This document shows positions 1 to 64,000 of a stretch of DNA of 64,000 nt, one piece after another (within the stretch, counting starts at the first letter, position 1; every line of letters starts with the position of its first letter). A program made the translations under genes and the position numbers. The notes below the pieces were generated by a model that saw nothing but the letters and a program-made list of their open reading frames with translations, had not been told where the DNA came from and ran no database searches. Source of the DNA: Octopus sinensis (taxonomy: Eukaryota); assembly GCF_006345805.1 (NCBI RefSeq), contig NC_042997.1, positions 186,310,001-186,374,000 of the forward strand, written 5' to 3'.

Positions 1-305
1 CGCTAACGCCATCAATAATATCAACAGAGACACCATCAATTCCTGCACCAACACCGTTAAAATAATCAGCGACACCAGTAATCAGATAGATTTTCAAGCA
101 TTTTTGTTACCTATGCACTCCTTTTGATACCTATTTTACTCGGCTGAGCTCCCCACCCCACCCACCCAGCCAAACGTAATCGATGCTAAAAAACATTCGA
201 TTATTTTCCATTTTAAAATATTCCATTAAAATCTCATTTTAAAATATCCCATTAAAATCCAATTAAACATTATTAGGAACTGTACCAAAAAAAAAATGTT
301 AACTA

Positions 306-1530
306 TTGGGTCATCCCATAATTAATGCGGGTTTTTTTTCAATTGCACGAGCGGAGGAGAACGGGATAAACTACCTGCATCAACTTCCTATAAAAGCGGG
401 TAGTAATTTTACCTTGTACTTATTCATTGCGCAAGTTTTGAAGAGTGCCGTTCGATTTTAACAGTTATTTTTTTTCAAAGCTATAATGGAAGTGACAAAG
501 GAGCATATTCGGCATATTTTGCTTTATGAGTTCAATAAAGGTAACAACGCAACGGAAAGTGCGAGGAATATTAATGCAGTATATGGGGATCGGACAATAA
601 GTATAAGCCAGTATCAACGGTGGTTCCAGAAATTCCGAGCCGAAAACTACAGCCTAGAAGACGAGCCTCATCCTGGAAGATCTGTAGAATTTGATGAGGA
701 CGTCCTGTAAAACCTGTTGAGGAGCTAGCAGAGAAGCTTGGATTTGGTCATTCAACCATTCATCGACACCTGCATGCCATCGGAAAAGTCAGTAAATTGA
801 GTCAATGGTTTCCTCACAAATTTCCGTGTCTTATCGCGCGCTGAGAGTGAATGTGTGCTCTTCTTTGCATCACGTCTCACAATGAACCTTTTTTTGGACC
901 AAATAGTAACTAGTGAGTATGAGTTCTCTATAAAAATGTCAAGCACCAAAGACAATGACCAAGGAAAGGAGAAACACTAGCACACCAGACTAAAGAAGGT
1001 TTTCACCTACGTAAGATGTTATCTGTTTGGTGGGATATGAAAGGTTTAATCCACTTTGAACTTTTAAACCCAAACCAAACTATAACAAAGGAGATCTACT
1101 GTAAACAGCTTAAGTCAGCGCTAGATGAAAAGCGACCATCTTTGATTTCAAGACGAAAGGTGCTCTTCCATCAGGATAATGCTCGGCCACATACTGCGAC
1201 GATCACATTCCAAAGGCTGAAGCGGTTTGAATGGGAAACGATGTCCCACTCACCATATTAGCCGGACATTACCCCATCTGATTATCATTTATTCCGCAGT
1301 CTTCAAAATTATTTGGATGGAAAAAATATGAATTCTGTAGACGAAGTCAGAACAATAGTGGAGGAGTATTTTTCGTCACGGATAAGTGAATTTTGGAAGA
1401 GAGGCCTTGCAAGTCTAACAGATTGATGGCAGAGCATTGTAGAAAATGAAGGAAAGTATATTTTAGATTAAAAAACAACTTTGTTTATCTTAATTTTGAA
1501 AAATAAAACAATATTTATGGGATGACTCAA
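306..1530 (+). mobile_element. Full-length degenerate mariner (DD34D) transposon
   Basis: Terminal inverted repeats (TIRs) ttgggtcatcccataa (306) and ttatgggatgactcaa (ends 1530), both flanked by TA. Broken transposase at 486-1471 with HTH 'QRWFQKFR', 'MLSVWWD', 'HQDNARPH' and 'PDITPSDYHLF'. Confidence 0.93.
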
Positions 1531-1760
1531 TATTTTGTGCATTGTAGGTATAAAACCAATTTATTGATTGATTGATTCTAGTTTCAGCTCATGAGCTGTG
1601 GCCATGCTGGGGCACCGCCATTTTAACAAACAAAACTTTTTTATATGGATCCCCAAGTGTCATATTGACTCCGGTTGAGAACCACTGAGTTATACCTACA
1701 CCACCAATAGCTTCATCTACAAGAGAGCGGTATCAACATCACTTACGGTAGTTCTAATCT

Positions 1761-2093
1761 TGGCTCAGTGGTTAGAGCGTCCGGCTCACAATCATGAGAC
1801 AGTGAGTTCGATTTCCGGACCGGGTTGTGTGTGATATTCTTGAGCAAAGCACTTTTTTTCACTTTGATCCATTTCACTCAGCTGTACAAATGAGTTGCGA
1901 CGTCACAGGTGCCAAGCTGTTTTTGGTCTTTGCTTTTCCCTTGGATGTCATCGGTAGCGTGGAGCGGGGAGGCTGATATGCATAGACGACTGCTGGTCTT
2001 CCATAAACAACTTTTCCCGGACCTGTGCCTTGGAGGGGAACTTTCTAGGTGCAATCCCATGGTCTTTTGTGACCGAAGGGGACTTTACCCAAC
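1761..2093 (+). mobile_element. tRNA-derived SINE (family C)
   Basis: Box A tggctcagtgg, box B gagttcgattt, then a CORE-like ttcttgagcaaagcactt. Related heads occur at 25368 and 51850. Confidence 0.7.
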
Positions 2094-2284
2094 CTTATGT
2101 ATAGCAATTGTTCTCTAAACAATTTAAGCATGATGTTTCTTCTATGGTCACTACCCGAATCTAAAGGCCTTCAAATAATAAACTGGTTAGTAGGAAGACT
2201 ATAAAATATTCAGACTTGTGTCCTCCAATGGCACACGTTTCATCACTGCTTGTATGAATGTGCAGTTTGTTATTCGGTTCGGCC

Positions 2285-2606
2285 CTTGGTTTTCAATCGG
2301 GATCCATATGGCCCCTGAGAGTCCATATAAGATTTTGGAGATCCACGCAATAAAATCGTAAATTGGAGATTCACAATAAAATTTTAAGGGACCCTGAAAA
2401 AATTGTTATGTATTACAAAAAGACAGTAAGGTTTCGTTCTTTACATAGTTCAACATACACTAGTTAATATCTAGAAAAACAAAATAAGAATTTTGAAAGA
2501 AGTACCTATAAAACTAGCTTTTAAACAACGAATGGCGATGGAGGTCCACCAGAATAAAATAGTATTCAAATGGGCCCATAGATTAAAAAATGGTTGAGGA
2601 CCCCTG
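2285..2606. mobile_element. Probable hAT-type MITE
   Basis: Imperfect terminal inverted ends (tggttttcaatc / ggttgaggacccctg). Similar termini occur at ~1672-1687 and ~61193. No ORF. Confidence 0.4.
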
Positions 2607-2699
2607 TGTTGCAAAAAAGCCATTATCCCGTATCCTCGTACTTCGTATTATTTGTTGTTTATAGTTTGTGACGTCCTCTGCCTACATATGCATATGTAT

Positions 2700-2808
2700 A
2701 TATGTATATACGTAAACATGTCAGTATGTACGTACACGTATGTATATATGAATTTATAATGTATATATATATATATATATATATATAATAGATATATATA
2801 ATATATAG

Positions 2809-2842
<34 letters not shown>

Positions 2843-2949
2843 ATATGCTATATATATATATAGTATATACATACAATATATATATGTATATATTTATATA
2901 TAATATATATTTATATGAATATATACATATATATATATATATATGTATG

Positions 2950-2990
<41 letters not shown>
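2700..2990. repeat. (TA)n-rich microsatellite
   Basis: Direct reading. Forms the left boundary of the hammerhead array. Confidence 0.95.
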
Positions 2991-3150
2991 TAAATATTAG
3001 TTATCGCCATACTAATATGGCATTTCTATAAAAATAAGAAAAAAGCTGACCGCTTATTAGCTCCATGAGGCCATCGCCTTAAGTTAGCTATTTGATACAC
3101 AATCTGTTCCATATAACCTTTGACAAGGGAGTCAGTCCGCTCCACACTAC

Positions 3151-3209
3151 TTGGCCGGCAGCTACAGACGCGTTTCGGGGTATTGCCCCTTTTCATGCAG
3201 CGTAGCCAA
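3151..3209 (-). ncRNA. Type I hammerhead ribozyme motif, copy 1 (1-nt deletion at the core start)
   Basis: Reverse strand reads gctgca-tgaaaa-gggg-caata-cccc-gaaa-cgcg-tc-tgtagc. Confidence 0.65.
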
Positions 3210-3505
3210 ACCAGTAGGTGTCGCTTCCGACAATCTCTGTTCAAAGGTTTTATTTACCTAGCTTCGGTGGAATACATCCACTTGTTTTCAATAATTAAAT
3301 ATTAAAATTACTAAGTCTCTCTAAGAGACAACGGCAGCGTTCCCGGAAATATTAGTTATCGCCATACTAATATGGCATTCTTATAAAAATAAGAAAAAAG
3401 CTGACCGCTTATTAGCTCCATGGGCCATCGCCTTAAGTTAGCTATTTGATACACAATCTGTATCCATATACCTTTGAACAAGGGAGGTCAGTCGCTCCAC
3501 ACTAC

Positions 3506-3565
3506 TTGGCCGGCAGCTACAGCGCTTTTTTCGGGTATTGCCCCTTTTCAATGCAGCGTAGCCAA
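3506..3565 (-). ncRNA. Hammerhead motif, copy 2 (GAAA/stem III region corrupted)
   Basis: Reverse strand reads gctgca-ttgaaaa-gggg-caata-ccc-gaaaaaagcgc-tgtagc. Confidence 0.45.
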
Positions 3566-3629
3566 ACCGTGGTGGTCGCTTCCGACAATCTCTGTTCAAA
3601 GGTTTTATTTACCTAGCTTCGTGGAATAC

Positions 3630-4101
3630 TTTTAGAGAGACTTAGTAATTTTAATATTTCTATTATTGAAAACAAGTGGATGTATTCCACCGACTAGGTA
3701 AATAAACCTTTGAACAGAATTGTCGGAAGCGACACCTACTGGTTTGGCTACGCTGCATTGAAAAGGTGCAATACCCCGAAACGCGTCTGTAGCGCCGGCC
3801 AAGTAGTGTGGAGCGACTGACCTCCCTGTTCAAAGGTATTATGGATACAGTTGTGTATCAAATAGCTAACTTAAGGCGATGGCCTCATGGAGCTAATAAG
3901 CGGTCAGCTTTTTTCTTATTTTTATAAGAATGCCATATTAGTATGGCGATAACTAATATTTTCCGGGAACGCTGCCGTTGTTCTCTTTTAGAGAGACTTA
4001 GTAATTTTAATATTTCTATTATTGAAAACAAGTGGATGTATTCCACCGAAGCTAGGTAAATAAAACCTTTGAACAGAGATTGTCGGAAGCGACACCTACT
4101 G
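3630..4101 (+). repeat. Hammerhead-bearing tandem repeat, forward arm (1 unit plus the start of the unit interrupted by the LINE)
   Basis: ttttagagagacttagtaa recurs at 3630 and 3986 (period 356). The interrupted unit resumes at 9454. Confidence 0.92.
3744..3802 (+). ncRNA. Type I hammerhead ribozyme motif, copy 3
   Basis: gctgca-ttgaaaa-ggtg-caata-cccc-gaaa-cgcg-tc-tgtagc, with one stem II mismatch. Predicted cleavage after C3787. Confidence 0.7.
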
Positions 4102-4315
4102 ATTTTTCCTTGGATTACGTCGGATTATTTTACGCTGTAAGCTGTTATGTTAGTTCGTTCTGTTCTGGATTTAACGTACAATTTTTGGAGTATTAACTTG
4201 TGGAACAAATTATTTTCGCCCTTCGGGGTAGAAAATTTCTTTTTATATATGAACTTTAATTCAGTGTGGATTTAATTTTTATCTTGTCTCTTGTGACAAG
4301 TCACTTGCATTTTAT

Positions 4316-5797
4316 ATGGATCTTGACTTAACGTCAAATTCTGATTTTCCCGAGATGGGAGAAGTTATAAAGCAAAAGGATACAAAGGAGAAACAAAGTT
4401 TTTCGGAAGCCGTTGGAGGCAATGTTATAGAACTGGAAGTAACAATGGAGGATCTCTTCAAGTTCAGAAAGTTCATACAAAGGAATGGAGAAGAAACGAG
4501 AATAATACCGCCCCCTGACACCTTACAAGCAATCCGTGAGAAGACGGTAATTTATAAGGTATATAATATTAAGGAAAAAAAGATGCAGATGTAAGAAATG
4601 AATTGGTAGAACGGTGCATGGCACCAATTTGGAACAAGGTTCGCTATGTTGGCCGAGGAGTGAGAAGCGCTACTATTGAAGCGCATTTCGAGTCGGCTAG
4701 CATAGCGAAGGAAATTTCAACTCAAACGTTGAAGAGTGCAGACATCCTGTTGCTGCCCACGTACTTAGGGCGCAGAACAGCTAAGATAACAATAGAGGAT
4801 ATACCAACAGGTTACGATGTAATGTGGGCAGCAACAGCGGTCGTATTCGACGTAGAAGAGAAATTAAACATTTTAAACATGAGGATGAAAGAGGCAAAAT
4901 TTGGAAAGGTCAGCAGCTTGAAATGATCGTTCAAGCTGACAATGCAACGCTGGAGAGTTTGCCAGACAGGGTCTTCGTGGGGGATGGACACACTGCGCGG
5001 GTATCGGTGGAGGGACGTAGGCCCAGATGTTTCAAATGTGGGCAGAAGGGTCACGTCCGCTCAGAGTGCAAAAAGAAAAACCCGTTAATGCCCCCATTCA
5101 AACCGCTGTGGAGAACAAAGCAGACATCACAGCAACAACAAAAGAGAATACCCGGAAAAAGCAAAATGAAAGTCAAAAGGAGGAAAGAAAATGAATGGAA
5201 AACAAAGCGAAAACGAAAACGAGGTGGAAAATATTTTATCAAATGGAAAAGAACTGGAAGTAATGGAATATACGACTGTAACCAACAAAAGGAAGAAATC
5301 CAATACCCCGGACTCCCCACCCCAAACAAAAAGAAAAACAAACGCAGAAGACAACACAAAAAAATTATCCAATCCCACCCCGCTGGCACTACTTTTGTAG
5401 GCCAGCATTTCATTAAACCCCAGCCCCCAACTTTAAAAGGATTCAAAAAAACCGATAGGTGCATTGCTTATAACACAAAAAACGAGAGAGTAGTTGGTAC
5501 ATAAAGGCGAAACCAAACATAAAATGTTTCAGATCATCGGAAAAAAACCCGGATTGGAGGTATGCGAAGGTCGGAGAGGAGGAATGGAAGGAGAGACTCT
5601 TCCAACTACACGTGAGGGACAACCTGATTAAAGATGTCACACAAGAGGTGATAGCTGGAAAATTGAATATTAGCCCGGCAGCCACTCCATCCCAGAGCCC
5701 GGTGGCAACGCCGGTTAAATGCCCAGCAACAACGGAGAGTGTGGGGGAGGCAGGCAGACAAAAAGCTGCCATGCTCCCTCTCACAACACGTAAGTAA
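4316..5797 (+). CDS. Tx1 ORF1, gag-like zinc-knuckle protein (frameshifted in this sequence)
   Basis: Joins ORF-track pieces 4316, 4603, 4824, 5191 and 5612. Motif CFKCGQKGHVRSEC (CX2CX4HX4C). Several shifts lie in or near A-homopolymers. Confidence 0.8.
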
Positions 5798-5817
5798 CAA
5801 ACTTTCTTCATTCATCG

Positions 5818-8800
5818 ATGATTAAGTTTGGCTGTATAAATGTGCGTGGAATGGGGGTCGAAATGGAAACAGGCTTGCTTGCTGGACGACCTCAGGACAC
5901 ACAGAATAGATGTAGCCATTGTCACCGAGTCCAAGATGAGAGGAACCCAAGCGTTCTCGCATCTTCTCAATGGTTACGAGAAATTTATTTCTCCTAGCCG
6001 AGGAGGAAGTGCAGGCGTGGCAGTCCTTATCAGGAAGAACTTGGACTTACAGGTAAGTACTGTCTTTATGGACCCAGAAGGTAGGCTGGTTGTCCTCGAT
6101 GTAACTCACGTAAGTAAGCAGTCCTTCAGGTTGGTAGCTGTTTATGCTCCTAATGAGGGTAGGCAGACTGGTTTTTATCGGAACTTGGAGCACTTTCTAG
6201 TGACGTCTAAAACGGTAGTATTGGTAGGGGATTTCAACACTATCATCGATGCGCGGATAGATAGTGTGGGCTCGTCTGATAGAAGGGGGAATCCTTGCCT
6301 TAAGGGTCTACTGACGAGCTTTAATCTAGTAGATCGGTTTCGAATGGATGAGCCGAGCATTCCACAGTGGACGTGGAGTAACAATGACGGCTCACGCAGA
6401 TCGTATATAGATAGGGTATTTGTTAAAGAACGAGATAGGAATAGCATTAGCTGTCCACAATTTTGTATTGTGCCTTACACGGATCACAAATTAGTGACGT
6501 GTGAGGTACATGTAGATAAATGCCATAGACAGGGACCCGGATACTGGAAAATGAACAAGTCTATTTTGGCTTGTGAAGCTTTCCGTAACCGGATATGGAA
6601 TTAGTCCAGAGGGCATTATGTGGAACCATCATTAATAATAGATGGTGGATCGCCCTCAAAAGAGCCATCCGTTTGGAGTCCATTAGATTTAGCAACCAGC
6701 TAAGTTTAGATAGGACTAGAATAGAGGGCGATTTAGTTAAGAACTTAGACGAGGCAATGGGATCTGGCTGTGCATCTAGAGTGTTAGCAGAGAGAACGAT
6801 CTTGTACCGTCACCTCAATGCCAAGCATGAAGGATGTAGAGTCAGAGCTAAGCTACGTGCAGTGAAACGAGAAGGTATTAATGTTGCCGGATGGGCACGT
6901 CGTGTGGAGAGTCAGAAGGGCAAAAAGTCCTCTATTAAGTCTTTAACTGACGAACAGGGACGCAAAATCTATGGACAGGAGGAGATACAGAAGGTCTTTC
7001 AACAGCATTTCGCTCGGTTGTTTGGGGAGGGCGATCCACTCGAGCGAGGGGAGGACTTACAGAACTTCCTAGCTGGTGGGCCTCGGCTCTCGCCAAGCAG
7101 AGCGGAACGCTGTGAAGGACCGATTACTCCCGCGGAGGTAAGAGGGGTTTTGGCTGAATGCGCCCGGGAAAAGTCGCCGGGACTGGATGGTCTGCCCTAT
7201 GAGTTTTATTGTTGTATGCCGGACTTGTTCGGGGACATACTGGCAAGCGTCTACGCAAACTGGCAACAGAATGGGAGGATTCCCAGTTCTGTGAGCCGGG
7301 GAGTTGTGACGCTGATCCAGAAAGACCCGAGCAAGGGGGATAATATTAGTAATTATAGGCCCATAACTCTACTTAATGTAGAGTTAAAGATTTTGGCCAA
7401 GGTGTTAGCAGAAAGGTTGAAGGTCGTCATGGAAAAACTTGTCGGAAAGGCACAGACATGTGCAATCCCAGGCAGGTCGATCGAAGATAATCTTCACCTT
7501 CTACCTACGCTACACTATAGACAGGGTTGGGCAATTAGCCGGCAAAGGAGGGGCATTGGTCCATTTAGACCAAAGTAAAGCATTTGATAGGGTAGATCAT
7601 CAGTAACCTGGCGACGGTTCTCGAAGCGGCTGGGCTAGGTCCTGACTTTCGCGGGTGGATATCAGCTATGTACAGCGGTATCAAGTCCACAGTCCAGATA
7701 AACGGTTACTTAACGGAACCGTTTTCGATTAAGCGTTCAGTTCGTCAAGGATGTCCCTTGTCCCCTCTCCTGTACGTTTTGGCTCTTGAGCCATTGCTGC
7801 GGAAGTTGGAGACGGTGAGATGCAATCCTAATGAAATCGGATGCGGTAAGTCTGTTTCTGCGTATGCGGATGACGTCACCTTCATCGTGTCCAACGAAGC
7901 ACAACTAACTCGTGTAGAAGGTGCTCTCCGAAGATACGAAGCGGTGGCTGGGGCAAAAGTTAACAAGGACAAGTCCACTGGTTTGCGCCTCGGCACCTGG
8001 AGGAACAAGCCGATATCGTCCAGTGTTGTTGGACACTGGACAGATGGTCCTGTTAAATTGCTTGGAGTTTGGTTTGGTTCAGACTCCCAGACGGAGAAAA
8101 ATTGGAGCGAGGTAGTGACCAAGGTAGAAGCCATAGTTTGGGAGTGGTCCGGAAGGCATCTTTCCTTGAAAGGGAGGGCGGAGGTGGTACAGGTGTTTAT
8201 AGCATCTGTAATCACCTATCGCCTGACTGTCGTGCCTTGCCCCGATTTGTGGCTAAGCAAGTTGGATCGACTCCTTTTCCGCTTTTTGTGGAAGGGAGGA
8301 AAGCCACTTGTAAGGCGCTCCGTGTGTTGCCAGGAACCACTAAAGGGTGGGCTGGGGATGCCTTGGTTAATGATGCGCAGGCATGCGCTGAGACTGAGAC
8401 ATCTCTGGTTTCACCTGGAAGGTGATAAGGTGTGGAGTCCGCTGGCAGATAATTTCTTCCCGCAACCGGACTCTATGGAGAGATTTAAACCCGGTTTCAT
8501 TAAAAGACGGAATCTGACTTTATGGCAGAAAGAGTGCCGACAGGCACTCTGGCTGATCCACAAGATAGGCAAAGCCGGCTGCGGGAATACCACCTCGACA
8601 TTTTATAGAAGGATGGTAGAGGCAAAAAATGACGACGTCCTAAGAGGGTCTCTGGGGTTCGATGAGGATCAACTATCCGACCTGTTTAAGAAGACTTTCA
8701 AGCCGGGGTATTTGGACAATTACCAAAAATCCCTGACTTGGCAGTGCTATAGGAATGCTCTACCTGTTCGCGATAAGTTATATAGGCATGGAATGTCAGT

Positions 8801-9197
8801 GCCACCGACATGTCCAAGATGTGGGTTGGACGATGAAACCGTCCAGCACGCTTTTGTACATTGTCAGGAGCTGTCAGGCTTAATAAGTTACGTAGAACAC
8901 GTGTTGTCGCATCTGGGACGAGTACAGCTATCGGCTGGTTCTATAATAAAGATGATACCGCCAGCTGGACTCTCAAAGGAAGGTGAGGCTTGTTTTCACT
9001 GTACGGTGGCAGTACTGAAAGAGTGTGTGTGGAGAACTAGATTGGAAGGTTTGGTGTCAGGATCCTTTGTCTCTGGATATGGTATGTTAAAATACTTCAG
9101 ATACCATCTAAAGAGCAAGATGGATTTAGAGAAGAGGAACCTGACACAGAAAAAGTATGTGAATCGATGGAAGGATGTGATAAAAAGGTGGGTGTGA
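5818..9197 (+). CDS. Tx1 ORF2: AP endonuclease, reverse transcriptase and C-terminal CCHC zinc finger (few frameshifts)
   Basis: Start MIKFGCINVRG. APE motifs 'VYAPN', 'GDFN', 'SYIDR', 'TDH'. RT motifs 'KSPGLDGL', 'NYRPITLLN', 'RQGCPLSP', 'YADD'. C-terminal 'CPRCGLDDETVQHAFVHC'. Confidence 0.92.
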
Positions 9198-9453
9198 GTA
9201 ACCCTGCTTGGTCATCATGAAGGGAGAAAATAGTCTCTGGGCTCTTAGGCTGTCGGGTAAGAATCCTGACTGTGATATACCTAGCTGGCCAAAATCATTT
9301 TTAATTTAAAAAAAAAAAGGAGAAAAGTAAAGTCTAGTATCATAATCAATACACATATGTAAATATCAAACGAACAACGTAAACTTTTTGTAATTATGTT
9401 TTGTATTGTAATGTACTATCTCTGTAAGATTTTATAATCATAATAAAGATTTA

Positions 9454-9753
9454 GGAAGCGACACCTACTGGTTTGGCTACGCTGCATTGAAAAGGGGCAA
9501 TACCCCGAAACGCGTCTGTAGCTGCCGGCCAAGTAGTGTGGAGCGACTGACCTCCCTTGTTCAAGGTTATATGGATACAGATTGTGTATCAAATAGCTAA
9601 CTTAAGGCGATGGCCTCATGGAGCTAATAAGCGGTCAGCTTTTTTCTTATTTTTATAAGAATGCCATATTAGTATGGCGATAACTATATTTTCCGGGAAC
9701 GCTGCCGTTGTTCTCTTTTAGAGAGACTTAGTAATTTTAATATTTCTATTATT
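9454..9753 (+). repeat. Remainder of the hammerhead repeat unit downstream of the LINE
   Basis: Continues the unit exactly from the TSD and ends in (TA)n at ~9754. Confidence 0.92.
9473..9532 (+). ncRNA. Intact minimal type I hammerhead ribozyme motif (U3:A8 core), copy 4
   Basis: Helix I gctgca(9481-86)/tgtagc(9517-22), extended by ttggct/ggccaa. Core ttgaaaa (9487-93). Helix II gggg/cccc with a caata loop. GAAA at 9507-10, palindromic cgcg in helix III, GUC cleavage after 9516. Confidence 0.82.
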
Positions 9754-9782
9754 ATATATTATATATTATATATATATATAGC

Positions 9783-9815
<33 letters not shown>

Positions 9816-10619
9816 CAAACTTCTTTCAGGTTTCCGTCAACCAAATCTACTCACGAATAGGCCTGGGCCGGTCCGAAGCTATGGTAGAAAAACACTTTCC
9901 CAAGGGCACGCAGTGGAACTGAACTCGAGGCCGGCACCATGTGGGTTGGGGAAAGCTGGCTTTGTTATGTGATACCATACATGGCTAAAAGACCACCACC
10001 ACCACCGCCACAACTTCCAACGACAACAACAAACACAACACTTTTTGGCAGCAGTTAACATCAGTAACAACAACGTTATGAACAGCAGCAGCAGCAGCGT
10101 TAATAATAACGGCAACAGCAGCAATAGCGGTAGCAGACGCAGGAACAGCAGCTACAACAGTAACAGCGACTGTAGCAGCAACGGAATCAATATTAAAAGC
10201 AACGGTTTGAAGTTGGTGTGTAACAGGAGCGTCAGAAAACAAAGAACATCAGGAATATTACAATGCTCGTATAGATTGGCGAAATAGAATCATACGAGTG
10301 CGCTAGCCGGAAGTGACTTATGGTCTTTGGTTGCGTCCCCTTGTATATCGACAGCAGCAGTAGCAGCACAGCAGCAGCAGTAACATCACCGCTAGCGTAA
10401 TTCTAGCGGCAGCAGCCGTAGTAGTAGTAGTAGGAGGAGGGGAGGCAGCAGCAGTGGAAAGAAGAGTGATGGTGCATGCAGGCGAATAGCTGCAGCATAG
10501 TTTAGCAGAGGTAGAGGTTGTTTGAACAATTAAGTAACAGTCTAGATGTAAGATGTATGCATGCGTGCGTTCATGTGCGTACGTGCATATGTATGTATGA
10601 CGTATGCACGTAGTCATGT

Positions 10620-10646
10620 GTGTATGCACATATGTATGTATGTACG

Positions 10647-10677
<31 letters not shown>

Positions 10678-10947
10678 GTAGGTAGGTAGGTAGGTATGTA
10701 GGTAGGCAGGTAGGCAGGTAGGTAGGAAGGTAGGTATGAATGTATGTATGCATGCATGTATGCATGTATTTATGCATGTATGAATTCCGGTATGTATGTA
10801 CGCATGTATATATATATATAGATACATGTTTGCGTTTGCGAATGGATGTATGCATGTATATATGTGTATATATATATATATGTGTGTGTGTATGTGCGTG
10901 TGTGAGTGTGTGTGTGTGTATGTGTGTGCGTGTGTGTGTGTGTGTGT

Positions 10948-10991
<44 letters not shown>

Positions 10992-11017
10992 AAATATAAA
11001 TGTGTGTGTGTGTGTGT
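10620..11017. repeat. Compound (TATG)n/(TAGG)n/(TG)n microsatellite
   Basis: Direct reading. Confidence 0.95.
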
Positions 11018-11813
11018 AAAAGACAATCTAGAGTGAAAAATCTACAGAAGTCGTGTTATATGATTAATGAATATATTTAAATCGTTGTTAGGAAAATGTT
11101 ATAAAATGTTGTGTTAAGTAACAATGTTTTGGGAGAAAAACCCGGTCTCGTATTTTCTTTTCAAAGTTCTTTACTGATACTGTTATCTCTTTGCTATGAA
11201 GTGAAGTATGAGAGCTCCAAACAGGGGCAGGTAATCAGGTATTTTTTCGCTATAAGGGAGATAATCCAAAATGTTGGGAATGACTAGGTTTTATTAATTT
11301 AAAATGATTTGGTTTAGAAAGAATATAACACGTGTTCTGTAGTTAGTTTTTTTACTCTATTTTGTCTTTTATACATCCAACCACGTGCTTTCACATACCA
11401 ACTCTCTCACTTATCTATATATATATATATATATATATGTAAAAGAAAACAAAAAATGGAACAAGAACGTAACAGGCGACAACAAAACATCCTGCCAATT
11501 AGACAATACAAAAAAAGGACAGTTAAAAACAAGGATAGGTCATTCGGAGTTTTCTATCTTCAGTCGAGTTCCAGATTTTCTCAGTAGTTGCGGCCGGTTA
11601 CATTCGAGACTTCTCCAATCTGGCCGACCCCAAGAAAATCTAAGCTAAGAGCAGTAATTTCCTTGGAAGAAAACAATCGAATATATACGATGCGAAAATA
11701 AAGACGAAAAAAATGGATAAATGGTACACAAATACAAATACAAACAACAGTACATTAACAACAGGTGTCTTTCGACTAAGGACGAATTAAATTAAGCTTG
11801 CGTGTGTGGAATG

Positions 11814-11956
11814 CACTCTTCAAAACTTGTACTAACATTAAGTACAAGGTAAAATTACTACCTGCTTTTATAGCAAGTTGATGCAGTTAGTTTATCCTGT
11901 TCCCCTCCGACTTTCAGTTCATGCAATCAAAAATATCGCATTATTTATGGGATGAC

Positions 11957-11961
<5 letters not shown>
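11814..11961 (-). mobile_element. 5' end fragment of the mariner family seen at 306
   Basis: Reverse complement of ~306-450, including the TIR ttatgggatgacccaa followed by (TA)n. Confidence 0.8.
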
Positions 11962-12024
<63 letters not shown>

Positions 12025-12971
12025 AAATAGAAAAGAGTGAAAAACTACAGAAGGCTTGTTTTATAAGGTTAAAGAATATATTTAAGTCATTATGTTAGAA
12101 GAATGTTATAAAATTTTGCATATAGTAACATAGTTTTTGGAGAAATTACCGGTTTCGTGTTAACTTTTCAAATTTCTCAAATGTCTTTACCTACATCGTT
12201 TCATGTCTTCATTAAGCAGTGCAAAGAAGAGTTCCAATTGAATTTTTACATGTGGATTAACCTGTAAACGGAGGTTGAGTATTCTATAGATACACGTCCG
12301 TTTAACGCAATTGTCGCGTCACAATCCGGAGTGGAAAACAGAGTGTCGTTAACTGCAGATATTTTAATGTATCATCTTCGAAAAAACGAATGGTGAAGGG
12401 AACCTGAGCATGATTTGAACTAAGAGTACAAGCAGTTAAACGAGAACTATAATGCATTTTGTTTGACGCTCTGCCAATTCGCTGCCCTTGTGTACCTAAA
12501 TAACCTTTTTAATTTTGGCAGAGGGCCAGGAATTTTGACAAGAGATAGGCAAGTGAGTTACATCGATCTCACTTTTAGACTGGTGCTTTATTTTATAGAC
12601 CCCGAAAGGAAGAAAGGCAAAATCGACCTCGGTGGAATATGTACGTAGCACGTAAGGAGCTGGAAGAAATGTTGATAAGCATTTCATCCGGTGTGCCTAA
12701 ATATTGTGGTGTCCCATTATGGTGAGTTCAGGAAAATATTCTCCTCTTGAAACTTGCGAATTGGTGCGTTTTTTTTTTTTTTTTTTTTTTTTTTGTGGCG
12801 TAAAGGTAATGGAGAAAAGGTTAGATTTTTTGGTCCCTGTGGCATGTTATTATCAATTCTGCCGGGGTCGACTTTGCTTTTCATCCTTTTGGGGTCGATA
12901 AATTAAGAACCTGTGAAACACTAGGTTCGAACTAATTCCCTCCCAAAAATGGCTGCTCTTTTGACAAATTT

Positions 12972-13032
<61 letters not shown>

Positions 13033-13044
13033 AGCAAGGATTAA

Positions 13045-13250
13045 TCCGGAAATGTCGGTGGGCCTGCAGCTCGGCACCCGGAGAGGCAGATCCATGCCGA
13101 CCGACAACGTTGTAAGACGTTGGACGGTCGGGCTCGGAAAATTGCTCGGGATCTGGTTCAGTTCGGACCTCTAGCTGGAGAAGAGCTGGAGCGAGGTGAC
13201 GAGGCTGGTAACCAGTCTCACCCAGAAATGGGCTGAGAGAAAGCTATCTG
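13045..13250 (+). pseudogene. Tx1-family ORF2 fragment
   Basis: Translates like 'GLQLGTRRG..VVRRW..KLLGIWF..EKSWSEV..WAERKLS', homologous to ~7975-8165. Confidence 0.75.
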
Positions 13251-13760
13251 GAGTATTCGAGCGATTCCAAGTAGTGCTGTTTTCTGCAACTGCTCAATCC
13301 TTATTGCAGCCCCTATTTGTTCCACGTACTTCTCAAGATTTTTACTCACTGTTCCCAGGGCTCCGACAATTATTGGTACTACTACCACCTTTTTCATCGA
13401 CCACAACCTAACCTGTCATATCTCTCGACTTTTCTTTCTTCCTTATCGCATACTTTGTTGTCAGCTGGGCATGCTATATCTATGATGCAGTATCGTTTGC
13501 TTTCTTTTTCAATTAATACTATGTCTGGCTTCCTATTCTCTATCTCATGGTCGCACTGAATCATAGAATACCATAGGATCTTTGCATTATCATTTTCGAT
13601 GATGCCTTTGGGTTTATGTTCGTACCACTGTTTTGCTCTGTCAAGTCCATACTTGTTGCAAGGTGTCCAATGGACAATCCTTGCTATATTGTCATGACGT
13701 CTCTTATATTCTTTGTGGGCTAGTGGCGTACTTTGGCTGGTAATATGCCATACGGGGTCA
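13250..13760 (-). pseudogene. R4/Dong-type LINE 3' fragment (restriction-like endonuclease)
   Basis: Reverse strand encodes 'RHDNIARIVHW', 'RKPDIVLI', 'IIDIACP', 'VVPIIVGALG', 'LQKTALLG'. Confidence 0.8.
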
Positions 13761-14089
13761 CCTCGCCGTCTGATTTGGTATCACGCTGGGATTGAAGTAG
13801 CCTTTCATCTTTCCTAGATTAGATAAAAGACGTACTAGGCAAATGCCGAGACTGATCTAATAGACTGTTTTCTACCCTGTAATTTGCGTAGAGGGGTTAA
13901 ATTAGCAAAATCTTTACACTATCAGAAAAAAGAAAATACTCTGTGTTATTCAGTCACAGCTCTTTATATTCTTTATACAAATCCTACCCATTTCAACTTT
14001 GCTTTTCATCCTTACGCGTTCTAAAAAATAGACTGTCAGTTAAGTACTGAAGTCGATGGTATCGATTAACCTCTTCTGCCTTTTACCTA

Positions 14090-14945
14090 TATTGGTTTCA
14101 AATTTTGGCACGATGCCAGAAATGTCGGTGGAGTGACGCAGTCGATTACATCAACTCCGGTGTTCAACTGATACTTATTTCATCGATTCCGAAAGGATGG
14201 AAGGCAAAGTCCATCTCGGTAGCATATGAACTTCGAACGTAAAGACGGACGAAACGTTGCTAATCATTTTGCCCGGCGTGCTAATGATTCTGTCACATCG
14301 TATTTTGTTTTTACCTATATTAAAAACAATTATTGATTCCAAAGTTTGGCAGAAGACCAGTAATTTAGTGAATGGAGAATAAGTTGATTAAATCCAAATC
14401 CAAAGTCAACTTCGGTGAAATTTGTACTTAGAACGTAAAGACAGACGGAATACTGTAAAGGATTTTGCCCAGCATGTTAACGATTTTGCCAGCTCGCCCC
14501 CTTAATAATAATAATTCTTTCTACTATAGGCACAAGGCCTGAAATATGGGGTGAGGGGCAAGTAGATTACATCGACCCCAGTGCGTAACTGTTACTTATT
14601 TTATCTACCCCAGAAGGATGAAAGGCAAAGTCGATGTCGGTGGGATTTGAACTCAGAACGTAAAGACAGAGGAAATGCCGCTAAATATTTTGCCTGGCGG
14701 ACTAACGATTCTTATTACTTTATTGCCCACAAGGGGCTAAACATAGAGGGGACAAACAAGGACAGACAGACGGATTAAGTCGATTACATCGATTCCTGTA
14801 CGTAACCGGTACTTAATTTATCGACCCCGAAAGGATGAAAGGCAAAGTCGACCTCGGCGGAATTTGAACTCAGAACGTAACGGCAGACGAAATACGGCTA
14901 TACATTTCGCCCGGCGTGCTAACGTTTCTGCCAGCTCACCGCCTT
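14090..14945 (-). mobile_element. Cluster of SINE family A (MetaSINE-like central domain), tandem or nested copies
   Basis: Repeated cgaccccgaaaggatgaaaggcaaagtcgacctcggcggaatttgaactcagaacg. tRNA-like head ggtgagctggcagaaacgttagcacg on the minus strand. Confidence 0.85.
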
Positions 14946-15077
14946 GCCTTTTGCCTAAATTAGAAACAATTATGAGAAAGAGGAAGATGGCGCCGAGCTG
15001 CTAGAATCGTTAAAGTATTCTCAGTTCAAATCCCACCGAGAAATTATATTTTCTTTGCTATTTTTTGTTATTCTTTG

Positions 15078-15240
15078 CAGGCGTAAGAGTGGCTGTGTGG
15101 TAAGTAGCTAGGTTCCGGGTTCAGTCCCGCTGCGTGGCACCTTGAGCAAGTCTCCTATTAGGCCTCGGGCCGACCAAAGCCTTGTGAGTGGATTGGTAGA
15201 CGGAAACTGAAAGAAGCCCGTTGTATATATGTGTATATAT

Positions 15241-15317
<77 letters not shown>

Positions 15318-15580
15318 GATAGATAGATATATAGATATATATTTGTATGTGTGTGTGTGTATAATCTTGTGTGTCTGTGTTTGTCCCCCTCCCAACATCA
15401 CTTGACAACCGATGCTGGCGTGTTCACGTCCCCGTAACTTAGCGGTTCGACAAAAGAGACCGATAGAATAAGTACCAGGCTTACAAAGAATAAGTCCTGG
15501 GGTCGATTTGCTCGACTAAAGGCGGTGCTCCAGCATGGCCACAGTCAAATGACTGAAACAAGTAAAAGATTAAAAGAGTA
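15078..15580 (+). mobile_element. SINE family B (CORE-type tRNA SINE with internal (TA)n/(TG)n; resembles octopus OR-type SINEs)
   Basis: Head gagtggctgtgtggtaag, CORE-like ggcaccttgagcaagt, tail gactgaaacaagtaaaagag. About 12 full or partial copies in the window. Confidence 0.85.
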
Positions 15581-16291
15581 TATATACTTCCGTTGTTGAT
15601 AAAAATTAATCTCAGTCAAGTACTGGTGTTGACTTAATACACTAGCTGTCTCCCACTAAAACTGCTGGTCGCGTGTCTATGACAAAAACGTTATTGTAAT
15701 TCGTTCTTCATCTCTCTCAAATTCTATTGCCTAGCAGAAGCACGGATTTAAATAGTTTTAAAATATTAGAGAACTATACTGAAGAATTATGTAATTGAAA
15801 TTTTGAGCAAGATTTTACAAAGCCATCGGTACACTATTTCTAAACAGACTACTTATAATAATCAAGTAATCCGTCCACAGCATTATATTTCAGCTTAAGT
15901 CCCCCTTGTCATTATTCATATGAATTATAATGTACCTAGAGACTGAGTCAAAACTTCACTTCTACGCTTAGATAACAAAGAAGCCATTTGTTACTGTGAA
16001 ATCTCATCAATAGCTGTGACGCAAATGAGATTTCAATGTGATTTTGTCTTTTGATCTGAGGGTTCGAATGACCACAACGACACACGACACGGTGGTTGAC
16101 CGCCTTTTAAGGGAGTTTTGGCCTTCCGAAAGCGCACAATCGCAAAGGAGATGTACAAACGAATTATCTGCATCCTAAATGTTGAGGCACAGTTTTTAAA
16201 TGAGTCTATAGATGTGTTATAATTCATAGGAACTCTGACAGAGGTGTTTAACGCTGACATAAATTTTATATATTTATGATAAATAGTCCAA

Positions 16292-16726
16292 GCGCAGGGG
16301 TGGCAATATGGTAATAAGCTTGCTTCCCAAACCAAGGAGTTCTGAGTTCAATCCCACTGCGTGGCACCTTGAGTAAGTGTCTCCTGCTAGAGCCTCCGGC
16401 TGATCAAAGCTTTGTGGGTGGATTTAGTCGATGGATATAGAAAGAAGCCCGTTGTATATGTGGCGTATGAGTGAATGTCTGCGTGTGTGCGTGAGTGTGT
16501 GTATGTATATGTGTATTTTTGTGTCTCTGTTTGCTCCTTACCTACCGCTTGACAACTGGTGTTGGTGTGTTTACGTCCCCGTGGCGTAGCGGTTCAGCAA
16601 AAGAGACCGATAGAATAAGTAACAGGCTTTAAAGGAAATAAGTAGTGGGGTCGATTCATTCAACCAATAATTCTTCAAGTCATGGCCGCAATCTAACGAC
16701 TGTAACAAGAGACAAAAGATAAAAGA
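16292..16726 (+). mobile_element. SINE family B (diverged)
   Basis: Same head, CORE-like segment and tail as 15078. Confidence 0.8.
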
Positions 16727-17544
16727 ATCCATTTTAATTTTTTATTGAAGACACTGGATACTGCACATGTTTGTGTACCGCATTGGGTAATTTTCAACCA
16801 ACCTGATCAATGTATCCTAGGACTTCACTATGCACCTTCGAACCGAAGGCAAACTCTTCCAGATTAGCAGATCCCGAACCCAAGTCAAGACAACTTCGAC
16901 TTCATCGGCAGCACAAGGGAAACTGAAGTTCGCTGATTGACAGGTGACGGTCTCGTTTAGAGAATGCATGGGCTAAGACTACGCGCCCTCTATTGGTCAG
17001 TAAAAGTTGAGACAGTGTCACGTGACAACTTGCTGAGGCTGCCTGCTGGAGTCTAGCAGCAGGTATTTAAAGGGAAATTTAACAAGACAGTCAGTCGCCT
17101 GCTGACACTCGTTGACGCTACATCGAAGAGGCCAGGGAACAGAAGAATGAAGGAGAAAGAAGACATGCACTCAACACTAGAGCTGAAGACACCTCCGAAA
17201 GTAAGGGGGGGGGGCACGTCAAAACGGTAGAGGAGTAGGGGCCGAAACCGGACGTGGTTCCTCCTGATGATGTCTTGAGCTAACTGGATCCTATAAAGGA
17301 GCTGTTGTGGTAGCAGACCACGAAACATGGTTGAAATTCCTCCTATCAAGGAATGCGCGGCGCCTGCAAAGGTCAGACTCGATATGCTCGCATACCTTTG
17401 GAAGGACTCTCAAAAATTGTTTGCTTCGACGATGGGGTCAGCAGTAGAAATATTAAGGCTTGTTTTACCTTCGGTAAATATTGCAAGATAATATGGGAGA
17501 AGTCTCATCATCATCATCATTATCATTATTATTATTATTATTAT

Positions 17545-17990
17545 TTAGGCAGCGAGCAGGTAGAGTCGTTAGCACTCCCAATAAAATGCTTAGCGACATT
17601 TTGTTCGTCTCTACGTTCTGAGTTCAAATTCCACTGAGGTCACCTTCGCCTTTCATACCTTCGAGTTCGATGAAGTAAGTTCAAGTCAAACGCAGAGGTC
17701 GATCTAACCGACCAATACCGTCCTCCATAATTTCAGGTCTTGTGCCTATACAAGAAAGAATACTTACAGAAGCGGCAAGCTGACATAATTCTTAGAGCAC
17801 CGGTCAAAATGCTTGGCGGATTTTCGTCCCTCTTTACGTTCTGAGTTCAAACCCCACCGAAGTTAACTTTGCCTGTCACCTTTTCGGGGCCATTATAATA
17901 CAGTGACACTGAAATATTTGGAGCGATAATATTTGGACTAACTCCAACAAACTCCCACCCACAATTGCCGGCTTAGTACCAAATTTAAAA
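17545..17990 (+). mobile_element. Two diverged SINE family A copies
   Basis: cgttctgagttcaaa...gcct motifs at ~17615 and ~17837. Confidence 0.75.
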
Positions 17991-18560
17991 AGAATTGTTA
18001 TTTTTCATATCACTTTACGTTACGCACAAACTACAAGCCAACAAATCTACCACGAAATTTATACCAGCATGTAGACCTTACCTTAACACCAGGTGACTGT
18101 CTGCACTTGTGTCTTCATCCCTACTCACTCGCTCCCGCTCTTTCTCTTTCACTCTCTCTCTGTCTCCCTCTCTCAATCTCTCGTCCTCATCCTCTCTTTC
18201 TCCCTCTTCCCATTTAGTAACATAGTAATAGATATATATCCACATATTGCTATGTATAAATACGCTTGTGTAAAGAGATTCACACACACACAGACACACA
18301 CACATGTATGTATGTATGTATGTATGTATGTATGTATGTATGCATGTATGTATGTATGTATGTATGTATGTATGTATGTATGCATGCATGTATGTATGTA
18401 TATATGTGTGTCTGTGTATATCTGTATATATATTTATACATACAGACATATATATATATATATATATATAATGCATCCGAGTATACATACATACGTACAT
18501 GCCTGCATACATAAATGTACATGCATACATACATACACATATACATGCATACATTTAGTT

Positions 18561-18598
<38 letters not shown>

Positions 18599-18845
18599 AA
18601 TATAGGTGTCTCTATCAGGTTCCCTTTCAGTGTCGCTATATTTGTCTCCTTATATAAACACAAACACCTGGTGCGCAGCGACCGGTGAGACCCATCAACC
18701 CCCTGGCTATACTAACAGTTATCTCGTTGAATAATAGAGTAGTGCGTTGAACCCTATGAGTAACAATTCCACTAGATATCAGATATGAGTATCAGATTTT
18801 ATTGTTACTTAGCATGCGTTCCAATTTCATTAAATCTGTTAAGTA

Positions 18846-19492
18846 TCAGGTCATCACATAAGTTCTGTCTGATTTTACCTTTCTTAAAATTGAATGAAAT
18901 TCGATAGTATTTTAAAATGTCTAATGGAATTCAAATTTATTTTTATGCATTTGTGTACATTAAATTAATCAAATGTTATTTTACAGAATAATAGAGTTAA
19001 AATTTCTTTGATTAAAACCCTTCCTAACATGGAGGTATCGAAAGAGCATCTGAGGCACATAATCCTTTGTGAGTACAAAAAAGGAAACTCTGCAGTCGAA
19101 GCGACTCGAAACATACACTCAGTTTATGGGAAAGAATGCTTGAATGAAAGAACTTGCAGAAAATGGTTTGCAAAATTCAGAAGTGGAGATTTCAACCTTG
19201 GAGATGAAGATCGAACAAGACTTCCAGTTGAGTTTGATGGCAAGCTCCTTGAGGCATTACTTGAAGAAAATCCTGCATTATCAGTTGAAGAATCGGCAAT
19301 AAAGCTTAGTTCAAACCATACAACTGTTTATCATCTTCAACAACTTGGAAAGCTTCCTAAACTTGGAAAATGGATGCCTCATGAATTGTCCGAAAGCAAC
19401 CGCAAATCCCGAGTTGACATCTGCTCTTCTCTCCATTCTCGCGAACTCATTTGCCCTTTTTGCTTAGACTTGTGACTGGTGACAAAACATGG
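18846..19492 (+). mobile_element. 3'-truncated mariner (second family)
   Basis: TA followed by TIR tcaggtcatcacataagttctg. ORF 19008-19475 has the HTH and 'WMPHEL'. Cut after 'VTGD'. Confidence 0.88.
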
Positions 19493-19499
19493 ACTAATT

Positions 19500-19944
19500 A
19501 CTTGGTGGAATTTGAACTCAGAAGGTAAAGATAGTCAAAATACCTATTTCTTTATTACCCACAAGAGGCTAAACATAGAGGGGACAACAAGGACAGACAA
19601 ACGGATTAAGTCGATTATATCGACCCCAGTGCGTAACTGATACTTATTTAATCGACCTCGAAAGGATGAAAGGCAAAGTCGACCTCGGCGGAATTTGAAC
19701 TCAGAACGTAGCGGCAGACGAAATACCTATTTCTTTACTACCCACAAGGGGCTACACACAGAGGGACAAATGGATTAAGTTGATTACATTGACCCCAGTC
19801 CGTAACTGGTACTTAATTTATCGACCCCGAAAGGATGAAAGGCAAAGTCGACCTCGGCGGAATTTGAACTCAGAACGTAGCGGCAGACGAAATACCGATA
19901 AGCATTTCACCCGGTGTGCTAACGATTTTGCCAGCTCACCGCTA

Positions 19945-19945
<1 letters not shown>
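19500..19945 (-). mobile_element. SINE family A with tandemly repeated ~175-bp body
   Basis: Body repeated about 2.5 times after a single head at ~19940. Confidence 0.85.
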
Positions 19946-19979
<34 letters not shown>

Positions 19980-20803
19980 TCAGAGAGCTATCGTAGGCAT
20001 TTGTAAGCACTGAATAAAGAGTAAAGTTAGACTTTTTTTAAAATAAATAATAAACTTGAAAGCTGGTGTGAGGCAAGCTGAGTTTAAATTCCTGTAACGT
20101 TTATATTGTTTTTGTGATATTATATAATTCATATTCTATTTATGGTGCATATTTACAATTGCAGCAAACCATATGGTGCCATGAAAAAAATTTTCTGATC
20201 TTGTTTCAATACTGCATATATCAAATATACCTCTGCCGCTGCGACTTGCGTTGCTGCAACCAGTTCTCAGGAAGATTAATAGTGCGACTTAATAGTGTTG
20301 AGATTTGCTGCAGTTATTAATATAACATACACAGTACTGCGATAGTTGACTGAAAAGATTGAAAGGTCTCACTCCGCTATGTCGCCTTTAGATTCAGCTG
20401 TTAAAGGAAAAGAAAACAATAAAAAAATTTTACCCTCTGCATAGACTAACAGCACATATAAGAAAAAGGATTGGGGCGTTGGTAGTGTAAGCAATAGGAT
20501 CACACGCAGTCGTATTGTGTAGGGAATACAATCGCACGCGGTCCCATTCTTAACGAGTTGAATTTGTAGCCATCTTATGCACAAGCTAAATCTTCGTAGA
20601 TAGTTTTGCTTGGTGGTCGCCTGCCTTTCGAACTGGAACATGGTTGAGTATGCTCTGTGTGGTCGGAGGTTTAGTCCTCACAAGGCCTAGAACCAAAGAC
20701 GAAAGGTGTCTGAGAACACTCCTTTATATAAGGTTTAGGTGGCTCAAACGAACTTCAGAAATGGAATTTTAACCAAAGGTCGTGATTGGCTGTTTTGGAA
20801 CAA

Positions 20804-20980
20804 TGGCGCGAAATATGTAGAGACAAACCGCGTCACATGTCAACCAGTGGCGCGAACTATGTAGAGACCACTCGTGTCACATGTCAACAAGTGGCGCGAA
20901 CTATGTAGAGACCACTCGTGTCACATGTCAACCAGTGGCGCGAAAATAAGTGGAGACAAATCGCGTCACGTGTCAACCAA
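20804..20980. repeat. 44-bp minisatellite, 4 copies
   Basis: tggcgcgaa..atgtagagac..cg.gtcacatgtcaaccag starting at 20804, 20848, 20892 and 20936. Confidence 0.92.
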
Positions 20981-21309
20981 TCAGGTTAGTGTTTACAACA
21001 ACGTTAAACTAGCCAAAGATGTTTGTAATCTCAAACGAGATCATTCTTGATACTTTTCTCAAACAGTGAAGATAGCAATGAAGAAAACAATATTGCTACA
21101 GAGTAGAATCATTAGAGCGTTCGACAAAATGCTTTGCAGTTTTTCATTTTTCTCTCTGCCCGTTATATTCATGACTAAATGCCACCTCGGCGAACCTAAG
21201 TTTTTTTTTTTTTTAACAGTCATCCTTAGCACATATTTTTAGCGACAGTAAGATCTTCGCGTCTCTTGCTCGATCCTAGGGTTGGTATGATCGACTTTCT
21301 CTAACAATA

Positions 21310-21718
21310 GGTACAGGAGTGGCTGTGTGGTAAGTAGCTTGCTTACCAACCACATGGTTCTGGGTTCAGTCCCACAGTGTAGCACCTTGCGCAAGTGTCT
21401 TCTACTATAGCCTCAGGCCGACCAAAGCCTTGTGAGTGATTTGGTAGACAGAAACTGAAAGAAGCCCGTCGTATATATGTATATATATGTACGTGTGTGT
21501 ATGTTTGTGTATCTGTGTTTGTCCCCCTTCCCCACATCACCTGACAACCGATGCTGGTGTGTTTATGTCCCCGTAACTTAGCGGTTCGGCAAAAGAGACC
21601 GATAGAATAAGTACTAGGCTTACAAAGAATAAGTCCTGGTGTCGATTTGCTCGACTAAAGGCGGTGCTCCAGCATGGCCGCAGTCAAATGACTGAAACAA
21701 GTAAAAGAGTAAAAGAGT
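21310..21718 (+). mobile_element. SINE family B
   Basis: Full head-to-tail match to the family. Confidence 0.88.
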
Positions 21719-21962
21719 AATTTTTGGAAAGGCTTGGGCCTTGAGATATGGTGGTTCTTCCTGGTGGCTTTGCACGTGAACAATAACGGTGACGCCTTTA
21801 AACTAATTACCGTGTATGCTCCGACTGGGGCGAGGCGGCTAGATTCTTTCACGCATCCAGAGTGCCACCAGATGCTTACAGCCCTCAGCTAGTTGGCCGG
21901 TACAGTTGCTGGATTTCCTTCCATAGCGTTTTATAGAGAATTAGTGATGAATAAGAGCGACT
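21719..21962 (+). pseudogene. Internally deleted Tx1-family fragment
   Basis: 'AFKLITVYAPTG' (APE) joined to 'ECHQML..AFYRELV', homologous to the late ORF2 region. Confidence 0.6.
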
Positions 21963-23603
21963 TCTAGTATATTTGTTTAATATTTACGAGGGGAGCTGAA
22001 GAGACGTACACATATATGATATGTACTTACTTTTGATAACTTGGCTTCGAGTTTTAGCATTGCTTGCACTGGATTGACAGCCGGCAATGATTCCTGAACC
22101 ATTAGCAGAAAGAGCTTACTGAAATATGTAATACTTAAGTACTTGAATCGGTTTAATTGATTATTCTTTCATCAGAATCAGTACATTTGTGGTAATATTT
22201 AGATATTATTGCATTTTATTGTGCTATCTAATCTACCTCTACTCTGCTGGCTATTGTAACAAGGTGTATGACACTAGGAAAGGTGAAACCAAGAGAATTC
22301 GGGAGTCGGTGAATTAAATAATAACAAAAAACAAAAATTTAGTTCAGATGGAGTTGAAATCTCGCTATCATTTTTGATAATCGAAAATATAAAAGATTTA
22401 AGATTTATCAAAAAAAAAAAGGAAAAGAAAAAGAATATAATAAATATAATAAATTCACGTTTTACAAAATCGATCTATTCTGAAAGAAATTATATAAAAA
22501 AAATATGCATGAACTTTTAGAAGTTCAACATCAGATTTAACTGGTTTATTTGTTGTACGAATTTTAACAAAATAATCCTTGTCACTCAAGTCACTTGTGA
22601 GCAGTTATTATCTTGTCGAAAATTATCGAAATAAATATTAATGAGAACATAGATTTTTTGACCTACTAAGTAAAAGAAAAGAGCCATTCATTATTTCAGC
22701 ACAAACATGAAAATGGTTGACTGGCTGACAAAATTCCTAGACAGACATAAATCTTCAACGATTCATTTATTCATTTATTTCTATTATTATTATTATTTTT
22801 TTGCTATTTCTTTTTCATTTTATAAATAAATATCACCTGACAACTTACTTGCCCCAAACCTCAAATGAACATTTTCTGTAATAACAGAAAAGTATCACAC
22901 TAAAACTATCGATTAATTTCTCTTTTGCTGTCTCTGTCTCTCACATTTTTTTTTATCTCATTCACTCAGCTAACTTCTTTATAAAGTAATTCTAATCAAT
23001 GTAAGTTTCTTAACTTTTTTCTATGATGTGATGGCTGTATATGTGTATACGAGTGGGGTTTTTTGTACTGCCTCAGGTTTTCCACTTAAGACAATTGGAA
23101 AAAGATATTTTCACTCATACACTATTCATTAATATAGCGCCATAACACTCTCTTCGATGTTTTGAAATTGCCAGACTGTTAATCTATTCATTAACTGCAA
23201 TAATCCACCTACATCAATGGCGATTCAAAAATAGAGGACTTTGTAGTTATTTTCGAAAGCAAAAACTTTGTTTTTAATCTCTTGATATCCTCCTAGAATC
23301 GCTGTTGTTCTTGTTATTCTATTAGTCAAGAGCAGTGAAACAACTCTACTAATTTCTATCAAACTCTCGTAGATCGATGCAAGGATAATCGTAGAAGGAA
23401 TTTCAGAGGTCTGCACTTTTCGGGAGAAATGATAGAAAAGAGTAGTTGTGCACTGTCAAATTAATGTGACAGTCCCATGGAGGGAATCATATTACAGCTA
23501 TTTAGTCCTAGGACGCAGCAACGCTTCCTGTCGGCCTTGACACATTTCCTGTCTCCTTATGCTTACAAGGGGGAGATAAGCAACTCCACCCAGCTAAGCC
23601 TGC

Positions 23604-23649
23604 ACTCAGATACTAGTTTCTGAGTCTTTGCTCGTCATCAGTCTGGAGT
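23604..23649 (-). ncRNA. Minimal type I hammerhead motif (canonical CUGAUGA core)
   Basis: Reverse strand reads actccaga-ctgatga-cgag-caaaga-ctca-gaaa-ctag-ta-tctgagt. Palindromic ctag in helix III. Helix I extends through flanking ctcca/tggag. Confidence 0.7.
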
Positions 23650-23858
23650 AGCATGGCCTGCTAGTTGGAGATGCCTATCTAGCTCTTGTAAACATAAGAA
23701 TTCTAGTGAAACCAGCTCAGTGCGGAGGTAGATTCATCTCTCACACTCTCTGTCGCTCTCTCTATCTCTCTCTCTCTCTTTCTGTCTCTCTCTCTGTCTC
23801 TCTGTCTCTCTTTGTCTCTCTCTGTCTCTCCCCTCTCTCCCCCCTCTCTCCCTCTCTC

Positions 23859-23902
<44 letters not shown>

Positions 23903-24379
23903 TGTACCTTAATTTGAAAGTCCAGACATGTCCCACTTCTTTTATCCTGCTACCTCAGTGAAGTTATGAGACTGCATGTCGTTCCTGAACAGGCAAGTCA
24001 CTTGTGGCTATCCCGTTATTCTTTTTACAGATAGTGAGCCAAGGCTATATTTCAAAAATCTTTAACAGGGCTGAGTGTGATTTGAAGTCATTTTGCTGCT
24101 ATTTTTAGCATGTTCCGTGACTTTCCCAAAGCTCCTCGTTTTCATGTTATAGAAGTAGTCGGTTTTGTCTGAGAAACCAATGGCAGGTTATAGTGGGTGC
24201 ACTGAATTTACAATCATTTAGTTTTATCTTTGATAATATCACGGTGAAATTTATTTAAGTTATTGCCTGTGGGATTAACATAGTCTAATGCCTGCATTTC
24301 CGTGAAGTTTAACATTTGAATGGAGTTAGATTTCAGTAAATTTGTATTTTTCACCTTTATTTAATATATTTCATTCTAT

Positions 24380-24965
24380 GATAGGCACAAAGCCTGAAAT
24401 TTCGGTGAAGTGGGTAAGTCGATTACATCTTGCTCAGCTGGTACTTACTTTATCGACGCCGAAAGGATGAAAGGTGAAGTTGACACCGGCGGAATTTGAT
24501 TTCAGAACTTAAAGACGGACGAAATATCGCATTTTGCTGACGTGATAACGATTCTTATTTCTTTATTGTCCACAAGGGGCTAAACATAGAGGGACAAACA
24601 AGGAAAGATAAACGGATTAAGTCGATTACATCGACCCCAGTGCGTAACTGGTACTTAATTTATCGATCCCGAAAGGATGAAAGGCAAAGTCGACCTCGGC
24701 GGAATTTGAACTCAGAACGTAACGGCAGACGAAATACCTCTTTCTTTACTACCCACAAGGGGCTAAACACTGAGGGGACAAACAAGGACAGACAAACGGA
24801 TTACGTCGATTAATCGACCTCAGTGTGTAACTGGTACTTATTTAATCGACCCCGAAAGGATGAAAGGCAAGTCGACCTCGGCGGAATTTGAACTTAGAAC
24901 GTAGCGCAGACGAAATACCGCCAAACCTTTCGCCCGGCGTGCTAACGTTTCTGCCAGCTCGCCGC
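24380..24965 (-). mobile_element. SINE family A dimer nested in another family A copy
   Basis: Three bodies, head at ~24965. Confidence 0.85.
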
Positions 24966-25367
24966 CCTCAAGTCGATTACATTAACCTCAGTACTTAACT
25001 GGATGAAATGCTAAATTGACGTCGGCCGAGTTTAGAACGTAAGAGTAGGAGGAAATACCGCCAAGTATTTTATCCAAAATGTTTACGATTCGGCCATCTT
25101 GAATATTAAATAATAATGATAGAATATAGTAAATAATAAGCAGAAAACTAGTTGATAACCAAACAATATTCTTTGCAATATTTTCAATTGAAATTTCAAA
25201 TATATGTTGATTTTTAACTTTTGTTCCTCCGTGGAGAGGGCAATAAAATAAGGAACAAGTAAGATACTAATAACAGGTTTATCGACTATACAACCTCTCT
25301 TATTAATGTATGACCTTTTGTCAAAATAAGAAAAGTTTTTAAATTATATATTTGTAAAAGATTTTAA

Positions 25368-25625
25368 GTGGAGGCGCGTGACTTAGTGGTTAGGGTGTCA
25401 GCATCATGATCGTAAGATTGTGGTTTCGATTCCTGGACCAGGAGACGCATTGTGTTCTTGAGCAAAACACTTCATTTTACGTTGCTCCAGTCCACTCAGC
25501 TGGCAAAAATGAGTAACCCTGCGATGGACTGCCGTTCCATCCAGCTGGGGAACAGATACGCCATTGAAACCGGGAAACTGGGCCCATGAGCCTGGCTAGG
25601 CTTTAAAAGGACGCATTTATTTTAT
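25368..25625 (+). mobile_element. tRNA-derived SINE (family C related)
   Basis: A/B boxes and a CORE-like gttcttgagcaaaacactt. Flanked by the near-direct repeat taaaagat(t/c)ttaa. Confidence 0.75.
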
Positions 25626-25789
25626 AATTTAAAAGATCTTAAAGCACATAATTTTAAGAGCCAATCATGAATAACCTTTCGACTGATAATCTTTTAATAA
25701 CTATAAATGGATAATGCATGATTGATTTTTGTTGGGTTTTTTAATCCGTTAGTTGAAACGAAAATGTATAGGTTCCGCAAATGGTGACA

Positions 25790-26760
25790 TTGAAGCTGTT
25801 AATATTAATTTTAAATATCTGTATGAAATACAAGGACGGCGGACAGGAAATTTCAGAGGATTACAGTTCTGGAAAAGGAGATATAGATGAAGTGATTAGT
25901 GTAGGAGTTAGTAAGTCAGAAACGGTAAGAAAGAAGGCAAAGACAAAGAAGACAAGTTGATTAGCCCGGCCCATTCACCATATCTTTCAAATTCCGCCAA
26001 GGTCTACTTTGCCGTTCATCCTTTCGGGGTCGAAAAATTAAGTACCAGTTGCGTACTGGGGTCGATCTAATCGACTTGCCCATTCCCCTAAAATTTCGGG
26101 CCTTGTGCCTAGAGTAGAAAAGAATTAGGTGGCAAAAATATACAGCTGGAGAGTCCAGATATATAGATACCACTGTAGCAAGGATGAAGAAGCACAGAGA
26201 TGAGATAATAGTAAATCTTTGAGCAAATAGCTGAAGTATGTTGGTGATTGAAACTTTTCCGCCTAACCGCATGGCTTTATTTCAGATGAAGTCTCAACAG
26301 CAGTATTTTCCAGGTTATGGAATTAATAACTGACTAACTTTAAAGTATTTTGTGATGGTCCGAAAGAGAAACCCTAGGTTTTGTGATACAATTTTGACAA
26401 AGTTATACGTGTAGAATTGCTGTGAGAGATAATACAAGATCATGTGACTTTGTGTTCTTAATGATTTTGAAGTAATTAACTAAGTAGTTAATAACTAGAG
26501 AGGGTTAGGTACTATACAGTCTCCAAGATATATGTAATGATTTAGTTTTCTCTCAGATATGTGTAGTGGTTGCGTTTTTGTTGAGTTGCTGTAAGATATC
26601 AGAACGCCATGTTCCCATTGAAGAACGTTTTTAAGGTGTTACTAGTCTGTGTATGCTTGGTAGGAAGTGTGTAGTTAACGTTAAGATAGCGCCTGTGTGA
26701 AGAAGGTTAAGAAAGAATGAATCGGAGTATTAACTACATAGAAGCGTTTTTCGATAGAAG
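25790..26760 (-). pseudogene. Degenerate CR1/Crack-type LINE 3' fragment, interrupted by SINE A (25985-26125)
   Basis: Reverse strand gives 'TNILQLFAQR..SSLCFF' and 'SFSRT', resembling the post-RT C-terminus of CR1-group ORF2. Heavily decayed. Confidence 0.5.
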
Positions 26761-27496
26761 TGGAAACCAGCAGGTCATTCATGTGCAGAAAATATAAACA
26801 GTATGGTAGGCGTTATAGAAATGTGAGTTACACCAAAGTTTATTGCATGGAGGTCGAAAAGATCCCCATCGATACATGGTGCGGTCTGCTAGTTAATTAT
26901 CCAAAAGCAACATATTTTCATGCTTCAAAATACAGCAATCAAATGTACACAAAGAACAAGTTTCTAGCACAAACACTCATACAGAAAACTCATCAAACAC
27001 ACACATACAACTAACCCTATATGTAAGCACAAAGATACAGTGTAAACACAAATAGCAGAAGAAATCAAACTTATTTACAAACGAGCGTAGGTTTTTGTGA
27101 TACAGAGAGGAAAACGGAGTGATAGTGTCAGAGGAAATATTCATACCTGAATGCTTATCAATTTTCCAGTCAAATGATTCACATCGCCGAGTAATAAACT
27201 AGCCAATAAATAATAAGTAGTTTCCTTTGGCCTTCAAACAGTAATTAATCACCAAATCTGCTGGGGAAACTAGAAAAATTATTTATCTATCTAAATGTAT
27301 ATAAAATATGTGTGTTTGTGTGGTGTATTTGAATGTGTGTTTATACATACACGCATTTACATATATACATATGTATAACAGCATAAGTATGTGTATGCGT
27401 ACATATAAATAAATATATATATATATATATTATATATATATATATATCGGGATGGTCATTTTTTCTGGCTAAATGTATATGTATATATGCATATAT

Positions 27497-27748
27497 ATTC
27501 TTTTATTCTTATATTTGTATCAGTTATTTGACTGCGACCATGCTAGAGCACCGCCTTTAGTCGAGCAAATCGACCCCAGGACTTATTCTTTGTAAGCCTA
27601 GTACTTATACTATCGGTCTCTTATGCCGAACCGCTAGGTTACGAGGATATAAACACACCACCATCGGTTGTCAAGCGATTTTGGGGGACAAACACAGACA
27701 CACAAACATACACACACATACAGACAAACATACACACACACACACACA

Positions 27749-27829
<81 letters not shown>

Positions 27830-27993
27830 GACGGGCTTTTTTTCAGTTTCCGCCTACCAAATCCACTCACAAGGCTTTGGTCGGCCCGAGACCATAGTAG
27901 AAGACACTTGCCCAAGATGCCACGCAGTGGGATTCAACCCAGAACCATGTGGTTGGTAAGCAAACTACTTACCACACAGCCACTCCTGCACCT
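27497..27993 (-). mobile_element. SINE family B
   Basis: Reverse complement of the family sequence. Confidence 0.88.
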
Positions 27994-28002
27994 AAGTGTG
28001 AG

Positions 28003-28112
28003 ATGCTTACAGCACCTGGGTTTCCCAAGAGCGTTCCCATCTAAGTACTCACTAGGCTCGACGTTGCTTAACTTCTTCGACCGGACGAGAACCGGTGCTT
28101 TCAACGTGATAT
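28003..28112 (-). pseudogene. 5S rRNA pseudogene (5'-truncated, diverged)
   Basis: Reverse strand atatcacgttgaaagcaccggttctcgtcc..gaagttaagcaacgtcgagcc..agtacttagatggg..tgggaaacccaggtgctgtaagcat matches the metazoan 5S pattern, including the box A and box C regions. The first ~10 nt are missing. Confidence 0.85.
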
Positions 28113-28371
28113 ACAGAGCGAGGGAGAGATAGAGAGAGAGAGAAAGAGAGAGAGAGATTGTGTCTGAGTGAACAATATATGTATTAGAGAACATTTGTTA
28201 ATTGGAAATTGTGATTTTAGTTCCTACATACATGTATACATATCTACATAATACATATCTATATACAGAGAACAGTGTCAGTGTGCGAATAATGTGTATA
28301 CATAAATGCATGTGCATGTATGTATATATGCATACATACACACATATGCATATTTGTTTGCATCTGTGTGT

Positions 28372-28409
<38 letters not shown>

Positions 28410-28517
28410 TATGTGCGCGCGAGAGAGAGTTATTAATTCGCTCCAAGAACGATAAGATCAACGGTGTTAATATTCCATTTAAACAGTTTTTAGTCAACTG
28501 GATAAAAATAAGATATT

Positions 28518-29053
28518 GGCTATGTGGTAAGTAGCTTGCTTACCAACCACATGGTTCCGGGTTCAGTCCCACTGCGTGGAACCTTGGACAAGTGTCTTCT
28601 ACGATAGCCTCGGGCCGAATAAAGCGTTGTGAGTGGATCTGGTAAACGGACACTGAAAGAAGCCCTTCGGATATATGTATATGCATATGTATATATATAT
28701 GTGTGTGTGTGTGTGTTGTGTGTGTGTGTGTGTATGTGTGTATTTGTGTCCGTGCTTGTCCCCCCAAACTTCGCTTCACACACCGATGCTGGTGTGTTTA
28801 CGTCCCCGTATCTTAGCGGTTCGGCAAAAGAGACCGATAGAATAAGTACTAGACTTACAAAGAATAAGTTCTGGTGTCGCTTTGCTCGACTAAAGGCGGT
28901 GCTCCAGCATGGCCGGAGTCAAATGACTGAAACAAGTAAAAGAGTAAAAGAGTAATTTTTGGAAAGGCCTGGGCCTTGAGATATGGTAGTTCTTCCTGGT
29001 GGCTTTGCACGTGCACAATCAAATGACTGAAAGAAGTAAAAGAGTAAAAAGAG

Positions 29054-29054
<1 letters not shown>
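28518..29054 (+). mobile_element. SINE family B with an extra 3' segment and a second tail
   Basis: Family match up to 28953, then ~60 nt shared with 21719-21778, then a repeat of the tail. Confidence 0.85.
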
Positions 29055-29098
<44 letters not shown>

Positions 29099-29416
29099 GA
29101 TTATGACCAGAAATGGCTCTGATGAAAGTAGCATTAATTTTCTTTGGTCGTTCAATTCTCTTCAATTGATCAATAGACCAATTGTGTAAACTTATCAGTA
29201 ATGCACCAATGATAACTACTGGAAACAGCTGTGAGCCAAATTTGCTCCACCAAAGGAAAAATATATAATGACCATCATTTTAAACTTTTGAACATTAACT
29301 TCAAGATTTGCAAGCTCCTATTGGTGCCTGTCTACACAAGTCGGTGGGATATCAGAACAAACGGAGAAGTTAAGAATAAAGGGAAGTCCAAGATTTATAT
29401 ATATATATATATATAC

Positions 29417-29575
29417 AGGTGCAGGCGTAGCTCTGTCATAAGAACTTTGCTTCCCAACAACATGGTTCCTGGTTCAACCTTCGCCAAATGTCTTCTACTA
29501 TTGCCTCGGGCCGACAAAAGCCTTGTGAGCGGATTTGGTAGACGGAAATTGAAAAAAGCACGTTGTATATGTATA

Positions 29576-29606
<31 letters not shown>

Positions 29607-29816
29607 ATGTGTGTGTATGTTTGTATATGTATATATTTGTGTGTGCGTGTGTCTCTGCTTGTCCCTCCACCATCGCTTGACAACCGATGCTGGCGTGTTT
29701 ATGTCCCGGTAACTTAGCGGGTCGGCAAAATAGACCGATAGTATAAGTACTAGGCTTTCAAAGAATAAGTCCAGGGGTCAATTTCATCGACTAAAACCCT
29801 TTAAACGAATAAAAGA

Positions 29817-29817
<1 letters not shown>
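29417..29817 (+). mobile_element. SINE family B (diverged)
   Basis: Head, internal (TG)n and tail match. Confidence 0.8.
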
Positions 29818-29876
<59 letters not shown>

Positions 29877-29917
29877 ATATATATTATATATATATACGTA
29901 TGTGTGTATGTATATAT

Positions 29918-30013
<96 letters not shown>

Positions 30014-30512
30014 TATTATAGCAAAGAAGTGCACTAGAAGGGACGACAAACAAAGAAAAGTTTAAGCTCAGTAGCAAGTTTGATTTCACCATTCTATGAC
30101 CTATTCTAAAACCCAGTACAGTTAAACGAGTGCCATAAAACCTCGGATAAGCTAGCGTGTGGAATTCGAAACATGTTATAGTTAATAATCCTTTCTATTA
30201 TCTGCATAATGCCTGAAATTTCAGGGAAAGGGGCCAGTCGATTACATCTGGCGTACTAACTAGTCAGTCAGCTCGTCGCCCTAATGTTCATGATAAATAC
30301 AGAATGTTCTTTGTATGGCTATAGGATGTATTAGGGCAAACGTCCCACCAATATTTGTACTTGTCTCTATGAAAGGTGAGGAGGTGATCCGAATGTTTTC
30401 GTTTAGTTAATTACCTTGCGTAATGATGACGGTTGTTTTACTGAAGCACGTGCGTTTCATAAAGCTTAAAATACCAATTACGGTTTCTGTGTTTTCATTA
30501 CTACACACACAT

Positions 30513-31190
<678 letters not shown>

Positions 31191-31220
31191 AATAATAATA
31201 ATAATGATAATAATATAATA

Positions 31221-31270
<50 letters not shown>

Positions 31271-32314
31271 GAGAGTGTAACTCCAAACTTACAAGGGAAA
31301 ATAGTTATATGTTATATATTATAACATATATGATCTAGTTATATGTTTTAAAATATATCATACTTTATTTATGATTTGGTCTGTGTCTATCGTTGTTTGA
31401 ATTGCATAATAGTGTTTTTTTCTCTAAGTTATATATATATATATATATCGGGTATGGTAGATGAGTTCAGATGAATATGGTACTTAAGTTGAGGCAGCAG
31501 AATTTAGTACGCTATTATCCATACAATTTCAAAGTAATGTGATTAAAATAAAAATAAGCAACAATGCTTATTTCCATTATATATATGTATATATATGTGT
31601 GTGTGTGTGGTGTGTGTGTGTGTGTGTGTGTACATATACACACATATACACGCACACACATACACACATTCGCACACACATACACACATTCGCACACACA
31701 CAACCATATATATATACATATATGAGAGGTTTTGGTATCCAAAAGACCCAAGGTGGCATGTAAGGCTATGTAAGTCCTCCCGAAGGACCGTAGCTAGACT
31801 CCGTGTTCGATAATAGTATGAGTGAGGAGTCTAACATTGGATCGTGTGTGAGCGGGGTATGTTAAATAAAATGAAACAAGAAAGCCAAGGTAGTGTGAAA
31901 TTTCTAAGAAATTTATAAGGAGAAAGGTAATCTTACAGCTGTTTCAAGGATTTGAGGGATATTCCTTCATCACAGACGATATGAGTGAGTCAATATTTGG
32001 TATAACATTTTGGTAAATATCCAGACAAAGTGGTTTCATGTTTACAAATTCTAACTTAGCGTTCTAACCTGAAAAGATTTTTTAATTATTGAATTAATTT
32101 TTTAATCATGAGGTGACACATTATTTCCCCAATAAAATAAAAAGGGATATTCCGTATTTGAATAAGGTTTGTCCTATCTTATTTTCAGATATAGTTCACA
32201 ATGGACTTTATTATTCAATGTGGCATTCGTTTCCTTAACAGTTATGTGTCAGATTTGAAGCAGATTTGGCTGCTATTTATATCAGGCTGAGTAAATATAA
32301 TCAACATTTTGAAA

Positions 32315-32740
32315 CATGAAATTCATCACAATGTATTTCAACAATGTGAAAATTTTATTCATCAAAGTAAGTACCATTACAATCAAAACATTTTTGCCAA
32401 CGAGTTACAAGTTTGTATATTCCAGTAACATAAATATCTGGAGTTCTGGAACTGACGAACTTTTTGAACGCACTTTCAGAATCGCTTTGATTTTTGAACT
32501 CCTTCTCTCACAGGAAATCATCGCTTTAAAAAGTGGTAGTCGGTAGGAGAAAGGTCTGAGGAATAGGTTGTGTCGTGAAAAACTTCGTAGCTAAGTCCCC
32601 TCAACTTCTGGAGCGTCATTAGTGAAACGTGTGGTCGAGCATTGTCATGAAGAATGATTGGCCCTCTTTGGTTGACCAGTTTGCGACGGAAGAGTAGCAG
32701 TTTTTCGTTCATTTTGGCAATTTCATGGTAATACGTTTCC
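32315..32740 (-). pseudogene. Mariner transposase 3' fragment
   Basis: 'ILHDNARPHV..YSSDLSPTDYHF'. Confidence 0.85.
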
Positions 32741-33259
32741 GCCGGTTAAACGAATTGCCATGAAATTGCCAAAATGAATGAAAAACTGCTACTCCCCCGT
32801 ATGTTACTGGTACGCGTTGCAATGTGAACCGAGTTTGTCTTTATAAATGTATTTAATAGGATTGACATCAAGTCTGCATATTCTTTTGAAACCCTAATGT
32901 AAATCTTTATTTAAATGTTTTTCTTTATCTTTACTATTTGCTATTAGAATTTTAGTGTTTTCGGCTTGATCTGATGACTTCATCGTTGCTATAACTTCTC
33001 ATTGATATTCCAGGGAAAGAAACAATCTCGAACAACTAGTAAACAAACATTTCTTAAAATCAAATAGATATCTAAAAGACAAAAGTTTATCTAAGCCTTA
33101 TCCCCCAACCCGCCACCAATGCATGAGGGATACCGCTGAAGCTTTCGCTAGAGGCACCTTCTTCGCGAAATGAAAACAAAACAATTTCCGTCATCAAATG
33201 AATCGTGGTAAAACCACTTTTTCTAAGAGCAGTCGCAAGCGACCTCAGTACATTCGCAA

Positions 33260-33323
<64 letters not shown>

Positions 33324-33649
33324 CAACAATAATAATGGTGAGGAACTGAAATATTTAACATCCAGACTTTCTATAAAACTCCATATGGTTGCAATAGGCT
33401 TATATCGATATAAAAACAGGTGTACTTATTTGTTTATTTGTAAAACACCGAGGTATTTAATATGCTTGCGGTCTTATAAATAAATAAATATAAAAATAGC
33501 GAATTGGTTAAATTTTTTGTTATTTTATTTGAATTTATATTTTTTTTGTATGTCGTACTACAACTCTAAAGGGAGAAAAGATAAAATACTGCCCAAAAAG
33601 GAGTAAAGGGACAGAAAACGAATAATAATAGTGATGATGATGATGATGG

Positions 33650-34085
33650 TGGTGGTGGTGATTGCTTTTATATGCCACAGGGGTGCCAGATGAGAGGTAT
33701 ATTACAAGAACAGTTTACAATTTGTGTGAGAATTTACATAAAAGATGAGGAGAAATAAAGGGGAAAAAACAGGGAAATAAGACTTGTATATATACTATAT
33801 AAGATATATGAACACATGAATGATGTAGTTTTCCTGATGGAGGAAAACCTCTAACGGGAGCAAGTCAAGTAACCCCATGACATGGGCCCTTGCTTAACTA
33901 TTATTCTCTTACCTACAGATGCATGCTTAGCGCAGATCTATCCACTCTAACCATTTTTTCCACGGTCACCCACCTTTTGACAAATTCGCTGGGAGAGAGC
34001 ACATTTCTTTCCAGCTTTACTTTCCTTTCCAAGTGTAACTTATAAAAGTCTATGAGGGCTTGGCCGAAGAGGGGAGGGGTTCTTT
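33650..34085 (-). pseudogene. Tx1-family 3' end fragment
   Basis: 'GQALIDFYKLHLERKVKLERNVLSPSEFVKRW' parallels the ORF2 C-terminus at ~9075-9197. Confidence 0.65.
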
Positions 34086-34570
34086 TCTCAGTCTTTGGCA
34101 TCGAAGAGATACAAGAAGTTGCATAGAAACGTGTAACAGAAAGCTTGCAGAAATGTGTTGGAAGATGTGAAAGGCGTTCCATTAAAAATAATGAGAAATA
34201 TTTAGAATTTATAAAAAATCAAAGCACGAATACTTACATGGAATAGGTAAAATATATACCAAAGCACAATGATTAAAACAAGATATATGTATATTATATT
34301 CGTATTACTTTTTGTTTTTGTATTTATTTTCGTGTAACATCGTCCGTTTTTCTGACCTTGTTTCGTCTACATTCGATCCTTTTTCCAAGAAATCTAATGC
34401 TCGTAGCTTAGTTTTTCCTTGGGGCAGGCCAGATCGGAGCAATCTCAAGATTAATCAGCCGAAATTGCGAGGATGATCCAGTTCTTGACTGAAGATTAGA
34501 GGCTTCGAATGACTCGTCCGTTTTTGTATCGTCTATTTGAATGTTTTGCGTTCTTGTCCCATTTTGTATT

Positions 34571-34630
<60 letters not shown>

Positions 34631-34679
34631 ATATAAAAGTTCACTTGCATTGATCAGGGTATCGAATGTTCCTTATTAA

Positions 34680-34785
34680 GCAAATCACACTACAATTACG
34701 GTGGACAATTACAGGCCGATATACTGTTTGCCACTTATGTGGAAATTATTGACAGGAATACTCGCAGAGTCAATGTATATTCTCG
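34680..34785 (+). pseudogene. Non-LTR reverse transcriptase fragment
   Basis: '[22 protein letters not shown]'. Confidence 0.7.
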
Positions 34786-35254
34786 CAGAAGAAGAAGGAA
34801 GAGGAGGAGGAGGAGGAGGAGGAGGAGGAGGAGAAGAAGAAGAAAGAAGAAGAAGAGAAGAAGAAGAAGAAGAAGAAGAAGAAGAAGAAGAAGAACAACA
34901 ACAACAAACAACAACAGCAACAACAACAACAACCACAGCAATAATTCTGTCAAATTTTGGTACTTGGCCAATAATTTTAGTGCAGGGAGTTAATCGATTA
35001 CATCAACGCGGGTGCTTGACTGGTACTTTATTTTATCGACCCCGAAGAAATGAAAGGTAGAGTTGACTTCCGTGAGATTTGAATGAGATTTGAACTTAAA
35101 CAGGCGGAACAAATAATGCTGCAAAGCAGTATCATTTTTTTCCGAACCGAAGTTCTGTCAGCTCTACCAGATGTTGATTATAATGAGGAAGGGGGAGGAG
35201 GGGTGGAGGCGGAGGAGGCGGAGGAGGAGGCGGAGGAGGCGGAAGAGGAGAATA

Positions 35255-35307
<53 letters not shown>

Positions 35308-36128
35308 AATGACGACGTCGGTGAGGAAACAACCGATATAAAATAATAAATACGAAAGAGGTGTTTGGATTTCATCTATTTGATTCTTGTCAAACAGACG
35401 GCTATTTTCTGCTTTGTTTTTTTTTCGTGTTTGTATTTCGCTTGTCTTTTGTTGTTCTTTTTCTCGAGAGAAAATCAGAGAGAGACAGAGAAAGACAGAG
35501 AAACAAAGAGAGAGAGAGAGCAAGGAGGAGAGAAATCTCCTTGGAACAGCAAAGCAACACGGAAAGGGAAAATAAACATAGTAATATATGTGGGAGACCC
35601 CCATCTATTTACTAGTTCACTTTTTAACAGTATGGCAACTAATAATAAACAGAATATTCTATTGATTGTATTAAATCATTAAAGCATTCCTCAAAGTAAA
35701 TATTTAACTTTCAACAGATGTAGCAAACCTTACAGGAGAATGTATACGGCTATTGCAATGTCAGTGTGGCCCAGCGGATAGAATGTCAAACTTCAAAAGC
35801 CATGGGAGAAACCTTATTCCCAGATGGCAACCGCATTTAGAGTTCAAATACCTCTCCGTTCTGGCTGTTATTCATGCTCAACTGAAAAACGTGTGCGTGT
35901 GTGTGTGTGTGTGTTTGTGTGCGTGCACGTGTGTACGTGCGTATATGTTTGTGTGTGTGCGTGTATAAGTGCGTATATGTGTGAGAGAGTGTGTGTGAGT
36001 ACATATCTATAATTCCCATTTGGTGCACACGTACAACCATGTGTATCTAGTATACAAATATGAAAATGTATTGCGTATGTTTGTATATGTATAACGCAGC
36101 AATGCGTATTAAAATATGAATCTCTGAA

Positions 36129-36562
36129 AGCGGCGAGCTGGCAGAAACGTTAGCGCGCCGGGCGAAATGCTTAGCGGTATTTCGTCTGATGTTACGTTCT
36201 GAGTTCAAATTCCGCCGAGGTCGACTTTGCCTTTCATCCTTTTTGGATCGATTAAATAAGTACCACTTACGCACTGGGGTCGATGTAATCGACTTAATCC
36301 CTATATTTGTCCTTGATTGTTCCCTCAACGTTTAGCCCCTTGTGTGCAATAAAGAAATCAGAAACGTTAGCACGCCGGGCAAAATGCTTCAGCGACATTT
36401 CGTCCGTCTTAACGTTCTGAGTTCGAATTCAGCCGAGGTTGAATTTGCTTTTCATCCTTTCTCAGTCTATAAAATAAGTACCACTTGAGCACTGGGGTCG
36501 ATGTAATCGATTTACTTCTCTTCCCCGAAATTTCTGGCTTTGTACCAAAATTTGAAACCAAT
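36129..36562 (+). mobile_element. Two SINE family A copies in tandem
   Basis: Heads at ~36130 and ~36360. Confidence 0.85.
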
Positions 36563-36622
36563 ATGTCTTACTATCTGCATATATGCATACATACATACAT
36601 ACATACATACATACATACATAC

Positions 36623-36744
<122 letters not shown>

Positions 36745-36897
36745 TAGGTGAATGAATTATCCTATGATTATCGTCAGCATGGAAAATTCGTTTAACCGAA
36801 CCTGGGTAGCAAATTCACGTCAGAAACACGGTTGAAGCGACCTGTCAAGGATAGAAACTCCGGGTTCATGTGTAGAAATTTGTGTGTTGTATATGAA

Positions 36898-37753
36898 TAA
36901 ATGAAAGAATGGAGTCGAACGAAGATGTTAACAAAATTCCTTTACTCTGGACATATGTTTCGAAGACAACATGTTTTCATTCCAAAGGAATAAAGGGTGC
37001 ATTATGCAATCTTCTCATCAGGAAAGAAAGGGAGCCTCTCTCGACAACAAGACAAACAAAAATTTCGATGACTGCCTACATGGTAAACAAAGCGATAATG
37101 AGTGGGTTTTTTTTTAAACCGTTAGAAGAATTGACGTCAAAGATAGATAGTAGGAAGAGAAGGGTTAAAGGAAAAATAGGTAGGGAACAAGTGGAGAGGG
37201 AAGGGTACGTTGATTGAAAGAATGTTCGAAGGCTTAGGAAAGAATTTCTCTATAGAAGTGGGGTGGACGTAAAGCTAATTGTTCAAACCACAGTGACTAT
37301 CGTTATCATTTATATGAGTAGAAAGTGTGTTTCTGCCAGTGTTTACATTTGTATGATTTTTCTATGAGTGTGTTTACTAGGGGAATCTTAGAGAAAAGAA
37401 TATGGAAGAGTTCAGAGTTACAAATGTTACAAAATCTCCTGCCCTTATCAAAAGGAAAGGATACAGACAGTATGAACCAATCCAACTTGAAATTATATTG
37501 TTGTCTTTAAGACGCCAAACTAATTTACTTAGCCCTGTACTATGTCGTTTTTTACTATCCCTGAATGTTGAATAGTGGTTTGAAATTCTCTTGAATAACT
37601 GGTAAGTGGACGCTCCTATATAGAAGATATCGGTACCGGAAGAAATTCTACACTGGTAAATAGAATTCTTAATCTTAGAATTACTAGACAAAAATTTAAT
37701 TCTGTCGAGAGTAAAGGAATTTTGTTAACATCTTCGTTCGACTCCATTCTTTC

Positions 37754-37758
<5 letters not shown>
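36898..37758 (-). mobile_element. 5'-truncated Penelope-like element with GIY-YIG endonuclease, hammerhead-bearing pLTR and inverted terminal segment
   Basis: ORF 37377-37691 'SIYQCRI..FYIGAST..FKRISNH..STGLSKLVWRLK', followed by 'CNICNSE' after a frameshift. 37707-37758 is the inverted copy of 36898-36949. Confidence 0.85.
36945..37026 (-). ncRNA. Type I hammerhead motif in the Penelope pLTR
   Basis: Reverse strand reads ctttc-ctgatga-gaaga-[long loop]-tcttc-gaaa-catatg-tc-cagag. Palindromic catatg in helix III. Confidence 0.72.
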
Positions 37759-37824
<66 letters not shown>

Positions 37825-38137
37825 CAAAAATGCTAGTTCTAAAACATCTCTAAGAGATCAACGCAGTAGTTGTTCTGACGAGTAATATTCGTAGCCACTT
37901 TACCATGGCTGTCCGTTCGAGCGGACTCTACTGCAATTTTTTTAACCCCCAGAGGACATCTCTTCTAGCTGGTTAACGATACACAGCTGCATCCGATAAA
38001 ATTGCGAGCAGGGGAAGAATTATAGACGTCGACTAAATGTGACTCAGGGTGTCAAAACACCCACATTGCTAGAAATAGAACTAAAATTCTCCAATGCTAA
38101 AATGCTCCAATACCTTTACGGTATAACATTGCAAATA

Positions 38138-39205
38138 TCAGGTCATCCCATAAGTTCTGTCCGATTTTACCTTTTTTAAAGTTGAATGAAATTTAATAGT
38201 ATTTTAGAATGTCTAATGGAATTAAAAATTATTTTTAAGCATTTGAGTACATTTAACCAATTTAAATATAATTTTACAGAATGATAGAATTAAAATTTCT
38301 TTGATTAAAACCCTTTCTAATATGGAAATATCCAAAGAGGATTTGAGGCACATAATGCTTTATGAGTACAAAAAAGGAAACTCTGCAGTCGAAGCGACTC
38401 GAAACATACACTCAGTTTATGGGAAATAATGCCTGAATGAAAGAACTTGCAGAAGATGGTTTGCAAAATTCAGAACGATGAAGATCGAACAGGACGTCCA
38501 GTCGAGTTTCATGATAAGCTCCTTGAGGCATTACTTGATGAAAATCCTGCATTATCAGTTGAAGAATTGGCAATAAAGCTTAGTTTAAAACACACAACTG
38601 TTCAACATCATCTTTAACAACTGAGAAAGATTCCTAAACTTGGAAAATGGATGCCTCATGAATTGTCCGAAAGCAACAGCAAATCCCGAGTTGACATCTA
38701 CTCTTCTCTCCATTCTTGCGAACTCATTATACCATTTTTGCTTAGACTTGTGACTGGTGACGAAAAATGGGTCTTCTATCGAAATGTTAAACGCCGTAAA
38801 GAGTGGTTTGGTAAAAGGGAAAAAGCTCAACCACAACCGAGAAGGGAACTTCATGGGAAAAAGGTTCTTCTCTCTATCTGGTGGGACTTCAAAAGAGTAA
38901 TTCATTTTAATTGTTACCACCTAATGCAACAATCAATACTCAAGTCTACTGTCAGCAGTTAAAGCGTTTGAACCAAGCTTTGAAGAAAAAAAGACCCGCT
39001 TTAGGGAATCGAAAAAGAGTGATGTTTCATCAGGACAATACGCGATTCCACATTGCAAAGATCACGTCACAGAAGATAGAAGAGCTTGGTTGGGAAACAT
39101 TTCCTCATCTACTTTATTCTCCTGACCTTGCTCCTTCAGACTACCATTTGTTTCGTAGTTTACAGAATCATTTGGGAGACATAACTTTCGCAAGCCAGTA
39201 GGAGA
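38138..39205 (+). mobile_element. Mariner (same family as 18846), 3' TIR missing
   Basis: TA followed by TIR tcaggtcatcccataagttctg. Motifs 'VTGDEKW', 'HQDN', 'YSPDLAPSDYHLF'. Confidence 0.9.
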
Positions 39206-39570
39206 TTTTATTAATTTTTGTATACACATTACCGCTCTGCTAAATCATTCAAAAATATTTATGGTAAATACGTGTATTCTGATGGGTGAAGTAGCCAGGA
39301 ATCAGCCGAACGAGTTGGCATTACTGACGATGGCTACAGAAACAGCCGAATCTTACTGGTCAGTCTAGGGAATTATCGGTTCGGTTTTCGGGCCGACTGC
39401 AGTTCCTATCAGAATATGTTATATGCTTTATAACAATATTGTAGCATTTTAGCCCTTATTTCTAGCAATTTAGATGTCTTAACACACTTTGTTACGCTTA
39501 GCTGACGACTATAATATATATATATATATATACATGGAGAGAAAGAGAGACGCGCACGCATACAAATATG

Positions 39571-39630
<60 letters not shown>

Positions 39631-40250
39631 TATATACATACATATATATGCATATATATATTTACAACGACGTAAATACACCAACACCGGTTGCCAAGCG
39701 GTAGTGGGGAGAATAAAAGTAGACACGAAGACACGTACACACACATATACGTCAGGTTTCTTTCAGTTTCTGTCTGCCAAATCCATTCACAATGCTTTGG
39801 TCAGTCAGAGGCTATAGAAGAATACACTTCCTCACAGTTCCAAGCAGTGATACTGAACCCAGAACCACGTGGTTGGGAAGCAAGCTTCGTACCTGTGCCA
39901 AGAGAGTCTTTTAGGAGTACCGTACATTTTTCTCTTGCTGTTTATCTATCTTTTTACTTATATTTGGTAAAAGATACCATCCTGAACGTCAGATCCTCAT
40001 CTGTATCTTTCATTGGCATAATGTGTTTCAGTGACCATTTCTTTGCTTGCTGATTTTAAATTTTTTTACTTTATATTTGTACGCTTTTCAGGTACGTGAT
40101 TTCACGTGTCTCACTCCACGCAGTATTTTTCTTCGTTCCTTGTTTTGCCTCAAATTTTATTCATGTTATATGTGTGATTTTTATCAATCTATCTAGCCAT
40201 TACAATCAATCATTCAATCTCACTCTCTCTTTTTCTCTCTATGTATGTGT

Positions 40251-40285
<35 letters not shown>

Positions 40286-40309
40286 TATATATATATATAT
40301 AATATATAT

Positions 40310-40345
<36 letters not shown>

Positions 40346-40356
40346 CACATATATAC

Positions 40357-40409
<53 letters not shown>

Positions 40410-41161
40410 ATATTGATATATATAGATATAGATATATATACATATATATACATATATATATATATATTTGCATATATATATGTAATATATACATATATAT
40501 ATTTGTATATTTATATATCTATATATATAATTATATATACATATATGAAATGTTTAAATTTCTATTTTATATAATTTTCAAAGCGAAGTGCATCAATAAT
40601 TATTTTATTTTTTTATTTCATCTCTAGTGCACCAGGAAATCTAAAACATCGCTAGTGTGTTAAATGACGTGCTGCTATATTTGAAAGAATAAAAACGACC
40701 CAATAACCGCAGTTTTAACATCTCTCATCAAAGACGTGCTTGCTCAGTCTGATTTAAGCACCAATAACGAGGACAAAAGATAAAATAGAAAGATTTGCTG
40801 TCATTGATATTGAACCCATAATTTCTAGTACCATAGGGTTTCAATGACATTTTATCCATTAAGAAAACTTATTGCAAAAAAAAAGAAAAAAAAGAAAATT
40901 TTTATTTTCGCGTTTTTCTTTCATTTTCTGAGAGAATTCAATTGAAATATATTCAAGAAACTGTTCTTTATTTCAATTCTGCAAACCAATATATGTACAC
41001 ATATGTGTATGCGCGCGCGCGCGTGTGTGTGTGCATGTGTGTATGCGTGTTCTGTGTCTGTGTGCCTGTGTGTGTATGCATATACAAATAAGTATATATG
41101 TGCGCTTACACACACACATGTATATGTACATAGAGGTATGCATACATATATGCATACACAC

Positions 41162-41199
<38 letters not shown>

Positions 41200-42026
41200 C
41201 ATATATATAATAGGTGTTTCCTCTTATGCGTAAACATCGGTTCTAGATGCACTGTTGTATTCAAACTGTGTTTGAAGATATGTAAATATGTATGTTTAGA
41301 CAGATAGATAGATAGATAGATACACACACATACAAACATACATACATATACATGTAGATATTAAGATATATGTGTACATGCACGCATGTGCATATGTATA
41401 AATATGTGTGTGCACAATTCATCATCAAAATATACATACATAAATACAGACGCAGAGTTGATATATATATATATATATATGTGAGTATGTGTGTGTGTGC
41501 GTGTGTGTGTGTGTACGAGTGAGTATGTGTGTATGTAAATGTCTGTGTGTTTCTGTGTATTTATGTATGTATACTTCGACAATGCATGCTTGTGTGCATG
41601 TGTCCCTATGTACATATGTATCTGTTTAGAGACAAGCATACATAAATCTATTATGTATTGTAAATTCCATTATAACTGTAATTTCAACCGAGCTTACATC
41701 CTAAGAAATCCTGCTGTTACTAACAGTTATTCACAAACTTTAATTTACAAAGTATACTTAGATTTTTTTTTGAAATCTCTATATACATTTTTTTAAATAT
41801 TATAATAAATACTTTCCTTCTTTTTATTTTCTCCTCTTTTTTTTATTTTTCGGAAATTTACATGTCTATTTTCTATGTATCTATTTTTAAATTTCATTTT
41901 TAGATACAAGCTAGTAAGAAAAAAAATAACGAAACGAAAATAACAGCAACAACAATAATTATAATGATAGTAATGATAATAATAATAATAACAATAACAA
42001 TAACAATAATAATAATATTAATAATA

Positions 42027-42059
<33 letters not shown>

Positions 42060-42092
42060 TAATAATCATAGTAATAATAATATAATAATATG

Positions 42093-42128
<36 letters not shown>

Positions 42129-42147
42129 TAATATAGTAGTAGTAGTA

Positions 42148-42189
<42 letters not shown>

Positions 42190-42717
42190 TTAATAAAAAT
42201 TTTATTAATAATAACAATAATAACAATAATAAGTGTGATGATGATGATGATTTTCAGCTAAGTAAAAATGGAGTATGTTTTTTTTAAATACATATTTGAC
42301 TTACTTGTATGTAACACAACAAACGAATCATGTGTTATTTTTTTTTGGTGTACATTTTGATTTTTTTGTTTTGTTATTTTATTGTATATATTTTGCAATA
42401 TATAAGCATGTATGGTGACCTACTTTTACCATAATACTAATATTAACTAAACTGGAAAAGCTGACACGTTATTTTGTAAGTCACGAGTAAAAAATGTGAA
42501 ATGGCTTGGAATTCAGTCATGTCTTTGGGAAGTTAACTCTCATGAAATTTCCGTATCCCATGAAAATTCCAGAGAAAATTCTTTGGTTTTATAACCCAAT
42601 TCATACATTTCACTCGTATTCATAATGTGTGTTTCTCAATAGTGCAGTAATGTCAATAACGAGTGTGTGTATACATACATACATTCATATATATGCATAC
42701 ATACATGTATATATATG

Positions 42718-42748
<31 letters not shown>

Positions 42749-42937
42749 GTATACATATAAATATATATAGAGAGAGAGAGGGAAAGTGAGAGAGAGAGAT
42801 AAAGAAAGGAGGTAGATAGATAAATAAGTATATACATATGTATATAAATATACATGCATATATCTGTATATACACACGTATACATTCATATATATGGATT
42901 AGATAGATTAAACATAGATATACATATACATACATTC

Positions 42938-43019
<82 letters not shown>

Positions 43020-43961
43020 GTATATGTATATATGGGTGTTAACCCATTAGTTTATCCTAATAATCTCATCCACCGGATCCAGGGTATCAGATAGACAGTA
43101 AACCAGAGATTGTCTTTTTTTATCAAATACGTGCCTTAATTCCACAAATACGTGCCTTAGTTCCACAAACACGTGCAGAGATTTTAGAAATATTCATAAG
43201 GCGAATGAAGTGACCAAGTTCTCTTATATTAATTCACAATTGTTTCATCTTAATTCGATCTCATGAATATTGCTATATTATGCAAAAATATATATTGCAT
43301 ATATTGATTCACGAGATGTCGTTCGAGTCTTCAGAGTTATGTATAAAAGTTATATGCTGTAGATGCTTGAATCATCAATAATTTATGCCCATGTCATGTT
43401 GAGCGGGTTTACATGGGTGCATTTGCATATTACAAGCAAAAACAGAGGAAAGCAAACCCTGGTTTGAATTAACTGGTCTAGAAGAATTACGAATTACACA
43501 AAGAATAGACAAAGTACTGTAAGAAGCAGAAAAGAAATACGAATGTCTTTGTTTTTAGCCAATGTAATAAATTATAGACTTGTTAACAGTTTCTATCTCA
43601 AAAGGTATTTGATTGCAATGTTTTACAAAAGTGTTTTTTGTAATGCTCTTGCGGTATGTTTGTCCGATTACTTATTTAGATAAGGAATCCCAAACATACG
43701 TTTGTAGTTTTATCACAGGGAAATCTTTTTGTTAGCTACATCGTTGTAGTCAGATATTGGCGTTACAGGGGTCAAATGTCATTTGTCATAGAATTCAGAA
43801 GTAACACATATATACTTACACGTACACACACTAACAGATAAAAAAAAAGATGCAGTTGCTGTTAATACCTTATAAGGCATGTCTTACCAAAACAATGTTA
43901 GATAAAAAAGATTTCTCTATACACAGACATAAAAGGATAACACTAGTGCTTTATGTGTAGA

Positions 43962-44095
43962 CGTGGCTATGTGGCCAGATGTTTGCTTCTGAAGCGCATG
44001 GTTCCTTGGGCAAGTGACTTCTACCACAGCCTCAGGCCGACTAAAACCACGTGATTGAATTTGGCTGTCGGAAACTGAAAGAAGTCCGTAGCACT

Positions 44096-44160
<65 letters not shown>

Positions 44161-44800
44161 TCTTTGTGTCTGTATTTGTCGCCAACCACGGTTTGACAAC
44201 CTGCGCTGATGTTTTTACGTGCCCGTAACTTAGCGTTACCGCAAAAGAGACCGACAGAATTAGTACTATGCGGCGAGCTGGCAGAGTCGTAAGCACGCCG
44301 GGCGAAATGCTTAGCCGTATTTCGTCTGTCGTTAGGTTCTGAGTTCAAATTCCGCGGAGGTCGACTTTGCCTTTCATCCTTCCGGAGTCGATTAAATAAG
44401 TACCAGTTACGCACTGGGGTCGATATAATCGACTTAATCCCTTTGTCTGTCCTTTTTTGTCCTCTCTGTGTTTAGCCCTTTGTGAGTAGTAAAGAAATAG
44501 TTATTTCGTCTGCCGTTACGTCCTGAGTTAAAATTCCGCCGAGGTCGACTTTGCCTTTCATCCTTTCGGGGTCGATAAATTAAGTACCAGTTATGCACTG
44601 GGGTCAATGTAATCGACTTTATCCCTTTGTCTCTCCTTGTCTGTCCCCTCTATGTTTGGCCCCTTGTGGGTAATAAAGAAATAAGAATTAGTACTATGCT
44701 TTAAAACAATAATTCCTGGGCTCGATTAGTTTGACAAAAATTCTTCAAGGAGATGCCCCAACATGGCCGCGGTCTGATGACTGAAAAAAATAAAAGGAGT
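43962..44800 (+). mobile_element. SINE family B interrupted by a SINE family A dimer (44272-44683)
   Basis: 16-bp TSD agaattagtactatgc at 44256-44271 and 44684-44699. Confidence 0.88.
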
Positions 44801-45052
44801 GAAAATTTAAAAAAATTCCCTTCTTACATTCACTCTAAGTGACCCAGTTAAATATTCAAACACATAGAATATTCTGATATATATAAATATAGATATTCTG
44901 TAAACCCAGCAGACATTTTCACAAAGGCACCAAAATTCAAAAATTTGCATAATATCAAGAAAATTCGTATCCTTGATTTGGTGGTGTAAAGGTCTGTTTA
45001 GAAATCTTCCCAAAATAGGTTTCCGTTGGTAGTCGATGAAGCAATTGCAAAT

Positions 45053-45465
45053 TATTGTTGTATTTCGGGATGGTCATTTTTGTTTGTCTATATATTTTTG
45101 CCAAATAGACACACGCACTATATATTTTTTCTTCACTTGTTTATTACTGTTATTTTATTATTTTAACGCCTGCCCATTGCCCAGAAATCTTTCATCACAC
45201 ATCTGTGACCTCTTCAGTGAGACTTTTCGTTATCGTGTGTGTTATTGCTCCACTTACTCCATTCGGAGCAAGAGCATACATGTAAACGAAAAGTGTCGCT
45301 GAAGAGGTCACAGATGTGTTACGAAAGATTTCCAGACAATAGACATGCGTTAATATAAAACAAAAATAAAAAATAGTATTAAACGAGTAAAAAACAAATA
45401 TATAGTGCATGCGTTTATTTGACAAAATAAATAAATAAAAATGACCATCCCGAAATACAACAATA
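45053..45465. repeat. Foldback element with ~180-bp inverted arms, each containing a hammerhead-like motif
   Basis: Ends tattgttgtatttcgggatggtcattttt and aaaaatgaccatcccgaaatacaacaata. Cores at 45178-45223 (-) and 45294-45338 (+). Confidence 0.85.
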
Positions 45466-45606
45466 TATGTTTCAACACACCATTTCGCATCAGGAATCTT
45501 GCAACACAAATTGATAAACGTAAAATTGTAAATTTCTGTAATAAAAAATTCTCTTAATCCATTCTCCTTATTTATATTTATATACGCATATAAATAACTA
45601 TATGCG

Positions 45607-45664
<58 letters not shown>

Positions 45665-46399
45665 CGAGGGGAGTCAAAAATCATCCGTACTTTCGCCATA
45701 ACAAGGACCTGGATCGATTCGTTCGACTAGAATTCTCCAAAGTGGTGGCCAAGCATGGCCGCGGGCTAATGATTGAAACGAGTAAAAAATAAAAGATAAA
45801 AGACGCGTGTGTGTATGTATGTGTGTATGTGTGTATGTGCGTGTGTGTGTGTATGTGTGTGTGTACATATGTGTGTGTGTATTTCCCTATACATACACAC
45901 AAGTAGGTAAACTCACACGGATGCGTGCAATACAGTCTTAGATTATTTAAGCAAAGTAATTTAATCCATGAACGTGCATAACGAATCAACAGGTAGTTGG
46001 GGCTATGACATCATATCAAAGTGAACTAAAAAAAACAAGAGCGGGAAGAATAAACCTCAAAAATGGCACATTAAAAATATGATACATTTACTATACATAT
46101 ATAAGTGTGCGTTTAGTTAGTATTATCCTTATAAACCGGACATGTAAAAGCATATGATTGGTTAGTCATAAATTGTTATATAACCAATAGCTATAACCGT
46201 TATAATTTTCATTAACATAACACGCTTTTAGAAAAACAGGTGAAAGAGAGGAATAAACAGAGTTGACGCTGTTGGTTAGTAGGTATATTTCCCTGCTCAT
46301 ATGCATTAGAACTGCCAAGAAAATTGTATTAATATAAACGTAAAAGCTCAGGATTGTCTAATAAATATCATAGCACTTCTTCCTATTCTTCTTCTTTTC

Positions 46400-46660
46400 C
46401 TTTCTTCTCTCTCTATCTCTCTCTGTCTTACTTTGTTTTATGCCTTTCCTTTTTCTCCCTTTGCTTTTCTCATCCCTTTTCTGTTTTCTTTTTCTTCTTC
46501 TTTTACTTCTATATATATTTCTTCCTATTCTCCTTCTTCTTTTCCTTCCTCCTCTCTCTATCTCTCTTCTTTGTTTTATGCTTTTCCTTTTTCTCCCCTT
46601 TGCTTCTCTCATCCCTTTTCTGTTTTCTTTTTCTTCTTCTTTTACTTCTATATATACTTT
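46400..46660. repeat. ~138-bp pyrimidine-rich tandem duplication
   Basis: tttgttttatgc..ctcatcccttttctgttttc..ttttacttctatatata occurs twice. Confidence 0.8.
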
Positions 46661-47315
46661 GGTTCTTTTGTTTCTCCTCGCCCTTCTCTTCTCTTAGCAT
46701 CTCATTTGGAAGCATTTCAAGTTGTTGTTGTGGTTTAAATTTATGTTTCGCGGAGTAGTGTTACCTACTTTCATTTTCTTTATAGTCTTCGTTGCTAAAT
46801 ACATTATGTCAGCAAAAATATTATTCTGCCAGACGAAATGCTTTGAAGTATTTAGGCTGATGGATTTGCACAAAGGTTTAGAGTGTCAGCTTTACGATAT
46901 TTCTTCCAGAACTTCTCGTTCTGAGTTCAAATCCTAACGTGATCAACATTGTCTTTCAACCATCAGAGGGTCGATAAAATAAAGTACCACTCAAATACTG
47001 GGATATTTACATTTTCACAGACAGATTTAAAAAATAATTTTTTGTAACTGAACACTTTCAAACTTCGGACACTGGTAGAAAGTGTCATATAAAACATCTT
47101 TTACTTTTAGCATTTTCGAGAAAAACTTATATTTACGAAGTTATTTCACGTTAAAGTTGTCCTATTTCGGTAATTTAAACCAATCAATGACGTGTATTCA
47201 GCTGAATAAAATTACTGCTGTTGTTTGTCAACAAGAACTATCGGTTGTGTATTTTTCGTTTGTCACTATTATTTATGACATCGTTCGTGCGTTTGTACTG
47301 GTTTTAGCTTTAAGG

Positions 47316-47356
47316 TTTTAGGGTTAGGGTTTAGGGTTAGGGTTTTAGGGTTAGGG
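47316..47356 (+). repeat. Interstitial telomere-like (TTAGGG/TTTAGGG/TTTTAGGG)n
   Basis: Six degenerate units read directly. Confidence 0.85.
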
Positions 47357-47500
47357 TACCGCCTCCTTGCGTTGTTGTATTTGTTTTGTTTTTCGTTTTG
47401 GGGAAATTACTGTATTATATATATATATATAATATAATAATACATACGCACATATTTATAATAAATTATTTAAAGGATTTATTTAGAGACGTCATGCATG

Positions 47501-47554
<54 letters not shown>

Positions 47555-47557
<3 letters not shown>

Positions 47558-47784
47558 GTTGGCCAAAAGTCACCCGATAGTAAATCAGAATTCCATAAAT
47601 ACTCTCTGTTATTCTGTATTGATTCGAATGTGAAAATGTGTCGCTCAAGGAGTTCGGTTTGAAGAATTTTCATGATACTTCATATTCAGATGCTTTTTAT
47701 TAAATTCATTCAGTTGTTAAACATAAATAAATCTTGGAATTAAATGGTTTTGATTCACTGTCAGGTGACTTTTGGACAACCCTG
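47555..47784. mobile_element. Tc1/mariner-type MITE
   Basis: TIRs caggttggccaaaagtcacccgatagt and actgtcaggtgacttttggacaaccctg, both TA-flanked. Confidence 0.8.
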
Positions 47785-47788
47785 TATA

Positions 47789-48778
47789 CACAGACATGAA
47801 AGAAGTAAATAGACACCCTTATAATCATTAAAATTTATATAAATCTGAAATTATACATTCAGATTATTTGTTAGATGTTATGACGTGGACATTTAATATT
47901 TAGTAGACATGCTCTTTGCATTTTTCAATGCAAGGGCCCTTTTTGGCATGTTATTGATCAGATGGTGAACATTCTCTTGTGGAATTTCTTGCTAAGTTTC
48001 CTGCAATAATTCCAAAAGATCCGGCTTTGAAGATGCTTTCTTGTTCTGTTTATGAAATGTCCTGTCCATTGTGCCCCAGAGGTGTTCTATAGAGTTCATA
48101 TCTGGTGACTGGCTTGGCTATGAAAGCTTTCTAATGCCATTCTTTTCCAACAAATCTTGGATCATTTTAACCGTGCGACAAGGAATCCCATCTTCTTTAA
48201 TCATTTCACCTTTGGAGAAGTTTGGAATGAGTCCTTTCTGCAATATGGATACATACTTATTTGAGTATATTTTTCCCTTACACTCCACCACCTTTGATCA
48301 ACCATTGCTCCCAATTGTTCCCCAGACCATCACAGAATAGCTGCAGTGTTTCAATGCTGGTTGCAATCTTTTCACACCAAATTCTTGATCACAGTGTCTC
48401 CAGAGTATTATCCTCCACACTTCTCTTAGCAAAGAGAAGGGTCTTGACAAAAGGCCTTGGTCGATCTGGACAAGGTGATTTCGACTCCTTCCCGTCTCTG
48501 GTGAATTGCACAATCACTCTATTAACTGTAGAAAGCGAGATCCCAAGGTTTTCTGCGATTTTACGCAGACTTTATCCACCTTCAGAATGACCCCACAATA
48601 CGGTCTCTTTGAAATTCAGACAGTTCCAAGGCTTCTTTTGTACATGGCATGATTAAACAGTCACATATAGAATCTGAAACATAAAAATGTCAATTAATAC
48701 GAAATACAAACCTTTACAAGTTTGAATAAACAGATAACGATGTTTTATGGGGTGTCTATTTACTTCTATGTGTGTGTG
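47789..48778 (-). mobile_element. Internally deleted Tc1-type transposon
   Basis: TIRs agaagtaaatagacaccc / gggtgtctatttacttct with TA flanks. Reverse strand encodes 'SVMVWGTI' and 'SQSPDMNSIEHLW'. Confidence 0.85.
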
Positions 48779-49242
48779 TATATATATATATGTATATATA
48801 TATATATCTTTAAAAGGTTTTTTTTAGATCAATCATGCATATATATGTATATATACGTACGTACATACTTACATACATACTAACATACTAACATATATGC
48901 ATACATACATGCATACATACACATATGCGTATCCATGCTTCCATACAATGATATTTAGCTTCAATTGTAGTGAGTTAGTGATAAACTGAAAGTCATGGTT
49001 GCATGACTTCTCTCCTTCAAGTCCACACGGCATTATGTATCAAACTCAGTCTCTCATGGTTCGCCCGGCTTTGCCTACTCCTTTTTGTACGCCAAAAACA
49101 CCAAACGTTTCAAGTTAATACAATACTGTATTACAAAAGCCTGCGACATCAAATACTATGGTTGTGTGTTCCTATAATATATTTATACTACATATGTATG
49201 TATGTATGTATGGTATGTATATATATATATATACATGCATAC

Positions 49243-49275
<33 letters not shown>

Positions 49276-49477
49276 CATACATACATATATACATATATAT
49301 ACATGCATACATATATATATATATATACATGCATATATATATATATATATACTTATATGAACATATACATGTATATATATTTATTATTATACATATATAC
49401 ATATATATTAAAGTATAAATCTGTGTGTATATATATATATATTAAATGCTTTATATATATATGTGTGTGTATGTGTG

Positions 49478-49516
<39 letters not shown>

Positions 49517-49949
49517 GCTAGTGTGTATATCCATACGTACGTACGTACACATAATGTAAATTTACACTTGTTTTGTTTTAAAATGCCGTGATATCCACCT
49601 CCGTTGCGCATATACGTTCTTTCCTGCACCAGCTCCACCCCTGCTCAGCTCTTCGGCTTTTGTTTTTTTTTTCATCAACTACAAAATAACATATCATATA
49701 TCTTATTCTTTGGAACCAATATCTGGTCTGTTGCCTTCGCATTCTATTGATATTTCTGTTGGGATGTTCTACTAATATTCTGTGCTTCTACATACATTTT
49801 CAATATCACTGTTATTTATTTATGTAGTCTTGTTGTTGTTATTGTTGTTGTTGTTGTTGCACTTCGTTCTTTTTTTTATTTTTTGGCCTGTTTCTGCCAT
49901 AGTTTCTCCGTATATACCCGTATATCATTGTATAACATTTATTCGTTAT

Positions 49950-50410
<461 letters not shown>

Positions 50411-50715
50411 GTTGTTTTTTTCCCCTGGAATAACAGAGGAAGATAATAGAAAGAAATGACGGAAGATGATGATATCAGCGATGAATATTTTAGCCACTTC
50501 TAACAATATGAATTACATCTTTCACAGAAGCCTAACCGAGCCAACATTTAATAACATATTTTCGTTGCTTTGAAGAACCTTCGTATTCTTTTATTTATAA
50601 GATACTTTGCTTCCAATCTGCTATTCATAAATTGCGAACGAAGGAGAACACACACACAAATTCATAATATATTATATATATATTATATATATATATATAT
50701 ATACAAACATACATA

Positions 50716-50746
<31 letters not shown>

Positions 50747-50826
50747 ATATGTATATATATAACATATATATATATATATATAATATATAAATATATATAA
50801 TATATTATATATATATATATATATAC

Positions 50827-50870
<44 letters not shown>

Positions 50871-51048
50871 CACGCACACACAACCACAGGCTACCTTTTG
50901 AAGCGTATTTTGGTATAGGATAGTCACCCGGCCATGAGGTTTCCTTTTCTCATAATACTTTTGTCATCTATGATGTGAAATGAACGTCAGCGAACTGCAG
51001 TATGTTTGACAATATGTATATATATGTATATATATATATACAATATAT

Positions 51049-51102
<54 letters not shown>

Positions 51103-51176
51103 ATGTGTGTGTGTATGTATGTATATATATATATAGATATATATATGTATATATATATATATATATATAACATATA

Positions 51177-51213
<37 letters not shown>

Positions 51214-52199
51214 ATATATGCACATAAATACAAATATGTATGTTTATATATCTATTCATGCATGCATACGTACGTACGTACATATATACATATATACATT
51301 TATACGTATGACTGCAACATCATTAGTAAGTGAAATTACAAACTGATAAATGCGTATCTATTTACAATGGAATATATTATTTATCTCTTCTGTATTATAT
51401 TAAATAATTCTAGGTTTTTCTATTATTTTTTCTTCTAAGAGTCATGGTTTAGAAAATGGTAAATTGCTTTTAGTCTAATTTGTGCTGCCTAATTTCAATT
51501 CATTTCAATTCACCTGCATTTTTTATGATCTAAGGGAAGGTATGATTGTCATAGTTACCATTTCAAGTTTATATGACAAATGATCGCTTGTTGATGGCCA
51601 TGTTGTATATCTTTTGTTAGCTTCGTTGACACAGTACAGAGAGCAGGAGTAATGATGGTTGTATAATGGCTTGACTTCAAAGGAATTGGATTAATTTTAA
51701 AGCATCAGCGCCTTTGTTGACAGCAAAATGATCTCTTTTTGCATGAATACATATGTACACACACACATACAAACACACACTTACTCGCTCACTCACAAAC
51801 ACACATACAGACACATAGACACACTCACATGCACACATATGCATAGATAGGACCGTGGCCTAGTGGTTAGAGTGCTAGTCTCGTCCCGTTCAGAAAATCG
51901 TAGGTTCGATTCCTAGACGGGAGATGATTCGTTGTGATTTTGAGTAAGGCACTTGCTTCACGTTGTTCCAGTATACTAAGCTAAAAATGAGAAACCGTCC
52001 AATAATAGTGTACATTCTTTTCCCCTCAGCTCTCATGTCCTCAACATCCTCCAGGATCAAGGAGTGTAAGAACCAAGAGGGTAACTGTCTACTCACGACA
52101 ATATGAGCAACAAAAGCAATTAGTGAAAATTTGGCACGTTACCAGTTCATACCCGCTTATAAGTAACGACAATGTTATATGTATTTATATATATATAAA

Positions 52200-52337
52200 G
52201 GCGTGTGGCTCTGTGTTAAGATGCTTGCCTCCCAACCATCTTCCGCGCATCTTGTGCAAATGTCTTTTGCTGTAGCCTCAGGCCGACCAAACCCTTGTGG
52301 GTGGATTTGGTAGACAGAAACTAAAAGAAGTTATGTG

Positions 52338-52392
<55 letters not shown>

Positions 52393-52622
52393 CATACATA
52401 TATACATACAAACACACGCACGCACACTTGTATGTTCATGTGTCTTTGTGTCAGTGTCTATCCCCCATCACCGCTTGACATCCGTGTGTTTACGCCTCAG
52501 TAACTTAGCGGTTCGGCAAAAGAGATCAATAATATAAGTACCAAGTTTTAAAAATAATAAGTATTGGGGTCAATTCATCCGACTAAAATTTCCTCAAGGC
52601 GGTGCCCCAGCATGGCCGCAGT
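52200..52622 (+). mobile_element. SINE family B (diverged)
   Basis: Head, internal (TA)n and ggcggtgccccagcatggccgcag. Confidence 0.78.
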
Positions 52623-52725
52623 ATATATATATATATACACATACATAATATAAACATATATATATATTATACATGTACATATACATACATACATACCTAC
52701 ATACATACATACATACATATGTATG

Positions 52726-52758
<33 letters not shown>

Positions 52759-53339
52759 TATTATATATATTACATATGCAACAGTCTCAGAAGTTCTGTA
52801 AATGGACATGGACACTGCCTTCTCTCCTAAAACATCAAAAATTCTATATAATACATTATTTTCAAGCATGCTCTAGAAGAATTTTCCCATTAAATTCCAG
52901 CAAACAATAAAAGAATCGCGGAGCTGGAAAGCATCCAGGGTTAATGACACCTAACTACGTCTAAATCAAATCCTAATGTTTGGCACTGCATGCTCGAAAA
53001 CTCAGAACTGTTTAAGAACAAAGCTGCAAATGGTTTTAGTAAACAATCAATTAATTCAGGCTCTGTTGTGTTTCCTATGCGATACACACACACACACAAA
53101 CAAACACACACATATGTACATACATACATATACATACAGACATAAACACACACTCACACACACACGCGCGCGTGTGCGCACGCACGTACACACACATATA
53201 GTTTAACTTGTTTAGAATCCTGTACAATGCAAAAATGGAAAAAGAAGATGGAACACTGAAGTAAGGAAGACTAAATAACAGTTAGCATTTTACCTTTCGA
53301 TACTTTATGATTCATACCTCATTGTCTGAAGAAATGGAA

Positions 53340-53787
53340 GATTGTATCAAACTGGTACCATTTGCTAAGATATGTCGTACGATTGTATCAAGCTGGTATC
53401 ATTTGCTAAGATATGTCGTACGATTGTATAAAGCTGGTATCATTTGCTAAGATATGTCGTACGATTGTATCAAGCTGGTATCATTTGCTAAGATATGTCG
53501 TACGATTGTATCAAGCTGGTATCATTTGCTAAGATATGTCATACGATTGTATCAAGCTGGTATCATTTGCTAAGATATGTTGTACGATTGTATCAAGCTG
53601 GTATCATTTGCTAAGATATGTCGTACGATTTATCAAGCTGGTATCATTTGCTAAGATATGTCGTACGATTGTATCAAGCTGGTATCATTTGCTAAGATAT
53701 GTCGTACGATTGTATCAAGCTGGTATCATTTTCTAAGATATGTCGTACGATTGTATCAAGCTGGTATCCTTTGCTAAGATATGTCGT
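53340..53787. repeat. 41-bp minisatellite, ~11 near-identical copies
   Basis: Unit gattgtatcaagctggtatcatttgctaagatatgtcgtac. Confidence 0.95.
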
Positions 53788-53869
53788 TGCTAAGATATGT
53801 TGTATATATGTCGATACGACATAAGTAGAATGATATGGCTGCAATAGCAAATGCACTTTTCGTTGTTGT

Positions 53870-54410
53870 GTCTATTGCTAATGAACAGCTTTGGTTTATC
53901 AATGAAGAAGGCCTCCCCAATCTTCAAATTACCGTTGTTTCCTTTCTGCTGCACTGGCAATGACGTGAAGTCTTTGGCGAAGTGTTTCGTGGGGTCTTTT
54001 TTTTTTTTAATATCAGAAATGTTTATCGCCACGTGCTTCTTGATGCCAATATACAGTTTTGTGGGAGTTCTACCGATATAAGAACCAACATATTTACCGA
54101 GATGCAGGTGGATAGAATGTGAACTTGGTGATATTTGGTTGACGATGCCTTAACAAGAATTTCGACAAAGAGAGACTAATGTGTATCATTTTTATGTGCA
54201 ATCCGTTTCTACAGATCCTCCATGGATTAAATTAGTGTTCCTGTTCTCAAAATATGACAGTCTCAGGAGGCATTTACCATTTCTGGAAAGGCGTGACTTC
54301 CTTTGTAAAATAGTTGCATTCTGGCGTAATGTGTATATGTGTCAGTTGAAACCTAAATGTATCAGACAGATATGTCACTGAAGAGTGTATAATTCAAGCC
54401 TAACGTTGTG
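53870..54410 (-). pseudogene. Decayed Penelope-like GIY-YIG fragment
   Basis: Reverse strand gives 'SYIGRTPTKLYIGIKKH' and 'KIGEAFFIDKPKL'. Confidence 0.5.
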
Positions 54411-55499
54411 TTCATAACATTCGTTACTTTTAAATAGCCCTGTATATCTACCTGTTATATATACTTACTACTTCAAGAAACAAACTTCAAGAAACAAGAT
54501 AGCCGTACTAACTACTTCAAGAAACAAGAGCAATTTCTAGTCGCTAAGTTGTGGTGTTTATGCTATGCTATTTGTTTGTTTTAATTTACTATGTTAAAAT
54601 GAAACCCTATTTTTGAGCAGAACATTGATGGAAAATGAATACTCACATTTAAATTTGCTCCAAAATAAAAACTGCTTGATGACAAGATTCTTAGTTGGGA
54701 CTTTTTAAATTATTCATAGTATTACGTATCTCTCTCTCTCTTTGTCTCTCATACACACACACACATATAAAATTATGAATATACATATGTTTTAGGGGAG
54801 GGACAATTGGGGGTACGTACTGACTCTCTTTTGTTGTCTGTGTCTCAGTTTTGACAATTTTCACTTTTAAGATTATAATTGGCTTGACATAACATGGAAG
54901 CAATCTTTATCTCCGCCATGTTCTCTTTGCGAGTACATTAAACCCTCCTTATTTGTGTTTACTGGAGCAGAATAAAATCATAAATAAACCCACCGATAAC
55001 AAACAAAACGAAAGCCGAAAGATAAAAAAAAAGAAAGAAAACACAAACAAACGAACAAATAAAAGAAAAAGCTAAAACAAAAAGCAAAAATAGATATTTT
55101 TCCCCTCTCAAAATTTGACAGGATAAGAGAGTCTAGAAAGAGATAAAAATGAGTAAATAGGTATACGAATTAGAAAGAGATCTGTCTGTGATATAACATG
55201 TGATGTTTTTTCAAAGGCTGCAACGAACCCTCGCCTTATATGTTCTGAGGCCCTCATTAGCAGCAGGCCACACAAAGAGGGTAATGTTTTCGCGTTAAAA
55301 CTTCCGAGAAAAAAGACAAGCTGAACTATAACTTTCAAAGATAAACAGCCAGTCAGTGTCTGTCCATTCATCAACTCAGTGGGTATATAGATAGGGGTTT
55401 TAAGAAAGCAGAAAGGAATTCTTTGCATATATGAAAGAAGACTTCAGAGGAGAAAAGATATACACATATACACGTTTACAACAAATGTTGCAGTAAAGG

Positions 55500-55514
55500 A
55501 ACAACAACAACAAC

Positions 55515-55550
<36 letters not shown>

Positions 55551-55561
55551 CATTATTATTA

Positions 55562-55603
<42 letters not shown>

Positions 55604-55613
55604 CATAATCATC

Positions 55614-55658
<45 letters not shown>

Positions 55659-55709
55659 TGGTTCTCTTTTTGCCACAAGAGCGACGAAGGCAACGTTAAC
55701 TGTAATCAT

Positions 55710-55740
<31 letters not shown>

Positions 55741-55759
55741 CAACAACAACAACAACAAA

Positions 55760-55794
<35 letters not shown>

Positions 55795-55808
55795 TAATAA
55801 TAATAATA

Positions 55809-55843
<35 letters not shown>

Positions 55844-56041
55844 TTAATAATGATTTCTTTGATGAGATTATAAAGAATATTAACTTTCTACACATAAAAA
55901 AGGAGTAAATGAATGTTTCTCAAAATAAACAAATAAATTATTTTAACAATGATAACATTAATGAGAAGAAGAAGAAGAAGAAGAAGAAGAAGAGAGAAGA
56001 AAGAAGAAGAAGAAGAAGAAGAAGAAGAAGAAGAAGAAAAA

Positions 56042-56077
<36 letters not shown>

Positions 56078-56365
56078 GATGATGATGATGGAGGAGGAGG
56101 GGGGAAGAGGAAAAGGAAAAATATGTAGAAGAAGATGAAGAGAGAGGGGAAGGAGAAGAGGGGGAGAAGAAGAAGGGGAGGTGAGGGGGAGGAGGAGAAG
56201 GAGGAAAAGAAGAAGAAAAAGAAGAAGAAAGAGTAGAAGATGAAGAGAGAGGAGAAGGAGAAGAAGGAAGAAAATGATAAGAAGAAGGAGGAGGGTGAAG
56301 AGAAGAAGGGGAGGGTGAAGAGAAGAAGGGGAGACTGAGGAGAAGAAGAAGAAGAAGATGATGAT

Positions 56366-56396
<31 letters not shown>

Positions 56397-56400
56397 GAAG
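55500..56400. repeat. Trinucleotide and purine-rich low-complexity tract
   Basis: (ATT)n, (AAC)n, (GAA)n, (GAT)n and a GA-rich run. Confidence 0.9.
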
Positions 56401-56483
56401 AAGGAGTTATACCTGGACTCTCAACACTACACACTATCCAAAAAATAACCCTACTAGGAACAGTCCACTCCCTACGTAATTAG

Positions 56484-56960
56484 TCTTGCGGCTCTGCATC
56501 TGGAGAAGCAAGTCTGAGCTGCCCAGGTGCTGAACATGGACCGGTTGAATTGCTCGGGTCTGGTTCGTTCCGGGCATCATGATAGACAAAAATTAGGACG
56601 AGGAAATGAGAAATGGGCTAAGAGGAAGATAGATGAAGCTATCTCTGAAAGGACGTGGAATGGTGGCTAATGTGTACATCGCATCCGTCATCTATTACCG
56701 CCTGACTGTCATGTCTGGATGCACTGGAGTGTATACTCTTTCGCTTCTTGTGAAATGAACGCGCTCCCATAGTCAAGCGATCCATCTGTTGCCAACACCT
56801 GTTGCATGGTGAACTGAGCATGATATAGCTGATGATGTGCAAACATGCGCTGAAGCTATCTTCAGTGCTTCCTGGTGATGAACAGGTTTAGTCAACGTTC
56901 ACCGGACACGTATTTCCTGCGGCTCATCTCTTTGACGGCTCTGCAGTCAAGAGCCAGCCA
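56484..56960 (+). pseudogene. Tx1-family ORF2 fragment
   Basis: Decayed homology to ~7980-8500 ('GPVELLG.W', 'LSLKG', 'VYIASV..YRLTV', 'KHAL'). Confidence 0.65.
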
Positions 56961-56961
56961 A

Positions 56962-57002
<41 letters not shown>

Positions 57003-57044
57003 CACTTGAGAAGTAGAATATCTTCAAGCGCCCAGGCTTGTCCA

Positions 57045-57600
57045 TTACACACTTTGAACAAGTATGGACTTGACAGCAAAAAATTGGTACGACCACAAAT
57101 CTGAAGGCATTGTCGAAAATAGAAATGCAAAGATCTTACGGGATTTTATGATTCAGTGCGACCATTAGACTGAGAATAGGAAGCCGGACATAGCTTTAAC
57201 TGAAAAAGAAAACAAACTATGGCGGATCATGGACATAGCATAGCATGCCCAGCTGACAACAAGGTATGTGATAAGGAAGAAAGAAAAGTCGAGAGATATG
57301 ACAGGTTAGCTTGGGAAGTTAAGCAGTTGTGGTCGATGAAAAAAGGTAGCAGTAGTACCAATAATTGTCGGAGCCCTGGAAAAAATCTCGAGAGATACGT
57401 GAAACAAATAGGGGCTGCAATGAGAGTGGAGCACTTGCAGAAAACAACACTGCTTGGAACCGCTCCAATACTCCGGAAAGTGCTCGAAAAACAAGAGGTA
57501 TTAGCTTAGTTCACTGGTAGTGAATAGCTGACACTGTAGTACCTCTCCAGCGTTAGAAGCTGTGCAAAGGCAACAACAACAACATCAACAACAACAACAA
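57045..57600 (+). pseudogene. R4/Dong-type LINE 3' end (same family as 13250) with (CAA)n/(TAA)n tail
   Basis: 'RKPDI', 'IACPADNKVCDKEERKVERY', 'EHLQKTTLLGTAPILRKVL'. Confidence 0.8.
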
Positions 57601-57612
57601 TAATAATAATAA

Positions 57613-57833
57613 TACTTTCTACTGGAAGCACAAGGTCTCAAATTTTTGGGGAAGAGAAAAAGTCAATTACATCGACCCCAATGCGTAAATGGTACTTAAT
57701 TTCTCGACCTCAAAAGAATGAAAGGCAAAGTCAACCTCAGCGAGATTTGAACTAAGAACGAAATAGTTGCTGCAGACGAAATACGGCTAAACCTTTCGGC
57801 CGGCGTGCTACCGACTTGGCCAGCTCACCGCCT
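57613..57833 (-). mobile_element. SINE family A
   Basis: Family match. Confidence 0.8.
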
Positions 57834-57873
57834 TAATAACAATAATGATAATAATAATAATAATAATAATAAT

Positions 57874-57907
<34 letters not shown>

Positions 57908-57924
57908 TAATAATAATAATAATA

Positions 57925-57968
<44 letters not shown>

Positions 57969-57973
57969 AATAA

Positions 57974-59478
<1,505 letters not shown>

Positions 59479-59868
59479 TAATAATAATAATAATAATAAT
59501 AATAAAATATAATAATAATAATAACGACAATAACAACAACGACGACGACGACGACGTCAACAACAGCAACAATTACATTTCGTAAATGCTGTAAACCTAT
59601 TAGCAATAGCTAATAAACAAAAGAAACAGAAAAGTGTCACTTCTAGAATCCCTTAGCGAACTTATCGCTAGATATGAGATATTCCGAAAATGTCTCATAT
59701 AACGCAACCCTTCTGATCCTCTCGTTGTGCTAATTTATTTATATATTACACTGTTTGCATCATTTGATATTCTGGAAGGGTAGACTTCAAAAGGAACGGC
59801 TACGATTAGTTTTTAAAATGATATATATGTACGTATGATGTGTGTATATGTGGTGTGTGTATATATAT

Positions 59869-59903
<35 letters not shown>

Positions 59904-60627
59904 ATATATAACATATATATATATGGGTATATATATATATGTTATATATATTATTATATATATATATATAATATAGTTATATATATGTATTATATATATA
60001 CATATATGATTATGTATTATATATACATATATATATATTATATATGTATATATATATATATATGTATATATATGTATATATATGTATATATATGTAAATA
60101 TATATATACATATATATATGCATATGTATATACCATATATGTGTGTATATGCATATTTATGTACGTAGTTATATACACAGGCACACAGAAAAGATATGGG
60201 TGTGTATAACTACGACAACTATATACGTGTATGTGTATAAATATAGGTGTGTGTATGTGTTTATATCATCATTATTAACGTATTAATGTATGTTAATGTA
60301 TGTTTTCTCCACGTACCATTGGGTGGAGGTCTATGTGTTTATGCGTTATGCAATGAATGCATATGTGTATGTTCGTGTGTATGTGTGTGTGTGAGCGTAC
60401 GTGTAAATGCATATATACTGACTGCTTTCTCATATACGAGCAAAGTCATCGCTAGAAAGAATCACTGAAATGAATCATTGATAATGCAACGTGAGACCCT
60501 TATATGACACTTGAGCCCCGCCAAAGGTTTCCACATTTTATTGCATAAAGCAGTTGTGCTGGCTGGCAGAAGGAACCAGCGTCACAGTCAGAGTATGAAG
60601 TCTTTTGCATATAATATATATATATAT

Positions 60628-60920
60628 ATATATTATATAAAAACTGTTCTGTCTGTCTCTGTGTGTATATTCTAGGATCTCGGGCATCCTCCATCCGATT
60701 GCGCTCTAATGTGATATGTAGATGCCGACGGTATCAGGACGTGTATAATATATTATATAAAATCCTTTCTGTCTGTTTGTCTGTGTGTTTCTTCTAGGAT
60801 CTCGGGTATCCTCCATCCGATTGCGCTCAAATTTGATATGTAGATACCGACGGTATCAGGGCGTGTATAAGTCCTGAAAAAATTACAAAAATCGATTCCA
60901 GGTGTGAATGCGATCGATAA
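60628..60920 (+). mobile_element. Helitron/Helentron-like non-autonomous 5' end, duplicated (~120 bp x2)
   Basis: atatattatataaaa..ctgtctgt..ctaggatctcggg..ccgattgcgctc.aat.tgatatgtag occurs twice. The family assignment is by resemblance only. Confidence 0.45.
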
Positions 60921-61344
60921 AGCTGTTTTTGTCCTGCTTTTATTCCGTCAATCTGTACATAACTGCACCTTCCCTTCTTTGTTGTTTTTGTACTGCTTAA
61001 AGACACGTTTCTTTCCTACCAAGCTTACTATTTAAACCATGTTTGTGTTCTCCCAGTAAACAGCCTTATCATTACTGGTACTTTAAACTCTTCGGTTGCA
61101 TATTTGTGTAAATAAAATCGTTTTTTCTTTGGAATAGAAAAAAAGTCTATCTATATTTCTTCTTTTGCTGGTGTCTCAAATTTAGGTTAAATCAGTGTTT
61201 CTCAAAGGGGTGGCCTATGGGACAGTCGGACAAGTTGTTTTGAGAAAATTTGGTTCAAATGTTTGACAACTCAGCACCGTCCTTTGGACGGGGTGGGGGC
61301 GTTTTGCTCGTATATAAATATGTAATACACATACACTCATATGG

Positions 61345-61375
<31 letters not shown>

Positions 61376-61823
61376 CACTTATATATTATGTATGTATATA
61401 TATATATATATATATATATTATACATACGTATATATATATATACACACACATATATATGTATGCATCTATGTATGTAGATAGGTAGGTTTGTACGTACGT
61501 ACGTACGTAGGTTATTTGATAGATAGATATGCAGAAGCAGCCAGGCAGTATGGGAGAGGAAAGAGAGAAAGATTTGGGTAGATAATAGATTCACATATAG
61601 TTTCACAGTAGACATCTTTAACTCCAAACTATGTAGTCATAGTAGTCATCGTTAACTACAATTAAGTTATTTTTCACAGAAGTCTCTCTATATAATTAAA
61701 GGTTAATTAGAATTATGATAGCAACAATGACTGTTTTAAGATGTAGAATGAAATGGAAGAATCTCGAATATCTTTTATAAAACATCATACTCGTATATAT
61801 ACATATGTGCCAGTGTGTGTGTG

Positions 61824-61870
<47 letters not shown>

Positions 61871-62553
61871 ATGTATATATGTATGTATATAGAGTAAAAA
61901 TTTCACAGGACTACAAAGAGCACACGGACAAAAATCACACACAAGTCGTGGAGATGATCATCCCTTAACAGTTATCCGCCAAAAGTCATCACAGTTTCGT
62001 GCCATTATCAATAAGATTGCTAATTTTTGTAGCATCAACAGCAAAAACTGCTGGGATAAGTGAGCGGGCGTAAAAGGTGGTAAGAAATAATGAAAAAAAA
62101 AAAACAACACATGAAGGTTGTATATTTCAGCTATGAGTCAACATAGGGCAAGACGTGCAGAAATAATACCAATGAAAAATGTTCTGTAGGACTTGAAAGG
62201 GAAAGTAGAGAGCTAGAAAGATAGAAAGACAGGTGGAAAGATGGAAGAAATAGATAACAAGTTAGAACGAAAAGTGGAAAAATAAACGAACCCTGGGCTA
62301 AATGTGAATGCTAAGATGAGAGCACTGGAGAGCATGAGTGAATAGGTCAGCGGTCAAGCAAGAATAGGATGGGTGAAGAGTGAAACAAGATGATCAGGTG
62401 GTACGTAAAATGGAGAAGGGCAGAGCGAAAGACAAAGAGTGGTGAGAGGAAAGGCTCGTGCACAGATATACATACATAAAGGGGTAAATGCACACTCACT
62501 CGCACATACATATATATACTCACACACACACACCACACACACACACACAACAC

Positions 62554-62586
<33 letters not shown>

Positions 62587-63167
62587 GTGCATAAAAATAT
62601 AGATAAATACTAATATATACGTGTACGCGTATATATGTATGAACAGAGAATGCGCAATGGATCTCTAATGAAAGGTTAATAAACGTTGAATGATTTGCCT
62701 TCCTGAAATAAGGAAGTAATCAACTATTTACAGTGAGTTGATAGTATATTTTATATCTCTTTTTCAACATATGCGTTTATTTTGTGTTAATATATGTGCA
62801 GACACACGCAAACACAAGACAATCATATGTTCACATACATATGAACACACAAACACACATATGCTTGTATATATAACTCGCTAGTTACTCTAGAGTTTCC
62901 CTGATGGGTAGCTGGCTCGTCAGATACGAAGAGACTTGTTTGTTTCTTTATGATAAACCGACTACATGTCATGTCCAAGTAATTGCACGCTTCTGCGATA
63001 TAATGTCATTCTCTTCTTCGTTGATATTAAATTTTGTGTATACACATTCATGCAGATAGATAGACAGACATAGATAGATAGAGAGATAGAACAGACAGAC
63101 AGACAGACAAACAGGCGGAAGACAAACAGACAGACAGGCAGACAGACAGACAGGCAGACAGACAGAT

Positions 63168-63573
63168 AGGTGCAGGAGTGGCTGTGGTAAGTAGCTTGCT
63201 TACAAACCTCATAGTTCGGGGTTAAGTCCTACTGCGTGGCACCCTGGGCAAGTGTCTTCTACTATAGCCTCGGGCCGACCAAAGCCTTGTGAGTGGATTT
63301 GGTAGACGGAAACTGAAAGAAGCCCGTCGTATATATGCGCGCGTGTGTGTGTGTGTGTTTGTGTGTGTGTGTCTGTGTTTGTCCTCCCACCATCGCTTGA
63401 CAACCGATGCTGGTGTGTCTACGTCCCCGTAACTTAGCGGTTCGGCAAAAGAGACCGATAGAATAAGTACTAGACTTACAAATAATGAGTTCTGGGGTCG
63501 ATTTGTTCGACTAAAGGCGGTGCTCCAGCATGGCTGCAGTCAAATATCTGAAACAAATAAGAGTAAAAGAAAA
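63168..63573 (+). mobile_element. SINE family B
   Basis: Full family match. Confidence 0.88.
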
Positions 63574-63594
63574 AGAGACTGACAGACAGACAAT

Positions 63595-63674
<80 letters not shown>

Positions 63675-64000
63675 AAATCTGAACATTGTCTCTGCGGTTG
63701 AAACTGTTCGTTTCAGATCTCCCTGAAATCATCATCAGGTGACTATTATCGTATAGAAATTGTTGACAATGGCTTTATTTATTATATTCAGTTAAACAGA
63801 GAAACGCAGTAAAATCATCTAAAAAAAAACAAATAAAACGCTTTTCAAAAAAATGTCTAGACAGCAGACATTCTTTTACGACATTTGAAAAAAAATAATG
63901 AATATAGAAAACTTGTAAAACTATGTCAAGTGACACTGAATGTCATTGATTTCGAAATTAAAATCATAAAAATTATTAGTAAAAGTCAAGTGAGATAGCT

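Follow-up and report, generated by a model that had tools for sequence, protein, structure and literature searches.

A full-length LINE in the genome of Octopus sinensis lies inside a short tandem repeat array, between two same-strand motifs that resemble hammerhead ribozymes, and the locus raises the question of whether the element takes the ends of its RNA from these motifs. The locus is part of a window of 64,000 nt, the whole stretch of DNA that was analyzed (GCF_006345805.1, NC_042997.1, positions 186,310,001 to 186,374,000 of the forward strand), and its features are listed in Table 1. The GTC triplets of the two motifs terminate at C3787 and C9516. The predicted cuts enclose 5,729 nt (3788 to 9516), composed of 314 nt of repeat (3788 to 4101), the 5,352-nt LINE and 63 nt of target sequence (9454 to 9516), and this geometry, on which the original prediction of a ribozyme-excised transcript was built, was confirmed when recomputed. 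A 17-bp target-site duplication flanks the LINE. As had been noticed, the window copy has an AATAAA, the sole one in its 256-nt 3' UTR, and no A-tail after it. The position of the LINE between two same-strand motifs needs no special cause, because any insertion into an inner unit of this tandem repeat gives such bracketing.

Table 1. Features of the LINE-bearing array, in positions of the 64,000-nt window
Feature	Position	Strand	Remarks
(TA)n bounding the inverted arm	2739-2988		
Inverted retrozyme-like arm	2992-3629	-	One partial unit (2992-3211), one full unit (3212-3567) and a fragment (3575-3629)
Forward arm before the LINE	3629-4101	+	Partial unit 3629-3741 and unit 3742-4101
Upstream hammerhead-like motif	3752-3793	+	Prediction; cut after 3787; helix II has a U-C mismatch (3767/3775)
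U1/U2-type promoter (PSE-like) motif	4026-4049	+	59 nt ahead of the first base of the duplication; 10.8 bits
5' copy of the 17-bp duplication	4085-4101	+	Transcription start predicted at 4085
L1/Tx1-type LINE, full length, frameshifted	4102-9453	+	ORF1 from ~4316 (CCHC knuckle); ORF2 from ~5818 to ~9197 (APE, RT, zf-RVT)
AATAAA	9442-9447	+	Retained by both subfamilies; 6 nt ahead of the LINE end
3' copy of the 17-bp duplication	9454-9470	+	No preceding poly(A)
Remainder of the split repeat unit	9471-9753	+	Followed by (TA)n at 9753-9810
Downstream hammerhead-like motif	9481-9522	+	Prediction; U3:A8 core, 1-bp helix III with palindromic loop; cut after 9516

The Pfam domains zf-CCHC, Exo_endo_phos, RVT_1 and zf-RVT identified the two ORFs as those of an L1-group LINE. 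Among solved structures, ORF2 best matched LINE-1 ORF2p (E 3e-66), with R2 at E 4e-23. A separate search gave 45 matches with no named Tx1 reference among them, and membership of the Tx1 clade proper is putative. Both ORFs of the window copy are frameshifted, perhaps partly through assembly errors, and 1-bp indels are frequent across the LINE copies (4 to 109 indel columns per copy). One sibling, L107 (2565-7469), has open frames of 493 and 1,132 amino acids and is the sole copy among 37 with both frames open in this assembly. In a further copy (L121, 4153-4343), ~190 bp are inserted at LINE position 1870.

The host repeat has a unit of ~362 bp. Its arrays are short and dispersed and frequently include an inverted arm and end in (TA)n, and its hammerhead motif has 1,363 exact matches genome-wide. 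It agrees with retrozymes in being made of dispersed non-coding tandem units of 200 to 400 bp, each with a predicted type I hammerhead. Both motifs of the window can be written in this form, with a helix I of 6 bp, a helix II of 4 bp, the core UUGAAAA and an NUH triplet. In the core, U3/A8 replace C3/G8, a variant that the available part of PMC4209133 describes for Penelope-type minimal hammerheads, and helix III is a single A-U pair closed by a palindromic tetraloop. Hammerheads with a helix III of 1 bp cleave poorly as monomers (6% in 1 h) and well as dimers, as given in the portion of PMC7229834 at hand. None of the Rfam hammerhead models matched the motif at the gathering score or up to E=10, and folding z-scores were modest (-2.2 for the downstream and -0.15 for the upstream motif). 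The helix II mismatch already pointed out for the upstream motif is present in this assembly, and a mismatch of this kind occurs in 1 of 120 tabulated motifs. The commonest motif variant changes G-C of helix II to G-U. A shared helix II variant was considered as a private marker joining two loci and was rejected, as it is found in 177 of the 1,363 motifs; miRNA matches in the Rfam search of the upstream region were also rejected, since they derive from the inversion hairpin of the array. Across the genome, both arms of the retrozyme arrays terminate beside (TA)n at one of two fixed unit positions, ~218 or 281 nt past the insertion site.

Some repeat copies begin where the motif is predicted to cut. 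At 21 genomic places the sequence that follows the cut has a base other than C in front of it; 14 of these are copies whose first base lies exactly at the predicted bond, and the other 7 represent point or indel variants. Among the 14, four share 2 bases with the inverted arm and two represent one duplicated locus. About 2 exact starts would be expected by chance, a rough figure estimated from 80 truncation points in a sample rather than genome-wide, and the difference hints at cleavage at the predicted bond in vivo.

A total of 48 LINE 3' ends were examined, 42 from this subfamily and 6 from a sister subfamily, including all 39 exact 3'-end matches in the genome. In the repeat-targeted subfamily, 41 of 42 ends join the duplication motif at the same base of the ~362-bp repeat, and an A-run of at least 8 within 40 nt was present at none of the 48. 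The original prediction had set tail-less siblings against siblings carrying poly(A) at random sites, and the former were found. With 41 of 42 copies in the same flank, beside a 17-bp target-site duplication, the element belongs to the target-specific LINEs, for which the accessible text of PMC4494074 sets a threshold of more than 20% of copies with the same flank. Full-length heads numbered 38 versus 42 tails, and about nine in ten copies are full length; 37 of the 38 matches in the head search are real and one is a chance match, and in the search behind the U1-headed copies described below 2 of 4 were chance matches.

In 27 of 28 readable copies, the allele at the first base of the duplication agrees between the two ends, and the target site also holds 5'-truncated copies (L137 and the second copy in L128), which argues for independent target-primed insertions. 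Judged from its copies, the LINE is a young, target-specific and tail-less element that inserts by its own target-primed route. Exact empty target sites number 1,252, so that ~3% of sites are filled. Filled sites cluster, with 7 of 45 further sites in LINE-bearing loci occupied (from 4 loci) versus ~3% overall, and plain independent insertion does not explain this clustering.

The insertion site coincides with a promoter-like context. A matrix was built from 7 non-redundant U1/U2 upstream regions out of 35 fetched (20 of 42 U1 and 15 of 48 U2 matches), and the PSE-like motif of the repeat scored highest of 674 unit positions, with the next best at 3.9 bits. Its score lies inside the leave-one-out range of real promoters (6.2 to 18.6), read from a matrix of 7 sequences and with deviations of the motif from the U1/U2 core at some positions. 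The same level was reached at 8 of 127,952 window positions, the repeat's own copies among them. The offset of -59 from the duplication equals that of 4 of the 7 training genes, and the arrangement is that of an snRNA-type promoter, with a PSE-like motif followed after ~60 nt by a pyrimidine-purine start, C and then G or A. A motif of this type, 56 to 59 nt ahead of the duplication, precedes 36 of the 38 full-length heads, the remaining two being LINE-duplication-LINE dimers. The duplication likely corresponds to the opening 17 nt of a transcript of snRNA type, and the LINE RNA would start at ~4085.

The upstream hammerhead motif was absent from 17 of the 38 full-length heads, and just 8 of the 21 present are the exact consensus, some of the differences possibly being assembly errors. 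The proposal that the upstream ribozyme defines the 5' end of the RNA is not supported, given the absence from 17 heads and the snRNA-type motif at ~-59 in 36. The other part of that proposal, that the LINE borrows transcription from the array, is retained, as the promoter motif points to use of the transcription unit of the repeat. R2 has its own HDV-like ribozyme at its 5' end. The octopus LINE, unlike R2, has no ribozyme of its own and no self-cleaving motif fixed at the 5' end of all full-length copies, and the predicted one available for borrowing lies 63 nt beyond its 3' end.

The LINE could instead be an ordinary Tx1-type element, transcribed from an internal promoter near 4102, polyadenylated in target sequence just past the AAUAAA and targeted by endonuclease preference, with the ribozymes and the promoter motif as bystanders. 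Its 5' UTR of ~215 nt could hold a putative promoter, the AATAAA is retained 6 nt from the LINE end in both subfamilies, and Tx1-clade elements target other mobile elements via their endonuclease, as far as the consulted part of PMC4494074 goes. We regard this account as unlikely in view of the sister subfamily. Its LINE end adjoins U1 +1 in a U1 gene cluster (L133, 6159-6322), and at two non-U1 sites the sister head is preceded by U1 nt 1-17 (L127, ~2337-2354; L136, ~560-577), the same length as the duplication in the repeat. These two sites lack the promoter motif, and one of them sits between two U2 genes. Because U1 nt 1-17 travel with the sister head, that RNA must have begun upstream of the LINE. 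Of five off-target 3' junctions, four start like the first bases of U1, and none of the five off-target copies was primed on an A-tail. The U1 and repeat targets have no obvious shared sequence, each is positioned at +1 of a PSE-type promoter and has a 17-nt head, and the endonucleases of the two subfamilies are identical at 231 of 245 residues (94%), which together with the travelling U1 head runs against targeting by endonuclease preference from an internally started RNA. None of the off-target copies of the repeat-targeted subfamily shows an RNA head of its own, and its RNA 5' end is thus placed by analogy with the two U1-type copies.

The reading we consider probable is that a young L1/Tx1-type LINE inserts into a retrozyme-like, hammerhead-bearing repeat at a single base, that this base is likely an snRNA-type transcription start, and that read-through RNA primes precise, tail-less insertion. 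The U1/U2-type promoter of the repeat would start RNA at ~4085; the transcript would open with the 17 duplicated bases, cross the LINE and continue through a second copy of them. A new empty unit would be nicked at +1 by the endonuclease of the LINE itself. The read-through tail would pair with the nicked strand so that reverse transcription is primed precisely where the LINE ends, with no tail copied, and pairing of the 17-nt head at the other nick would yield full-length 5' junctions that are exact. A bolder extension, speculative and on balance rather unlikely, is that the LINE targets by transcription-start position and its own RNA flanks instead of endonuclease sequence preference. It would hit +1 of snRNA-type promoters and inherit a 17-nt terminal repeat (U1 or retrozyme) that guides its progeny, so that the target could switch with a near-unchanged enzyme, and in the retrozyme the borrowed hammerhead would cut the 3' end back, so that a 63-nt tail matching the target replaces poly(A).

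For the RNA 3' end, the original prediction combined target-identical read-through with a ribozyme cut. Read-through best explains the exact junctions and is retained, and the cut shares its place with polyadenylation as a candidate. Of 41 on-target copies, 39 have the downstream hammerhead at +63 and 7 have a second motif one unit later. In our judgement a hammerhead cut at 9516 could quite plausibly make the 3' end, at somewhat less than an even chance. Polyadenylation 10 to 30 nt past the AAUAAA, inside target sequence, is about as likely, given that both subfamilies retain the signal, and an end farther downstream is somewhat less likely. A precedent for a Tx1 poly(A) signal was not present among the literature matches listed. 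Either the cut or polyadenylation would leave a target-matching tail able to anneal at the nick, as proposed for R1 in the available portion of PMC2718515. Assembled contigs of four runs presumed to be RNA contain the empty-site joint, reveal neither RNA ends nor strand, and showed no A-tail among the loose ends listed.

The model originally put forward, in which two hammerhead cuts free the 5,729-nt RNA, possibly circular, as the retrotransposition intermediate, also draws on the arrays. LINE-unit-LINE arrays with a period of ~5.72 kb were found at 3 loci, and LINE-duplication-LINE dimers at 2 loci, in 33 mapped regions. One array (G000:C3:72,500,871-72,529,901; L092-L095) spans 29 kb, has all 5 target sites filled with full-length LINEs, four copies on one strand and one inverted, and contains at least 2 LINE haplotypes, which could be blurred by polishing errors. 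Divergence within it was 0.8 to 3.7 substitutions/kb (10 pairs), compared with a median of 3.2 between young loci; the C13093 pair differs by 14.6 substitutions/kb, with subfamily-level markers differing along the whole length. The window copy is 0.96/kb from a C3 copy in the LINE, while their flanks are 3.4% and 3.1% apart, and the closest LINE pairs across loci often have different flank subtypes on both sides. Over 26 loci, LINE distance correlated weakly with flank distance upstream (Mantel r 0.25, p 0.027) and downstream (r 0.40, p 0.008), and in 14 young loci r was 0.32 upstream (p 0.04; 5 variable columns only) and -0.04 downstream (p 0.56). The mapped loci contain 24 inversion points, every one of them in the repeat and none in the LINE, with three truncated copies unreadable where they border N runs.

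A rolling-circle origin of the LINE-unit arrays was rejected, given the non-clonal haplotypes and the inversion points, and the circular 5.7-kb intermediate is disfavored on the same grounds. The two-cut model does have the geometry, the motif at 21 of 38 heads, exact 5' junctions that fit an RNA carrying upstream target sequence, the exact starts at the predicted cut at 14 of 21 places against the roughly estimated ~2, the arrays at 3 loci, among them one that has 5 copies and includes an inversion, and L107, whose upstream arm begins exactly at the cut (1 of 31 loci, by estimate close to what arrays at large would show). It is nevertheless very unlikely to describe the intermediate. The heads without the motif and the inexact motifs count against it, as do the non-clonal array copies, the close pairs in different flank subtypes and the inversion points. 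The helix III type is weak as a monomer, the LINE separates the two motifs by 5.7 kb, and a second downstream motif is present in just 7 of 41 copies. The U1-type sister subfamily moves without any ribozyme, and an uncapped 5'-OH RNA is a poor mRNA. A 5,729-nt two-cut RNA may still exist as a by-product, because the retrozyme's own cycle needs read-through past the inner promoter. Detection of a 9516-to-3788 back-junction by RT-PCR is confounded, as this joint reads like any ordinary repeat unit and the genome itself contains LINE-unit-LINE arrays.

The arrays and haplotype mosaics might alternatively be assembly or polishing artefacts masking clonal rolling-circle copies of a composite unit made by Penelope-type enzymes. 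The numerous 1-bp indels, the mosaic haplotypes and the presence in all five units after the C3 copies of the variant found in 177 of 1,363 motifs are compatible with this. We hold it to be extremely improbable, since the C13093 pair differs throughout by subfamily-level markers and inversion points are missing from the LINE, and it would account for 3 of 31 loci only. Read-through-primed insertion at a promoter start stays the preferred reading; the weak correlations between LINE and flank distances, the surplus of filled sites near other copies and the upstream arm of L107 count against it.

Compared with known systems, the LINE resembles the Tx1 clade as presented in the parts of PMC4494074 at hand, having two ORFs with APE and RT, membership of the L1 group and a fixed site in a multicopy RNA gene or mobile element. 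Targets in that clade include Tx1D (Tx1L), U2 snRNA genes (Keno) and Mariner-N4 (crocodilian Tx1-Mar), and certain families of Tx1-Mar possess U1/U2-derived heads, like the U1 head of the sister subfamily. It differs from these systems in that its target is a hammerhead retrozyme-like repeat at the predicted +1, with a near-identical sister at U1 +1. The repeat is like metazoan non-LTR retrozymes in its ~360-bp tandem units, its predicted type I hammerhead, whose helix III of 1 bp is closed by a palindromic loop, and its dispersed short arrays (PMC7229834; bioRxiv 10.64898/2026.07.22.740005; both seen in part); it differs in the U3-A8 core and in hosting a LINE. It shares a candidate snRNA-type promoter with newt satellite 2, for which such a promoter is cited in the accessible part of PMC2220036. 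With R1/R2 rDNA elements the LINE has in common predicted target co-transcription, target-identical RNA flanks that could anneal and duplication-separated arrays; R1 transcripts carry annealing flanking target sequence, and R1 arrays are separated by the duplication, according to the same portion of PMC2718515.

A LINE targeting a retrozyme was not found in the literature searched, which was mostly below full text and without supplements (including parts of PMC13282606 and PMC6155905), and within that literature the system is an unreported variation on target-specific Tx1-type LINEs. A coding retrotransposon here parasitizes a ribozyme retroelement with single-base precision; roughly nine of every ten copies are full length, and tails are absent. 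Near-identical endonucleases act at unrelated sequences in the same promoter-relative position, and what sets Tx1-type targeting (enzyme, promoter complex or RNA flank) can be tested by flank swaps, a question that bears on tools for site-specific gene insertion.

Elsewhere in the window, positions ~490-1470 hold what we take, by eye, to be a decayed mariner-type transposase gene with terminal repeats. A 5S rRNA-like sequence (28004-28119, minus strand, 55.5 bits) is probably either a pseudogene or the head of a SINE. At 53340-53787, 20804-20979, 24558-24919 and 44318-44683 lie minisatellites (41 bp x 11 and 44 bp x 4) and SINE-like units of ~183 bp in tandem pairs.
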